Translations under genes and position numbers: made by a program
The notes under the pieces: generated by a model
Database searches by the model: none
Told to the model about the DNA's origin: nothing
The model's input: only the letters and a program-made list of their open reading frames with translations
Part shown: positions 1-64,000 of the stretch, in pieces
Position numbering within the stretch: the first letter of the stretch is position 1
Layout: every line of letters begins with the position of its first letter
Assembly: GCF_009914755.1 (NCBI RefSeq)
Contig: NC_060947.1
Reading direction: 5' to 3' (one strand)
Length of the DNA: 64,000 nucleotides
Origin: the human T2T-CHM13v2.0 reference genome, Homo sapiens

Positions 1-762
1 AAAAAAGTATACAACTCTTAGAAGAAAACATATGTGTACATCTTAGTAACCCAGGGTTTGACAAAATTCTTAGATATACCACCAAAAATATAAGCTATAA
101 AAGAAAAAAATGAATTGATCATAAAAATTAAAAATTTGTGTATCAAAGGACACTATCAAGAAAACGAAAACCACAGAATGGGAGAAAAATATTGCAAATC
201 ATATATCTGACAAGGGACTTGTATGTAAAAGATATACATATCTTAGAACTCAATGCTAAAGAGACAACCCAATTAAATAATGGAAAATGATTTGCATAGA
301 CATTTCTCCAAAGAAGATATACAAATGACCAACCAGCACATCAGAAGATGCTCAACATCATTAGAGAAATACAAATCAAGATCATATGATTTGCATCACC
401 TCCAAATCACCCTACTAGAATGGCTGTAATAAAAAACATGCAATAAGTGTTAGCAAGGACGTGGAGAAATTAGAACACTCATAAATTTCTAGTAGAAATA
501 TAAAATGCTGAAGCCACTTTGGAAAAGTCCAAAAGTTCCTCAAAAATTTATGCATAGAACTATTATAAGATCCAATAGCTTCACTCCTAGATATATACTC
601 AGAAGAAATGAGAAAATACATCCACAAAAAAAACTTGCACAATAATGTTCACAGCATTATTGTTTATAATTGAAAAAACATGGAGAAAACCCAAATGCCC
701 ATCAACAAACATAATGTGGTATATTAACAGAATATTATTCAGGCATTAGAAGAAATAAAGTA

Positions 763-1111
763 CAGTAAGTCCTCACTTAACATCGTTGACAGATTTTTAG
801 AAACTGTAATTTTAAGTTAAGCGACACATAAGGAAACCAATTTTACCAACAGGCTAATTGAAATAGATAAGAGTTAAGTTCCTACCAAATATTTCTGGTT
901 ACAGCATCACCAAACTTCTAAAGACTAAAATACTTCTAATATTAAACACTGAAATAAATATAAGCTATGCATAGAATTAAGAACAATAAGAACAAGATAA
1001 TTATTTACATGCTTATTCCAGTTTACAGTAGTGGATCGCTGCAGCCTATTTTAGCAGCTCAGAAGGCAAGGCGGGAACCCATCCTAGACAGGACTCCAGT
1101 CCATCACAGGG

Positions 1112-1154
<43 letters not shown>

Positions 1155-1351
1155 ATACTGGGATCATTTAGGCATGCCAGTTAACCTAAAATGCACTTCT
1201 TTGGGATGTACGAGGAAACTGAACTACCTGGAGAAAACTCATGAAGACATGGTGAGAACTTGCAAACTCCACAAACAGTGGCCCCAGCTGGGAATCTATT
1301 TTCTCATCAAAATTATAACCAAACAGCATTGAACAAAATTGAGACCTGCTG
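763..1351 (-). mobile_element. MER6A-like TcMar-Tigger DNA transposon
   Basis: Termini CAGTAAGTCCTC... and ...GAGACCTGCTG with TA target duplication (761-762, 1352-1353). Confidence 0.8.
1113..1152. repeat. (AC)20 microsatellite inside MER6A
   Basis: Direct reading. Confidence 0.98.
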
Positions 1352-1799
1352 TAATGATACAAATTACAATGGAGATTGACCTGAAAACGTTTTGCTAAGT
1401 TAAAGAAGCCAGATACCAAAGGCCACACACATATTATGTGATTCCATTTATAATAAATGTTCAGAATAGGCAAATCCATAGAGATAGAAGGCAGATTAGT
1501 GGTTGCCAAGGGATGGAGGTGGGGGATAAGTTGGGCGAAAATGGGAAGAGACTGCTAATTGGTGCTTTGTTTCTTATTTGGGTGATAAAAATTCTCTGGA
1601 ATTAAACAGTGGACACAACATTGTGAATATACTGACAACCATTGAATTATATACTTTATTTTTATTATAATTAAAATGGTGAATTTTACTTTATATTAAT
1701 TTTATGTCAGTGAATATTAAATATTTTCATGAATAACACAATAGAAAAAAATTAAGCACAATATTTCACTAGCTATATTTTTGAAGATATAACAAAACA

Positions 1800-2383
1800 C
1801 AATCATCGTCAGAGTCTTTTTATTAAGATAAATCCAGTAAAATTTGTGTATTCACATATAATCAAAACTGCCCTTCTGAAATAAACATTTGTATTTATTT
1901 TAAAAATGGGAATACAATTTCATTTTTCCCAAGCTAATAATAAAGTTATATTTGGGAAAGATAAGTTTAACTCTTAACATTACATGAAAATAGTTCACCT
2001 TCTTTATAAAAGCAACCTGCAGAACAAGAATGTTGGATGAAACTCTTTTTTTGGGATCCCTCACTTTATGAAATTATCACATGTATAAAAGAGTAAAATT
2101 AAAATTCAAAGATTTGACATATAACTTACACAACACGAAATTCACTCACAAAGTTGAAAGCATATTTTTTTCTATGTATTCCACTACTATAATCACAAAA
2201 TTTATAGATAAATGTTTCATGTTAGAAACTTTATGGCTAATAATCAATATGAAGATGTTCTGAAATTAAATCAATGCTAAAGAAAGGCTGTGTTTATAAA
2301 ATTTTTGATAAAAATATTTATCTCTATTAACTTTACAACATGAAGGTACATGTTACCAAATTATGAAACTACATAGGGCAGTT
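1800..2383 (-). other. HMGN5: HMGN5 3'UTR (end approximate)
   Basis: AT-rich sequence after the stop codon, ending near a poly(A) signal followed by a GT-rich element. Confidence 0.7.
1819..1824 (-). terminator. Poly(A) signal AATAAA for HMGN5
   Basis: tttatt on + strand; downstream TGTGTTTTGTT on minus at ~1801-1791; a second AATAAA at 1899-1894. Confidence 0.7.
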
Positions 2384-2965
2384 TTAAACAATACTCTGTG
2401 GCTCCTCTTTTTTTCCATCATCTTCTTTGATCTCATCTTCCTCTTTTCCTTCTTCCTCTTCTTTTAAATCTTCTTTCTCTTTTCCAGCTTCTTCCTCATT
2501 TCCACCTTCATCTTCTTTTCCATCTTCTCTCTCTTTTTCATCTTCTTTGACTTTTACATCTTTCCCCTCTTTTTTATCTCCCTTCTCTTTTCCATCTTCA
2601 TTCTCTTTTCCATCTCCTGTTTCTTTTCTGTCTTCTTCCTCTTTTTCATCTTCTCCTTTCTCTTTTCCATCTTCTCCATTTCCTTTTCCGTCTTCACCTT
2701 TTTTTCCATCTTCTTTCTCTTTTGCATCTTCTCCTTTCTCATTTCCATTTTTATCCTCTTTTCCATCTTCTTCCCCTTTTTCATCTTTGTCTTCTTTTCC
2801 AGCTTCCCCTTTCTCTTCGTTTTGATCTTCTTCATCTTCTTTCTGATCTTCTTCTTCATTTTTTACTTCTGCTGCCACTGCTTCTTTCTTTTCTCCTCCC
2901 TTTTCTGTGGCATCTTCAATATTTTCTTCTTTTACTTCCACAATTTCTTTTTCAGAAGCTGGTGC
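2384..2965 (-). CDS. HMGN5: HMGN5 last coding exon, long acidic C-terminal tail with EDGKE-type repeats
   Basis: ttacag|GCA CCA...PQSIV*; 193 aa; exons total 5+10+10+18+46+193 = 282 aa, matching the HMGN5 protein as recalled. Confidence 0.97.
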   Translation of the reverse strand, partial: APASEKEIVEVKEENIEDATEKGGEKKEAVAAEVKNEEEDQKEDEEDQNEEKGEAGKEDKDEKGEEDGKEDKNGNEKGEDAKEKEDGKKGEDGKGNGEDGKEKGEDEKEEEDRKETGDGKENEDGKEKGDKKEGKDVKVKEDEKEREDGKEDEGGNEEEAGKEKEDLKEEEEGKEEDEIKEDDGKKEEPQSIV

Positions 2966-3938
2966 CTGTAAGTATAGTGAAAAGAAAAACAAGATTCTGT
3001 CTGTAAATTTAGAACCATTTCCCCTAAATATTTACACTGGATTATATCTATTTCACAGAAAGACTAATACTTCATTTAAAGAAAGTAATTTTCCTGTGAA
3101 AGAAGCCTGCTAAATATCACATTATGAGAAAACATTCTAAGAAATGAGATTAACTAAAATATGTCCACGGAAATATCTACAAATAGATATTTGAAACAAT
3201 AAATACAGAAACACTTATAAATACTTTTTATTTCAAATATGAAGAAGCACAAAGTAAATACTTAAAGGATGACATATATTTATTCTGTATCAGCAATTCT
3301 TAATGAGGACTATGCATGTAAACAAAATATAGTCCTTGGAAAATAACATATTTTGTTTCTATAATAATGATATTTTTTATGTAAAAATTACTTGAAAAGT
3401 ACTGTACCAGATATTATAAGATAACTTACAAAAGATTTTCCATATTTGCATATGTTTGGTTTATAGATTTGGTGGCTACACCCATTTTCAGTGTTTTATT
3501 ACAATACCTAAAAATGTTGTATGCATTAAATATGCAAAATAAGATTAAAAACATTTATATAATGATTTGCTTTGCCATCCACAGAGGAAATAAAAGAATC
3601 ATAAATTCTGGAAAAGGGATTTACAAATAGCCTGTGTGCTGATAAAAGGAATAAAGATTGGCTTGTATTTAATAAGAAGGTCGTTATGTTAGTACTAAGT
3701 CATAATCATTGGCATTGTTCTAGTAACAGCAATGCTAAGCCACTGCTCGCACTACTGGTCCCTCTAAATTCTCATATTTTAAGTTAATTTTATTTTCCTC
3801 TTAGATACCATTATACTATAGAACCACTGCTCACTTAATTTTTTTCCAACTTATAAACTAAAAGGCAAATAGGATTTCTTTCAGTTGTACCCATTGTTAA
3901 ACTTTCAAATAGATAAAACTGTTAACATTAGAAAATAC

Positions 3939-4076
3939 CTCTGTAATTTTGGCTTCTCCATTTTTAGCATTTTCATTGTAGTCTTCTTCAACAACTGCTT
4001 CTTGCTTGGTTTCAGCAACTGCTTGGGCACTTGTATCTATGTTTTCTTCCATCATATCACTTTTTGTCTTCATTTT
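3939..4076 (-). CDS. HMGN5: HMGN5 coding exon 5 (KMKTKSD...AKNGEAKITE)
   Basis: ggcag|AAA ATG...GAG|gtattt; 138 nt; lies in ORF 3897..4097; AKNGEAK resembles the HMGN AENGEAK motif. Confidence 0.96.
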
Positions 4077-4649
4077 CTGCCAAGCAATATAAAACAATGA
4101 AAGTAAATATACAATTTAACTGCTGTGTTGATTAAATGGTCACAATTATTTTACCAGCTGTTGTAATAATTTATGCAAACTCTTTAAAGTATCACATATA
4201 AATCTGGTATCAACAAAATTATCATATAATATCTTCATTGTAAATTTCATTGTAAGCCTAAAGCAGGATTAAAAATGAACAATGTTCCCTTGATATAAAC
4301 AAAATAAATTTCCTTTTAAGTTGAGTGATATAGATGAGAGGCAACCAGTTAGAATGCTGACTAGTTGCTGCCAAGGACAAACTGCTGGCATCAGGTTAGA
4401 CTGATCAATTAATTCCCTCTGTCTAGAGAGGGTCAGTTTATTTCTGTCAAGTCTAATTAATAAGGAACAGGGTTTTGTTGATCGTTACGCCTCCATTGGT
4501 AATAATTAAGAGAAATGCTGTTAGTGAGAACAACAATTTAGATATATTTTTAAAAGACCTTATGGTGATGTAAGTGTTTCAATCTTTGTATCTACAAGTT
4601 TGGAATGCCCTGATTCATGACGACTTCACCAAGAAAATTTTTGCCTACC

Positions 4650-4866
4650 TGTGTATGTAATAGAAAGACCACTGGATTGAGGGGCCGGAAAACCTGTGTT
4701 TGAATTCTAGATCTGCCACTTATGTGATGTGATCTTGAGCAAAGGCATAAGTATCTTTGAGGCTGTTATTTTCATATATAAAAAGAGAGTAATACCACCC
4801 ACCTCACGGGGATGTTACAAGGAGAAAATGAGAAAACACATGAAAAAAATGCTTTAGAAACTGTAA
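4650..4866 (+). mobile_element. MIR SINE
   Basis: MIR core-like ttgaattctagatctgccact...tgtgatcttgagcaa...acctcacggggatgtt. Confidence 0.7.
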
Positions 4867-4967
4867 TTTGTAATTTAGATATAAGTTATTACTCTTTTAA
4901 CACATGAGAAACAGAGCCAAGGAGGGTAAAGTCTATGGTTATATAGTATATGTTTTAGTCTAGCCCT

Positions 4968-5279
4968 ATTTTTCTTTTCTTTTCTTTTTTTTCCGTTTTT
5001 TTTTTTTTTTTTGAGACAGGGACTCCCTCTGTCGCCCAGGCTGGAGTGAGGCAATCTCTGCTCACTGCAACCTCCTCCTCCCAGGCTCAAGCAATCCTCC
5101 CACAACAGCCTCCCAAGCAGCTGGGACTACAGGCATGCCCGGCTAATTTTTGTATTTTCTGTGGTGATGGTGATTTTCTATGTTGCCCAGGCTGGTCTCA
5201 AACTCCTACGTTCAAGCAATCTGCCCATCTCAACCTTCCAGAGTACTCAGATTACAGGTGTAAGCCACCACGTCTGGCC
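4968..5279 (-). mobile_element. Alu, AluJ-like
   Basis: Poly-T then reverse Alu; ggctcaagcaatcctccc J-type diagnostic. Confidence 0.92.
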
Positions 5280-6166
5280 TTACTTTTCTTTTTAAAAGAA
5301 AATATGCTGTATTTACTGTTTTAAAAACTAGTAAGTTGAATATTTAACCTTATATAATAGTGGACTTGAAAAGTAAAATGCAGAAAAAAAAACCTTCTTT
5401 TCTTTTGTCACCATTAAATATATCAATTATTACTAAAACTTCAATTTCCCTAAGTTTAGCAATATTTTTTAATAAAGGATTTCATTTATGAACATAATGA
5501 CAGTTTATACTTTCTTCAACTACAAAGTGATAGGATTAGATGCTCTCTAATGTTTCTCATAGCTTTAACCTTTTATGATTTCAGGAATTCAATCAATATT
5601 CTTATGTATTAAGCAATTAGCAGTAAACTAAATATTGAGATTATATCTATTTCTACATGCCTTTAGCCATAACACCAGAGTATATAAGTCCATACAAAAT
5701 CAATTGTGTCCATTTAAAATTAACATATGCAAATACATCTTACATATATTATATATATAATTATATATAATCTTATATACTTTGCCAACTGTAAAATATT
5801 ATCAAATGTTAGTTACTACTTTTATTACAAAGCACAACTTTGGGGTTACTACTGTTTTCACCTTTTGTTTTCCCAGGGAAACAGTATTGTCACTATATGA
5901 TAGCAAAGGCATGTACATTTAATGGGCCTATCCAACTGAAATTGTTTTGTCTCTACCCAGTGAAAATGTCAAAACACTGTGGACAATCACAAAACAGAAC
6001 AAATAATCCCCACCCAAGGGGTTTACATGTATCATATGATAGAATATAATATATTACTAACTGAACAAAATATAAGCAAAGTAAAATGATCAGCTGTATG
6101 CCATTTCAAAAATTATTTTTGAAAAAAAAAGCAAATTTATTTCAATATTCTACGTTGAATATTTAC

Positions 6167-6220
6167 CCTTGAACTTGATGTTCTTTTAGGCTTCACCTCT
6201 GGTGTAACTGGCACAAGCAT
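6167..6220 (-). CDS. HMGN5: HMGN5 coding exon 4 (MLVPVTPEVKPKRTSSSR)
   Basis: aagcag|ATG...AGG|gtaaat; 54 nt, phase 0. Confidence 0.96.
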
Positions 6221-6464
6221 CTGCTTCAAGTTGTGGGAAAAGAAAAGAAAAGGAAAAAAATCATATTTGAAGAAAGAACGCTAAAAATGAAATCCAACCT
6301 CTGAATTAAAATAAATGAGTATTAGGAAAAAAAATACATTTCCTTGGTGTGAAAGTTTTTCTTAAAACTTCAAAAATAAATCGTGTATTGAATATTTTAG
6401 GATTCCCTAAATTTTAAAATGACGTTTCACAATACATGGGCTGCTTTTTGAAAAGATTACTTAC

Positions 6465-6494
6465 AGCAGACAACCTGGCAGATCTTCTCTTTGG
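6465..6494 (-). CDS. HMGN5: HMGN5 coding exon 3 (PKRRSARLSA, nucleosome-binding core)
   Basis: ttatag|CCA...GCT|gtaagt; encodes the invariant HMGN RRSARLSA motif. Confidence 0.98.
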
Positions 6495-7522
6495 CTATAA
6501 GTTAAAAACAAAAATCTGTTAAGAGAATTATGGATACAAAAAGCTAGAATTATTTTTATTGAGGTCAAAATATTTGGTGTAACAATACATAAATATTGTC
6601 ATTAAGTAATTGTGAATTTGGTTAGAAAATACAAGAGAAATATAAGTTTTGATTTTTCCGTCCTCTGAACACTTTACATACTAAGGAAAAAGTCCCAAAT
6701 TAAGCTTAAGCAGCTAGGCTAAATTAACACAGTAGCTAGTAACAAGGAGCACATTTAGAAATGAAAATATAGCCTTTTCTTGCCAAATGACAAAGCAATT
6801 ATTTTGCTTAAAAGGAAGAAGTTCTCTCCACATCTGAACAAGCACAATAAGGTCTTAAATTCGAAGAAGCTTGCAGTTTTTAATACTTACTATATATACA
6901 TTTTTTTCACACTCAGTATATTTTTATTGTGCATTAATTAGATTAAAATTAATAATATGCATTGACCAAAATATTAGATTAACAAGGCCATAAAGGTAAA
7001 CTGAGAGGTTTCTTTAATATAATTGTCGCACAACAATGATTCTCGCTTTGTAGGACATATAGAAGATGGCATACTCTAGGAGTTAGAACAATATATATTT
7101 AATGCAATAACAAAAACTATATAGTACTTTAAGAAATGTTTCACATATGTGAACAGTCATTTAGAGCCTCAACTTTCTAAAGTAAGCAACATGTAAGCCT
7201 GTAAAGTACACACACCAAATCATAGTCTAACCCACAAAACACCCAAATAAAATATTAGCACATCTCTATTGTCAAGAATATTTCCGTACCATCATTTCTA
7301 TAAAAAAAAGTGAAAAAGCCTTTTCTTTTATTCTGAATGGCAATTTTAAAAAGTCCTCTCTTCTGAAATTCGGATATATATTTTTGAGAGATCCCACTGG
7401 TATACCATATTGGAACTCATATTGTACAAATATACCAACCAGCATCTATTTTTTAGCTGCTTATGTCAAGTTTATAAAACGAGTGGTTTTTCCTAATAGA
7501 TGCTAAGACTAAAGAAACTCAC

Positions 7523-7552
7523 CTCCTGCCTCATATCACCTTGACCTGCAGC
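7523..7552 (-). CDS. HMGN5: HMGN5 coding exon 2 (AAGQGDMRQE)
   Basis: ctgtgtag|GCT...GAG|gtgagt; 30 nt, phase 0. Confidence 0.96.
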
Positions 7553-9269
7553 CTACACAGAGGAGAAAACCACACAGAAATAAGGTCATTGATATAAACA
7601 CATAAATCAGAAAATACTGCCTGCGGATTACAAATTTCAATATAATTGCTTATTACTTTCTCCTGGGTTCCTGCTCAAGTAGACACGTGTTGTTTCTTAG
7701 GAACCATGCTACATACTGCTGTTTTACTAATGTGCACCAAGATGCAAGTGCATGCACAAGACATACTTTTACACAATTGATAGTTAATTTCATCCTTTTG
7801 TGTAAATTGCATCTCCTAAAAGCAAACCTTTGTAATTTTGAAATCCACCTGCTTTAGATAATGTAAAAGCCAAAAATGTGGGGGTGGGTCAAATGAAGGC
7901 GGAGCTTCATGCAATTTCGCTTTCTTGCCTTATGTTTGCCATGCAATTGTACCTATCTTATCCTCTCCACTGATTCTGGACTATTTTCTCCAAGTTTTGC
8001 ATGCAAGAATTACAGCCCCCACAGTGTTTTCTTGGGGAGACCTCTTTGTTACAAAGTCAATGCTTTATTCTAAGAAACTGGCCGCCGATTTTAAAACTTC
8101 CCGCCACTACCTGCTTTAAGGTTGCTGTCAGCTCTGGAAAACAGCAAGACCTACTGCACAAGTATAGAAAAGCACAGTGGCGGGAATCTCAGGAAGGGGG
8201 GATGGTGATTAGAAACAGTTGTTTTCCATATCTGAGCAGCCCTTTAGCCTGAGAATTATCAAGCTATTGCACGATTCAGACAGCCACAGAGCACGGGGGA
8301 ATTTCAGTATTATTCCTATGTTTTAGGAATAAGGAAGGCGGAGTTGTTTATAGGAATAATCCAAAAACAATCATAATGTCTTAGCATAGTGTTATACGGT
8401 TTTACCAAGCAATGAAACAGCGTTCGATTTCACTTCTAGGGGACTAAGAAAAAAACGCCGAGCGTGAACTTGTTTCCTGTCTGCGAGGAGCCAGGAATTG
8501 TGAAGTGAGGGTTTGCAGAAGACCTGTGGAGCTCGAAAGGCTCAGATCAATTCTGCACTACTAAAGTGAACAAATCCATGCTACCCCAACATCAGCAAGT
8601 TTATCCGACGCTGTCTCCTTATAATCTTCCCATCTTTAGCTAAAGAGCTTGGAAAGGTCCAGCTTTCTCACCCCTAAAGTTTCTAATTACAGCGGTGAAT
8701 CTCTGTTCTCTAGGACAGTTTGAAGTCTGCGCCGCCTAATGGCACAGGATTACCATTGCATAGCCATCTGGCCTGACAAGAAGTGGAGGAGGAGGGAAGG
8801 AAAAAAAAAAAAGAAAAAAGAAAACGGGAAGAACAAAGGCAAATACAGGAGAAAGCCATGGCTTTCGTTCCCCAGACGGGACGGTTCCCCGAGAAAAGCC
8901 GGTGGCAGAGGAGGAAACTGAAGTATGGTTGGGAGAAGTGTTCTCCAATAGGGTAAGCGGAGGAAGGGGGTTGGGGTAGGAAGCGACAGCCCAGCGCTAT
9001 GGCTGTTTGTAATTCAGCATGGAGACACCTTTCAAGAGATTCTCTCCTTAAACAGAACACTCCAAAAGTGAACTACCAGTTGCATGCAAGACCATCCTAA
9101 ACCTTACACCGACTGCTCTTTGCCCTTCTACCCCTTTCCGTTTCATTACATCACAAAATGGAAGAAGCCAAAAAGCTTTAAAAAAAACCAAACAAACAAA
9201 TAAATTCTTCCTATTAGGAAATAGGTAACTCAGCAGCTCATTCCCCGTCTGTCTTTCCATTTCACTTAC

Positions 9270-9284
9270 CTTTCTTTTGGGCAT
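9270..9284 (-). CDS. HMGN5: HMGN5 coding exon 1 (MPKRK)
   Basis: Minus strand ATG CCC AAA AGA AAG|gtaagt; canonical HMGN N-terminus; donor GT at 9269-9268. Confidence 0.97.
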
Positions 9285-9407
9285 TGTTGTAGCTCTCTAT
9301 AGGAGATCTTAGTCAGCAGAAAAAAAGCCGAAGGCAGTCACTGCCTGACTGCTCCAAGAGCAAATGAGTTTTCAATGAACTAACTGCAGCACGACCTGTA
9401 CTCTCCT
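9285..9407 (-). other. HMGN5: HMGN5 5'UTR part of the ATG-containing exon, with upstream splice acceptor
   Basis: Minus strand T12-CCAG acceptor (AG at 9409-9408); no upstream ATG within 9285-9407. Confidence 0.75.
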
Positions 9408-9409
9408 CT

Positions 9410-10060
9410 GGAAAAAAAAAAAATCCCTCGTTATTGGCAACATTAAACACGCCAAGACGCAACCAAACTACGTGAATGGTTAACCGGAGTGGGAGCCACA
9501 TTGGAGTGACAGGCTCTCAGGCCAATAAGAAGAGGCAGCCGGCTTTGAGGGGCGTGGCCCGCGAACTTGCCCGAAGCCCTCGTTCCCTGTCGGCTCTAAC
9601 CGCTGGTGTAGTGGCGGAGCACGCGAACTTAGCAAGGGCTAAGCGATCAGGAATAAGAACAGCAGGAAAGCCAGAGCTGACTTGATCAGTTTTTTTTTCT
9701 TTTATGTTATAATGACAGGCGAAAGCCACAACAGTTGCTTTCTTCACAGCCTCCAAACCCGCCACCCTTCCCTATTCCTAGCGGGATAAGTGCTTTTAAG
9801 ACCAGTTGAGTCTGGGCTCCGGTCTTTCCCTGCCACCTTTGGCGGGATGGTGTTGAACCGACAAGAACATTCATTCAGAAAGCGCAAAAGAGTGGAGATG
9901 TTTCTCTGGTGTGGGAACATCCTGCCAAAGCAGAACTGTGGTGCTGGCAAGAGGAGGGTGCCAAAATGGCGTGTTTTCCGCAGGTGTAGAGTAGCGACAA
10001 AACCGGGAGCTATACCGTTATCCCACTTGGAGGAGGTATACGAAGAATTCAGCGGGACTC
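9410..10060. promoter_or_regulatory. CpG-enriched proximal promoter-like region of HMGN5
   Basis: Local CpG excess; CCAAT boxes at 9433-9437 (-), 9500-9504 (-), 9522-9526 (+); GC/KLF box GGGGCGTGGC 9549-9558; E2F-type TTTGGCGGGA 9838-9847; YY1-type CAAAATGGCG 9962-9971. Confidence 0.7.
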
Positions 10061-10185
10061 CGAGGGAAATGTGTAATAGCAGAGGTCTATCCAAATGAAA
10101 AACACTGAGAATAGATTTTTAATCTGAAGGTTGCATTTAGTGAAAGGACTCAAGAAGGTGCTATCCACGAAAGTGTTTAGGACTC

Positions 10186-10486
10186 AGAACCTAGACTAGC
10201 ATAAAGCCATTGAGGTACTCGCCTCAGGCACAAAATTTAAGCTTGTGACAAAAACCCAGGAGACTAGGATGAGGCGAGTGAGGTGAGTCACGCAAGTGCA
10301 GGGTATGATCCTGTCTTTATTTAAATTTTTGATATTTTGTTCATCATGGACTTTTTTGCAAGAATTTTGATATTTAAAAAGATTGTCTAAAAATATTAAG
10401 TATCTTCATTACTGAGTTTCTAGGCGGCCCTTTAAAATTTTTGCCAAAGGAGAATGTCTCCATAGCGTCACTCTAGTCCCAGCCAT
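10186..10486. mobile_element. MER96B-like hAT (Tip100) MITE
   Basis: gactaggatgaggcgagtgagg, ctcgcctcaggcacaaaatttaag and terminal ctagtcccagcc match recalled MER96 inverted termini. Confidence 0.7.
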
Positions 10487-11334
10487 ATTTAGGTGACTTT
10501 CGACTGTAAGAGAGGCTTATAGGTGCCTTTCAGTGTCAGTTTCTGAGACCTAAAGTTTTCAGGGTTGAGGTGGAGATTGATGAATAAATTACTTGGGAAT
10601 AAATATGATTAAAATAGAGGATCTAATTCCCCACCGCCCTTTCTCAGAGGCGCCTTGATGTGGTTGTTGTAAGAGCTACCTGTGTATAAAAGTGCTCCCA
10701 AACAACAACCCAAATCCTTATCCTGGAGGGTTAATCAAAAAAGAAATTTAACCTTTTGAACAGTTACTTTAGGAAGAATTCATTTGTGTTTATGTAGGTT
10801 AAAAAATTTGGAATAATCAGTTTAAGAGATAAACACTGTATCTGCTACAGAGTGCCAAACCATCCCTTCAAGCAAAAATACAGCCTAACAGAATAACCCA
10901 TTGTAATTATTATATTTACTATTGCTATATTATTTTTATTTTGTTATATATTTATATCATTATTATTATTATTATTGCCCATTCTTCCCCAGCACTGATA
11001 GTATGGAATTACATAGATCAGGTAGAATGAGCCTGCGTGACTGCTGCTCAGTTTCCTTCCCCCAACTTCATACTGCATTCTAATTCAAGTAAGTAAATCA
11101 GAAAGATATTTAAATTGCTTCCTTCGTCCACAGTTATTGGGATAATCCCTAGATGTTCCTGATGTCACTTTTTGCCCTTATGGTAAAAGCATTCCTGGGT
11201 GAACTTAAATATGTTTCAATCATTTTATTCTCCAACAGTTAGAAGATAAGCATAAAAATTGATTTTAATATAAGGATTGCCTCATAAGGATAAGAAGAAA
11301 AATGAAGGGAATGAAAATGTGTCAGCAGTGGAAT

Positions 11335-12400
11335 GCATCCATTCAACAAATTCTTATTTAGCATTATTTTGTGAGTCGGATTTTGTTTTTGTAGACTAGC
11401 TTATGAAAATGCGAAACCCTGTAGCATGCAAAGTTGCATTACACAGCTTCTGTCTTTAAGGAATTTTATAATTTTGTAGGATTGAGCAAACAGATGCATA
11501 CCTATTTACAAATCAAAGCTGATTGTATTATCTGAATGGTGCAATCTAAATTCAATAATAAAACAGGAGGGAAGGATCTTTTAGGACTAAGGTAACTTGG
11601 CAAAGGGTTTGATTGAGGAAGTGGAATTTGGCTTGCCTGTGAACAGTTCGGTAGACTGTTACATTACAGCAAATGCAGCGGCAGGAAAAGGTTGTACTTG
11701 TTCAGGGAACATAGTGCCTAGTCCAAGTGGATTGAAACAAATTATCTTGAGGAGCCTTGGAAGGTAAAGCTTAGAGAAGCAAAGCATAATGTGCAGGTCA
11801 GTGAGCTCTAAAACTCCTCTTAAATTTGTCAGCAATTTTCTTTTTTGGCCAGTTTTTTCTTCTTGAAGGCTAACGTGTTGCAACTGTGATTTATATCTTA
11901 TTAAATTGAAAAAATAGTCATGCATGCAAAAGAACATTTTCTAAGTGTGAAACATTCTTCTGTTTCTTGACCCCAATCCCCCATTTCCTCATGTTCTTCC
12001 TTCTAACCATTAACCAGAGCGGTCCTTTACATTAGCAAACCTGTTTAGGCTCTTTGCCTTTGCAGTATTATTACCTCTGACTGCAGCCCCATTCTCAAAT
12101 ATCTTCACCTATCAAATGTTTACCAAACTGTTTAGACCCAATCCAAATATCACCTCTTTGACAAAAGCCTTCTTCAATTATTTTAGCCCTAAGAAATTCT
12201 TCCCTGCTGTTATACTATACAATTTAGATTGTACTACTCATAGGACACAAGCAAGCTTGATTTTTCCTTTTTTTCCCAACCACTCCATCAAACTTCTTCA
12301 AATTGGGTCAAACTTGTATATACTTATTTCCTTTTGCCTAAATATTTACTCAGCACATCACACTCTACATACCTTCTGTAGAATTTACTACTTTTCCAAT
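11335..12400. mobile_element. Decayed L2 fragments (minus ~11340-11800, plus ~11950-12400)
   Basis: cattcaacaaattcttatttagc 3' end; aaatatcacctctttgacaaaagccttc. Confidence 0.45.
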
Positions 12401-13593
12401 ATATTTTTCTAAAATTGATAAATTATTCCAGAGTAAAAAGGTTATTTTTGTGTAATTGTCAAAGTGAGACTTTTTACTGGACTATTTTTTTCTAAGATTA
12501 CGTTGGCTTGTTTCTCTTTTTAATTTATTAATGACTAGGAAAATTGATTGCCTGACAATTCTCCACAGAATTCCCTAATTTTACCTGGCTATTAAGCATG
12601 CCTACTACCACTCCCAAAATTTACAGGAACTGTAACGTGTCCATTTAGTAACCAGTTAAAAATGACACAGGAAGATATGAAAATTTATGGATTAAAGGCA
12701 CCAACATTAAGATATATTGACAGAGAATCCAAAAGAAAATATTATGTATTTATGAGAAAAGGAATGCTAAACAGCCAAGATAAAACAGGTCTTCAAATGT
12801 TCTGTATATTCATAGTTTAAAATTATATATATATATGATTAATTAAAAGCATTCTAGATACACTACTTTGCATGCAATGGGATCTCAAAAATACTGATTG
12901 ACTAGTAAGAAATACTTTATTTTCTCTGTTAAAATATCTCTAATTTTGACCTCATGCAACACCATTATTATTCCTGTTGTATTTTAATAAAATAAAAAAT
13001 TGGAAAACTATATACTATTGTCAGCAAATAATGCAAGAATTCTATCATATTATTAGAATACAGTGTTTTAGATTTTTTTTGTTGGTATTTTCAGAGGGTA
13101 AAATAAATCCAAGTCTACAGTGAGCCAAATACATCAATACACTTATTTCTGAGCCTTGTTTAAGATTGATATCAGAAATTTATTTGAATTGATGATGCCA
13201 CTTAGCTGAGACTGACTCTGGAAAAACTGTAATTCTGGTGACCCAAATCTTCCTATGTCCTATGTTTATTTGCAGCAGGCCAAAGACTAATAAAATACTG
13301 AATTAAAGAGTAGCCACTGATATGACAGATAGATTATTTTTCCAGTGGTAAAAGTAAATTGAGCTGCTTTCTAGGGGTAAAAGGAATATAATACATTTTA
13401 TGTTTCTATTTGTAAAATTTCTACCGACTTTTAAAGTAACAATTTAAAAGAATGCTATTTTTAGGCTTTCAGACATTCAAGTTTAGCAGATACTAATAGA
13501 GATTTTCTAGTTTCAATACCCTTGGAATACAGATGAATAAACACAAGCCCAGAGAGCTTAAATGACTTGCGAAAGATCATCTATTAAAATTTA

Positions 13594-13927
<334 letters not shown>

Positions 13928-14484
13928 TTACTAAAAATTTTATCTACGGTTGTGATATCAGCAATTACACAGTTTATACAGAAATGTTAATGACTAAATG
14001 ACACATTTGGTAAACACGAATTATGTTCCATCTCAATGACCTTAAAACTCAAGATGAAACTCTGGCTGTCAACCTACTTCAGATATATCTTTTTACTGAT
14101 TCATTGGATCCTCACTCATCTATGATCTTAAACTTGTATTCTCTAGTCAGTTTTCTATACCTCAAGAAAGTAGAAAATTCAGAAGAGAAAAACTACTTTT
14201 TACCTTATTCCTTTATTTGTTTTTTGGTCTAAAGTAAGTCTGGTGAATGTGAGTTTTTAATCTTGAACGTCCAAATGCTTGCCCATGTTTTCTTCTTTCC
14301 CTTGCCAGCAAAGAGGTTTTCAGATAAAAATTGCGGATGAGATTCATTATTGGTTAAATGTTATTTGAAGATTTCTAACATCCAGTAGGTGTCATCATTT
14401 ACTTGAAAAGAGTTTCAAACTTTCTTACTTTATAAGATTTCAGCTTCCCTTAAATTTATTTATATACATAGTTATTGTTTAAAA

Positions 14485-14650
14485 TTAAAAGATTAATTGT
14501 ATATATTAAGATGTACAACATGATGTTTTGATATACATATAATGAAATGATTACTACGGTCAAGCAAGTCAACATATTCAACAACAAAAAAATTATTGTT
14601 TTGTGGTAAGAGCACCTAATATCTACTCTCTTAGAAAATTTCTAGGGTAT
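14485..14650 (-). mobile_element. L1MA-type 3' end fragment
   Basis: gtacaacatgatgttttgatatacat...gtggtaagagcacctaatatctactctcttag. Confidence 0.65.
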
Positions 14651-17084
14651 TTACTAAATCCTATCTATTGAACTTAATTTATACTTTTGGTATAGTTGAT
14701 ATCTATGTTTTTTTGCATGAAATAGACTTTTAAAATCTTAATATGATAGGAACGTTTAACCTTCATCCTCAACTTATAGAAGCACAGATATTAATTCATA
14801 GCTTTTAAAATATGGAAATGTAGATTGTGACACTTCTAAAGTTTTGCGGCTATTGTGGCACATTGAAAAAATGACATCTTTAGTTTAAAGCAATTATATT
14901 TTCACTTTGTTTATTTTAATTGGCCTTAATGTTCAGGCTTTTTCTCCTTAGAAAGTTCACTAATGCTGGTTACTCTTACAAAAAGAAATGAAACAAGAAT
15001 TCAAGAACTGATAAATGCCCCAGGCTGCCTATATGAGACAAGAGCCTATTTTCAAGAATAGATCAGTTTTCGGTGTAGTCCAACTGTTCACTAGTGAGGG
15101 TTGATTAGAAATAATCACCCTTCATGAGAGAATAGTGGTGACCTGTCAAATAGGTTGTGTGTTAGAAACCAACATCTTTATTAAGAAAAATATTCAATTT
15201 AGTAAACTGATGGCATTTTAACCAAAAGCTAAAGTTAAATGCGATTTTTTAGATGTCTGTAACAATTGATTTTCTTCAGTTTGTGTTATGCTAGGATTTT
15301 TTTTTTCCTTTTCCTGTTTTGGGCTTTATCCATTCACTTAGAGCCTTACTTATCATTTTATAACAAGCTTCATATAACCTACGAATTGTTTCGTTTTGTT
15401 GTAAATTATTTGAAACACATGGGCCATCAACTGGAGCTTGCTTTAACTTAGACACATTTAAGGTGAGATAAAATGATGTTAAAACTAGTTGTCTTTAATC
15501 CTCAAAGTGTAGATATGAACACTCTGATGAAGTAGCAGAGCTCAAGTAGATTTTCTTGTATGGGGAATTGGCAATCTTTGCTATTGCTAACATTAACAGT
15601 ATAGTCCTTTAAGAGGATAAAAGGACAAATGGCTCTTCAACAAAGGTATTAAATTTTAAAATGCTCTAGAATGCACAGCAAAGCTAGAGTACAGGAAGGA
15701 AGAAAGAAAGGGAGATTCACTAAGGAGGAATCGTTAAAATTTATGTCTTAAGAGTCATATTTGGAGGCATCATATATATGTGTGTGTGTGTGTCTGTCTG
15801 TGTGTGTGTGTTCTTACCTTCTAAGGACATGGTGACATTCTCACATTTACTTGTTTTTCAAGGAATCATTCTTTTTTGTTTGTTTATTTCTATCCGTTTT
15901 TTATTCAGTCTATGCTCACTTCCTTTGTTAAACAATAGCTGACATGCTTCAATCATTTACACCTACTCAAAACCTAAAAAGATTATATTTTATATTGAAA
16001 TGAGTAACAATTCAAGCAAATGGACATGCTCAATTCTCACAAATTTTAATGACGATAGTATAAATCCACATTTACATATTTTCATTATTTCCAATAAACT
16101 AAGCATATCTTTGGAACTCCTTCCCTTGGTTTCAGGGTTAAATTGCCTAAGTGGAAATAAGATAATATTTTTAAAAATATGCTCTCTAAATAGTTTACTT
16201 GTTGGAATATATATATTGTTTAGTCTACTTCATATACAGACACATGATCAATTCATGTTTAAGGGAAAATATAATTACTCCTTCAGTTTCCTATTTGTTT
16301 TTATGTTCTAGTTTACTTCTAAATTTATTGTAAGATTGGATACCATTTAGCACTTAATTTCTTCTGAATAAGGCCCACACTGGAGATAAAAAAGGTAATA
16401 AAATATATATGGTTCATGCTTTTTTGGTTTGTGAGATGGGTTTTGCTCTGTGAAAAATATTAATATTTGTATAGCTCTTGAAAACAGAAACATTGTTTTG
16501 TGAGTTTATGCTAATTTTTGTCAATAAATGTAGCATTCTATTGTATTTGGTTATCTTAATTTCATCTTTAAAATAACTGTGGTAAGATTAATGTCTTGAA
16601 TATTAATTTTTGCTTTGTTTACATTTTAAGAGCTTACTCAAGTCTTCGTTTCTTCCAGGCAGCCAACTGCTAATGACCATTTGAAAATTACACTGGCTAG
16701 GTTCTTGAAATTTGTAGAACTTATTTATTAGAGAAGAGACTCCAAAGAGTAGGAGAGAGAAAAAGAGCCATATTGAAGGAACTTTGAACTTTCCAGAAAG
16801 CAGAGGAGGTGACATGATGTGTGATGGAAAAAAGTACCTATTTGCACATAGTGTCCCAGACTATAAAGTGGCTGTGGGACGCCAAATCAGAAAATAGGAA
16901 TAGTGGAAGAGGGTCATCTCTGAGAATGATTGGGAAAGAAGTACTTCAGAGACAGGTGGCAAGAACTGGCACTGGAGAGCAGCACCAATTTATACTCTGA
17001 CACAGAAGCATGCTCACTTTGACATTACAGCATTTGGTACCTGAAAAATTATTCATTTTTAAAAATTGAATAGATTGAAATGGC

Positions 17085-17490
17085 TTTTTTTGATTTGCAT
17101 ATCTTTAATTACGAGTGAAGCTGAACATTTTTTCATATGTTTGATGACCATTTGTATTTCCTGTCTGTGAATTTTTCGACCATATCCTTTCTTTTTCTAC
17201 TGGATTTTCTCTTTCATTCTTTCAGCTCTTAATAGTGATATTTTTTTCTAGAGAGAAGACTTAAGCTTTTATGTAGTCTTATTATTTTCCTTTATTACTT
17301 CTGGTTGTGTTTTCCTTTAGAAGAGTTTCTCTATTCCACAGGTATAAACAAATCCATTTACACTTCTCTTTATAAATTATATAGTTTGACATTTTATAGT
17401 TAAATATTTGTTCAGTCCTCTGGAATTTATTTTGGTTTCAGGAGTGAGTGGGGGATACAGCCTTATTTTTTTGAAAATATAAGCCAGTGT
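17085..17490 (-). mobile_element. Old L1 (L1M/L1ME) fragment
   Basis: ttgatttgcat...gctgaacattttttcatatgtttgatgaccatttgtatttc. Confidence 0.65.
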
Positions 17491-17504
17491 CTTGGCGGCA
17501 TAGA

Positions 17505-17655
17505 ACTTACCATCTTCAGGTAACGAAGTTGAGGCTAGAGCAGTTAAACAACTCACCTAAAGTTTCTAAGTGAGTTATTAGCAAAGTAGAGACTAGAAAT
17601 CTGGTCTCCTACTTAAACTTTTGGCCTGTAATTTTTCCAACAAAGTACGCTGACT
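17505..17655 (-). mobile_element. MIR SINE
   Basis: gaagttgaggctagagcagttaaacaactcacctaaagt. Confidence 0.55.
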
Positions 17656-18039
17656 CATTGTCACCTTCTCTACTTAATTAAGTACTTTCCTGGCTTGACA
17701 GCATTCTGATTTACTCTAACCCAGTAGAAATTAGATGAAAAAACTTTTTAAATTTAAACAATTATCTCCTTGCCACCAGGAAAGTATGAATTAGAAAATG
17801 ATTTATTTCCTTGTATAGGGAAGATTTACACCAGGAACTTTGGAGAGAGAGACCAGGTGTGCTTTAAACTGGTGGTTGGCATAAGTCTGGAAGGTAATGA
17901 TCATAATGCTATCATGAGAGAGGGTTGGAGTAAGAATGGTAACAAAGTAAGAGGGGAGAACTGGACTTCTTTATATTTTTCTCTTAGGCTAGACCTCACA
18001 GAATTACTAGTTGTATGTAATTAGTAAGATATGCTTTAA

Positions 18040-18770
18040 ATTAATAATAACAGCTTGCACTTATCAGGATCTTACCATGTATAAAGTACTTTGTTAGGCT
18101 TCATATGAATTATCTCTGGTCCTCAGTATACAGATGATAAAGCTAGTAATTGTTGAGTAAGAATTCAAACTCAGAACAGTTTGATTCCAGAGCCTCTGCT
18201 CTCTTAATTAAACTTCAGTTCTTTCAACCTTTATTTCTTTTCAGTAATTCTGCTTTTGAATCTTAGATCAGAAATCTATTATTATAAGAAAACTCAGCAT
18301 ATAAAATTTTGCTAATGTAATTAATCAAATAGAGAATTAATTATGCTTGGTTTCCTGTCTTGTAGTTTTAAATTTTCAGTTCTCCCTGAGATACCCTGCC
18401 ATCGTGCCTCCAACTGAGAAATAGCTACTAGATCAATGCTTGTAGAACGTAATTATCCTGACCACAGTTGTAATTCATATGCATTAATTCCACAAATATT
18501 AATTGAGCACTACAAGGGTCCAACCTCTGTATCAGGCTCTAAGGATACAAAGATTTGACTCTGATTCTTGAGAAGCTCACACTCTAATAAAAATAAGTGT
18601 GCTTATAAAAATTACACTGTAATCTGAAATGTGATATAAATGAGATATGTGAAAAACATTATGGGGACCAGAGGGAGAACCAACTAAAACTGTCTGAAAG
18701 TTGGGTCAGGGAAGAACTTACTCATGAGGCAAAGACAAACAAGAGAGATGGATGAGCATTCTAAGTAAAG
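18040..18770 (-). mobile_element. MIR (~18040-18210) and L2 (~18480-18770) fragments
   Basis: agaattcaaactcag...tttgattccagagcctctgctct; ttccacaaatattaattgagcactac. Confidence 0.55.
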
Positions 18771-19397
18771 GAATTACTAATAATACCATAATTTTTACCC
18801 ATCCTCAAAAAGTAATATTTTTGAGAACACAGATTTTGTGTGCTAAGTATTTATTTTTCTTAGTACACAAGAAAACAAATACATAACTATTAAAACATTT
18901 GCCAGTGTGTCCCCGCAAATTTTCTTGTGGACCACCAATGGTAGTGTATCCACACATTGAGAAGCATTGCTCTATTAGCAATACTGGCATTATTCCCAGG
19001 GCTCAGTGCAGCTGTGTGGGTTTTTTATATAACTGGACATTTGCTGTCCATTTAGGCTATGTCTTTCTTAGGCAGTGGTGAATGGATGACATTTCGTTTT
19101 TCTTTCTTGACTACAGAGAAGTGGAACACTGCATTGAGTATAGTCAGGTGAACCCCTGCAAAGGACCTGTGTGGGGATTGAAAAGGACTTTATGAGTATC
19201 CAGGATGAATAGAAAATATGACCTTGCAGCTTCCATTTTAGGCAAACAAGGGCAGATATGAATCATTCAGCTGATCTGTGGAATAATTTAGCCTCCTTGC
19301 TTAAAATGTTGACAAGACTGGCGAATATATGGCATATGTACCATCATGTGTATGTCACATAATTTCACTGACATATGAAAAATTAAAATTATCTTTA

Positions 19398-21604
19398 TCC
19401 CTTCGTGTTAAAAACTCTCAATAAGCTAAGTATTGAATGAACTTACCTCAAAGAATAAGAAACATATATGACAAACTCACAGCCTACATCACACTGAATG
19501 GACAAAAGCTGGAATTATTCCCCTTGAAAACTGGCACAAGACAAAGATGCCCCATCTCACCACTCCTATTCAACATAGTATTAGAAGTTCTGGCCAAGGC
19601 AATCAGGCAAGAGAAAGAAATAAAGGGCATTCAAATAGGAAGAGAGGAAGTCAAACTATCCTTGTTTGCAGGTGACATGATTCTATCTCTCAAAAACCCC
19701 ATCATCTCAGCCAAAAAGCTACTTAAACTGATAAGCAACTTCAGCAAAGTCTCAGGATGCAAAATCAATGTGCAAAAATCGCTAGCATTATTATACACCA
19801 ACAACAGTCAAGCCAAGACCTGTCATGAATAAACTTTCATTTACAGTTGCCACAAAAACAACAAAATACCTAGGACTAGAGCAAACTGGGGAGGTGAAAG
19901 ATCTTTACAAGGAGAACTACAAACCACTGCTCAAAGAAATCAGAGATGAAACGAACAAATGGAAAAACACCCCATGATCATGGAAAGGAAGAATCACTAT
20001 CGTTAAAATGGCCATACTGTCCAAAGCAATTTGTAGATTCAATGCTATTCCCATTAAATTACAATTCACATTCTTCACAGAACTAGAACAAAACTATTTT
20101 AAAATTCATATGGAACCAAAAAACACCCAATAGCCAAGGCAATCCTAAGCAAAAAGAACAAAGCTGGAGGCATCATGCTACCCGACTTCAAACTATACTA
20201 CAGGGCTAAATAACCAAACAGCATGGTACTGGCATAGACCAATGGAATAGAATACAGAACCCAGAAATAAGACTGCACAACTAAAAATATCTGATCTTTG
20301 ACAAACCTGACAAGAACAATCAATAGGGAAAGGATTCCGTGTTCAATAAATGGTGCTGGGATAACTTGCTAGCGATACTCAGAAGACTGAAACTGGACCC
20401 CTTCCTTATATCATATAGAAAAATTAACTCAAGATGGATAAAGACTTAAATGTAATACCCAAGACTACAAAAACCCTAAAAGACAACATAGGCAATGACA
20501 TCCTTGAAATAGGAACAGGCAAAGATTTTACAACAAAGACACCAAAAGCAATCCCAACAAAAGCAAAAATTGACAAGTGGGATTTAATTAAACTAAAGAG
20601 CTTCCACACAACAAAACAAATAAACAAACAAACACCACCAATAGAGTAGACAGACAACCTACAGAATGGGAAAAAATTGCAAACTATGCATCTGACAAAG
20701 GTCTAATATCCAGCATCTGCAAGGAACTTAAATAAATTTAGAAGAAATAAAACAACACCATTAAAAAGTGGGCAAAGGACATGAACAGACAATTCTCAAA
20801 AGAAGAAATATAGTGGCCAACAATCACATTAAAAAAAGCTCAACATCACCTATCATTAGAGAAATGCAAATCAAAACCACAATGAGATACCATGTCACAC
20901 CAGTCAGAATAACAATTATTACGAAATCAAAAAAAATAACAGATGCTGTGAGGTTGTGGAGAAAAAGGAACGCTTATACAGTGTTTATGAGAGTATAAAT
21001 TAGTTCAACCATTGTGGAAGACAGTGTGACAATTCCTCAAAGACCTACTAAAGACGGAAGTACCATTCGACCCAGCAATCCTATTACTGTGTATATAACC
21101 AAAGGAATGTAAATCATTCTATTATAAAGACACCTGCAAACATTTGTTAATTGCAGCACTATTCACAACAGCAAAGACATGGAATCAACCTAGATGTTCA
21201 TCAATCATAGATGGGATAAAGAAAATGTGGCACAAATACACCATGGACTACTATGCAGCCATAAAAAAGAATGAAATAATGTCCTTTGCAGGGACATGTA
21301 TGGAGCTGGAGGCCATTATGCTTAGAAAACTAACCCAGGAACAGAAAACCAAATACCACATGTTCTCACTTATACGTGGGAGCTAAATGATGAGAACACA
21401 TGGGCATACAAGAGGGGAACAACACACACTGGGACCTATTAGAGGGTGAAGGGTGGGAGGAGGGAGAGGATCAGGAAAAATAACTAATGGGTACTAGGCT
21501 TAATACCCGTGTGATAAAATAATCTCTTCAACAAACCTCCATGACACACATTTGCCTATGTAACAAACCTGCACCTGTACCCCTAAACTTAAAATAGAAG
21601 TATA
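19398..21604 (+). mobile_element. 5'-truncated L1, L1PA13-like
   Basis: ORF2 remnants (ORFs 19437, 20434, 20768, 21144); 3'UTR aggatcaggaaaaataactaatgggtactagg; TSD aaaattatcttt / aaagttatcttt. Confidence 0.88.
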
Positions 21605-22142
21605 AAAAGTTATCTTTTTAACTTGATAGCTTCTTTAGGTTTTTGTTAGCAATTACTTCAATGTTTCAAATAAATTTTTAAATATGAAGAGGTTTAGGTT
21701 TTTAGTAAATTGAATTTCCATTATGTTTTTATTATAATGAGCATAAAAATACTTGTTTGTTTTCCAGGAGTACAATAAATGAACGAATTTATTAATGATG
21801 AAACTATGAATACATTTAGATCTAGCAAAAAAAGAGTGACACTAGAAAACAGTGGTTATGAATATTACAAAACTTTTCTAATTTAAACATAGCTGACTAC
21901 TGAATTTTGGTCTGTTAGAAATCATGCTATGTACTGTACTGCCATTTCTCAATTTTGGTTACAAACATCGATTATAGCCAGTTTAGGCCCTTCATGATGA
22001 GTTTGGACACTATCATTTGATTTCATATTGAACTTGAGTGTTCCAATGAGTTTTGGATATAATATTTGGCTTCTTTAATTACTTAATTATTTTAAATTTG
22101 TGATGAGAGCTTCACATTTCATTATTAGATTTATTTCATTAA

Positions 22143-22340
22143 TAAGCTTTATTGAGATATAATTTACATGCCATACACTGAACTCATTTAAAGTGTACAG
22201 TTCAGTATGTTTTTGTGTATATCCAGAATTGTGCAACCATCACCACAATAGATTTTAGAACATTTAAACCACCCACTAAAGAAATCCCTTGCCCATTGGT
22301 AGTCACTTCACATTCTCCCCAACTCCCTCCCCCAATGTAT
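22143..22340 (-). mobile_element. L1MB-type 3' end fragment
   Basis: gctttattgagatataatttacatgccat...aaagtgtacagttcag. Confidence 0.75.
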
Positions 22341-22359
22341 CTGCAGTTTAACACATCGA

Positions 22360-24017
22360 TACATTTATGTGGAAATTAAATTAAAGGGACACAGACCAGT
22401 CAAAGTACCCTTGGAAAATAAAAATAAAGTTGAAGGACTCAGAATTCTCAGTTTCAAAACTCATTACAAAGCATCATTAAGACAGATAGTGGCATAGGGC
22501 GAGACTTGTGGATCAATGGAATAGAACTCAGAATCCACAAAGACACAATTACATTTGTGGTCACCTGATTTTCAACAAAAGTTCAAAGAGAATTCCATAG
22601 AGCAAAAAATAGTCTTTTCAACAAATGACACTGGAAGAGTGAAAACCAGCATACAAACAAATGAAATTGAGTGAACTTCTTCACATCATACACACAAAAA
22701 ATCAACTCAAAATAGATGACAGACCTAAATGTAAGAGTGAAAACAATAAAACTCTTATAATAAAACATAAGAGTAAGTCTTCATGACTTTGAGTTAGCCT
22801 ATGGTTTCTTAAATATGACACCAAGAGCACACTCAATAAAAGAAAAACAGATAAATTGGACTTCATCGATTTTAAATATTTTGTGCTGCAAGCAATATCA
22901 TCAGTAAAGTTAAAAGACAACCCATATAATGTGAAAATATTTACAAGTAATATGTACAACAAGGGAATTTTATCCAGAATATATAAAGAACTCTCACATC
23001 TCAATAAGAAAAAGACAAACAACCCAATTTATAAATGGGGAAAGGATTTGATATGACTCAGTAATTCCACTCCTAGATTCATAACAAATAGAAATAAAAG
23101 CTTACATGCACATAAAAACTTATACACAGATGTTTGTATAGGCATTATTTATTATAGCCAAGTAGAAAGAACCCAAATGTCCACCAATGGATAAATGGGT
23201 AAGTAAAAGGTAGTGTATCAGTACAACTGAATATTTTTCAGCAGTAGAAAGGAATAAGATAGTGATACATGCTACCTCAAAAACATTATACTAAGTGAAA
23301 GAACCCAGTAACAAAGTGACTACAAATGATTTTATTTCATATATGTGAAATATCCAGATCAGGCAAATCAATAGAGACAAAAAATATCTTGGTGGTTGCC
23401 TGGGGCTGGCAGGGAGGGAGAATTTGGGGGAATGAAGAGTAACTGCTAATGGATATGGGATTTATTTCTAGAGGGAACAATATTCTAAAAATAATTGTAG
23501 TGTGCTATGTTTTGGATGTGTTTTCTCCCTGCCATAACTCATGTTGAAATTTAATGCCATTGTAACCATGTTGAGAGGTGGGGCCTTTAAGTGGTGATTA
23601 GGTCATTAAGATGGATTACCCTCTTTCTCAGGAGACTGGGTTAGTCCTCATGAAACTGAATCAGTTCCTGCAAAAACAGGTTGTGTTATAAAACGGGTCA
23701 GCCTCCTTTGTCTCCTCTCTCTTAGCACATAACCAATTCCCCTTCCACTTTTCTGCTAAACTATGAAGCAGCACAAGGCTCTCACCAGATGCAGCCACCT
23801 GATCTTGAATTTTCCAGCCTCCAGAACTGTGAGCTAAGTAAATTTCTTGTCTTGATAATGTACTCAGTCTCAGGTATTTTGTTATAGCAACAGAAATAAA
23901 CTAAGGCAGGGTGAATGTTGCATAACCCTGTTATACTAAAAACATCGAATTTTACACTTTAAATGAGTGAATTATATGGTATCTGTATGATTTCTTACTA
24001 AAGCTGTTAAAAATAAA
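22360..24017 (+). mobile_element. L1MB-type ORF2 end and 3'UTR, split by an MST LTR
   Basis: L1 3' motifs; resumes after 23908 and ends aaagctgttaaaaataaa. Confidence 0.75.
23503..23908 (+). mobile_element. MaLR solo LTR (MSTB/MSTC-like)
   Basis: tgctatgttttggatgtg...ttgttatagcaacagaaataaactaaggca; TG...CA termini; imperfect 5-bp TSD tagtg/gggtg. Confidence 0.85.
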
Positions 24018-24019
24018 TG

Positions 24020-27000
24020 TGGGTAAGTGCAATAAATTCCCTTTTTCCTTGTGAGTTTATAGTTTATAAATTATAGTTGATGATTGAAACAAAAAATAGC
24101 ATTATCTGATGTTAAAGGCAATAGTATTTAAAAAGTGGGAAAGGTAAAGGGACCTTAATGTAAGTATGGTTTCCCCACTATACTAAAAGTGGTAAAATGT
24201 TGAAACCAGGAGACTGTGATAAGTCACATATGTGTATTGTAATACCTACAGCAACCTCTATGAAAACTATACAAAATATGCACTCAAAAACAAAAACACT
24301 ATAAATGACTCAAGATAGAATTCTAAAATATGTTCAAGTAACCAACAGGAAGGCAAGAAAAGAGAAATAGAGGAATGAGAGCCAGAGGAAACAAACGGAA
24401 AACAAATAATAAAATGGCAGACTTAAGTTCTAACATATCAATAATAACCTTAAATGTAAACAGTCTAAATACAGGAATCAAAAGACAGAGACTGGAAGGA
24501 AACAAACAAACATTACCCAATGATATACTGTTTGCAAGAAACACTTGTCAACTTCAGTAACAGGGGTAGGTTAAACATAAAAGAATGGAAAAAGACACAC
24601 CAAGTAAATACTAATTTTAAAAAGGTAGGAATTAATACATAGTATCCAATCAACTTCAGGGCAAATAAATTACTAGAGATAGAGGGACTTTAAATAATGA
24701 TAAAAGGATCAATTCACCCTGAAGACATAATGATCCTAAATGTGCATGGATTAAACAATAGTGCCCCAAAACAAATAAATGAAGCAAATGCATGAAGCAA
24801 AATCTGATAGACCCAAAGGGAGAAATAGTATGTTGAAGTCCCCAGCTATACTTGTGGATCTGTATAGTTGGGGACTTTCACATATTCTTCATAGCAACTG
24901 ATAGAACTACTAGATAGAAAGTCATCAAAGATATAAAGGAGCTGAACAATACAATAAACCAACAGGATCTAATTTATATAGATATAACACTCCACATGAG
25001 AACAGCAGAACACACATTTTTAAGCATTCATTGAACATTCATCAAGATATACCATACCCAGCATCATAAGACACCTCAATACATATAAAATAATTGAAAT
25101 GATACAGATATGTTCTCTGACAATAATGAAATCAAATTAGAAATCAATAATAAAACAAAACAGGAAAATATCCAAATACTTCAAAATTAAACAAAACACC
25201 TTTATATAGCCCATCAGTCAAAGAGAAAGTCTCTAAGGAAAATAACAATAAAACAAACATATCAAAATATAGGAGATACAGCTAAAGCAGTGCTCAGAGA
25301 GAAGTTCATAGCATGAAATCATTACATTAAACAAGAAGCAAGTCTCAAATTAATATTCTAATACTTTCAACAAGCTAGAAAAAAGAAAAAAGACAAACAC
25401 AAAGCATGCAGAAAGATTATGAAATAATACAGAGAAAGGGAGAAATCAATGAAGTCGAAAACAGAAAAACATTGGAGAAAATTGATACAATTAAAAGCTG
25501 ATTCTCAAACAAATTATAAGCTTGATAAACCTCTAGCAAGGCTGACAAAAACAAAAACAGATTGCACAAGTAACCAATATGGGGAATGAAACAGGAGATA
25601 GCACTACAGATCTTGCAGTTAATGAAAGGGTAATAAGGGAGGAATATGAATAACTTTACACTCATAAATTTTACCAGTTATAAGAAATGGACCAGTTTCC
25701 TAAAAATCACACACTCTAAAATCTCAACCACGATGAATAATCCCTGCTACTAAACACTTAAAACATAATTAAAATAAATTCTACATGATGCCTTCCAAAA
25801 ATTCAAAGATATAACATTTCCTAATTTTACAAGGCCAGTATTACCCTGCTACCAAAACCAGACAAAGATAGTATAAAATAAGAAAAATACAGACCAATAT
25901 CTATCAAGAACTTAGAAGTAGAAATTTTTGATAAAACTTTGGCAAACCTAATCCAACAATGTATAAAAGAAATTACATACAATGACAAAGTGTGATTTAT
26001 TCCAGGTATGCAAGACTGGTTGAACATTTGGCTCAATTAAAGTAATCCATCATTTTAATTTTTTTATTTTTAATTGTTTGTGGGTACATAGTAGGTGCAA
26101 TATTTATCAACAGGTGAAAGAAGAAAAATCGTGATCATATTAACATATATGGAAGGCACATTTGACAAAATTCCACAGATATTGATGATAAAAACTCTGA
26201 GCCAGTTAGCAATAGAGAGAAATTACTTCAACTTGATAAAGAACATGTAAAAAATCCTATTGTTAACATCATATTAAATGGTGAAAGACTGAATGCTTTC
26301 CCCCTAAAACTGGGAAAGATGTGTGCTCTCACCACTCTTTCTTAACACTGTGCGGGAAGTTTTAGTCAGCACAATAAGACAAGAAAAAGAAATAAAAGGT
26401 ATGCAGTTGGAAGGAAAGGAATAAAATTGTCCCTATTTGCAGATGATATGATTGTTTACATAGAAAATCCATTGAAGTCTATAAAAAAACCTCTAGAACT
26501 AATAAGTGTGTTCAGTAAGTTTGGAAGATACGAAATCAACATACAAAAGTTAATTTCACTTCTATATACTATGAACAGGTGGAAAATAAAATTAAAAGCA
26601 CAATATCATTTACAATTGTTAGAAAGAAAATAAAATATTTAGGTATATACTTAAAATATGTACAAGTTCTATATGCTTAAAATTATAAACTACTGATGAA
26701 GAACATAAAAAAAGAAATGGAGAGACATATCACGCTCACAGAATGAAAAACTCAGTATATAAAAGATGTCAATTCTCTCTGAATTGGTCTATAGATTTAA
26801 TGTAATTCTTATTAAAATTTCAAGCTTTTGTAGACATAGACATAAACATAGACATATTCTAAAATTTCTATGAAAATGCACAGGTTCTAGAATAGCTAAA
26901 GCAATTTCAAAAAGAAGAACAAAGCAGGAAGAATCACTTCATATCATGTTAAGGTTTACTATAGCCACAGTAATCAAAGCAGTGTGGTTTGGCAGAAGAA

Positions 27001-27154
27001 TAGGTGCATAGGCAACTGACTTTTGGTAAAGGTGCAAACACAAATCAATGAAGGGTAGTCTTTTCAATAAATGATACTAGAACAACTGGATACCCATAGG
27101 CAACGATGAACCTTGACCTTAACTTACACCTTATCTTAAAAACTAACTCACAAA
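24020..27154 (+). mobile_element. Old L1 body (L1MD-like), outermost host of the nested cluster
   Basis: Decayed ORF2 (ITLNVNSL; [14 protein letters not shown] in ORF 26427); continues at ~42867. Confidence 0.75.
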
Positions 27155-28012
27155 GAGGCAGAGTAAGATGGCAGAATGGGAAGCTCCATCAATTATCTTC
27201 CCCGCAAGGACAGTAATTTAACAACTATCTACACAGAAAAAAAAAAACATCTTCATAAGAAGCAAAAATCAGGTGAGCTGTCACAGTACCTGGTTTTAAC
27301 TCTGTATTGCTGAAAGAGGCGCTGAAGAGATAGTAAAAGCAGTCTCGAATCGCTAATACTACCCCTCTGCCACTACCCCAGCAGAAGCTGCACAGTGCAG
27401 GGAGCAACTCCACACTGCAGGAGGAAGAGTACAGCAACAGTGAAGCACTGAACTCAGTGCTATTCCGTTATAGCAGAAAGGAGAACTGAACCAAACTCAG
27501 CTGATGCCTGTCCACAGAGGGAGCATTTAAACCAGCCCTAGTCAGAGGGGAATTGTGGATCCTAGTGGTCAAGACTTGATTTCCTGCAAACCTCATCACG
27601 GAGGGCTCCAGCAACCTATGTCTGCAAGTAAACTTGAAAGACAGTCTATGACATAAGGATTGCAACTCTTAGGCAAGTCCCAGGGCTGAATTGAGCCCAG
27701 AGACAGTGGACTGGGTAGCTTGCAACCTACTGAGACACCAGCTGGAGCAGTCAAGGGAATATTGGCATCAGCCCTCCCCTAACCCCAGGCTGCATAGCTG
27801 GCAGTCTTAAAAGAGACCTCTTCTTTCCGCATGAGGAGAGGAGAGGAAAGAATGAGGAGGACTTTGTCTTGTATCTTGGATACCAGCTCAGTCACAGCAG
27901 GAAAGGGCACCAGAGTTGTGAGGTCACTGTTTCAGGCCCTAGTTCCCAGATAACATTTCCAGACATACCTTGAGCCAGAAGGGAACCTGCTGCCTTAAAA
28001 GGAAGGACTCAG

Positions 28013-28349
<337 letters not shown>

Positions 28350-29190
28350 CTAACTGAAAAGCCCTTTGTCCCTAAACAACCAGTAACGATTACCTGGTAC
28401 TACGTCAAGGCCTTGGGTGAGCCTCTGAGACTTTCTGCCTTCAGGTGAGATTCAGCATATGACCAGCTCTGGTGGATACAGTGCAAAACTCCTTCTGCTT
28501 GAGAAAAGCAGATGGAAAAGTAAAGGGAATTTTGTCTTGCACCTTAGTTACCAGCATGGCCACGGGGGGATAGTGCATCAAGCAGTCCCCTGGGATCCCT
28601 GATTTCAGGACTTGACTCTTAGTCAGCATCTCTGGACTTGCCCTGGGTCAGAGGGGAGCCCACTGCCCTGAAGGGTGAGTCTCAGGCCAGGCAGCATTCA
28701 TCACAAGCTGACTGAAGAGCCCGTGGGCCTTAAGAGAACATCAGTGGTAGTCTGGCAGAACTCCCCATGGCCTGGGATGGTGGTAGCTACCAGGAGAGGC
28801 TCCTCTGCCTTTGAAAAGGAGAGGGAAGAGTGGGAAGGACTGCATCTTATGGTTTGAGTGCCAGTTCAGTCACAGTATAATAGAATACCAGGTAGGCTTC
28901 CATGGTTTTTGAATCTAGTCCCTGACTCCCAGATAGCACCTCTGGATTCACCCAGTGCCTGGGGGAAGTCTTCACCCTGCAGGGAAGGACACAGGTCTGG
29001 CTGGCCTTGCCATCTGCTGACTGTAGAACCCTAGGGCCTTAAATGAACATAGGCAGTAGCAAGGGAGTGGTTATTGCAAGCTTTGGGAGAGACCCAGTGC
29101 TGTGCTGGCTACAAGTCTGACCCAGCTCAGTTATAGTGGCAGTGGCCACAAGAATGCTTATTTCGCTCCATCCCCAGCTTCAAGTGATGC

Positions 29191-29195
<5 letters not shown>

Positions 29196-29243
<48 letters not shown>
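29196..29243. repeat. (GA)n microsatellite
   Basis: Direct reading. Confidence 0.95.
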
Positions 29244-29244
<1 letters not shown>

Positions 29245-31100
29245 CTACTTTTGTTTAGGAGAAAGTAAGGGAAGAAAACAAGTGTCTCTGCCTGGTAGCA
29301 CAGAATATTCTCCCAGTTCTTGCCCAAGGTCATCAAGGAGGTACTTTTACTAGTTTTCAGGAACCAAAGTGTTAGTGGGCTTTGGAAGCATCCCAAAACA
29401 GATACAGCTTGGAACACAGCACCCAAGTACTTTTGAATATCTGGAAAGCCTTCCAAAGAAGGATGGGTGCAAACAAGCCCAGACAATGAAGACAACAATA
29501 AATACCAAACTCTTCAATGCCCAGACACTAAATAACATCTATTAGCATCAACAGCACCCAGGAAAACATGACCTCCCCAAATGAACTAAATAAGGAATCA
29601 GGGACCAATCCTGGAGAAACATATCTATATGTGAACTTTAGGACAGAGAATTCAAAATAGTAGCTGTGTTGAGGAAGCCAAAGAAATTTAAGATAACACA
29701 GAGAAGGAATTCAGAATTCTATCAGATAAATTTAACAGACTGAAGTAATTAAAAGGTTTCCAGCATAAATTCTGAAGCTGAGAAATGCAATTGGTATACT
29801 GAAGAACATATCAAAGTCTTTTAATAGCAGAACTGATCAACCAGAAGAAACAATTAGTGAATTTGAGGACAGGGTATTCAAAATTATACAGTAAGAGGAG
29901 ACAAAGGAAAAAAAGAATAAATAACCAAAAAGCACATCCTCAGGATCTAGAAAACAGCCCCAAAAGGGCAAATCTGAGAGTTATTGACTTTAAGGAGGAG
30001 GCAGAGAAAGAGATAGGGGGTAGAAAATTGATTCAAAGGGATAATATCATAGAACTTCTGAAACCAAGAGAAAGGTATTAATATCTAAGCAGAAGAAGGT
30101 TATACAACACCAAGCAGATTTAACTCAAAGAAGACTACCTCAGGCATTTAATAGTCAAACTCCCAAATACAAAGGATGAAGAAAGAATCCTAAAGGCAGC
30201 AAGAGAAAATAAACAGATAACATATTTAATACAGTGGAGCTCCAATAAATCTTGCAGCAGATTTTTCAGTGGAAACCTGACATGCCAGGAGAGATTGACA
30301 TGACATATTCAAAGTACTGAAGGAAAAAAAAACTTTTATCCTAGAATAGCCTATCCAGTAAAAATATCCTTTAAGTATGAAGGAGAAATAAAGATTTTTC
30401 CAGAAAAACAAAAGATGAGTGATTTCAACACCAGACATGTCCCACAAGAAATGCTAAAGGGAGTACTTCAATCAGAAAGAAAAGGATGTTAATGAACAAT
30501 AAGTAATCACCTGAAGGTACATATCTCACTGGTCATAGTAAGTAAACAGAAACACACACAATATTATAACACCATAACTGTGGTGTGTATACTACTCTTG
30601 CTAAATAGAAAGACTAAATGATGAATCAATAAAAAATAATGACTATGACAACTTTTCAAGACATAGACAATACAATAAGATGTAAATAGAGGCAACAATA
30701 AGCTAAAAAGCAAGGGAATGAAGTTAAGGTGTAAAGTTTTTATTAGTTTTTTTAATTGTTTATTTGTTGATGCAAACAACATTAAGCTATTATCAGCTTA
30801 AAGCGATTGGATATTACATAGTATTTGCAAGCCTCATGATAACTTCAAACAAAAAAATACAATGGATACACAAAAAATAAGAAACAAGAAACTTAATTAT
30901 ATCAGAAGAGAAAATCACCTTCACTAAAGGAAGACAGAAAGGAGAGAAAGAAAGAAGAGAACACCAAGAAACAACCAGAAAACAAATAACAAAATGGCAG
31001 GGTGAGTCTTTACTTATCAATAATAACACTGAATATCAATGGACTAAACTCTCCCATCAAAAGACATGGAGTGGCTGAATGAATGAAAAAACAAGAACCA

Positions 31101-34100
31101 GGGGACTTGCTGGCAAGGTGGCTGAATAGGAACAGCTCTTGTCTGCAGTTCCCAGCGAGATTGATGCAGAAGGCAGGTGATTTCTGCATTTCCAACAGAG
31201 GTATCCAGTTCATCTCATTGGGACTGGTTGGACAGTGAATGCAGCCCATGCAGGGTGAGCCAAAGCAGAATGGGGCATTGCCTCACCCGGGAAATGCAAG
31301 GGGTCAGGGGATTTCCCTTTCCTAGCCAAAGGGAGCTGTGAGAGACTGTACCCGGAACAACAGTGCACTCCGGCCCAGATTCTGTGCTTTTCGCATGGTC
31401 TTCACAACTGGCAGATCAGGAGATTCCCTCTGGTGCCTGGCTTGGTGGGTCCCACTCCCATGGAGCAGAGCAAGCTAAGATCCACTGGCTTGAAATTCTC
31501 ACTGTTAGCAGTCTGAAATCCACCTGGGATGCTCAAGCTTGGTGGGGGGAGGAGCGTCCACCATTGCTGAGGCTTGAGTAGACAGTTTTACCCTCACCAT
31601 GTAAACAAAGCCACATGGAAGTTTGAACTGGGCAGAGCCCACCACAGCTCAGCAAGGCTGCTGTGGCCAGGCTGCCTCTCTAGATATTTCCTCTCTTGGC
31701 AGGTCATCTCTGAAAAAAAGGCAGCCGCCCAAGTCAGGGACATATAGATAAAACCCCCTTCTCCTTGGGACAGAGCACTTGGGGGAAGGAACAGCTGTGG
31801 GCACAGCTTCAGGAGACTTAAACGTCCCTGCATGACAGCTCTTAAAAGAGCATCTGATCTCCCAGAACAGTGTTTGAGCTCTGATAAGGGACAGGCTGCC
31901 TCCTCAGGTGGGTCCCTAACCCCCGTGTATCCTGACTGGAAGACATCCCCCAGTAGAGGCCGACAGACATCTATACAGGAGAGCTCTCACTGGCATCTGG
32001 CAGGTGGCCTCCAGGACGAAGCTTCCAGAGGAAGGAACAGGCAGCAATCTTTGCTGTTCTGCAACCTCCACTGGTGATACCCAGGCAAACAGGGTCTGGA
32101 GTGGACCTCCAGCAAACTCCAGCAGACCTGCAGCAGACGAGTCGGACTGTTAGAAGGAAAATTAACAAACAGAAAGGAATAGCATCAACATCAACAAAAA
32201 GGATCTACACACAGAAACCCCATTTGAAAGTCACCAACATCAAAGACCAAAGGTAGATAAATCCACGAAGATGAGGAAAAACCAGCACAAAAAGGTTGAA
32301 AATTTCAAAACGCAGAACACCTCTCCTCCTCCAAAGGCACAACGTTTTGCCAGTAAGAGAACAAAACTGGATGGAGAATGAGTTTGATGAATTGACAGAA
32401 GCAGGCTTCAGAAGGTGGGTAATAACAAACTCCTTTGAGCTAAAGGAGCATGTTCTAACCCAATCCAAGGAAGCTAGGAACCTTGAAAAAAGGTTAGATG
32501 AATTGCTAACTAGAATAACCAGTTTAGAGAAGAACATAAATGACCTGATGGAGCTGAAAAACATAGCACAAGAACTTCTTGAAGCATACAAAAGTATCAA
32601 TTGCCAAATCGATCAAGTGGAAGAAATGATACCAGAGATCAAAGATCAACTCAATGAAATAAAGCAAAAAGACAAGATTAGAGAAAAAAGAGTGAAAAGA
32701 AATGAACACAGCCTCCAAGAAATATGGGACTATATGGAAAGGCCAAATCTACGTTTGATTGGTGCACCTGAAAGTGACGGGGAGAATGGAACCAAGTTGG
32801 AAACACTCTTAAGGATATTATCCGGGAGAACTTCCCCAATCTAGAAAGACAGGTCAACATTCAAATTCAGGAAATACAGCGAACAACACAAACATTTTCC
32901 TCAAGAAGAGCAACCCCAGATACATAATCATCAGATTCACCAAGGTTGAAATGAAGAAAAAAATGTTAATGGCAGCCAGACCTTAGAGAGAAAGGTCAGG
33001 TTACCCACAAGGGGAACCCATCACACTAACAGCAGATCTCTCAGCAGAAACCCTAAAAGCCAGAAGAGAGTGGGGACCAGTATTCAACATTCTTAAAGAA
33101 AAGAATTTTCAACCCAGAATTTCATATCCAGCCACAGTAAGCTTCATAAGTGAAAGAGAAATAAAATCCTTTCAGACAAGCAAATGCTGAGATATTGTCA
33201 CCACCAGGCCTGCCTTACAAAAGCTCTGGAAGGAAGTACTAAACATGGAAAGGAACAACGAGTGCCAGCCACTGCAAAAACATACCAAATTGTAAAGACC
33301 ATCGACGCTATGAAGAAACTGCATCAACTAATTGGCAAAATAACCAGCTAGCATCATAATGACAGGATCAAATTGACACATAACAATATTAACCTTAAAT
33401 GTAAATCAGCTAAATGGGCAAATTAAAAGACACAGGCTGAAGAATTGGTTAAAGAGTCAAGACCCATCTGTGTGCTGTATTCAGGAGACCCATCTCATGT
33501 GCAAAGACAAACATAGGCTCAAAATAAAGGGATGGAGGAATATTTACGAAGCAAATGGAAATTAAAAAAAAGCAGAGGTTGCAATCCTAGTCTCTGATAA
33601 AACAGACTTTAAATCAACAAAGATCAAAACAGACAAAGAGGAGCATTATATAGTGGTAAAGGGATAAATGCAACAAGAAGAGCTAACTATCCTAAATATA
33701 TATGCACCCAAAACAGGAGCACCCAGATTGATAGAGCAAGTTCTCAGAGACCTACAAAGAGACTTAGACTCTCACACAATAGTAGTGAGAGACTTTAACA
33801 CCCCACTGTCAACAATAGACAGATCAATGAGACAGAAATTAACAAGGATATCCAGGATGTGAACTCAGCTCTGGACCAAGTGGACCTAAAAGACATCTAC
33901 AGAACTCTCCACCACAAATCAACAGAATACACATTCTTCTCAGCACCACATCACACTTATTCTAAAATTGACCACATAATTGGAAGTAAAACACTCCTCA
34001 GCAAAGGCAAAAGAATGAAAATCATAACAGTCTCTCAGACCACAGTGAAATCAAATTATAACTCAGGATTGAGAAACTCACTCAAAACTGCACAACTACA

Positions 34101-37100
34101 TGGAAACGGAACAACCAGCTCCTGAATGACTACTGGGTAAATAATGAAATGAGGGCAGAAATAAAGATGTTCTTTAAAACCAAGGGGAACAAAGGCACAA
34201 TGTACCAGAATCTCTGGGACACATTTAAAGCAGTGTGTAGAGGGAAATTTATAGCTCCAAATGCTCACAAGAGAAAGAAAGAAAGATCTAAAATCAACAC
34301 CCTAACATCACAACTAAAAGAACAAAAGAAACAAGAGCAAACACATTCAAAAGCTAGCAGAAGACAAGAAATAACTAACACCAGAGCAGAACTGATGGAG
34401 ATAGAGACATAAAAAACCCTTCAAAAAATCAATGAATCAAGGAGCTAGTTTTTTGAAAAGATCAACAAAATAGATAGACTGCTAGTCAGACTAATAAAGA
34501 AGAAAAGAGAGAAGAATCAAATAGACACAATAAAAAATGATAAAGGGGATATCACCACCGATCCCACAGAAATACAAGCTAACATCAGAGAATACTATAA
34601 ACACCTCTACGCCAATAAGCTAGGAAATCTAGAAGAAATGGATAAGTTCCAGGACACATACACCCTCCCAAGACTAAACCAGGAAGAAGTCAAATCCCTG
34701 AATAGACCAATAACAAGCTCAGAAATTGGGGCAGCAATTCATAGCCTACAAACCAAAAGAAGTCCAGGACCAGACGGACTCACAGCCAAATTCTACTAGA
34801 GGTACAAAGAGGAGCTGGTACCATTCCTTCTGAAACTATTCCAAACAATAGAAAAAAAGGGAATCCTCCCTAACTCATCTTATGAGGTCAGCATCATCCT
34901 GATACCAAAACCTGCAGAGACACAGCAAAATAGAAAATTATAGGACAGTACCCTTAGTGAACATCAATGCAAAAATCCTCAATAAAATACTGGCAAACCA
35001 AATCCAGCAGCATATCAAAAAGCTTATCCACCATGATCAAGTTGGCTTCATCCCTGGGAGGCAAGGATGGCTCAACATAAGCAAATCAATAAACATAATC
35101 CATCACATAAACAGAACCAAAGACAAAAACCACGTGATTATTTAAATTGATACAGAAAAGATATTTAGCTTCATGCCAAAAACGCTCAATATACTAGGTA
35201 TTGATGGAACATTTCTAAAAATAATAAGATCTATTTATGACAAACCCACAGCCAATATCATACTAAGTGGGCAAAAACTAGAAGCATTCCCTTTGAAAAC
35301 CGGCACAAGACAAGGATGCCCTCTCTCACCACTCCTATTCCACATAGTATTGGAAGTTCTGGCTAGGGCAATCAGGCAAGAGAAAGAAATAAAAGATATT
35401 CAATTAGGAAAAAAGGAAGTCAAATTGTCTCTGTTTGCAGATGACAAGATTGTATATTTAGAAAACCCCATCGTCTCAGCCCAAAATCTCCTTAAGCTGA
35501 TAAGCAACTTCAGCAAAGTCTCAGGATACAAAATCGATGTGCAAAAATCACTAGCATTCCTATACACCAATAACAGACAAACACAGAGCCAAATCATGAG
35601 TGAACTCCCATTCACAATTGCTACAAAGAGAATAAAATACCTAGGAATCCAACTTACAGGGGATGTGAAGGACCTGTTCAAAGAGAACTACAAACCACTG
35701 CTCAAGGAAATAAGAGAGGACACAAACAAATGGAAAAACATTCCATGCTCATGGATAGGAAGAATCAATATCATGAAAATGGCCATACTGCCCAAAGTAA
35801 TTTATAGATTCAATGCTATCCCCATCAAGCTACCATTGACTTTCTTCACTGAACTGGAAAAAATTACTTGAACTTTCATATGGAACCAAAAAAGAACCTG
35901 CATAGCCAAGACAATCCTAAGCAAAAAGAACAAAGCTGTGTGCATCACGTTACCTGACTTCAAACTACTACTAGGCAACAGTAACAAAAACAGCATGGTA
36001 CTGGTACCAAAACAGATATATAGACCAATGGAACAGAACAGAGTCCTCAGAAATAACACCACACACCTACAACCATCTGATCTTTGACAAACATGACAAA
36101 AACAAGCAATTGGGAAAGGATTCTTTATTTAATAAATGGTGTTGGGAGAACTGGCTAGCCATATGCAGAAAGCTGAAACTGGATCCCTTCCTTACGCCTT
36201 ATACAGAAATTAATTCAAGATGGATTAAAGGCTTAAATGTAAGACCTAAAACCATAAAAACCCTAGAAGATAACCTAGGCAATACCATTCAGGACATAGG
36301 CATGGGCAAAGACTTCATGACTAAATCACCAAAAGCAATGGCAACAAAAGCCAAAATTGACAAATGGGATCTAATTAAAATAAAGAGGTTCTGCACAGCA
36401 AAAGAAGCTACCATTAGAGCGAACAGGCAGCCTACAGAATGGGAGAAAAATTTTGCAATCTACTCATCTGACAAAGGGCTAATATCTAGAATCTACAAAG
36501 AACTTAAACAAATTTACAAGAAAAAAAAACAATCCCATCAAAAAATGGGCAAAGGATATGAACAGACACTTCTCAAAAGACAAAATTTATGCAGCCAACA
36601 GACATGCAAAAATGCTTATCATCACTGGTCATGAGAGAAATGCAAATCAAAACCACAATGAGATACCATTTCATGCCAGTTAGAATGATGATCATTAAAA
36701 AGTGAGGAAACAACAGATGCTGGAGAGGATGTGGAGAAATAGGAACACTTTTACACTGTTGGTGAGAGTGTAAATTAGTTCAACCGTTGTGGAATCCAGT
36801 GTGGCAATTCCTCAAGGATCTAGAACTAGAAACACCATTTGACCCAGCAATCTCATTACTAGGTATATACCCAAAGGATTATAAATCATTCTATTATAAA
36901 GACACGTGCACTTGTATGTTTACTGTAGCACTGTTGTCAATAGCAAAGACTTGGAACCAACCCAAATGTCCACCAATGGTAGAGTGGATTAAAAAAATGT
37001 GGTGCATATACACCATGGAATTCTATGCAGCCATAAAAAAGGATGAGTTCATGTCCTTTGCAGGGACATGGATGAAGCTGGAAAACATCATTCTCAGCAA

Positions 37101-37360
37101 ACTAACACAAGCACAGAAAACCAAACACTGCATGTTCTCACTCATAAGAGGGAGTTGAACACATGGACACAGGGAGAGGAGCATCACACACTAGGCCCTG
37201 TCAGGGGGTGGGGAGCGCTAGGGAAGGGATAGCATTAGGAGAAATATCTAATGTAGATGATGGTTTGACGGGTGCAGCAAAGCACCATGGCACATGTATA
37301 CCTATGTAACTAATCTACATGTTTTGCACATATACCCCAGAACTTGAAGTATAATAATAA
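31101..37360 (+). mobile_element. Full-length, inactive L1PA7-like element
   Basis: 5'UTR, broken ORF1 (32296..32844) and ORF2 fragments, 3'UTR with A-tail; TSD aaaaaacaagaacca (31086-31100) / aaaatacaagaccca (37361-37375). Confidence 0.93.
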
Positions 37361-38016
37361 AAAATACAAGACCCATTGATCTGTTGCCTGAAAGAAATAC
37401 AATTCACCTATGAAGACACACATAGCGTGAACATAAAGGGATGGAAATATATATTCCATGCCAATGGAAACTGAAAAAGCACAGGAGTAGCTATACTTAC
37501 ATCAGACAGAATAGATTTCAAGACAAAACTATAACAAGAGACAAAGATGGTTACTATATAATCATAAAGTCACCAATTCAGCAAGATGCTTTAACAATGT
37601 TAAACATTTATGCACCCAACCTGGAGCACCTGGATTTATAAAGCAAATATTACTAGGGCTAAAGCAACAGATAGGTCCCCATACAGTCATAGCTGAAGAC
37701 CTCAACACCCCACTCTCAGCATTGTACAGATCTTCCAGACAGAAAATCAAAAAAGAAACATTAGACTTAATCTGCACTATATAGACCAAATGATTCTAAC
37801 AGATATTTACAGAACACTTCATTCATCGGCTGCAGAATACACATTCTTTTCCTCAGCACATAAATGATTCTCAAGAATAGACCATATGTTAGGTCACAAA
37901 ACAAGTTTTAAAACGTTTTCTAAAATTGAAATAATATCAAGCATCCTCTCTGAACACAATGGAATAAAATTAGAAATCCATAACATAAGGAATTTTGGGA
38001 ACTGTAAAAACACATG

Positions 38017-38337
38017 TGCTGGGTGCGGTGGCTCACACCTGTAACCCCAGCACTTTGGGAGGCCGAGGCGGGTGGATCACCTGAGGTCAGGAGTTTGAGA
38101 CCAGCCTAGCCAACATGATGAAACCCCGTCTCTACTAAAAATACAAAAAATTAGCTGGGCATGGTGGCGGACACCTGTAATCTCAGCCACTAGGGAGGCT
38201 GAGGCAGGAGAATCGCTTTGAACCCAGGAGGCGGAGGTTGCAGTGAACTGAGATCGTGCCATTGCACTCCAGCCTGGGCACTGAGAGTGAAACTCTGTCT
38301 TGCAAAACAAAACAAAACAATAACAAAAACAAAAACA
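38017..38337 (+). mobile_element. Alu, AluSq/Sx-like, with (CAAAA)n tail
   Basis: Full dimer; imperfect TSD aaaaacacatg / aaaacaaaatg. Confidence 0.93.
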
Positions 38338-38885
38338 AAACAAAATGAAAATTAAAAATATAAAAGCAGTAATAAATTATTTTGAAATGAAGAAAGCAAA
38401 ACAAAAGATCAATGAAACAGAAAGTTGCTTTTTTGAAAAGTTAAACCAAATTGACGAACCTATGGGCAGACTAACTGAAAAAAAGAGAGAAGATTCAATT
38501 AAATGGGAAATGAAAAAGGAGGCATTACAATTGACACTGTAGAAATTCGAAGGATCATTAGTAGCTACTATGAGCAACTATATGCCAATAAATTGGAAAA
38601 TCTAGAAGAAATGAACAAATTCCTAGACAAATACAACCTACAAAAATTGAACAAGGAAGAAATCCAAACCCTGAACAGAACAACAAGTAACAAAATTGAA
38701 GCCGTAAGAAAAAGTATCCCAGTAAAGAAAAGCTGATGGTTTCAGTGCTGAATTCTATGAAAAATTTAACTAAATACTAACACCAATCCTATTCAAACTA
38801 TTCTGATAAATTGAGGCACAAGGAATACTTCCAACCTCATTCTACAAGGCTATTATTACCCTGATTCCCAAACCAGAAAAAGTCA

Positions 38886-40904
<2,019 letters not shown>

Positions 40905-41005
40905 AAAAAAAGAAAACTATAGGCCAATATCTCTCTTGAATATTGATGCAAAAATCCTCAACGAAATACTTCAAAACTGAGTTCAATAATACACTAAAAA
41001 GATCA

Positions 41006-41371
<366 letters not shown>

Positions 41372-42802
41372 CTCCTTGTTTATATTTGAAAAAAACTAAA
41401 GACTCCAGAATAAAACTATTAGACTGATTAAAAAATTCAGAAAAGTTGCAGGATACAAAATCTACATACAATCTGAAAATGAAGTTTAAAAAAGTAATCC
41501 CATTTATAATAGCCACACATAAAATTAAATACCTAGGAATTAACTTAACCAAAAAAGTGAAAGAGCTCTGTAATGAAAACTATAAAACAAGATGAAATCA
41601 ATTGAAGAGGATACCAAAAAAAAGGAAAAATACCTCATAGAATCAATATTATTAAAATGTCCACACTACCCTAAGCAATCTACAGACTTAATGCAACCCC
41701 TATCAAAATACCAATGGCATTCTTCACAGAAATAGAAAAAAATTCTAAAATTTATAGGGAACCACAGAAGACCCAGGATAGCCGAAATTATCCTAAGCAA
41801 AAAGAACAAAACTGGAGGAATCCTATTACCTCACTTTAAATTCTACAGAGCTTTAGTAATCAAAACAACATGGTACTGGCATAAAAACAGACATATACAC
41901 CAAAGGAATAGAATAGAAAACTCAGAGTTAATCCATACATATACAGTGAACTCATTTTTAAGGTAGCTGCCAAGAATATACACTGGGGAAAAGACAGTCT
42001 CTTCAATATATGGTGCTGGGAAATCTGGATATCAGCATGCAGAATAATGAAACTTGACTCCTATCTCTTGCCATATACAAAAATCAAATCAAAATGGATT
42101 AAAGACTTAAATCTGACCCTTCAAGCTGTGAAACTAATACAAAGAAACACTGGAGAAACTCCCCACGACAACAGACCAGGCAAAAATTTCTTGAGCATTA
42201 TCTCCCACAAGCACAGGCAACCAAAACAAACGTGGACAAATGGGATCACATCAAGTTAAAAAGCTTTTGCACAGCAAAAGAAACAATCAACAAAGTAAAC
42301 AGATAACCCACAGAATTGGAGAAAATATTTGCAAACTACCCATCTGACAAGGGATTCATAACCAGAATATATAAGGAGCTCAGACAACTCTATAGGAAAA
42401 AAAAGTATAATAATCCAATTAAAAATGAGCAAAAGATTAGAATAGACATTTCTCAAAAGGAGACGTACAAATGGCAAACAGGCATATGAAAAGGTGCTCA
42501 ACATCATTGATTATCAGAGAAATTCAAATCAAAACTACAATGAGATATCATTTCACCTCAGTTAAAATGGCTTATATCCAAAAACAACAGCAAATAACAA
42601 ATGCTGGTGAGGATGTAAAGAAAATGGAACCCTTGTACACTGGTGGTGGGAATGTAAATTAGTACAACCACTGTAGGAAACAGTTTGGAAGTTCCTCAAA
42701 TGACTAAAAATAGAGCTACCAAAAATAGAGCTACTAAAAGTATGATCCAGCAATCCCACTGCCGGGTATATGCCTAAAAGAAAGGATATCAGTATATATC
42801 AG

Positions 42803-42840
<38 letters not shown>

Positions 42841-42866
42841 TACACATATATATATATATATATATA
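42803..42866. repeat. (TA)n(CA)n(TA)n compound microsatellite
   Basis: Direct reading. Confidence 0.95.
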
Positions 42867-43829
42867 CTCTTAAAACTTAACCAAAAAACTCCTTACAACC
42901 CATTAGAAAATTAGAAGTAATCAGAGAGTGGCTGATTATATAATATGTAATTAGAGAGTGGCTGATTATATAATATATAAATTATAGATATTATAATTTA
43001 TATAATTATATAATATAATTATAAAATATAAATTAGAGATATTAGAAAATTCTGGCAAGAATGTGGAGAAATGCATCATGGATATGTTGCAGGTGAGAAT
43101 GTAAAATGGCACAGCCACTCAGCAATTGCCCTCTGGGTCATTTTTCCCTGGAGAGTTAAAACTTATGTTCACACATAAAGCTGTACAGGAATGTTCGTAG
43201 CAGCTTTATTCATAATAGCCACAAACAGTAAAAACTCAAATGTCCTTCAATGTGTTAATGGTTAAGCTATGGAACATCTATACCATGGAATACTACACAG
43301 CAATGTAAAGGAATGAACAATTGCTACATCCAATAGCTTGAATGAATTTCCAGGGAATTAAGTCGAGTGAAAAAAACCAACCCCAAATGATCACATATTC
43401 TGTGAATCCTTTTTAAAACATTCTTTAAATAACAAAACTTTAGAAATAAATAACAGATTGCCAGGGATTATGAACAGGGTAGTAATTGGGAAGGAGCTGG
43501 GGGCAGTAGTTAGAAAAACACAACATAATGGATCCTTGTCATAATGGAGTTGGTTTGTATCTAGACTGTGATAGTGTATACATGAACCTATATTTGTGAT
43601 AAAATTTCTTAGAACTTAACACACACACACAAACAAATGAGTGCATAAAAATATGTAGAAATGTGAACAAGGTCAGAGGATTGTCTCTTGTAAATAGCCT
43701 GTTTGTGATATAGTTTTGAAAGTCATTACCACTGGGGGAAACTGGGTAAAGTATATGGTATCACTCTAATATTTCCTACAACTCCATATGAATCCATAGT
43801 TCTCTCAACAAAAATTTCAATTAAAAAAA
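42867..43829 (+). mobile_element. L1MD1/2-like 3' end
   Basis: acacacacaaacaaatgagtgc...ttaccactgggggaaactgggtaaag...ttaaaaaaa. Confidence 0.8.
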
Positions 43830-44204
43830 TGGATGAGTTTGGCTTATGGAATAGAATTTGTCAACCTGTTCTCCAAAATACTCAATGTCATTTTGTTTTC
43901 TAAAAATCAAATGGTCATTGTAGTTATTGGTGTGGCTGGTATCCTCCTGCAATATGTTTGCCTCCAAAGTAGTAATGGGAGCAGACATTGTACTATGTGA
44001 ATGTGATCTAAATCAAGGTAGGCCAAGGTATGGACAGAAGTGAAGCCAGGCTAACACATATTAGCAACAGCTACCATCATGCTGATTCACTTTTTATTTA
44101 ATCAAAATGACTGAGGCCTCAGCCTAAAGTTTAAATCAGAGTTGAAATTCCCAATTCTTGGTCCCTCTGTCTAGAGCTCTACACACCTATGGGTCTTCCA
44201 ACTT

Positions 44205-44495
44205 CAAACTTGAAGTCGTTGGTTAAATATTAGTGTCTCAGTGAGACCTTTCCTGATGACTTATTTGAAAAATAATCTCTGTATTCCCTTTATTTGCTTT
44301 ATTTATCTCCACAGCACTTATCACTTTCAATAAGCAATTTAATTTACTTATTTATTTGGTTCATTTTCTATCTCCTGCTCTAGAAAGTAAGCTCCATAGG
44401 GCAAGGATTTTTGTCTACTTTGCTCACCACTGTATCCCAAGGGCCTATCTCATAGTAAGTTTACAATAATTATCTATTTAATAACTGAATAAATG
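44205..44495 (+). mobile_element. L2 3' end (L2a-like)
   Basis: ctagaaagtaagctccatagggcaagg...caccactgtatcccaagggcct...tgaataaatg. Confidence 0.8.
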
Positions 44496-45509
44496 GGGTA
44501 ACTCTTCTGTCTTCTGTTGAGAGATGGCTTCTCCGAAGATTGATTTCTTGTCTTGCACTCTGCTTGTCAGTGTGATTGATAAAGCAGGCACCCCTGAATA
44601 ACCTGTGGGCACTGATACTATCAGTTGTTTAAGATGAAGCTCGTAGTTCAGGATGCTTCTGATTATAGTTCACTTATGGGCCTAGAACTATTAAGTTTTA
44701 AGTACCAACATGAGCATGAGAACCTCCATGAATTTTTCTACCCTAGTAGATTCTTATAGATAGTGGGTCTCTCTTGGAAGCAGATTGCCTTTACATGTAT
44801 GCAAAGCCTGGCAGAGGTTTGAAGTGAGTCTGGGTCTGCTGGACCATTATTAAGTTTCCCATTGCCTTGAAATCTGCCAGTGTGTGGGTATATGGGCAGC
44901 CAAGATCCCCCCTAATTTAGATAAAGCTAAAGCAGGAGGGCTTAGCTGATTTTATCATTACTGAGTAGCTGCAGCATTTCTTGCCAGTGGGCCTGGCACA
45001 CTTTTACATAAAGTGGCTGAATTTTCTGCAATAAGGTGTTTTCTGCTAGTGTATTTACTCAGTCATAGCTGGTGCTAGACTGAAACAGGATGTCTAAGAG
45101 GTGGATGCATTTGACCGGGTAGCCTTTCAGCTGTATATACAGATCCCAGGTGACCAGCCTTAGAGATCTATAACAGTTGTTCACATAAAAGTGTCGAAAG
45201 CGTTTCCTTGAATGTCATGGTTAGGGCAGCATTATTCCATAGCACATCTTTTCCAAAACTGGAACTTTTAAACAATGTCTGTCCCCTACCTTGAAAGTAT
45301 TGGCGTCTCCTCATAAACAAGAACTCACATACCCTCCAGAGTGCTAATACTAATCCAACATAGGTATGGCATAGGGACCTATGGACAGAATGACCTAGTC
45401 TATATATTTTCCATCAAATAGGATATTTAAAATATTCCACCTTCCTCAGAATTATGAGGCCTGAGTTTCCTGGAGTTATATAAAAAATTTTATCAACTGA
45501 CCCAGGTAA

Positions 45510-45808
<299 letters not shown>

Positions 45809-45976
45809 AAGTAAAATGTTTTAAATGGCATTATATACCTGAAAAAAAATGTGCAAATGTTGTGTCCTGAGATGTATGAGTAAGACATTTGATTAAAACC
45901 AATAGTTCTATAATTGCTTTCTTCCAAAAATTGCTTAGTTACCTTCCAGTGTTGTCCTAATGAAAAGACTGCATAC

Positions 45977-47143
45977 CTTCTTCCACAATGGTTGAACTAA
46001 TTCACATTCCCACCAACAATGTAAAAGTGTTCCTATTTCTCTGCAACCTTGCCAGCATCTGTTGTTTCTTGACTTTCTAATAATCACCATTCTGACTGGC
46101 GTGAGATGGTATCTCATTGTGGTTTTGATTTGCATTTCTCTGATGATCAGTGATGTTGAGCTTTATTTCATATGTTTGTTGGCCACATGAATGTCTTCTT
46201 GTGAGAATTATCTGTTCATGTCCTTTGCCCACTTTTTAATGGTTTTCTTTTATTGTAAATTTGTTTAAGTTGTTTGTAGATTCTGGATATTAGACCTTTG
46301 TCAGATGGATAGGCTGCAAAAATTTTCTCCCACTCTGTAGGTTGCCTGTTCACTCTGAGGATAGTTTCTTTTGCTGTGCAGAAGCTCTTTAGTTTAATTC
46401 GATCCCATTTGTCAATTTTTGCTTTTGTTGTAATTGCTTTTGGAGTTTTCGTCATGAAATCTTTGCCTGTGCCTATGTCCTGAATGGTATTGCCTAGATT
46501 TTCTTCTAGGGTTTTTATAGTTTTGGGTTTTACATTTAAGTCTTTAATCCATCTTGAGTTAATTTTTGTATAATGTGTAGCTAGCATTTGGTCCAGAAAT
46601 CTCATTACTGGGTATATATCCAAAGGAACATAAATCATTCTATTACAAACATACATGCACGTGTATGTTCACTGCAGCACTATTCACAATAGCAGAGACA
46701 TGGAATCAACCCAAATGTCCATCAATAATAGACTGGATAAAGAAAATGTGGTACATATACACCATGGAGTACTATGCAGCTATAAAAAGGAATGAGACCA
46801 TGTTCTTTGCTGGGACATGGATAGAGCTGGAAGCCATTATCCTCAGCAAACTAACGCAGCAACAGAAAACCAAGCACTGCATGTTCTCACTTGTAAGTGT
46901 GAGCTGAACAATGGAAACACATGAGCACAGGGAGGGGAACAACACACACTGGGGCCTATTGGGGGATAGAGTGTGGGGAGAAAGAGCATTAGGAAAAATA
47001 GGTGATGCATGCTGGGCTTAATGCTTGGGTGATGAGTTGATAGGTGCAGCAAACCACCATGGCACACTTTCACCTATGTAACAAACCTGCACATCCTGCA
47101 CATGTACCCCAGAACTTCAAATAAAAATAAAAATTTAAAAAAA
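45977..47143 (+). mobile_element. 5'-inverted L1PA8A/10-like element (inverted ~45977-46580, forward ~46583-47143)
   Basis: Opposite-strand ORF2 pieces (ORFs 46216 -, 46665 +); TSD gaaaagactgcata / gaaaagtctgcaca. Confidence 0.88.
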
Positions 47144-47417
47144 GAAAAGTCTGCACAAATGCTGTCAGCTCATCTCTATCAATACGTGTAGTGCTTCTAA
47201 AACTATGGGTTTCATAATATGACGATCATGTCCTATTTAAGTTGTGGAGAGTTCAATAAGAGTCCTACCCAGAGGGCCAAAGCATCTTGGGTGATAAGAT
47301 GAATCAATAACCATTTGAGCCAGAGGGAGAATTCAAATGGTAGTTAAGGAGGTAAACAAAAGTTTTAGGATAATTTTGTCTCTCTTGGTTAATACTTAAC
47401 TTACCTGTGAAATTCTA

Positions 47418-47545
47418 TTTTTTTTTTTTGATAGAGACAGTGTCTCACTATGTTGTCCAGTCTGGTCTCAAACTCCTGGGCTCAAACCATGGCCCCTCTC
47501 AGCTTCCTAAAGTGTTGGGATTACAGGCATGAGCCATAGTCAGTT
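47418..47545 (-). mobile_element. Alu monomer (FLAM-like)
   Basis: Poly-T followed by left-arm sequence only. Confidence 0.85.
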
Positions 47546-47797
47546 TTTTAATACTAAAAAATATATTTATGATAAAAGCACAACTTTTAATGTATTAATT
47601 TAAAAAGGAGTACTTTTTCTTTACTTCAAAATGAATCCCTATACAATATTCATCTCTGAGATTTGAAATGTAGATATAATTTATTGACATACTTGAGTTT
47701 TTTATCATTCAAATATTTGTATGCAATTAAATCTTAAGGGAAAACTGTTGAATTTAATATTTCTAGTTATGAAAATAATGCAATTACATGAAAAAAT

Positions 47798-48770
47798 GCT
47801 TGTGATGTTGTTGTAGATGAAGACAGCCCATTCAGAATTGTATTTACTGTATAATCTCAATTCTCAATCCCATATCAACCTTGATAAAGATATCTTAGCA
47901 GGTTTAGGATTTGTTGGGTGTTTCTTGATTCAGGAAAATTTGTGGCATATTGAAGACATCATTCCTGATATAAGATCAATAGAAATCCCAGAAAATTTAC
48001 TATCAGTGTATTAACAAGACCCTGTGGTAATGTCCAGAGGCAAATAACTTGTGTGCAGACTTCTTTTTTCTTTTTCTTTTCTTGCTTTTTATTTATTTAT
48101 TATTTTTTATTTTACTTTCAGTTCCAGGATGTGTAGGTTTGTTGCATAGGTATACATGTGCAATGATGGGTAGCTGCACCTACTAACCTGTCATCTAGGT
48201 TTTAAGCCCCACATTGATTACCTATTTTTCCTAATGCTCTCCTTCCCCTTGCCCCTCACCTCACAACTGGCCCTGGTGTGTGATGTTCCCCTCCCTGTGT
48301 CCATGTGTTCTCATTGTTCAACTCCCACTTGTTAGTGAGAATATGTGGTGCTTGGTTTTCTGTTCCTGTGTTAGTTTGCTGAAGATGATGGCTTCCAGCT
48401 TCATCCATATCCCTGCAAAGGACATGATCTCATTCTTTTTTATGGCTGCATAGTATTCCATGGTGTATATGTACCACATTTTCTTTATCCAGCCTATCAT
48501 TGTTGGGCATTTGGGTTGGTTCCATGTGTTTGTTATTGTAAATAGTGCTTGTGTGCAGACTTTTTGAGTGGACATCTTCAACCAATCATTCTGTGGAATG
48601 TGTTCCTAGTTCAGTCTACAACTTTGGTGTCTTTCACAGAGGACCTCAAGCAAGGACATATATAATCATCTGCTGATTGTTTATATCTGATGAGTTATTT
48701 CCAACTGTTGATAGACAATTATAAAATTTCCAGAGTAGAGGATCTTCTGGGGTTAAGTGGCTCCTGCTAC
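47798..48770 (+). pseudogene. Decayed Gypsy-type reverse transcriptase, split by an L1PA
   Basis: ACDVVVDEDSPFRI (47798), YNLNSQS...DILAGLGFVGCF (ORF 47817), VVMSRGK*LVCRLFE in register with VMPFGLxNAPATFQ (48024), HLLIV; the YxDD motif itself is not recognisable. Confidence 0.5.
48063..48547 (-). mobile_element. Short L1PA8-like 3' end
   Basis: Perfect 15-bp TSD cttgtgtgcagactt (48048-48062, 48548-48562); ORF 48318..48581. Confidence 0.92.
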
Positions 48771-48774
48771 CCCA

Positions 48775-51151
48775 TGTCATCCTGGATGGCATGATAATGC
48801 ATCTACCCAGAAGTTTTGGTTACCTAGTATGTGCGTGTTTGAACTTGAATTGCCCCAAGAATATTGCCCATTGTGTGAAATATGAGCTGTGCTTCCTTAC
48901 TGATCTGATGTTCCAAGTTGTGACGACTGACCCCTGGACACATGTTAATGAGTACCCTCAAAATTATTTCTATAAATAAAGTCTTCAATCAGTGATATGG
49001 AAAAACCACAGGTAGGAGTTCTGGCCCAACTAATGGCTAGCATTTACTGCCAGATATATGAATGAATAAGCCTTCAAATGCTCCTATCCCCTAGTCTTTG
49101 AGTATTCCCAGCTGAGACCTTAGACATTTTGGAGCAAAACCAAGACATTTCTGTTATGTTCTTTCCAAATTCTAAGCCCAAAGAATCTGTAAGCATAATA
49201 AAATTGTTGTTGTTTTGTGCCTCTAAGTTTAGAATGCTTTGTTACTCAATTATTGCTAACTGAAATATAATTTGGTACCTGTAAGTAGAGTGCTGTTATA
49301 AGAAAACCTGAAAATGTGTGGACCAGGAAGCAAAGGAGTACGAAAGACTCTTGAAGAGAGTGATAGAAAAAAGCCTTCAGAGCCTTAAAGGGGCTGTTGG
49401 TGAGGGCTTAAAGGAAAGTAAGAAAAAATGGAAGCTCTGTGAAAGGGAGACCTTGTTCTTTAGTAGCAGAAAGTCAGCAACACCCTTCTGTGGTAACATG
49501 AAAAATAGGATACACCTAGTAAACTTGATGAACTAGCTATAGAGATGTGTAAAATACCACTTGGCTTCTTTTCACTGCATATGATAAAACGCAAAAGGAA
49601 ATATACGAGCTAAAGGTTTGACTCTTATTATAAAGAATGCAGTACTTGGTAAGTTTGAATACAATACTATTTCACTTTCCCAGTCTCTCCATACAGAGAT
49701 TCTCAAATCAAAAAAGGCTCTGTGCTAAAGATAAAAACCAGGTTGGGACTCTTTGTTAAAGCCTCAAAAATATGTAAAGCAGTGCCTCCTAGAACCTTTC
49801 AGACAGAACAAAGGCCTTCTAAGGATCTTAAGGACAGATACAGATCTCTTTTTGCTAAGTGATGGAGCTTTTAAGTTTAAGGGGGTTATACCACAGCAGC
49901 CTCACAGGGAGCCCAAGGTAGAAAAAACAATGGAAATCTCTTATTATGGCTTTTGTCTGATAGAGTGGATTATAAATTGGTACACAGAAAATTTTTCAAG
50001 GAATTGTGCAATAGGTTGGACTTAAAAGGATAGAGATAGTACAAAATGAAGTGCTTTGGACTTCCAGACTACTACAGGAGAAAACAAACTGAAAAAAAAA
50101 AAAAAACCACTCAGCTGCAAACATAAGCTTTTTTTATGAAACAAGGAAAGATGACACAGAAAATGGAACCAAGAGACTAGAGGCAGAGTGAGAAGTAATA
50201 GAGAGTAGATCTCAAGCAGTAGGACAAAACAAGGAACTGGCAATATGTACTTAGCTATATTTCAGAATTGTTATGAACTAGTGACTGCTGCAGTCTTTCC
50301 ATCCCCTCTTCCATTTCCATGAGAGGGCCTATGGCAATTATTCTAGGCCTGGCCCCATAATTTTATGTTGAATGTGTAGAGCAGGTAACTTGTAACTTTA
50401 GCTTGCATGTCTTCAGGTCAAGAGGTGCTTATGGAACTGTACTCAAAAGAATCAAACCTTAGGATCTTCATCTGCACCTGGACCTAATATAGAAAATGAG
50501 ACCTTGTAGTTGAGCTGCTGTCATTATGCGACTTAGAGGTCTTGGAGGAGGGAATTAGAATACTTTGAATGTTGGGAGGATATTAGTTATTGTACCTAGT
50601 GGGCAGATTATAGCAAATTGTAGTTTCCAAAGATGACTACACTGTATATCTCCAATCCCACATGCTCTTTTGAACATGTGACTTCGACATTTCTTCCATC
50701 AAGAAATGGGGTCTGCGTTCCCCTCCATTCAATCTGAGTGTAATTGTGACTTGGTACAAGTAATGTTTTGTGACTTCCAAAGCTAGTTTACTCCATGACT
50801 CTTTGGAAACTTGTTCTTGTAACCCATTTGCTATACTGTGATGAACTCCAAGCAGCTACATGAAGAAGTCACACATAGGTGTTTCAGCTGACAGCCCCAG
50901 CTGAGATCATGACTGATACTCAGCATCCTCAACTGCCAGACATGGAAGTGAGTGAAGCTTTAGACAATATTAGCCTTCAGACTTTTGAGTCTTCCTAGCT
51001 GAGGCCCTAGACACTGTGGAGCACAAACAATCCATCCCTGCTGTGTCCTTTCCAAATTTCTGACCCTGATTCAGAATCTGAGATTAATGAATCAATTGTT
51101 GTATGCCACTAAGTTTGGGTGACTTGTCACATAGAAATAGTAACTGGAACA
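48775..51151 (+). mobile_element. MaLR MLT1H/J-like LTR-internal-LTR element
   Basis: LTR end ttgctaactgaaata followed by atttggtacc (MaLR internal start); 3' LTR ~50607-51151 with ttccaaagatg...cccacatgctctt...taactggaaca. Confidence 0.75.
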
Positions 51152-51320
51152 ATACCTGATAGCCAGTACCCTTGAATCTTAAATCAAGTTCTAGACAGAC
51201 AGGTAGAATGTTCTACTGGACAGTTCTGGCTGAGGAATTCCATCTCTAGACTTTTGATGATTTGTTTGTTTTAGTCTGGAAACAGTACTGATATAGAAAA
51301 CTCACTACTGCTGGAACTGG
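51152..51320 (+). pseudogene. Continuation of Gypsy RT thumb/connection after the MaLR
   Basis: *PVPLNLKS...GRMFYW (TAG for W at 51160) resembles WPxPxNxK...GxxxFYR; KLTTA near 51298. Confidence 0.5.
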
Positions 51321-52619
51321 GAGTTTGTTAGAGAGATGTATCTATGGAATATATTTAAAAATGTCAAACACGTCAGTATTCTTCAACCTTTCTACCTTCC
51401 TAACCTAAGGAATGAAACCTTTTCTCATAAGTAATATTGTCTCTCTATAGAAGTAACTTTTATGTGTAAGGATAAGAGGTATACATAATAATCTACAGGG
51501 GATAGGATGGGGGAATGTGTACTTTTAAAAAGTCCCTAAATCCTGGAGATTCTTATGCGATCTCCATTTGAGATTCACTGATTTGTACACTAATATCCTC
51601 CTGAGATCTGAGACAGGTTATTTATTGTATAGGCCTTCAATTCTAGGCAGTCAGGGGCATGGCAAAGAACTAAGGAAATAATTATTTTACAAGTGTCCTT
51701 GGAGTGCCACATAAAGCTCTGTAGTTTCATATTTGTTTAAAAGTGGCCCCTGGGTTGGAACAGAAATGTCAGAGATGTGCAAAAGCAGATAGATGCCCAA
51801 CACAATCAATGCTATTTTAAGAAGCAGCAGAAAAGCTGTCTTTATGTGTTACTGTGCTCTTTCCCTAAGTGAATCCCAGTCCCCTCAAATAACAGAGCTA
51901 TTTTTAAAGTGCTGAGAATGTCAAAAGTTTTATCATGAAATTTTAGTTCAATGTATTTATTATGTGGTGTGACTCACATCAATTTGTTGCTTGATGGGAG
52001 TAAAACTGAATCCAAGATAACAATAAGAAAGATACAGAATCAGAAAGATAGCTGTGTGAGTTTACCACATTTTCCTCTAATTGTTCCTTCCTAATGCATG
52101 CTAGCATTTTCAAACCAGGACCACCTCCTTACCCTCACTCTCTCTAATACCTTGTTGCTAGGTTTTCCCAACTTTGTTATATTTTGTCAATCTAGGAACT
52201 GAGATTTCTTTGTCCACTTATCTTAACTTGGGCCTATAATGTTATTTATTTTATTATGAATGCCTCTCATTCCTTTTTATGTGACATTCTTTCTTTTTCC
52301 TTTCACCCAAGGTCAATGTCTCTCTAATTTCTTGGTTGCTCTATTATCTATTTGTTCAAGGCAACTGGCAAATTTGTATAAAAACTAGTCACATGCAGTA
52401 CCAAACAAAGAAGCTGGAGTAGGGGAAAGGGAAGAATAAGATGCTGTCTAAGATTTCTTTCTAATATTGAAGGTGAGGGGATTGAGAGTTTCAGGGGTTT
52501 AGAGGCTTTACAGCAGGGAAGTAAAGCCTTCTGTAACCCTTGTTTTATTATAACCCCCACAGTCTTCCACTCTATCAGCTGAGCTGTGGAAGGGTGCCCC
52601 TGTTTCATTATAAAGAAAC

Positions 52620-53080
52620 TCACTAGACTATAACCTCTTTTAAGCTCTGAGATTTTTGTCAGTTTTTTTTAAACTGATGTATCCCAAGTGCCTACAATAG
52701 TGTCTGGCATATGAGAGGTGCTTAATGTGAAATTTTATTGAATGATTAAATGCAGCTCACTTTCTATCTGGGAGACAGCATGATATAGTGGAAAGGTCAT
52801 CGATTTTGGAATAATCCTTTATCTGACATCAAATATTGAAAGTACCTAAGAATTCAGTATGGGCTACCTTCTCTTCTAAATCTGTATTTTTTCCTTAGTT
52901 GGTCTCATCCATTCCCATGGATTCAATTACTGTCTATAAGCTGATGATGCCTACATTTCTGTTTATACGTGCAATTCCATATACTCAATTACCTACTTGA
53001 CATCTCCGCTTGAATGACTCACAGGCACCTCAAACTCATGATATTTAAAATTGAACTCATTATATTTCCCCCATATTTGC
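52620..53080 (+). mobile_element. L2 fragments (with a short MIR piece)
   Basis: gtatcccaagtgcctacaatagtgtctggcata; gacatctccgcttgaatgactcacaggcacctcaaactc. Confidence 0.7.
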
Positions 53081-53689
53081 CACTGAGATGAGCTGAATCA
53101 AGCCTGTTGTAGTGTATATAACATTGATTGAGGCTAATTTTAGCCTTTTCGAGTCCCAGAATATTATTTCCAGCAGTAGACTGATGATAGATCCTTAACA
53201 AAACTCCCCTTACTTGTCTTATACACATTAGCTCACCAGAAGTTAGAGACAAAGAGAAACAAACAGCTCTCATTTTCTATTTTCCTCCAGGGCATTATCC
53301 TATAAAATTCCAAGTCTAAGACGTAAGTTAACTTAATTTTGAGACTGGGGTCTCTTCAAGTTCTGAGAAGTTGAATGAAAGCTTGAGAAGGAAGATCAGG
53401 GTTATTGCCATGGTATAGTCTCTCTATGAATAGAAGTGTGTAAAAAAGGAATAGCCCACTATGTTTGAATGACTTAAGTAAATGTCAGGGTCAAACGTCA
53501 GGATCAGCCATGGATACAAAAGCTACATTATTCTTTCTTGTTCTACCTTTTTTGTGTATTATGATAAATGATTATATCGTTAATGCTCTAAATGCTAATG
53601 TAATAACAGATATCAGCTGCAGTTAATTGGTGACCTATTTTGGTTAAAAGTCCTTAAAAACAACAACAACAAAAATATTAGGATCAGAA

Positions 53690-53917
53690 CAGGAGTTTTC
53701 AACATCAGCACCACTGACATTTAGGACCAAATAATTCTCTCTCTGTGTGGGGGAGATGGGGACTGCCTTGTGCATTGTATAGTGTTTAGCAGTATCCGTG
53801 CCCTCTACTTACTAGATGCCAGTAGCACCACTGCCTCAGTTGTGACAAGCCAAAATGTCTCCAGACATTGCTAAATGTCTTTTGAATGACAAAATTGCCC
53901 CCAGTTAATAGCGACTG
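53690..53917 (+). mobile_element. MER20 hAT-Charlie DNA transposon
   Basis: ctagatgccagtagcacc...gttgtgacaa...aaaatgtctccagacattgc. Confidence 0.9.
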
Positions 53918-54299
53918 ATCTAGGAGAATTGCTATATCAGACTGATGATATGAGAAATCATTTTAAAGGTAATTGACTAATGGGATTATTACCAAATTCT
54001 TCTTTCCATATATATATATACCTCATCTATTATGGTAATGAGAGAATAAGAAACTGGAAATTTTTCAATGGGCACAGATTATCATAGTTACTACATATGT
54101 ATACTTTCTATTTGTGTATGTATGCATATGCATAGTAAGTCATACATAATTACTATGGCTGATATAAGATACACAGAGTGGCTTATCAGAAAGCTAGTAA
54201 ATCGCTGTATTACATTTGTAGAACATGAATCACCAGATTCTAAGAGTTGATAAAGATGAATTAAAAATGATCTTTATCAGTTTAAAAGGATATGTCAGT

Positions 54300-54870
54300 G
54301 GAAAACAAAAGTTTCTGCCACTCCACAACACCTAATGGAAATGCAGTGGGTTACATGAACTACCTTGAGGTATAGGTAGTACTGAATGACAGCAATGCCT
54401 TCCGCAACTGGAAGAACATGGATGCTGGCTATTTAAGGTCCCAAACCACTTGGGTATAGCCAATTTGAAAATGCCTATAGAAAAGCACTAGTTCCATGGT
54501 GATGCTATTCAAGAGAGACTCATGCAAAGAAGAACTTTAGAAAGGTTCAAGCAAAGTCTCATACATTCTTGGACTCAGTCAGCCCAGCTACATGAACAAC
54601 AAGGTCCCAAACAGCCATTTCAGTATAATTGCTGGCACTGACTCCCAGAATACCACATCCTACCTTGGTCTTTATTGTCTCCGACAACTTGCTCGTCTTG
54701 GAGAGGGGACTGAATACCACTTTCAGAATAGATATCACTAGGCATAAGTGGGTGGTGATGTTCTCTGAGTATCATTTTAAGGCTTCAATCTATGTTATAG
54801 GGCCAAGATTAGCAAGAAAGGTGTGCATATGTCATCTCAAGTGTTCCACTTACGGGAAATAGAAACTATC
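54300..54870 (+). pseudogene. Decayed Gypsy-type connection and RNase H
   Basis: AFRNWK (54397); ORF 54629..54862 VFIVSDNLLVL...RHKWVVMFSEYHFKASIYVIG resembles FxVxTDHxxL...RWxxxxSxyxFxIxYxxG. Confidence 0.6.
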
Positions 54871-55096
54871 CCCTTGGAGGGAATTAGGTTTATTTGGAAT
54901 TCCCAGAGTACATGGCACTCTGGGAAGGCAAGCCTGTTTGAAAACTTAGGACAACCTACAGACAGTATCTGTAGTAGCTATCAGCTATGTTGCCTTGCAT
55001 AAACTCTTGGTGCCTCAACATATGGGGTAGAGGACAGCATGATGAGCTAAGAGAAAAAGGCCTTCTACACCTTGGGGATTGGTGACTCTTCCATGA

Positions 55097-55180
55097 CAGT
55101 GGATTTTAAATCTTCAATTATTTTGACTACTATCCACAAATGAAATACATTTTATGGCTTTATCCAGCAAACATATTTGT

Positions 55181-55217
<37 letters not shown>

Positions 55218-55381
55218 TATAACTGAAGCAAAAGTTTCACAAAATAATTACTTTTCTAAATGCCACATATTCTTATATTTATTTTTCTATCTTATACTTC
55301 CTTTTATAAAAATACTGTTTTTGACCAACTGAACTGATTTAATAGCTTAGTGGATTAAGATCTGCACTTTGAAAAATATTC
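55097..55381. mobile_element. hAT-Charlie-type non-autonomous element (MER113-like) with internal (CA)n
   Basis: CAGTGG...tttgaaaaatatt termini; (AC)n at 55183-55212. Confidence 0.55.
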
Positions 55382-55499
55382 TTCTAGTGTGACTAAGATT
55401 TTACTTTAAGAATGACAAAAGTTAAAAATAGTAAGCCAGGAATTAAGTTATATTTTGCATTGGTCTATGTAAGGGAAGTAGAAACATTTGATTTTTTTA

Positions 55500-57430
55500 T
55501 GCATCTTATTTTTCTCAGAGGATATGAGCAGGTACTTGTGAGAGCATTAAGCAATGGCTGTGACTATTAAAAAAGAAAAGACCCTAGAACTAATTTAGAC
55601 CTGGATTTTTTTTTTGTTTTGTTTGCCAGGGGTGAATGAAGACATTAAATACACTGTGAAACTTCTGCATACTGCAAAAGACCTCCAAATTTGGCAGCCT
55701 ATCTGGAAACAATCCTTAATGGCAAGCTCATAGAGTTAATGAACAAAGACTTCTTGTTTTTAAAACCAGATAGCAGAACTTGTGGGAGCAGACTCTTGGA
55801 AACCAATTCTTTTACCCATCATGCCCCAAATTAAAGGGCTCTAATCACAGTTGCCTAGATTTTATGGAAGAAATGCTTCTCTCTCTATAGGCTATTATGC
55901 GAAGTATTCCAGGTGACCTCTATATATGGACTATTATGCAAAGTACTCTAGAGGTAGTGGATACACAAAAATCCAGAACATCCTCTTTATGATTCACAAC
56001 TTAAAATATTTCATTGGACTTTGCTGTACATACTAGGAAGCAGGCAGTGGGGGCAGAGAAAAGGGTTAATGGAACCAGCACATAACATTCTTATCATGTG
56101 GCTATGAAGGTTCTAAAAAATGCCCACTTTGTTTACCTTTTACTTTGGGGTATTTGGTGGGGGGCTGACTGTCCACAGACCCCTAATTTGGATTGGCTAT
56201 TGAGAATGGAGATTCAATAAGCTTGATCTAGCATGTGGGTAAGTGAAGTGAGAAACTACACCTGGAAATTCCCAGATGAAATACCGCTGTGAGTCACAAC
56301 AGTACTGTCAGTGCTCAAGTTTGGTACCAGTAACTTCAAGATGGGTGATGAGTACTATTGTAGACTTTGCGTCTCCCCTTTCAGTATGAAATGAATGTCA
56401 GGGGTACACTTACATCCTATATAGTGGGGCTAAAGTTTGTGGCCACAGCCTGTATAAAAACAGTTGGCAGGAAATAGGATGGATCTAATACAGCGGGTCT
56501 ACAAGTAGGATTTATTAACTATAAATTAATTGGGGAGAAGACTTTCTATGTCTGTGATCCCAGTGCTTGGGAACTAAGACTGGTGGATGAGGCTGTCTTT
56601 TGCCTAGGAAAAGTTTACAGTTGACTATGTCTCATTTCCATGGGAAACAGAGACACTAAGCTAGAGAGAGAGTTAGAAATGAGATTGGAGTGGTTGTCAT
56701 CATAAGTAAGGGAGTCTGCCTACCCATACCCATAGACTTTGTAATGGACAGTGGTCTTTGAACATAGGCTTTTCTAGAGAGGCCTCAGGAATTTCTAGAA
56801 GAAACAAAACCTGGAGGCCTGTGTCTCTAAGGTAAGAGAACAAGGAACTGAAGGGAAAATGCTCATCTTGAAAAAGAGTGCTAATTCACACTAGGAGTAA
56901 TTTGAAACCTGGATAATAGCCCAGTTTTGTTCTATCACTCTGGTTATCCTGGGGGAGGATGTGATTTGGTATGTGAGAATCTGAGCCTATTAACCAAGCT
57001 TACAGTGCCCAGATAAAGGGCTGCTTATTATCTGATTCTTGGAAGAGCCAATTCATGAGTGAAGATATAGACTGTAACATGTACTATAAAGTTTTTTTAT
57101 ACATGGAAGAGTATAATAAAAGTTGTAGGGGATATCAGCATATCCTCAACCACTGTTCCACTTAGGCTTTTAACATGTCTGAGCATACTTGGAGAACTGC
57201 TTGAAAAAACAATGCCAAGATCCTAGCTACCTAACGGGCCAAATAACCTTTGTTAAATAATTTGTCCTTAGGGAAGAGAAAGTCACAGAACTCAAGATGA
57301 GTTCAAAGATGATTGGCCAGTCCCATTAGACAGGGTGATTCAAATTACAGAATAGGCATATATCCCTCAGTTAGATTTGTTACTGATCCAGCTCATTTAT
57401 AGAGATTCATGTTTTAGCCATAGAGGGATA
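55500..57430 (+). pseudogene. Decayed Gypsy-type integrase with GPY/F-like C-terminus
   Basis: KTLELI (55578), LPGVNEDIKYTVK/AYCKR (55623-55681), LDFM (55855), EVVD (55951), WQEIG/MDLI (56465), SAYPYHRLCNGQ (56715), KMSSKMIG (~57295), EIHVL (57402). Confidence 0.62.
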
Positions 57431-57501
57431 TCAAGAAAAAAACAAAGATATCCCTCCTAGGCAAGGAGAGTGGACATCAGCAGCCTTAGTATAAAAATAT
57501 T

Positions 57502-57802
57502 GTCTGGGCACAATGGCTCATGCCAGTAATCCCAACACTTTGGGAGGTCAAGGTGGGCTGACTGCTTGAGTCCAGGAGCTGTAGACCAGCTGGGCAACAT
57601 GGCAAAACCTCATCTCTACAAAAAATACAAAAATTAGCGAGGCATGGTGGTGCGCTCCTGTAGTCCTAGCTACTCGAGAGGCTGAGGTGGGAGGATTACT
57701 TGAACCCAGGAGGCGGAGGTTGCACTGAACTGACAACGCCCCACTGCACTCCAACCTGGGAGACAGAGTGAGACCCCGTCTCAAAAAAAAAAAAAAAAAA
57801 AA
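57502..57802 (+). mobile_element. Alu, AluJ-like
   Basis: gcttgagtccaggag, ggtgggaggattacttga; A-tail. Confidence 0.93.
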
Positions 57803-58509
57803 CCATGGAGGAGTACCACCAGCAGCAATAACCTTCAACAGTCATCAGTAGTGAGAGATATCTTAAGAGGCAATGGATTCCATAGCTTCTTTTGGCATAG
57901 GAGGCATTACTACAGCAAGGAGAAGAAAATAAGAGTCATTACATAGTAGCCAAGAAGACTGGTTCTCACGGCATCTGAGAGATACCCATGTCCCTTAAGT
58001 ACTTGCAAAACTATTTGTGATGCACTGAGTCCATGAATAGAGCAAAGTAGAGCAAGCACTACCTATTTTTAAAACAAATGGGTTAGAGTCAAAGAGAAAT
58101 TATTTGATGATTGTTAACATAACTCTATTTTATATCCATTATCATGTAGCCTGTGAAATGAAAATCAATTATGGTTATATTCCTTTTCTAGTAAGAAAAT
58201 AAGTGTATAAAAGTAAACTGTATTAAGAAAATGAATCAAAATCAGGCATAATCAATTTGTCTAGTAATGTTAATTGCCTAATTTATAAAACTATAAGTGG
58301 GTGCACCCAGGACATAAAGAGTAAAATCAATGATCCTTCAAATGCTGTCAATGAGGTATTATCAACAAGATATATAGTTGATTAAATATACCAATTATCA
58401 ATGAGGTATTATCAGCTATCTGGTAATATATATAATAGGAAACGCTAACATATCTCAAATTCCCCACTCTATTATCATTAGTAATGATAAATACCACAAG
58501 AAAACATCA

Positions 58510-58745
58510 TAATTATGTTGAGCATCTACTATGTGCCAGATGCTTCCTTTAAACTATCTCACTCAATCCTTCCAGCAACCCTGCACATTAGGTACTATTA
58601 TTGCCATTTTGTAGATGTTAAAACTGAGGCTCAGAGAGATTGTGACTCTCTGAGTTATACAGCAATTATGTGATAGAATTGTATTTGCCATCCTGTTCAA
58701 ACTGACTTCAATCCTGATGTTCTCTCTATTATAATATGCTGCCTT
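58510..58745 (-). mobile_element. MIR SINE
   Basis: gagcatctactatgtgccag...ccattttgtagatg...aaactgaggctcagagag. Confidence 0.85.
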
Positions 58746-60019
58746 CCAGGGAGGTTGATTTTGAGAGACTGAAATGAGTGTGGAAAAATGTATACAGCTG
58801 TCACAAGAATAACACATCGCTATTGAGACTCAGGAGAATGTGTTTTTATTCTAACATCTTATTTGTGTACTGTTAGTTCCTTAAATCTCATTTGGTGAAT
58901 ATTCAGTGACAAAAAACACTTTGGAGATCTGCATATGAGAGCTTGGGATTTTATAAATGGACCAACCAAAGATGATAAGATTTCAGCTTTTATCACAGAA
59001 AAACATGAATTTTAGGTAAGTAAGAAGAAAAATGAATAGGACTGAAGTTAACACCTGAAAATATGACTATATAAACTTTTGATTTTTATAAATATAACTT
59101 TCTTTCAAATAGAAACTTTTGAACTCTGAATGTGTCAGGTAGCAGGTCAATTCTAGTTCTACATAAACTTTGGAAGTCAGTGGAAATGTGTACAGAAATG
59201 TGATGCCATGTTTCCAGACTTGACAACATAATTTACTCAGTTATTTAACAATTCATTGTTTTGAATCACATGTTTATGAATAAGAGCCAAAAAGATTACA
59301 TTTCCTTGTATATTTTTATGTGAGATAGTTAATCACACATAGAAATATCCGTGGTTTTCCTGAGTTAAAGGTATACAACTGGAAAATTAAAACTTTTTGA
59401 TAACTCACCATTGTTCTCAGGATAAAAACTAAAATCCTTAATGGCCCTAGAAAGTGCTGCATGGTTTAGCATCTGTTTCTCTTTTTGTACTTCATCTCAA
59501 GTCACTCCAACCCTTGATCACTACATTCCAATCACACTGGTTCAGGGTCATTGTACATATTGTACCCAAATTATGATACATTACTGAAATTATTTTGTCC
59601 TCCTATAAGAAAATATTTGAAATAAGTGATAAGTATGTAAAATGAAAACCGATAAGAATGTTCACAAGAAACAAATTAAAGAATCCTAGATTAATTCCAT
59701 AAAGTGTAGCTCTATTAAAAACAAATTACTTCTTATGAATCGTGTCTTGATAAAATTAAATGTGCTTGAACAAAGGTAAATATTATTTGCTTGTTTAAAT
59801 CATCTTTCTTTCCCTAAAAAAAAAAATTGAGGAGGCTGTAAATCCATTTTCAAAGAGCAACACTTCACTCTTTTGGTTTTTCCCTCTGCTCTTTAAATTT
59901 ATGTACACAATAGAGAGAAAAACAGGGGACTGTAGAATAAACATAAGAAACATAAAAACCAAATGTGTGGACATTGTTTGCATGCTGATGAGAAAAAAGT
60001 TGGAAGAAGATATCTTTGA

Positions 60020-61270
60020 GATAATTAGGAAAATTTTAACCTAAGCTGGGTATTAGATGTTATTAAAACATTATTGTTAATTTTGGTAGGTATGGTAATA
60101 ACTGGGTGGTTATGTGGAAAAATAAGTCCTATTAGTTTGATATGTACTCTGAAATATTAAGGAGTGAACTAACATAATGTCTGAAATTTGCTTTAAAGTA
60201 TTCCAGAAAAAAGCAAAGGAAAGAATACATGTAAAGAGATTGTTGTTATGTACACTGAATACCCAGAAAAAAACACCCAATGTAAAAAAAAAAAACTATA
60301 AAAGAACAAGAAGGAAACAGTGAATTTTTGTATAATTGAGTGACAGGAAAGACCTTTTAAACTTTGGTAAAAAGTCCAGGCCAAAGAAACAAAGACTGAT
60401 AATATCAACTACTTTAAAAGCAAATAAACAAAAAATTTACATGATCATAAAACATAACATGATAAAAAAATTTTAAATGACAAATGAAAAACTGGAAAAA
60501 ATATTTGCAACTGATATCACAGATAAGACCTAATCCTCCTACTTTTAGAAACTGATAAGACATATATGAAAAATACTCAACCTTACTCATAAAAGAGAAA
60601 TATGGATTAAACTACAATGAAAAAGAATGTTCAGCAATAAACTTCAGGAAGTAAGCACTCTCATATATTTTGGTAGAACAATCCCTATGAAGGTTAATTT
60701 TGTAATATTTATAAAAAATACAAATGAATTTGTTCGAGTCAACAATCCTACTAGAATTTATGTCTACAGATATACCTGTGTATGCATATATACAAAACTT
60801 TTTATTGGTGTACTGTTTGGATTAATAAAATATTAGAAATAACTCAAATGTACATCACAGAGAACTGGTTAAATAAGTTATGGTACATTCATACAATGGA
60901 GTACTACTCACCTGTTTGAAAAACAAAGAATGAAGACCCGCTCTTTATTTATACTGATATGAGAAGGTTTCAGGATACAGAGTTCAGTGAAAAAAAGCAA
61001 GGAAAGGTAGAGTATCTATAGTATACTACCTTTGTAATAAATAAAGGTTGGAAATGAAAATGAAGTATGTCATAATTTTCTTGCTTTTACATAAAGAAAC
61101 ACTCGAAGTAGCCACAATATTGAATAAAAGCAGTTAATGGAGGGGTAGGAGGAGCCATGTAGATTGAGAAAGGATAGAAATGGGACTTCTGAATAGAAAC
61201 CTTGTTATGTTGCTTTATTTTGAGACATGTGACTATATTACACATTGAAAACAAGATAAATAAAAACAGT
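60020..61270 (+). mobile_element. Old L1 (L1MC/L1ME) 3' fragments
   Basis: ggaaaaaatatttgcaact; ggttaaataagttatggtacattcatacaatggagtactac. Confidence 0.65.
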
Positions 61271-61284
61271 TTAAAATAGGAAAA

Positions 61285-61560
61285 TTAGCTCCTCAGCAAA
61301 TCTTTTCCATTTCTCTCAAGAAGATTTAATATTTCTTTTTCTTGTGCTTCCACGCTATTTTGTGTGTTTTATATATATACTATTTTCTATAACACTCCTC
61401 AGTGAGTACTATACTTTTTGTTTCTTATTGGTAATTCCTACAAAGCTATGAACTCCTAAAGTGTAGAAATCTTGTTTTAAGGCATTGCTGTCTCTCTCAT
61501 AATGAGCACAGTGCCTGGCAAGTGGTAGTTATCCAGTAAACTGTCTTTGAATGAATGTAA
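61285..61560 (+). mobile_element. L2 3' fragment
   Basis: gcacagtgcctggcaagtggtag...ttgaatgaatg. Confidence 0.65.
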
Positions 61561-62262
61561 CCTTTTCAAGTCCACCTTATCTTAGTGAATCTCTTCCCAT
61601 AACATCTTACTTGTGTCTATTTTATTGCATTTATCGTTATCTTATGTTAGAATTACTCACTTAGATTTGTTTGTCTTTATGATGTGAACTCCTGGAGATA
61701 TGTGTTAAATTAAGACAGTGAACTGAGAGACTTCCATAAAGTTAGAAATTTTTTTCTGTAATTTCTCCTAAGTTAACAAAAGATATTAATATTATCATAT
61801 GTAAGATGATCACTCTCTAGTAAAATAATAGTCTCATTATAGGAAAATAAGAAATAAATCTTAAAAAAATGTTTATTACACTTATGTGTTTATCCACAGA
61901 GACCTCACACATCATACAGTCCTTTATTAAAGGGTATGCAGAAATCTGTTAAGCTGTTTTTAAAATCTCCTTTTCCTTTTTATTTAATTTACAGAATTTC
62001 AAGAATTAATTTTGAAAGACACTCATAGTATTTAGACAGACTTCTACAGACTGATAAGGGTAGAATAACACTAGTAAATAGGCGTTTAAAGATGGAAAGA
62101 GATATTTTCCTAGAGTACATAAATTCTTTGAATGCATGAAAGTCCCTTGACCCAGCTGAAATACATTTGTTTATATAGTTATTCATTCAGTAAATATTTT
62201 TTGAGCAACTACTATACTAGGCATTCTGAGATACTAAGGAATAAATATAAAGTTTGTCCTCA

Positions 62263-62510
62263 GGGAGGCAGTATAGCATAGTAGTTAAAAACATAGAATA
62301 AAATACATCTACTTCTGAAACATTGCTTCTCTCTTTACTAGTTACATGACCTTGAGCAAATTGCTTAAATATTATGTCTTAGATTTATCCTCCATCAAAT
62401 AAGGATAATAATACCTATTTCATAGGATTTCTATGAAGAGTTAAATGAAAAAATGAAAGTACATAAAATACACACTGCTTGCCATATAATAAATAATTTA
62501 ATAAGTATTT
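62263..62510 (+). mobile_element. MIR SINE
   Basis: gaggcagtatagcatagtagttaa...tgaccttgagcaaattgcttaa...ggataataatacctatttcatagg. Confidence 0.8.
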
Positions 62511-62849
62511 TAAAGTCTTGTAGTGTAGAAATAGAAGTGTTCTTTTCTGCAATGTATTTTTTTCCTAAGAGTAGCATTTATCTGCTTTATAGTATATGTA
62601 GTATATGACTCCATTCCAAAAACTTATAAATAGACTCTGCATTCACACATGATACTCTTGTCATAATTCTCAAGCTGTACAAGGTAGGGGGGAACAACTT
62701 AGAATAAGTAGTGAGAAGATTAGTAAATGAAACTGATCAACAACTATTAGTAATCTTACTAAGAAGAATAAAAGAGAGTTCAGAAGACTGATGATGGAAG
62801 AATATGATTTATTTATTTGAACATAAGAGTGGAAGTCTAAGAAAGATTC

Positions 62850-63270
62850 TAAATGTATTAAAAAGCACTTTGGAAAAAGAAATGGATGTTACTAAAAGTC
62901 AATGTGGATTCACTAAGAATGTATTATGCGAAACCAGTGTTACTCAAACTGGTGTCCCTCAGAATACTAAATGTTAATAGAATGGTGCTGGAATTAAAAA
63001 ATCTGTTCTATGGCTAAATAAATATGGGAAACAGGTATTTAGCAAAGTATTTGAACACAGAACAATTCTATTTGTGTGTGTGTGTGTGTGTGTATGTGTG
63101 TATTACTTATCATTATTCTAGACTAACGGCCTATGAAATATAGTTTTGGTTAACTATAGTTTTAAGTTAATTTTCTTTATTTGTAGAGTTACGAGACTTG
63201 TGGAAAGGAAAATAAACAATCATGTTTTATTTTAATTTTTATAAGGAGTTTGAAGAAATTTCATAAATGT
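62850..63270 (+). mobile_element. L3/CR1 fragment interrupted by a hAT-like element with (TG)n
   Basis: agtcaatgtggattcactaagaa...cgaaacc CR1-like RT; insertion starting cagtgttactcaaact. Confidence 0.45.
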
Positions 63271-63351
63271 AAGATGAAAACATGTCTTCAGGATCACTTA
63301 AATATATTGATTCCATAACCCTTAAATAAATTTTGAAAATTTATATATCCC

Positions 63352-63497
63352 AGAGGCTCCTCAGCCGCATGCCAAGCAGTCAATCGCCTTAGCTCCCGCA
63401 GCCTGTGCTCCCAACTCTGTGGCTCCACCCGCTATTGTAGGCCAATAATCTGTTATGGAGCATGCCTTTACCCCGTTGGAGCCCCTGCTTTCCACTG
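63352..63497 (+). pseudogene. Processed copy of the TPK1 5'UTR and first 43 coding nt (5'-transduced with an L1)
   Basis: ORF 63455 starts MEHAFTPLEPLLST, identical to the recalled N-terminus of human thiamin pyrophosphokinase 1; match stops at c.43; GC-rich leader against AT-rich flank. Confidence 0.88.
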
Positions 63498-63551
63498 AAG
63501 TGCCTTCACCTTCTGCCATAATTGTGAGGCCTCTCCCAGCTACATGGAACT
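63498..63551 (+). mobile_element. 54-nt THE1 (MaLR) LTR-derived exon
   Basis: aagtgccttcaccttctgccataattgtgaggcc...tggaact; stops where the THE1 consensus continues gtgagt (splice donor). Confidence 0.8.
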
Positions 63552-64000
63552 ATGGCCGAATAGGAACAGCTCCAGTCGGCAGATCCCAGCATGATCGACC
63601 CAGAACACGGGTGATTTCTGCATTTCCAACTGAGCTCTGAAGAGAGCAGTGGTTCTCCCAACATGGTGTTTGAGCTCTGAGAATGGACAGACTGCCTCCT
63701 CAAGTGGGTCCCTGACCCCTGTGTAGCCTAACTGGGAGACACTTCCCAGTAGGGGCCGACAGACACCTCATATAGGTGGGTGCCCCTCTGGGAGGAAGCT
63801 TCCAGAGGAAGGATCAGCCAGCAATATTTGCTGTTCTGCAACCTCCGCTGGTGATAGCCAGGCAAACAGGGTCTGGAGTGGACCTCCAGCAAACGCCAAC
63901 AGACCTGCAGCAGAGGGGCCTGACTGTTAGAAGGAAAGCTAACAAACAGAAAGGAATAGCATCAACATGAACAAAAAGGACATCTACACCAAAACCCCAT
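63552..64000 (+). mobile_element. L1PA6/7-like 5'UTR with a spliced-out intron (SpIRE type); runs off the window end
   Basis: atggccgaataggaacagctcc...ccaactgag|ctctgaagagagcag; the unspliced L1 at 31101 has GT (31201) ... AG (31838) between these same flanks. Confidence 0.92.

What the first reader, a model, noticed from the sequence alone, without database searches (positions are those of the whole stretch)
63352..64000. Retrotransposed TPK1-THE1-L1 chimera: host-gene exons carried as a spliced 5' transduction
Seen: AT-rich flank switches at ~63352 to a GC-rich leader, then ATG (63455) MEHAFTPLEPLLST+G, then a 54-nt THE1 LTR piece, then an L1 5'UTR starting at ATGGCCGAA without its first bases. 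Knowledge (recalled): MEHAFTPLEPLLSTG is the N-terminus of TPK1 (chr7) and its first coding exon ends at c.43, exactly where the match stops (63497). The THE1 piece begins after consensus ...gtaAG and ends before GTgagt, and the L1 begins after consensus ...ccaAG. Inference: a TPK1-promoter transcript spliced through an exonised THE1 LTR into a sense-oriented L1 in TPK1 intron 2 and was retrotransposed here. That would identify the source L1, show an L1 mobilised from a host promoter, and create a 61-aa fusion ORF (63455..63640).
Basis: partly seen in the sequence, partly recalled or inferred. Interest (0 to 1): 0.9.

Follow-up and report, generated by a model that had tools for sequence, protein, structure and literature searches.

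The report
Old L1 carrying spliced TPK1 exons
An ancient, dead L1 retrotransposon on the X chromosome carries at its front end the first two spliced exons of the chromosome 7 gene TPK1 plus a short piece of an LTR, so a spliced hybrid RNA was copied back into the genome; this exact element is already listed in a 2026 paper.

Summary
Window 63354-63497 is TPK1 exon 1 plus exon 2 (chr7) with the 349-nt intron 1 removed exactly at GT..AG. A 54-nt MaLR LTR piece follows, then an L1 5'UTR that starts just after an AG. A 17-nt target site duplication (16/17 identical) and a decayed A-tail enclose the whole 5.6-kb insert, which ends 4.9 kb beyond the window.

New here: the L1 also carries the SpIRE97/622-type intra-5'UTR splice (63634|63635), and a ~305-nt non-splice deletion across the ORF1/ORF2 boundary.

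TPK1 intron 2 (69.8 kb, fully scanned) and 230 kb of the gene hold no matching MaLR exon and no sense full-length L1. The one intronic MaLR candidate matches worse than six unlinked copies, and about 2,000 copies genome-wide match the core better. Both chimera junctions are unique, so there are no siblings. The 61-aa ORF exists but has no support as a gene.

The element is already catalogued in Table S5 of Cell Genomics 2026 (PMC13174262), which describes 17 such mRNA/L1 chimeras. Verdict: real, correctly read in outline, already known. Cis versus trans splicing stays open.

The parts
63335..63351 (+). 5' copy of the target site duplication (GAAAATTTATATATCCC). The 3' copy lies outside the window at window-equivalent 68943-68959 (L001 5943-5959), 16 of 17 identical. 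The site TTTT|GAAAA is L1-endonuclease-like.
   Evidence: same TSD given in Table S5 of PMC13174262
63352..63353 (+). Two bases (AG) at the 5' end of the insert that do not match the TPK1 bases upstream (CA). They are either untemplated or cap-derived, or a diverged part of exon 1.
   Evidence: direct comparison
63354..63438 (+). TPK1 exon 1 (5'UTR, CpG island), the last 85-86 nt up to the native donor; 83% identical to C7:146016762-146016847.
   Evidence: across both exons: 6 CpG-decay differences, 9 other mismatches, 1 gap in 145 columns; CpG count 11 in the parent against 5 here
63439..63497 (+). TPK1 exon 2, complete (59 nt, holds the ATG and 43 coding nt); 58 of 59 identical to C7:146016354-146016412. 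Intron 1 (349 nt) is precisely absent.
63498..63551 (+). A 54-nt piece of a MaLR (THE1/MST-type; the name is recalled) LTR, used as an internal exon. In intact unlinked copies the aligned stretch is preceded by AG (4 of 6) and followed by GT (4 of 6).
   Evidence: The 54-mer is unique at <=3 mismatches. Its 29-nt core has 2,015 matches at <=2 mismatches genome-wide.
63552..63634 (+). L1 5'UTR, first block (about nt 14-97 in L1.3 numbering). It lacks the first ~13 nt and starts right after the AG of ...CCAAG|ATGGCC seen in 5 of 5 other L1 copies. It ends at ...CAACTGAG, which is the 5'UTR splice donor position.
63635..64000 (+). L1 5'UTR, second block, starting at the position of the '622' acceptor (CTCTGAAGAGAG...). 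The L1 runs on beyond the window to about window-equivalent 68942. 511-515 nt present in unspliced copies are absent here, and in those copies the missing stretch runs from GT (one of the two copies has AT) to AG.
   Evidence: L1 identity by Pfam: Transposase_22, Tnp_22_trimer, RVT_1. The L1 is dead: the ORF1 start reads ATA, frames are broken, and ~305 nt are deleted at L001 ~2051 with AGGC microhomology.
63455..63640 (+). Incidental 61-aa open frame: 14 TPK1 residues, then a read-through of the LTR piece and the L1 5'UTR.
   Evidence: no Pfam family at E<=10

Best explanation
One ancient L1-mediated retrotransposition event (target-primed reverse transcription) inserted a multiply spliced chimeric RNA at this chrX site. 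The RNA began in TPK1 exon 1, so it was made from the TPK1 promoter on chr7. It had been spliced four times:
- TPK1 exon 1 to exon 2, at the native sites.
- Exon 2 donor to a cryptic AG...GT exon inside a MaLR LTR.
- That exon's GT donor to an AG acceptor about 13 nt inside an L1PA 5'UTR.
- Inside the L1 5'UTR, the known donor to the known acceptor (SpIRE97/622 type).

The sequence shows directly the order of the pieces, the exact junctions, the TSD and the A-tail. The host-promoter origin and the use of the spliceosome at the three non-native junctions are inferred.

It is not resolved whether the exon 2 / LTR / L1 joins were made in cis (from an intronic L1 allele now lost) or in trans. The insert is now a decayed, non-coding singleton.
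For: - TPK1 exons 1-2 are joined exactly, with intron 1 removed at GT..AG, and they are the only other genomic match to that part of the insert.
- In intact MaLR copies the LTR piece is bounded by AG (4 of 6) and GT (4 of 6).
- The L1 starts just after AG in 5 of 5 compared L1 copies.
- The internal L1 gap of 511-515 nt runs from ...CTGAG|GT to ...GACAG| in unspliced copies. In one search, 30 rows start at query 82/83 and 3 separate rows cover query 1-83.
- A single 17-nt TSD (16 of 17), a decayed A-tail and an AT-rich TTTT|GAAAA target enclose the whole insert. There is no internal A-tail or second TSD at the junctions.
- Loss of CpG (11 to 5) and 9 non-CpG differences in 145 columns fit an old, unexpressed copy.
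- The same structure is recorded independently in Table S5 of PMC13174262. The main text of that paper describes 17 such chimeras and argues for splicing.
Against: - No source was found. There is no colinear MaLR exon and no sense full-length L1 in the 230 kb of TPK1 scanned. No outlier relative of the L1 body was found genome-wide; the best matches are 90-91%.
- One of the two unspliced L1 copies has AT rather than GT at the donor, and 2 of 6 MaLR copies lack AG or GT at each boundary. Splice-site status therefore rests on family-typical states, not on the true source.
- The first two bases of the insert (AG) do not match TPK1.
- I did not verify that the 5' end coincides with an annotated TPK1 transcription start.
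Confidence: 0.9

Rival explanations
1. Cis-splicing. A TPK1 pre-mRNA spliced from exon 2 through an exonised MaLR LTR into a sense L1 lying in a TPK1 intron. The reader says intron 2. The source allele may since have been lost.
For: - Cis-splicing is the common route (established knowledge).
- The published RAP1GDS1 case has a SpIRE-type L1PA2 source in intron 2 of the host gene (passages of PMC11838501).
- A MaLR copy in TPK1, in sense orientation, ends ...GGAACT|GTAACT and is the copy chosen in Table S5.
Against: - Intron 2 (69.8 kb) has no match to the piece and only an antisense, ~80% identical L1.
- The only candidate lies beyond at least two more coding exons. It matches 42 of 54 nt with 11 mismatches and 2 gap columns, has no AG at the aligned start, and carries about 10 extra nt. 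Six unlinked copies match 47-52 of 54.
- In the 29-nt core the candidate has 6 mismatches, whereas 2,014 other genomic sites have 2 or fewer.
- The one similar L1 in the scanned part of TPK1 (C7:145794650-145799114, 90.7%) is antisense.
- About 154 kb of TPK1 was not scanned.
Confidence: 0.4
2. Trans-splicing. The TPK1 exon 2 donor was joined to an acceptor in a separate transcript, made elsewhere, that already contained the MaLR exon and the L1.
For: - No source was found in 60% of TPK1, including all of intron 2.
- The LTR piece fits many unlinked copies far better than the TPK1 copy.
- Intron 2 is long (69.8 kb). The Cell Genomics paper links long downstream introns to possible trans-splicing and found no intronic source L1 for the MAP3K13 and FHIT examples (section 13). 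The preprint says 15 loci lack intronic LINE-1.
Against: Trans-splicing is rare in mammals (established knowledge). No partner locus with an LTR exon upstream of a sense L1 was identified here. Absence of a source after roughly 20-40 million years is also expected under cis-splicing with a lost allele.
Confidence: 0.35
3. Reverse-transcriptase template switching or RNA ligation (as proposed for U6/L1 chimeras) joined separate RNAs during or before integration, without the spliceosome.
For: Chimeric L1 insertions made by template switching or RtcB ligation are documented (PMC6789731, abstract in the search listing; Figure 7 legend of PMC11838501).
Against: All three non-native junctions fall exactly at positions that are AG| or |GT in intact family members, and the TPK1 part ends exactly at the exon 2 donor. 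Template switching would need three switches, each landing on such a position. All parts are in sense orientation.
Confidence: 0.06
4. Independent neighbouring events: a TPK1 processed-pseudogene fragment, an old LTR fragment and an L1 inserted side by side, or a later DNA rearrangement.
For: None specific. Nested repeats are common.
Against: One TSD pair brackets the whole insert, with no A-tail or TSD at the inner junctions. The TPK1 part comprises only the first two exons and stops at a donor site, whereas a processed pseudogene would normally extend from the 3' end.
Confidence: 0.02

Closest known systems
mRNA/LINE-1 5'-transduction chimeras (Cell Genomics 2026, PMC13174262; preprint PMC11838501)
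   Same: This very element is a row of Table S5: hg38 chrX:81175826-81181203, TSD GAAAATTTATATATCCC, gene TPK1. The 200-nt non-L1 sequence there is identical to window 63352-63551. The class is defined by first exons in sense orientation, ending at a splice donor, fused to a near-full-length L1, with TPRT hallmarks.
   Different: TPK1 is not named in the main text of the paper (0 occurrences). The table maps 42 nt of the extra piece to a TPK1 intron and marks the rest 'CA' and '?'. Here that mapping is shown to be no better than unlinked MaLR copies, and the piece is identified as an LTR-derived exon.
RAP1GDS1 / L1PA2 SpIRE promoter co-option (same paper)
   Same: Host exons 1-2 are spliced to an L1 whose 5'UTR lacks the 99-624 segment, and the L1 is mobilised from the host promoter (passages).
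   Different: There the source L1 is still in intron 2 and gave several insertions. Here no source and no siblings were found, an LTR exon lies between gene and L1, and the L1 starts at about nt 14 rather than being entered from 15 nt upstream.
SpIRE97/622 (Larson et al. 2018, PMC5860796)
   Same: Same donor (...CTGAG|GT) and acceptor (...GACAG|CT...) positions in the L1 5'UTR, and a ~0.5-kb deletion (passages read).
   Different: - Larson reports 116 copies in L1PA1-L1PA6 and none in older subfamilies.
- This L1 and at least three similar spliced copies (C5:126603063, C23:67209620, C16:71721605) carry CTCTGAAG / GAGCTCTGAG. Larson's L1PA4-6 clones and the L1PA5 rows of Table S5 carry CTTTGAAG / GAGATCTGAG. 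This suggests an older subfamily, but the subfamily was not assigned by any tool.
- The TSD was not found in the held text of Larson's supplements (long runs there are cut).
SVA-F1 (MAST2 exon 1 spliced onto SVA; recalled, no paper read here)
   Same: A host first exon acquired by splicing and carried as a 5' transduction by a retrotransposon mobilised by L1.
   Different: That chimera founded a propagating subfamily. This one is a dead singleton.
U6/L1 chimeras
   Same: A chimeric insert with one TSD, made by the L1 machinery.
   Different: Those junctions are not at splice sites and the L1 part is usually 5'-truncated. The proposed mechanism is ligation or template switching (abstract of PMC6789731).

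Membership tests
L1 insertion made by target-primed reverse transcription | Target site duplication flanking the whole insert | tested here: met
   17 nt, 16 of 17 identical: window 63335-63351 and L001 5943-5959
L1 insertion made by target-primed reverse transcription | 3' poly(A) tail and an AT-rich endonuclease-type target | tested here: met
   Decayed A-rich tail at L001 ~5925-5942; target TTTT|GAAAA
L1 insertion made by target-primed reverse transcription | L1 coding domains present | tested here: met
   Pfam Transposase_22 (2e-16), Tnp_22_trimer, RVT_1 (1e-28) in broken frames
Spliced mRNA/L1 5'-transduction chimera | The 5' segment maps to the first exons of a gene, in sense orientation, with the intron removed | tested here: met
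   TPK1 exons 1 and 2, with the 349-nt intron absent at GT..AG
Spliced mRNA/L1 5'-transduction chimera | The host part ends exactly at a splice donor and the next part begins after an acceptor | tested here: met
   Exon 2 ends ...CCACTG|GT. MaLR piece: AG before in 4 of 6 copies, GT after in 4 of 6. L1: AG before in 5 of 5.
Spliced mRNA/L1 5'-transduction chimera, cis form (RAP1GDS1 type) | A sense source L1 (and here the LTR exon) present in an intron of the host gene | tested here: not met
   None in 230 kb of about 385 kb of TPK1, including the whole of intron 2. The gene length is recalled.
SpIRE97/622 | The deletion in the 5'UTR runs from the G98U99 donor to the A620G621 acceptor | tested here: met
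   Against two unspliced copies the missing 511-515 nt start GT (C11 copy; AT in the C17 copy) after ...CTGAG and end AG before CTCTGAAG. The L1.3 numbering is taken from Larson 2018 and was not aligned to L1.3 here.
SpIRE97/622 | Belongs to L1PA1-L1PA6, the range reported | tested here: inconclusive
   Diagnostic-looking differences from L1PA4-6 sequences printed in supplements suggest an older subfamily. No RepeatMasker or Dfam assignment was possible.
Template-switch or ligation chimera (U6/L1 type) | Junctions unrelated to splice sites; the L1 usually 5'-truncated at arbitrary positions | tested here: not met
   All junctions fall at splice-site positions, and the L1 is near full length.

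The most novel reading that the evidence does not exclude
The chimera was made in trans. A TPK1 pre-mRNA with a 70-kb intron 2 was spliced onto an LTR-exon-containing L1 transcript from another locus. That would make this a three-unit (gene / LTR / L1) trans-spliced RNA captured in the germline. It would also show that the 97/622 intra-5'UTR splice was already in use in an L1PA subfamily older than the L1PA1-L1PA6 range reported for SpIREs.
Probability: 0.3. Interest if true: 0.5.

Novelty: already known. Interest (0 to 1): 0.3.

Why it matters
Such elements are fossil records of germline RNAs in which a host promoter drove an L1. They show how an L1 with a crippled promoter can still move, and how L1 can acquire new 5' sequence. 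That point is already made in print, with this element in the supporting table.

What this check adds is small:
- The extra 54 nt is an LTR-derived cryptic exon. Its published assignment to a TPK1 intron is not supported by sequence, which leaves trans-splicing as likely as cis for this case.
- The L1 part is itself a SpIRE-type spliced element, probably of an older subfamily than those reported.

The 61-aa fusion frame has no sign of function.

Tried and rejected
- **Source in TPK1.** I scanned C7:145786354-146016353 (230 kb). There was no colinear LTR exon and no sense L1 with a 5'UTR.
- **Source by similarity of the L1 body** (40 of 47,945 candidates scored). All best matches were 90-91%, with no outlier.
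- **Sibling copies.** The 54-mer and both chimera junction 36-mers are unique at <=3 mismatches.
- **A shared derived base between the TPK1 LTR copy and the insert (CACG/CACA).** Rejected, because CACATGG is the family-typical state in the six other copies.
- **The ~305-nt ORF1/ORF2 deletion as a third splice.** Rejected: it has no GT..AG and is flanked by AGGC microhomology.
- **Listing MaLR copies on chr7 by pattern**. The output is cut after the first 100 of 2,015 places, so chr7 was not seen.
- **Pfam on the 61-aa frame:** nothing.
- **First MAFFT alignment of the junction**: it misplaced the 5' block, so it was replaced by BLAST. A first scripted alignment had wrong end-gap settings and was replaced.
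- **Literature.** TPK1 with transduction, retrotransposon and LINE-1 gave 0 papers. TPK1 is absent from the main texts of PMC13174262 and PMC11838501.

Full report
**What is there**

At about 63350 the AT-rich flank (GC ~0.22) changes to ~0.55-0.6 GC. A search of the window's own genome with 63352-63560 scored 40 of 429 candidates and gave 41 rows. Those rows were:
- The locus itself.
- Two hits on contig C7, minus strand: query 88-146 at C7:146016354-146016412 (98%, E 6e-20), and query 3-87 at C7:146016762-146016847 (83%, E 2e-14).
- 38 rows that match only query 146-203, which is a dispersed repeat.

In the fetched C7 locus (L002) the two hits are exons:
- The first ends ...CATTGT|GTAAGT.
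- The second is 59 nt, preceded by ...TGCAG| and followed by |GTACTG. It holds an ATG at its 17th base, giving 43 coding bases.

In the window the two are joined base-perfectly, so the 349-nt intron has been removed. A Pfam TPK_catalytic search of the genome finds further exons of the same gene downstream on C7. The published table names the gene TPK1.

**The rest of the insert**

Window 63498-63551 (54 nt) is a piece of a MaLR-type LTR; the family name is recalled. I aligned it to six unlinked genomic copies:
- It matches 47-52 of its 54 bases.
- The aligned stretch is preceded by AG in 4 of the 6 copies (GTGAG| or GTAAG|).
- It is followed by GT in 4 of the 6 (GGAACT|GTGAGT-like; the other two read AT).

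From 63552 the sequence is L1 5'UTR. Five of five other L1 copies examined read ...CCAAG|ATGGCC..., so the L1 part starts just after an AG and lacks about 13 leading bases.

- In one search (40 of 4,691 candidates scored, 43 rows), 30 rows match only from query 82/83 onward, and 3 separate rows cover query 1-81/83 about 0.5 kb upstream in the same copies.
- Nine other loci match contiguously, which means they carry the same gap.
- Against two unspliced copies the missing 511-515 nt begin GT (C11 copy; AT in the C17 copy) and end AG.
- This is the donor/acceptor pair of SpIRE97/622 as described by Larson et al. 2018 (PMC5860796, passages read).

**Hallmarks of retrotransposition**

I fetched the sequence beyond the window as L001.
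- The L1 ends at about L001 5942 in a decayed A-rich tail.
- The tail is followed by GACAATTTATATATCCC, against GAAAATTTATATATCCC at window 63335-63351 (16 of 17).
- One duplication therefore brackets the whole 5.6-kb insert, and the target reads TTTT|GAAAA.
- Pfam finds Transposase_22, Tnp_22_trimer and RVT_1 in the broken frames.
- The L1 is dead. The position of the ORF1 start reads ATA.
- About 305 nt spanning the ORF1 end and ORF2 start are missing, with AGGC microhomology and no GT..AG, so that gap is a deletion and not a splice.

**Age**

The TPK1-derived 145 columns differ from the parent at 6 CpG-decay positions, 9 other positions and 1 gap. CpG count falls from 11 to 5. The L1 body is 90-91% identical to its best genomic matches. 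Using recalled primate substitution rates, this suggests very roughly 20-40 million years. I could not test orthologous sites.

**Where did the parts come from?**

- I located exon 3, so intron 2 is C7:145946557-146016353, 69.8 kb.
- I scanned 230 kb of the gene, C7:145786354-146016353.
- Intron 2 has no match to the 54-nt piece. Its only long L1 is antisense and ~80% identical.
- The only LTR candidate is C7:145807713-145807754, in sense, followed by GTAACT. By coordinate offset this is the stretch that the published table gives as chr7:144627255-144627296.
- That candidate lies beyond exon 3 and a further coding exon at C7:145829563-145829635. It matches 37 of 43 in its 3' part but only 42 of the 54 bases overall. 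It has no AG at the aligned start and has about 10 extra bases. It is the worst of the seven copies compared.
- In the 29-nt core it has 6 mismatches. Genome-wide, 2,015 sites including the window's own have 2 or fewer, and 24 unlinked sites, none on C7, are identical.
- A similar L1 (90.7%) at C7:145794650-145799114 is antisense to TPK1.
- The 54-mer and both junction 36-mers are unique at <=3 mismatches, so there are no sibling insertions.

**Interpretation**

Every junction sits at a splice-site position, all parts are in sense orientation, and one TSD encloses everything. The insert is therefore best read as a retrotransposed, four-times-spliced RNA that started in TPK1 exon 1.

Template switching would need three switches, each landing on a splice-site position. 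Separate neighbouring insertions would leave inner TSDs or A-tails, and none is seen.

Cis-splicing (an intronic source allele since lost) and trans-splicing cannot be told apart here. The failure to find a credible LTR exon in 60% of the gene, including all of intron 2, lowers the cis model from its high prior to roughly even odds.

The 61-aa frame (63455-63640) has no family match. It sits in a CpG-decayed copy that carries only 85 nt of TPK1 5'UTR and none of the sequence upstream of it. I regard it as incidental.

**Prior knowledge**

'Comparative genomics reveals LINE-1 recombination with diverse RNAs' (Cell Genomics 2026, PMC13174262; preprint PMC11838501) reports 17 mRNA/lncRNA-L1 5' chimeras. 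It argues for cis- or trans-splicing and describes RAP1GDS1 exons driving a SpIRE-type L1PA2. I read section 13 and passages.

Its Table S5 (supplementary file 4, read) lists this element:
- hg38 chrX:81175826-81181203, with the same TSD and gene TPK1.
- The same 200-nt non-L1 sequence.
- A donor placed at chr7:144,627,253-254.
- The L1 given as two overlapping segments split at the internal junction.

TPK1 does not appear in either main text. A search for TPK1 together with transduction, retrotransposon and LINE-1 found 0 papers. The held text of Larson's supplements does not contain this TSD (long runs there are cut, so absence is not certain).

**Verdict**

The finding is real and well read, but already known. 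The additions here are:
- The LTR identity of the extra exon.
- The weakness of its published mapping to a TPK1 intron.
- The explicit SpIRE-type splice.
- A hint that the L1 is older than L1PA6.

Noticed in passing
G000 C5:126603063-126603510, C23:67209620-67210068, C16:71721605-71722066 (L024, L027, L028); six further loci: Nine other L1 copies carry the same 97/622-type gap. The three aligned ones share the CTCTGAAG / GAGCTCTGAG states of this element, not the CTTTGAAG / GAGATCTGAG states of printed L1PA4-6 SpIREs. If they are L1PA7 or older, that would extend the range reported by Larson 2018 (none older than L1PA6).
   Followed up: partly
L001 2040-2130 (window-equivalent 65040-65130): A ~305-nt deletion removes the ORF1 end, the spacer and the ORF2 start. 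It is flanked by AGGC microhomology. Just downstream, the A-run in early ORF2 is expanded to 30 A.
   Followed up: yes
G000 C7:145794650-145799114 (L042/L041): An L1 of similar type (90.7% over 3.1 kb, 5'UTR unspliced, internal deletion of about elem 1030-2479) lies in a TPK1 intron but antisense to the gene.
   Followed up: partly
Table S5 of PMC13174262: Several other published host-exon/L1 chimeras (MAP3K13, both RAP1GDS1 rows, the ENSG00000233928 row) also show the ...CTGAG|CTTTGAAGAG junction in the printed L1 sequence. SpIRE-type L1s therefore look over-represented among these chimeras, which fits dependence on a foreign promoter.
   Followed up: no
window 63068-63101: A (GT)n-type microsatellite about 250 nt upstream of the insertion site.
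   Followed up: no
L001 5945 compared with hg38 as printed in Table S5: The 3' TSD reads GACAATTT... in this assembly but is printed as GAAAATTT... in the table. This is either a variant between assemblies or a consensus-corrected entry.
   Followed up: no
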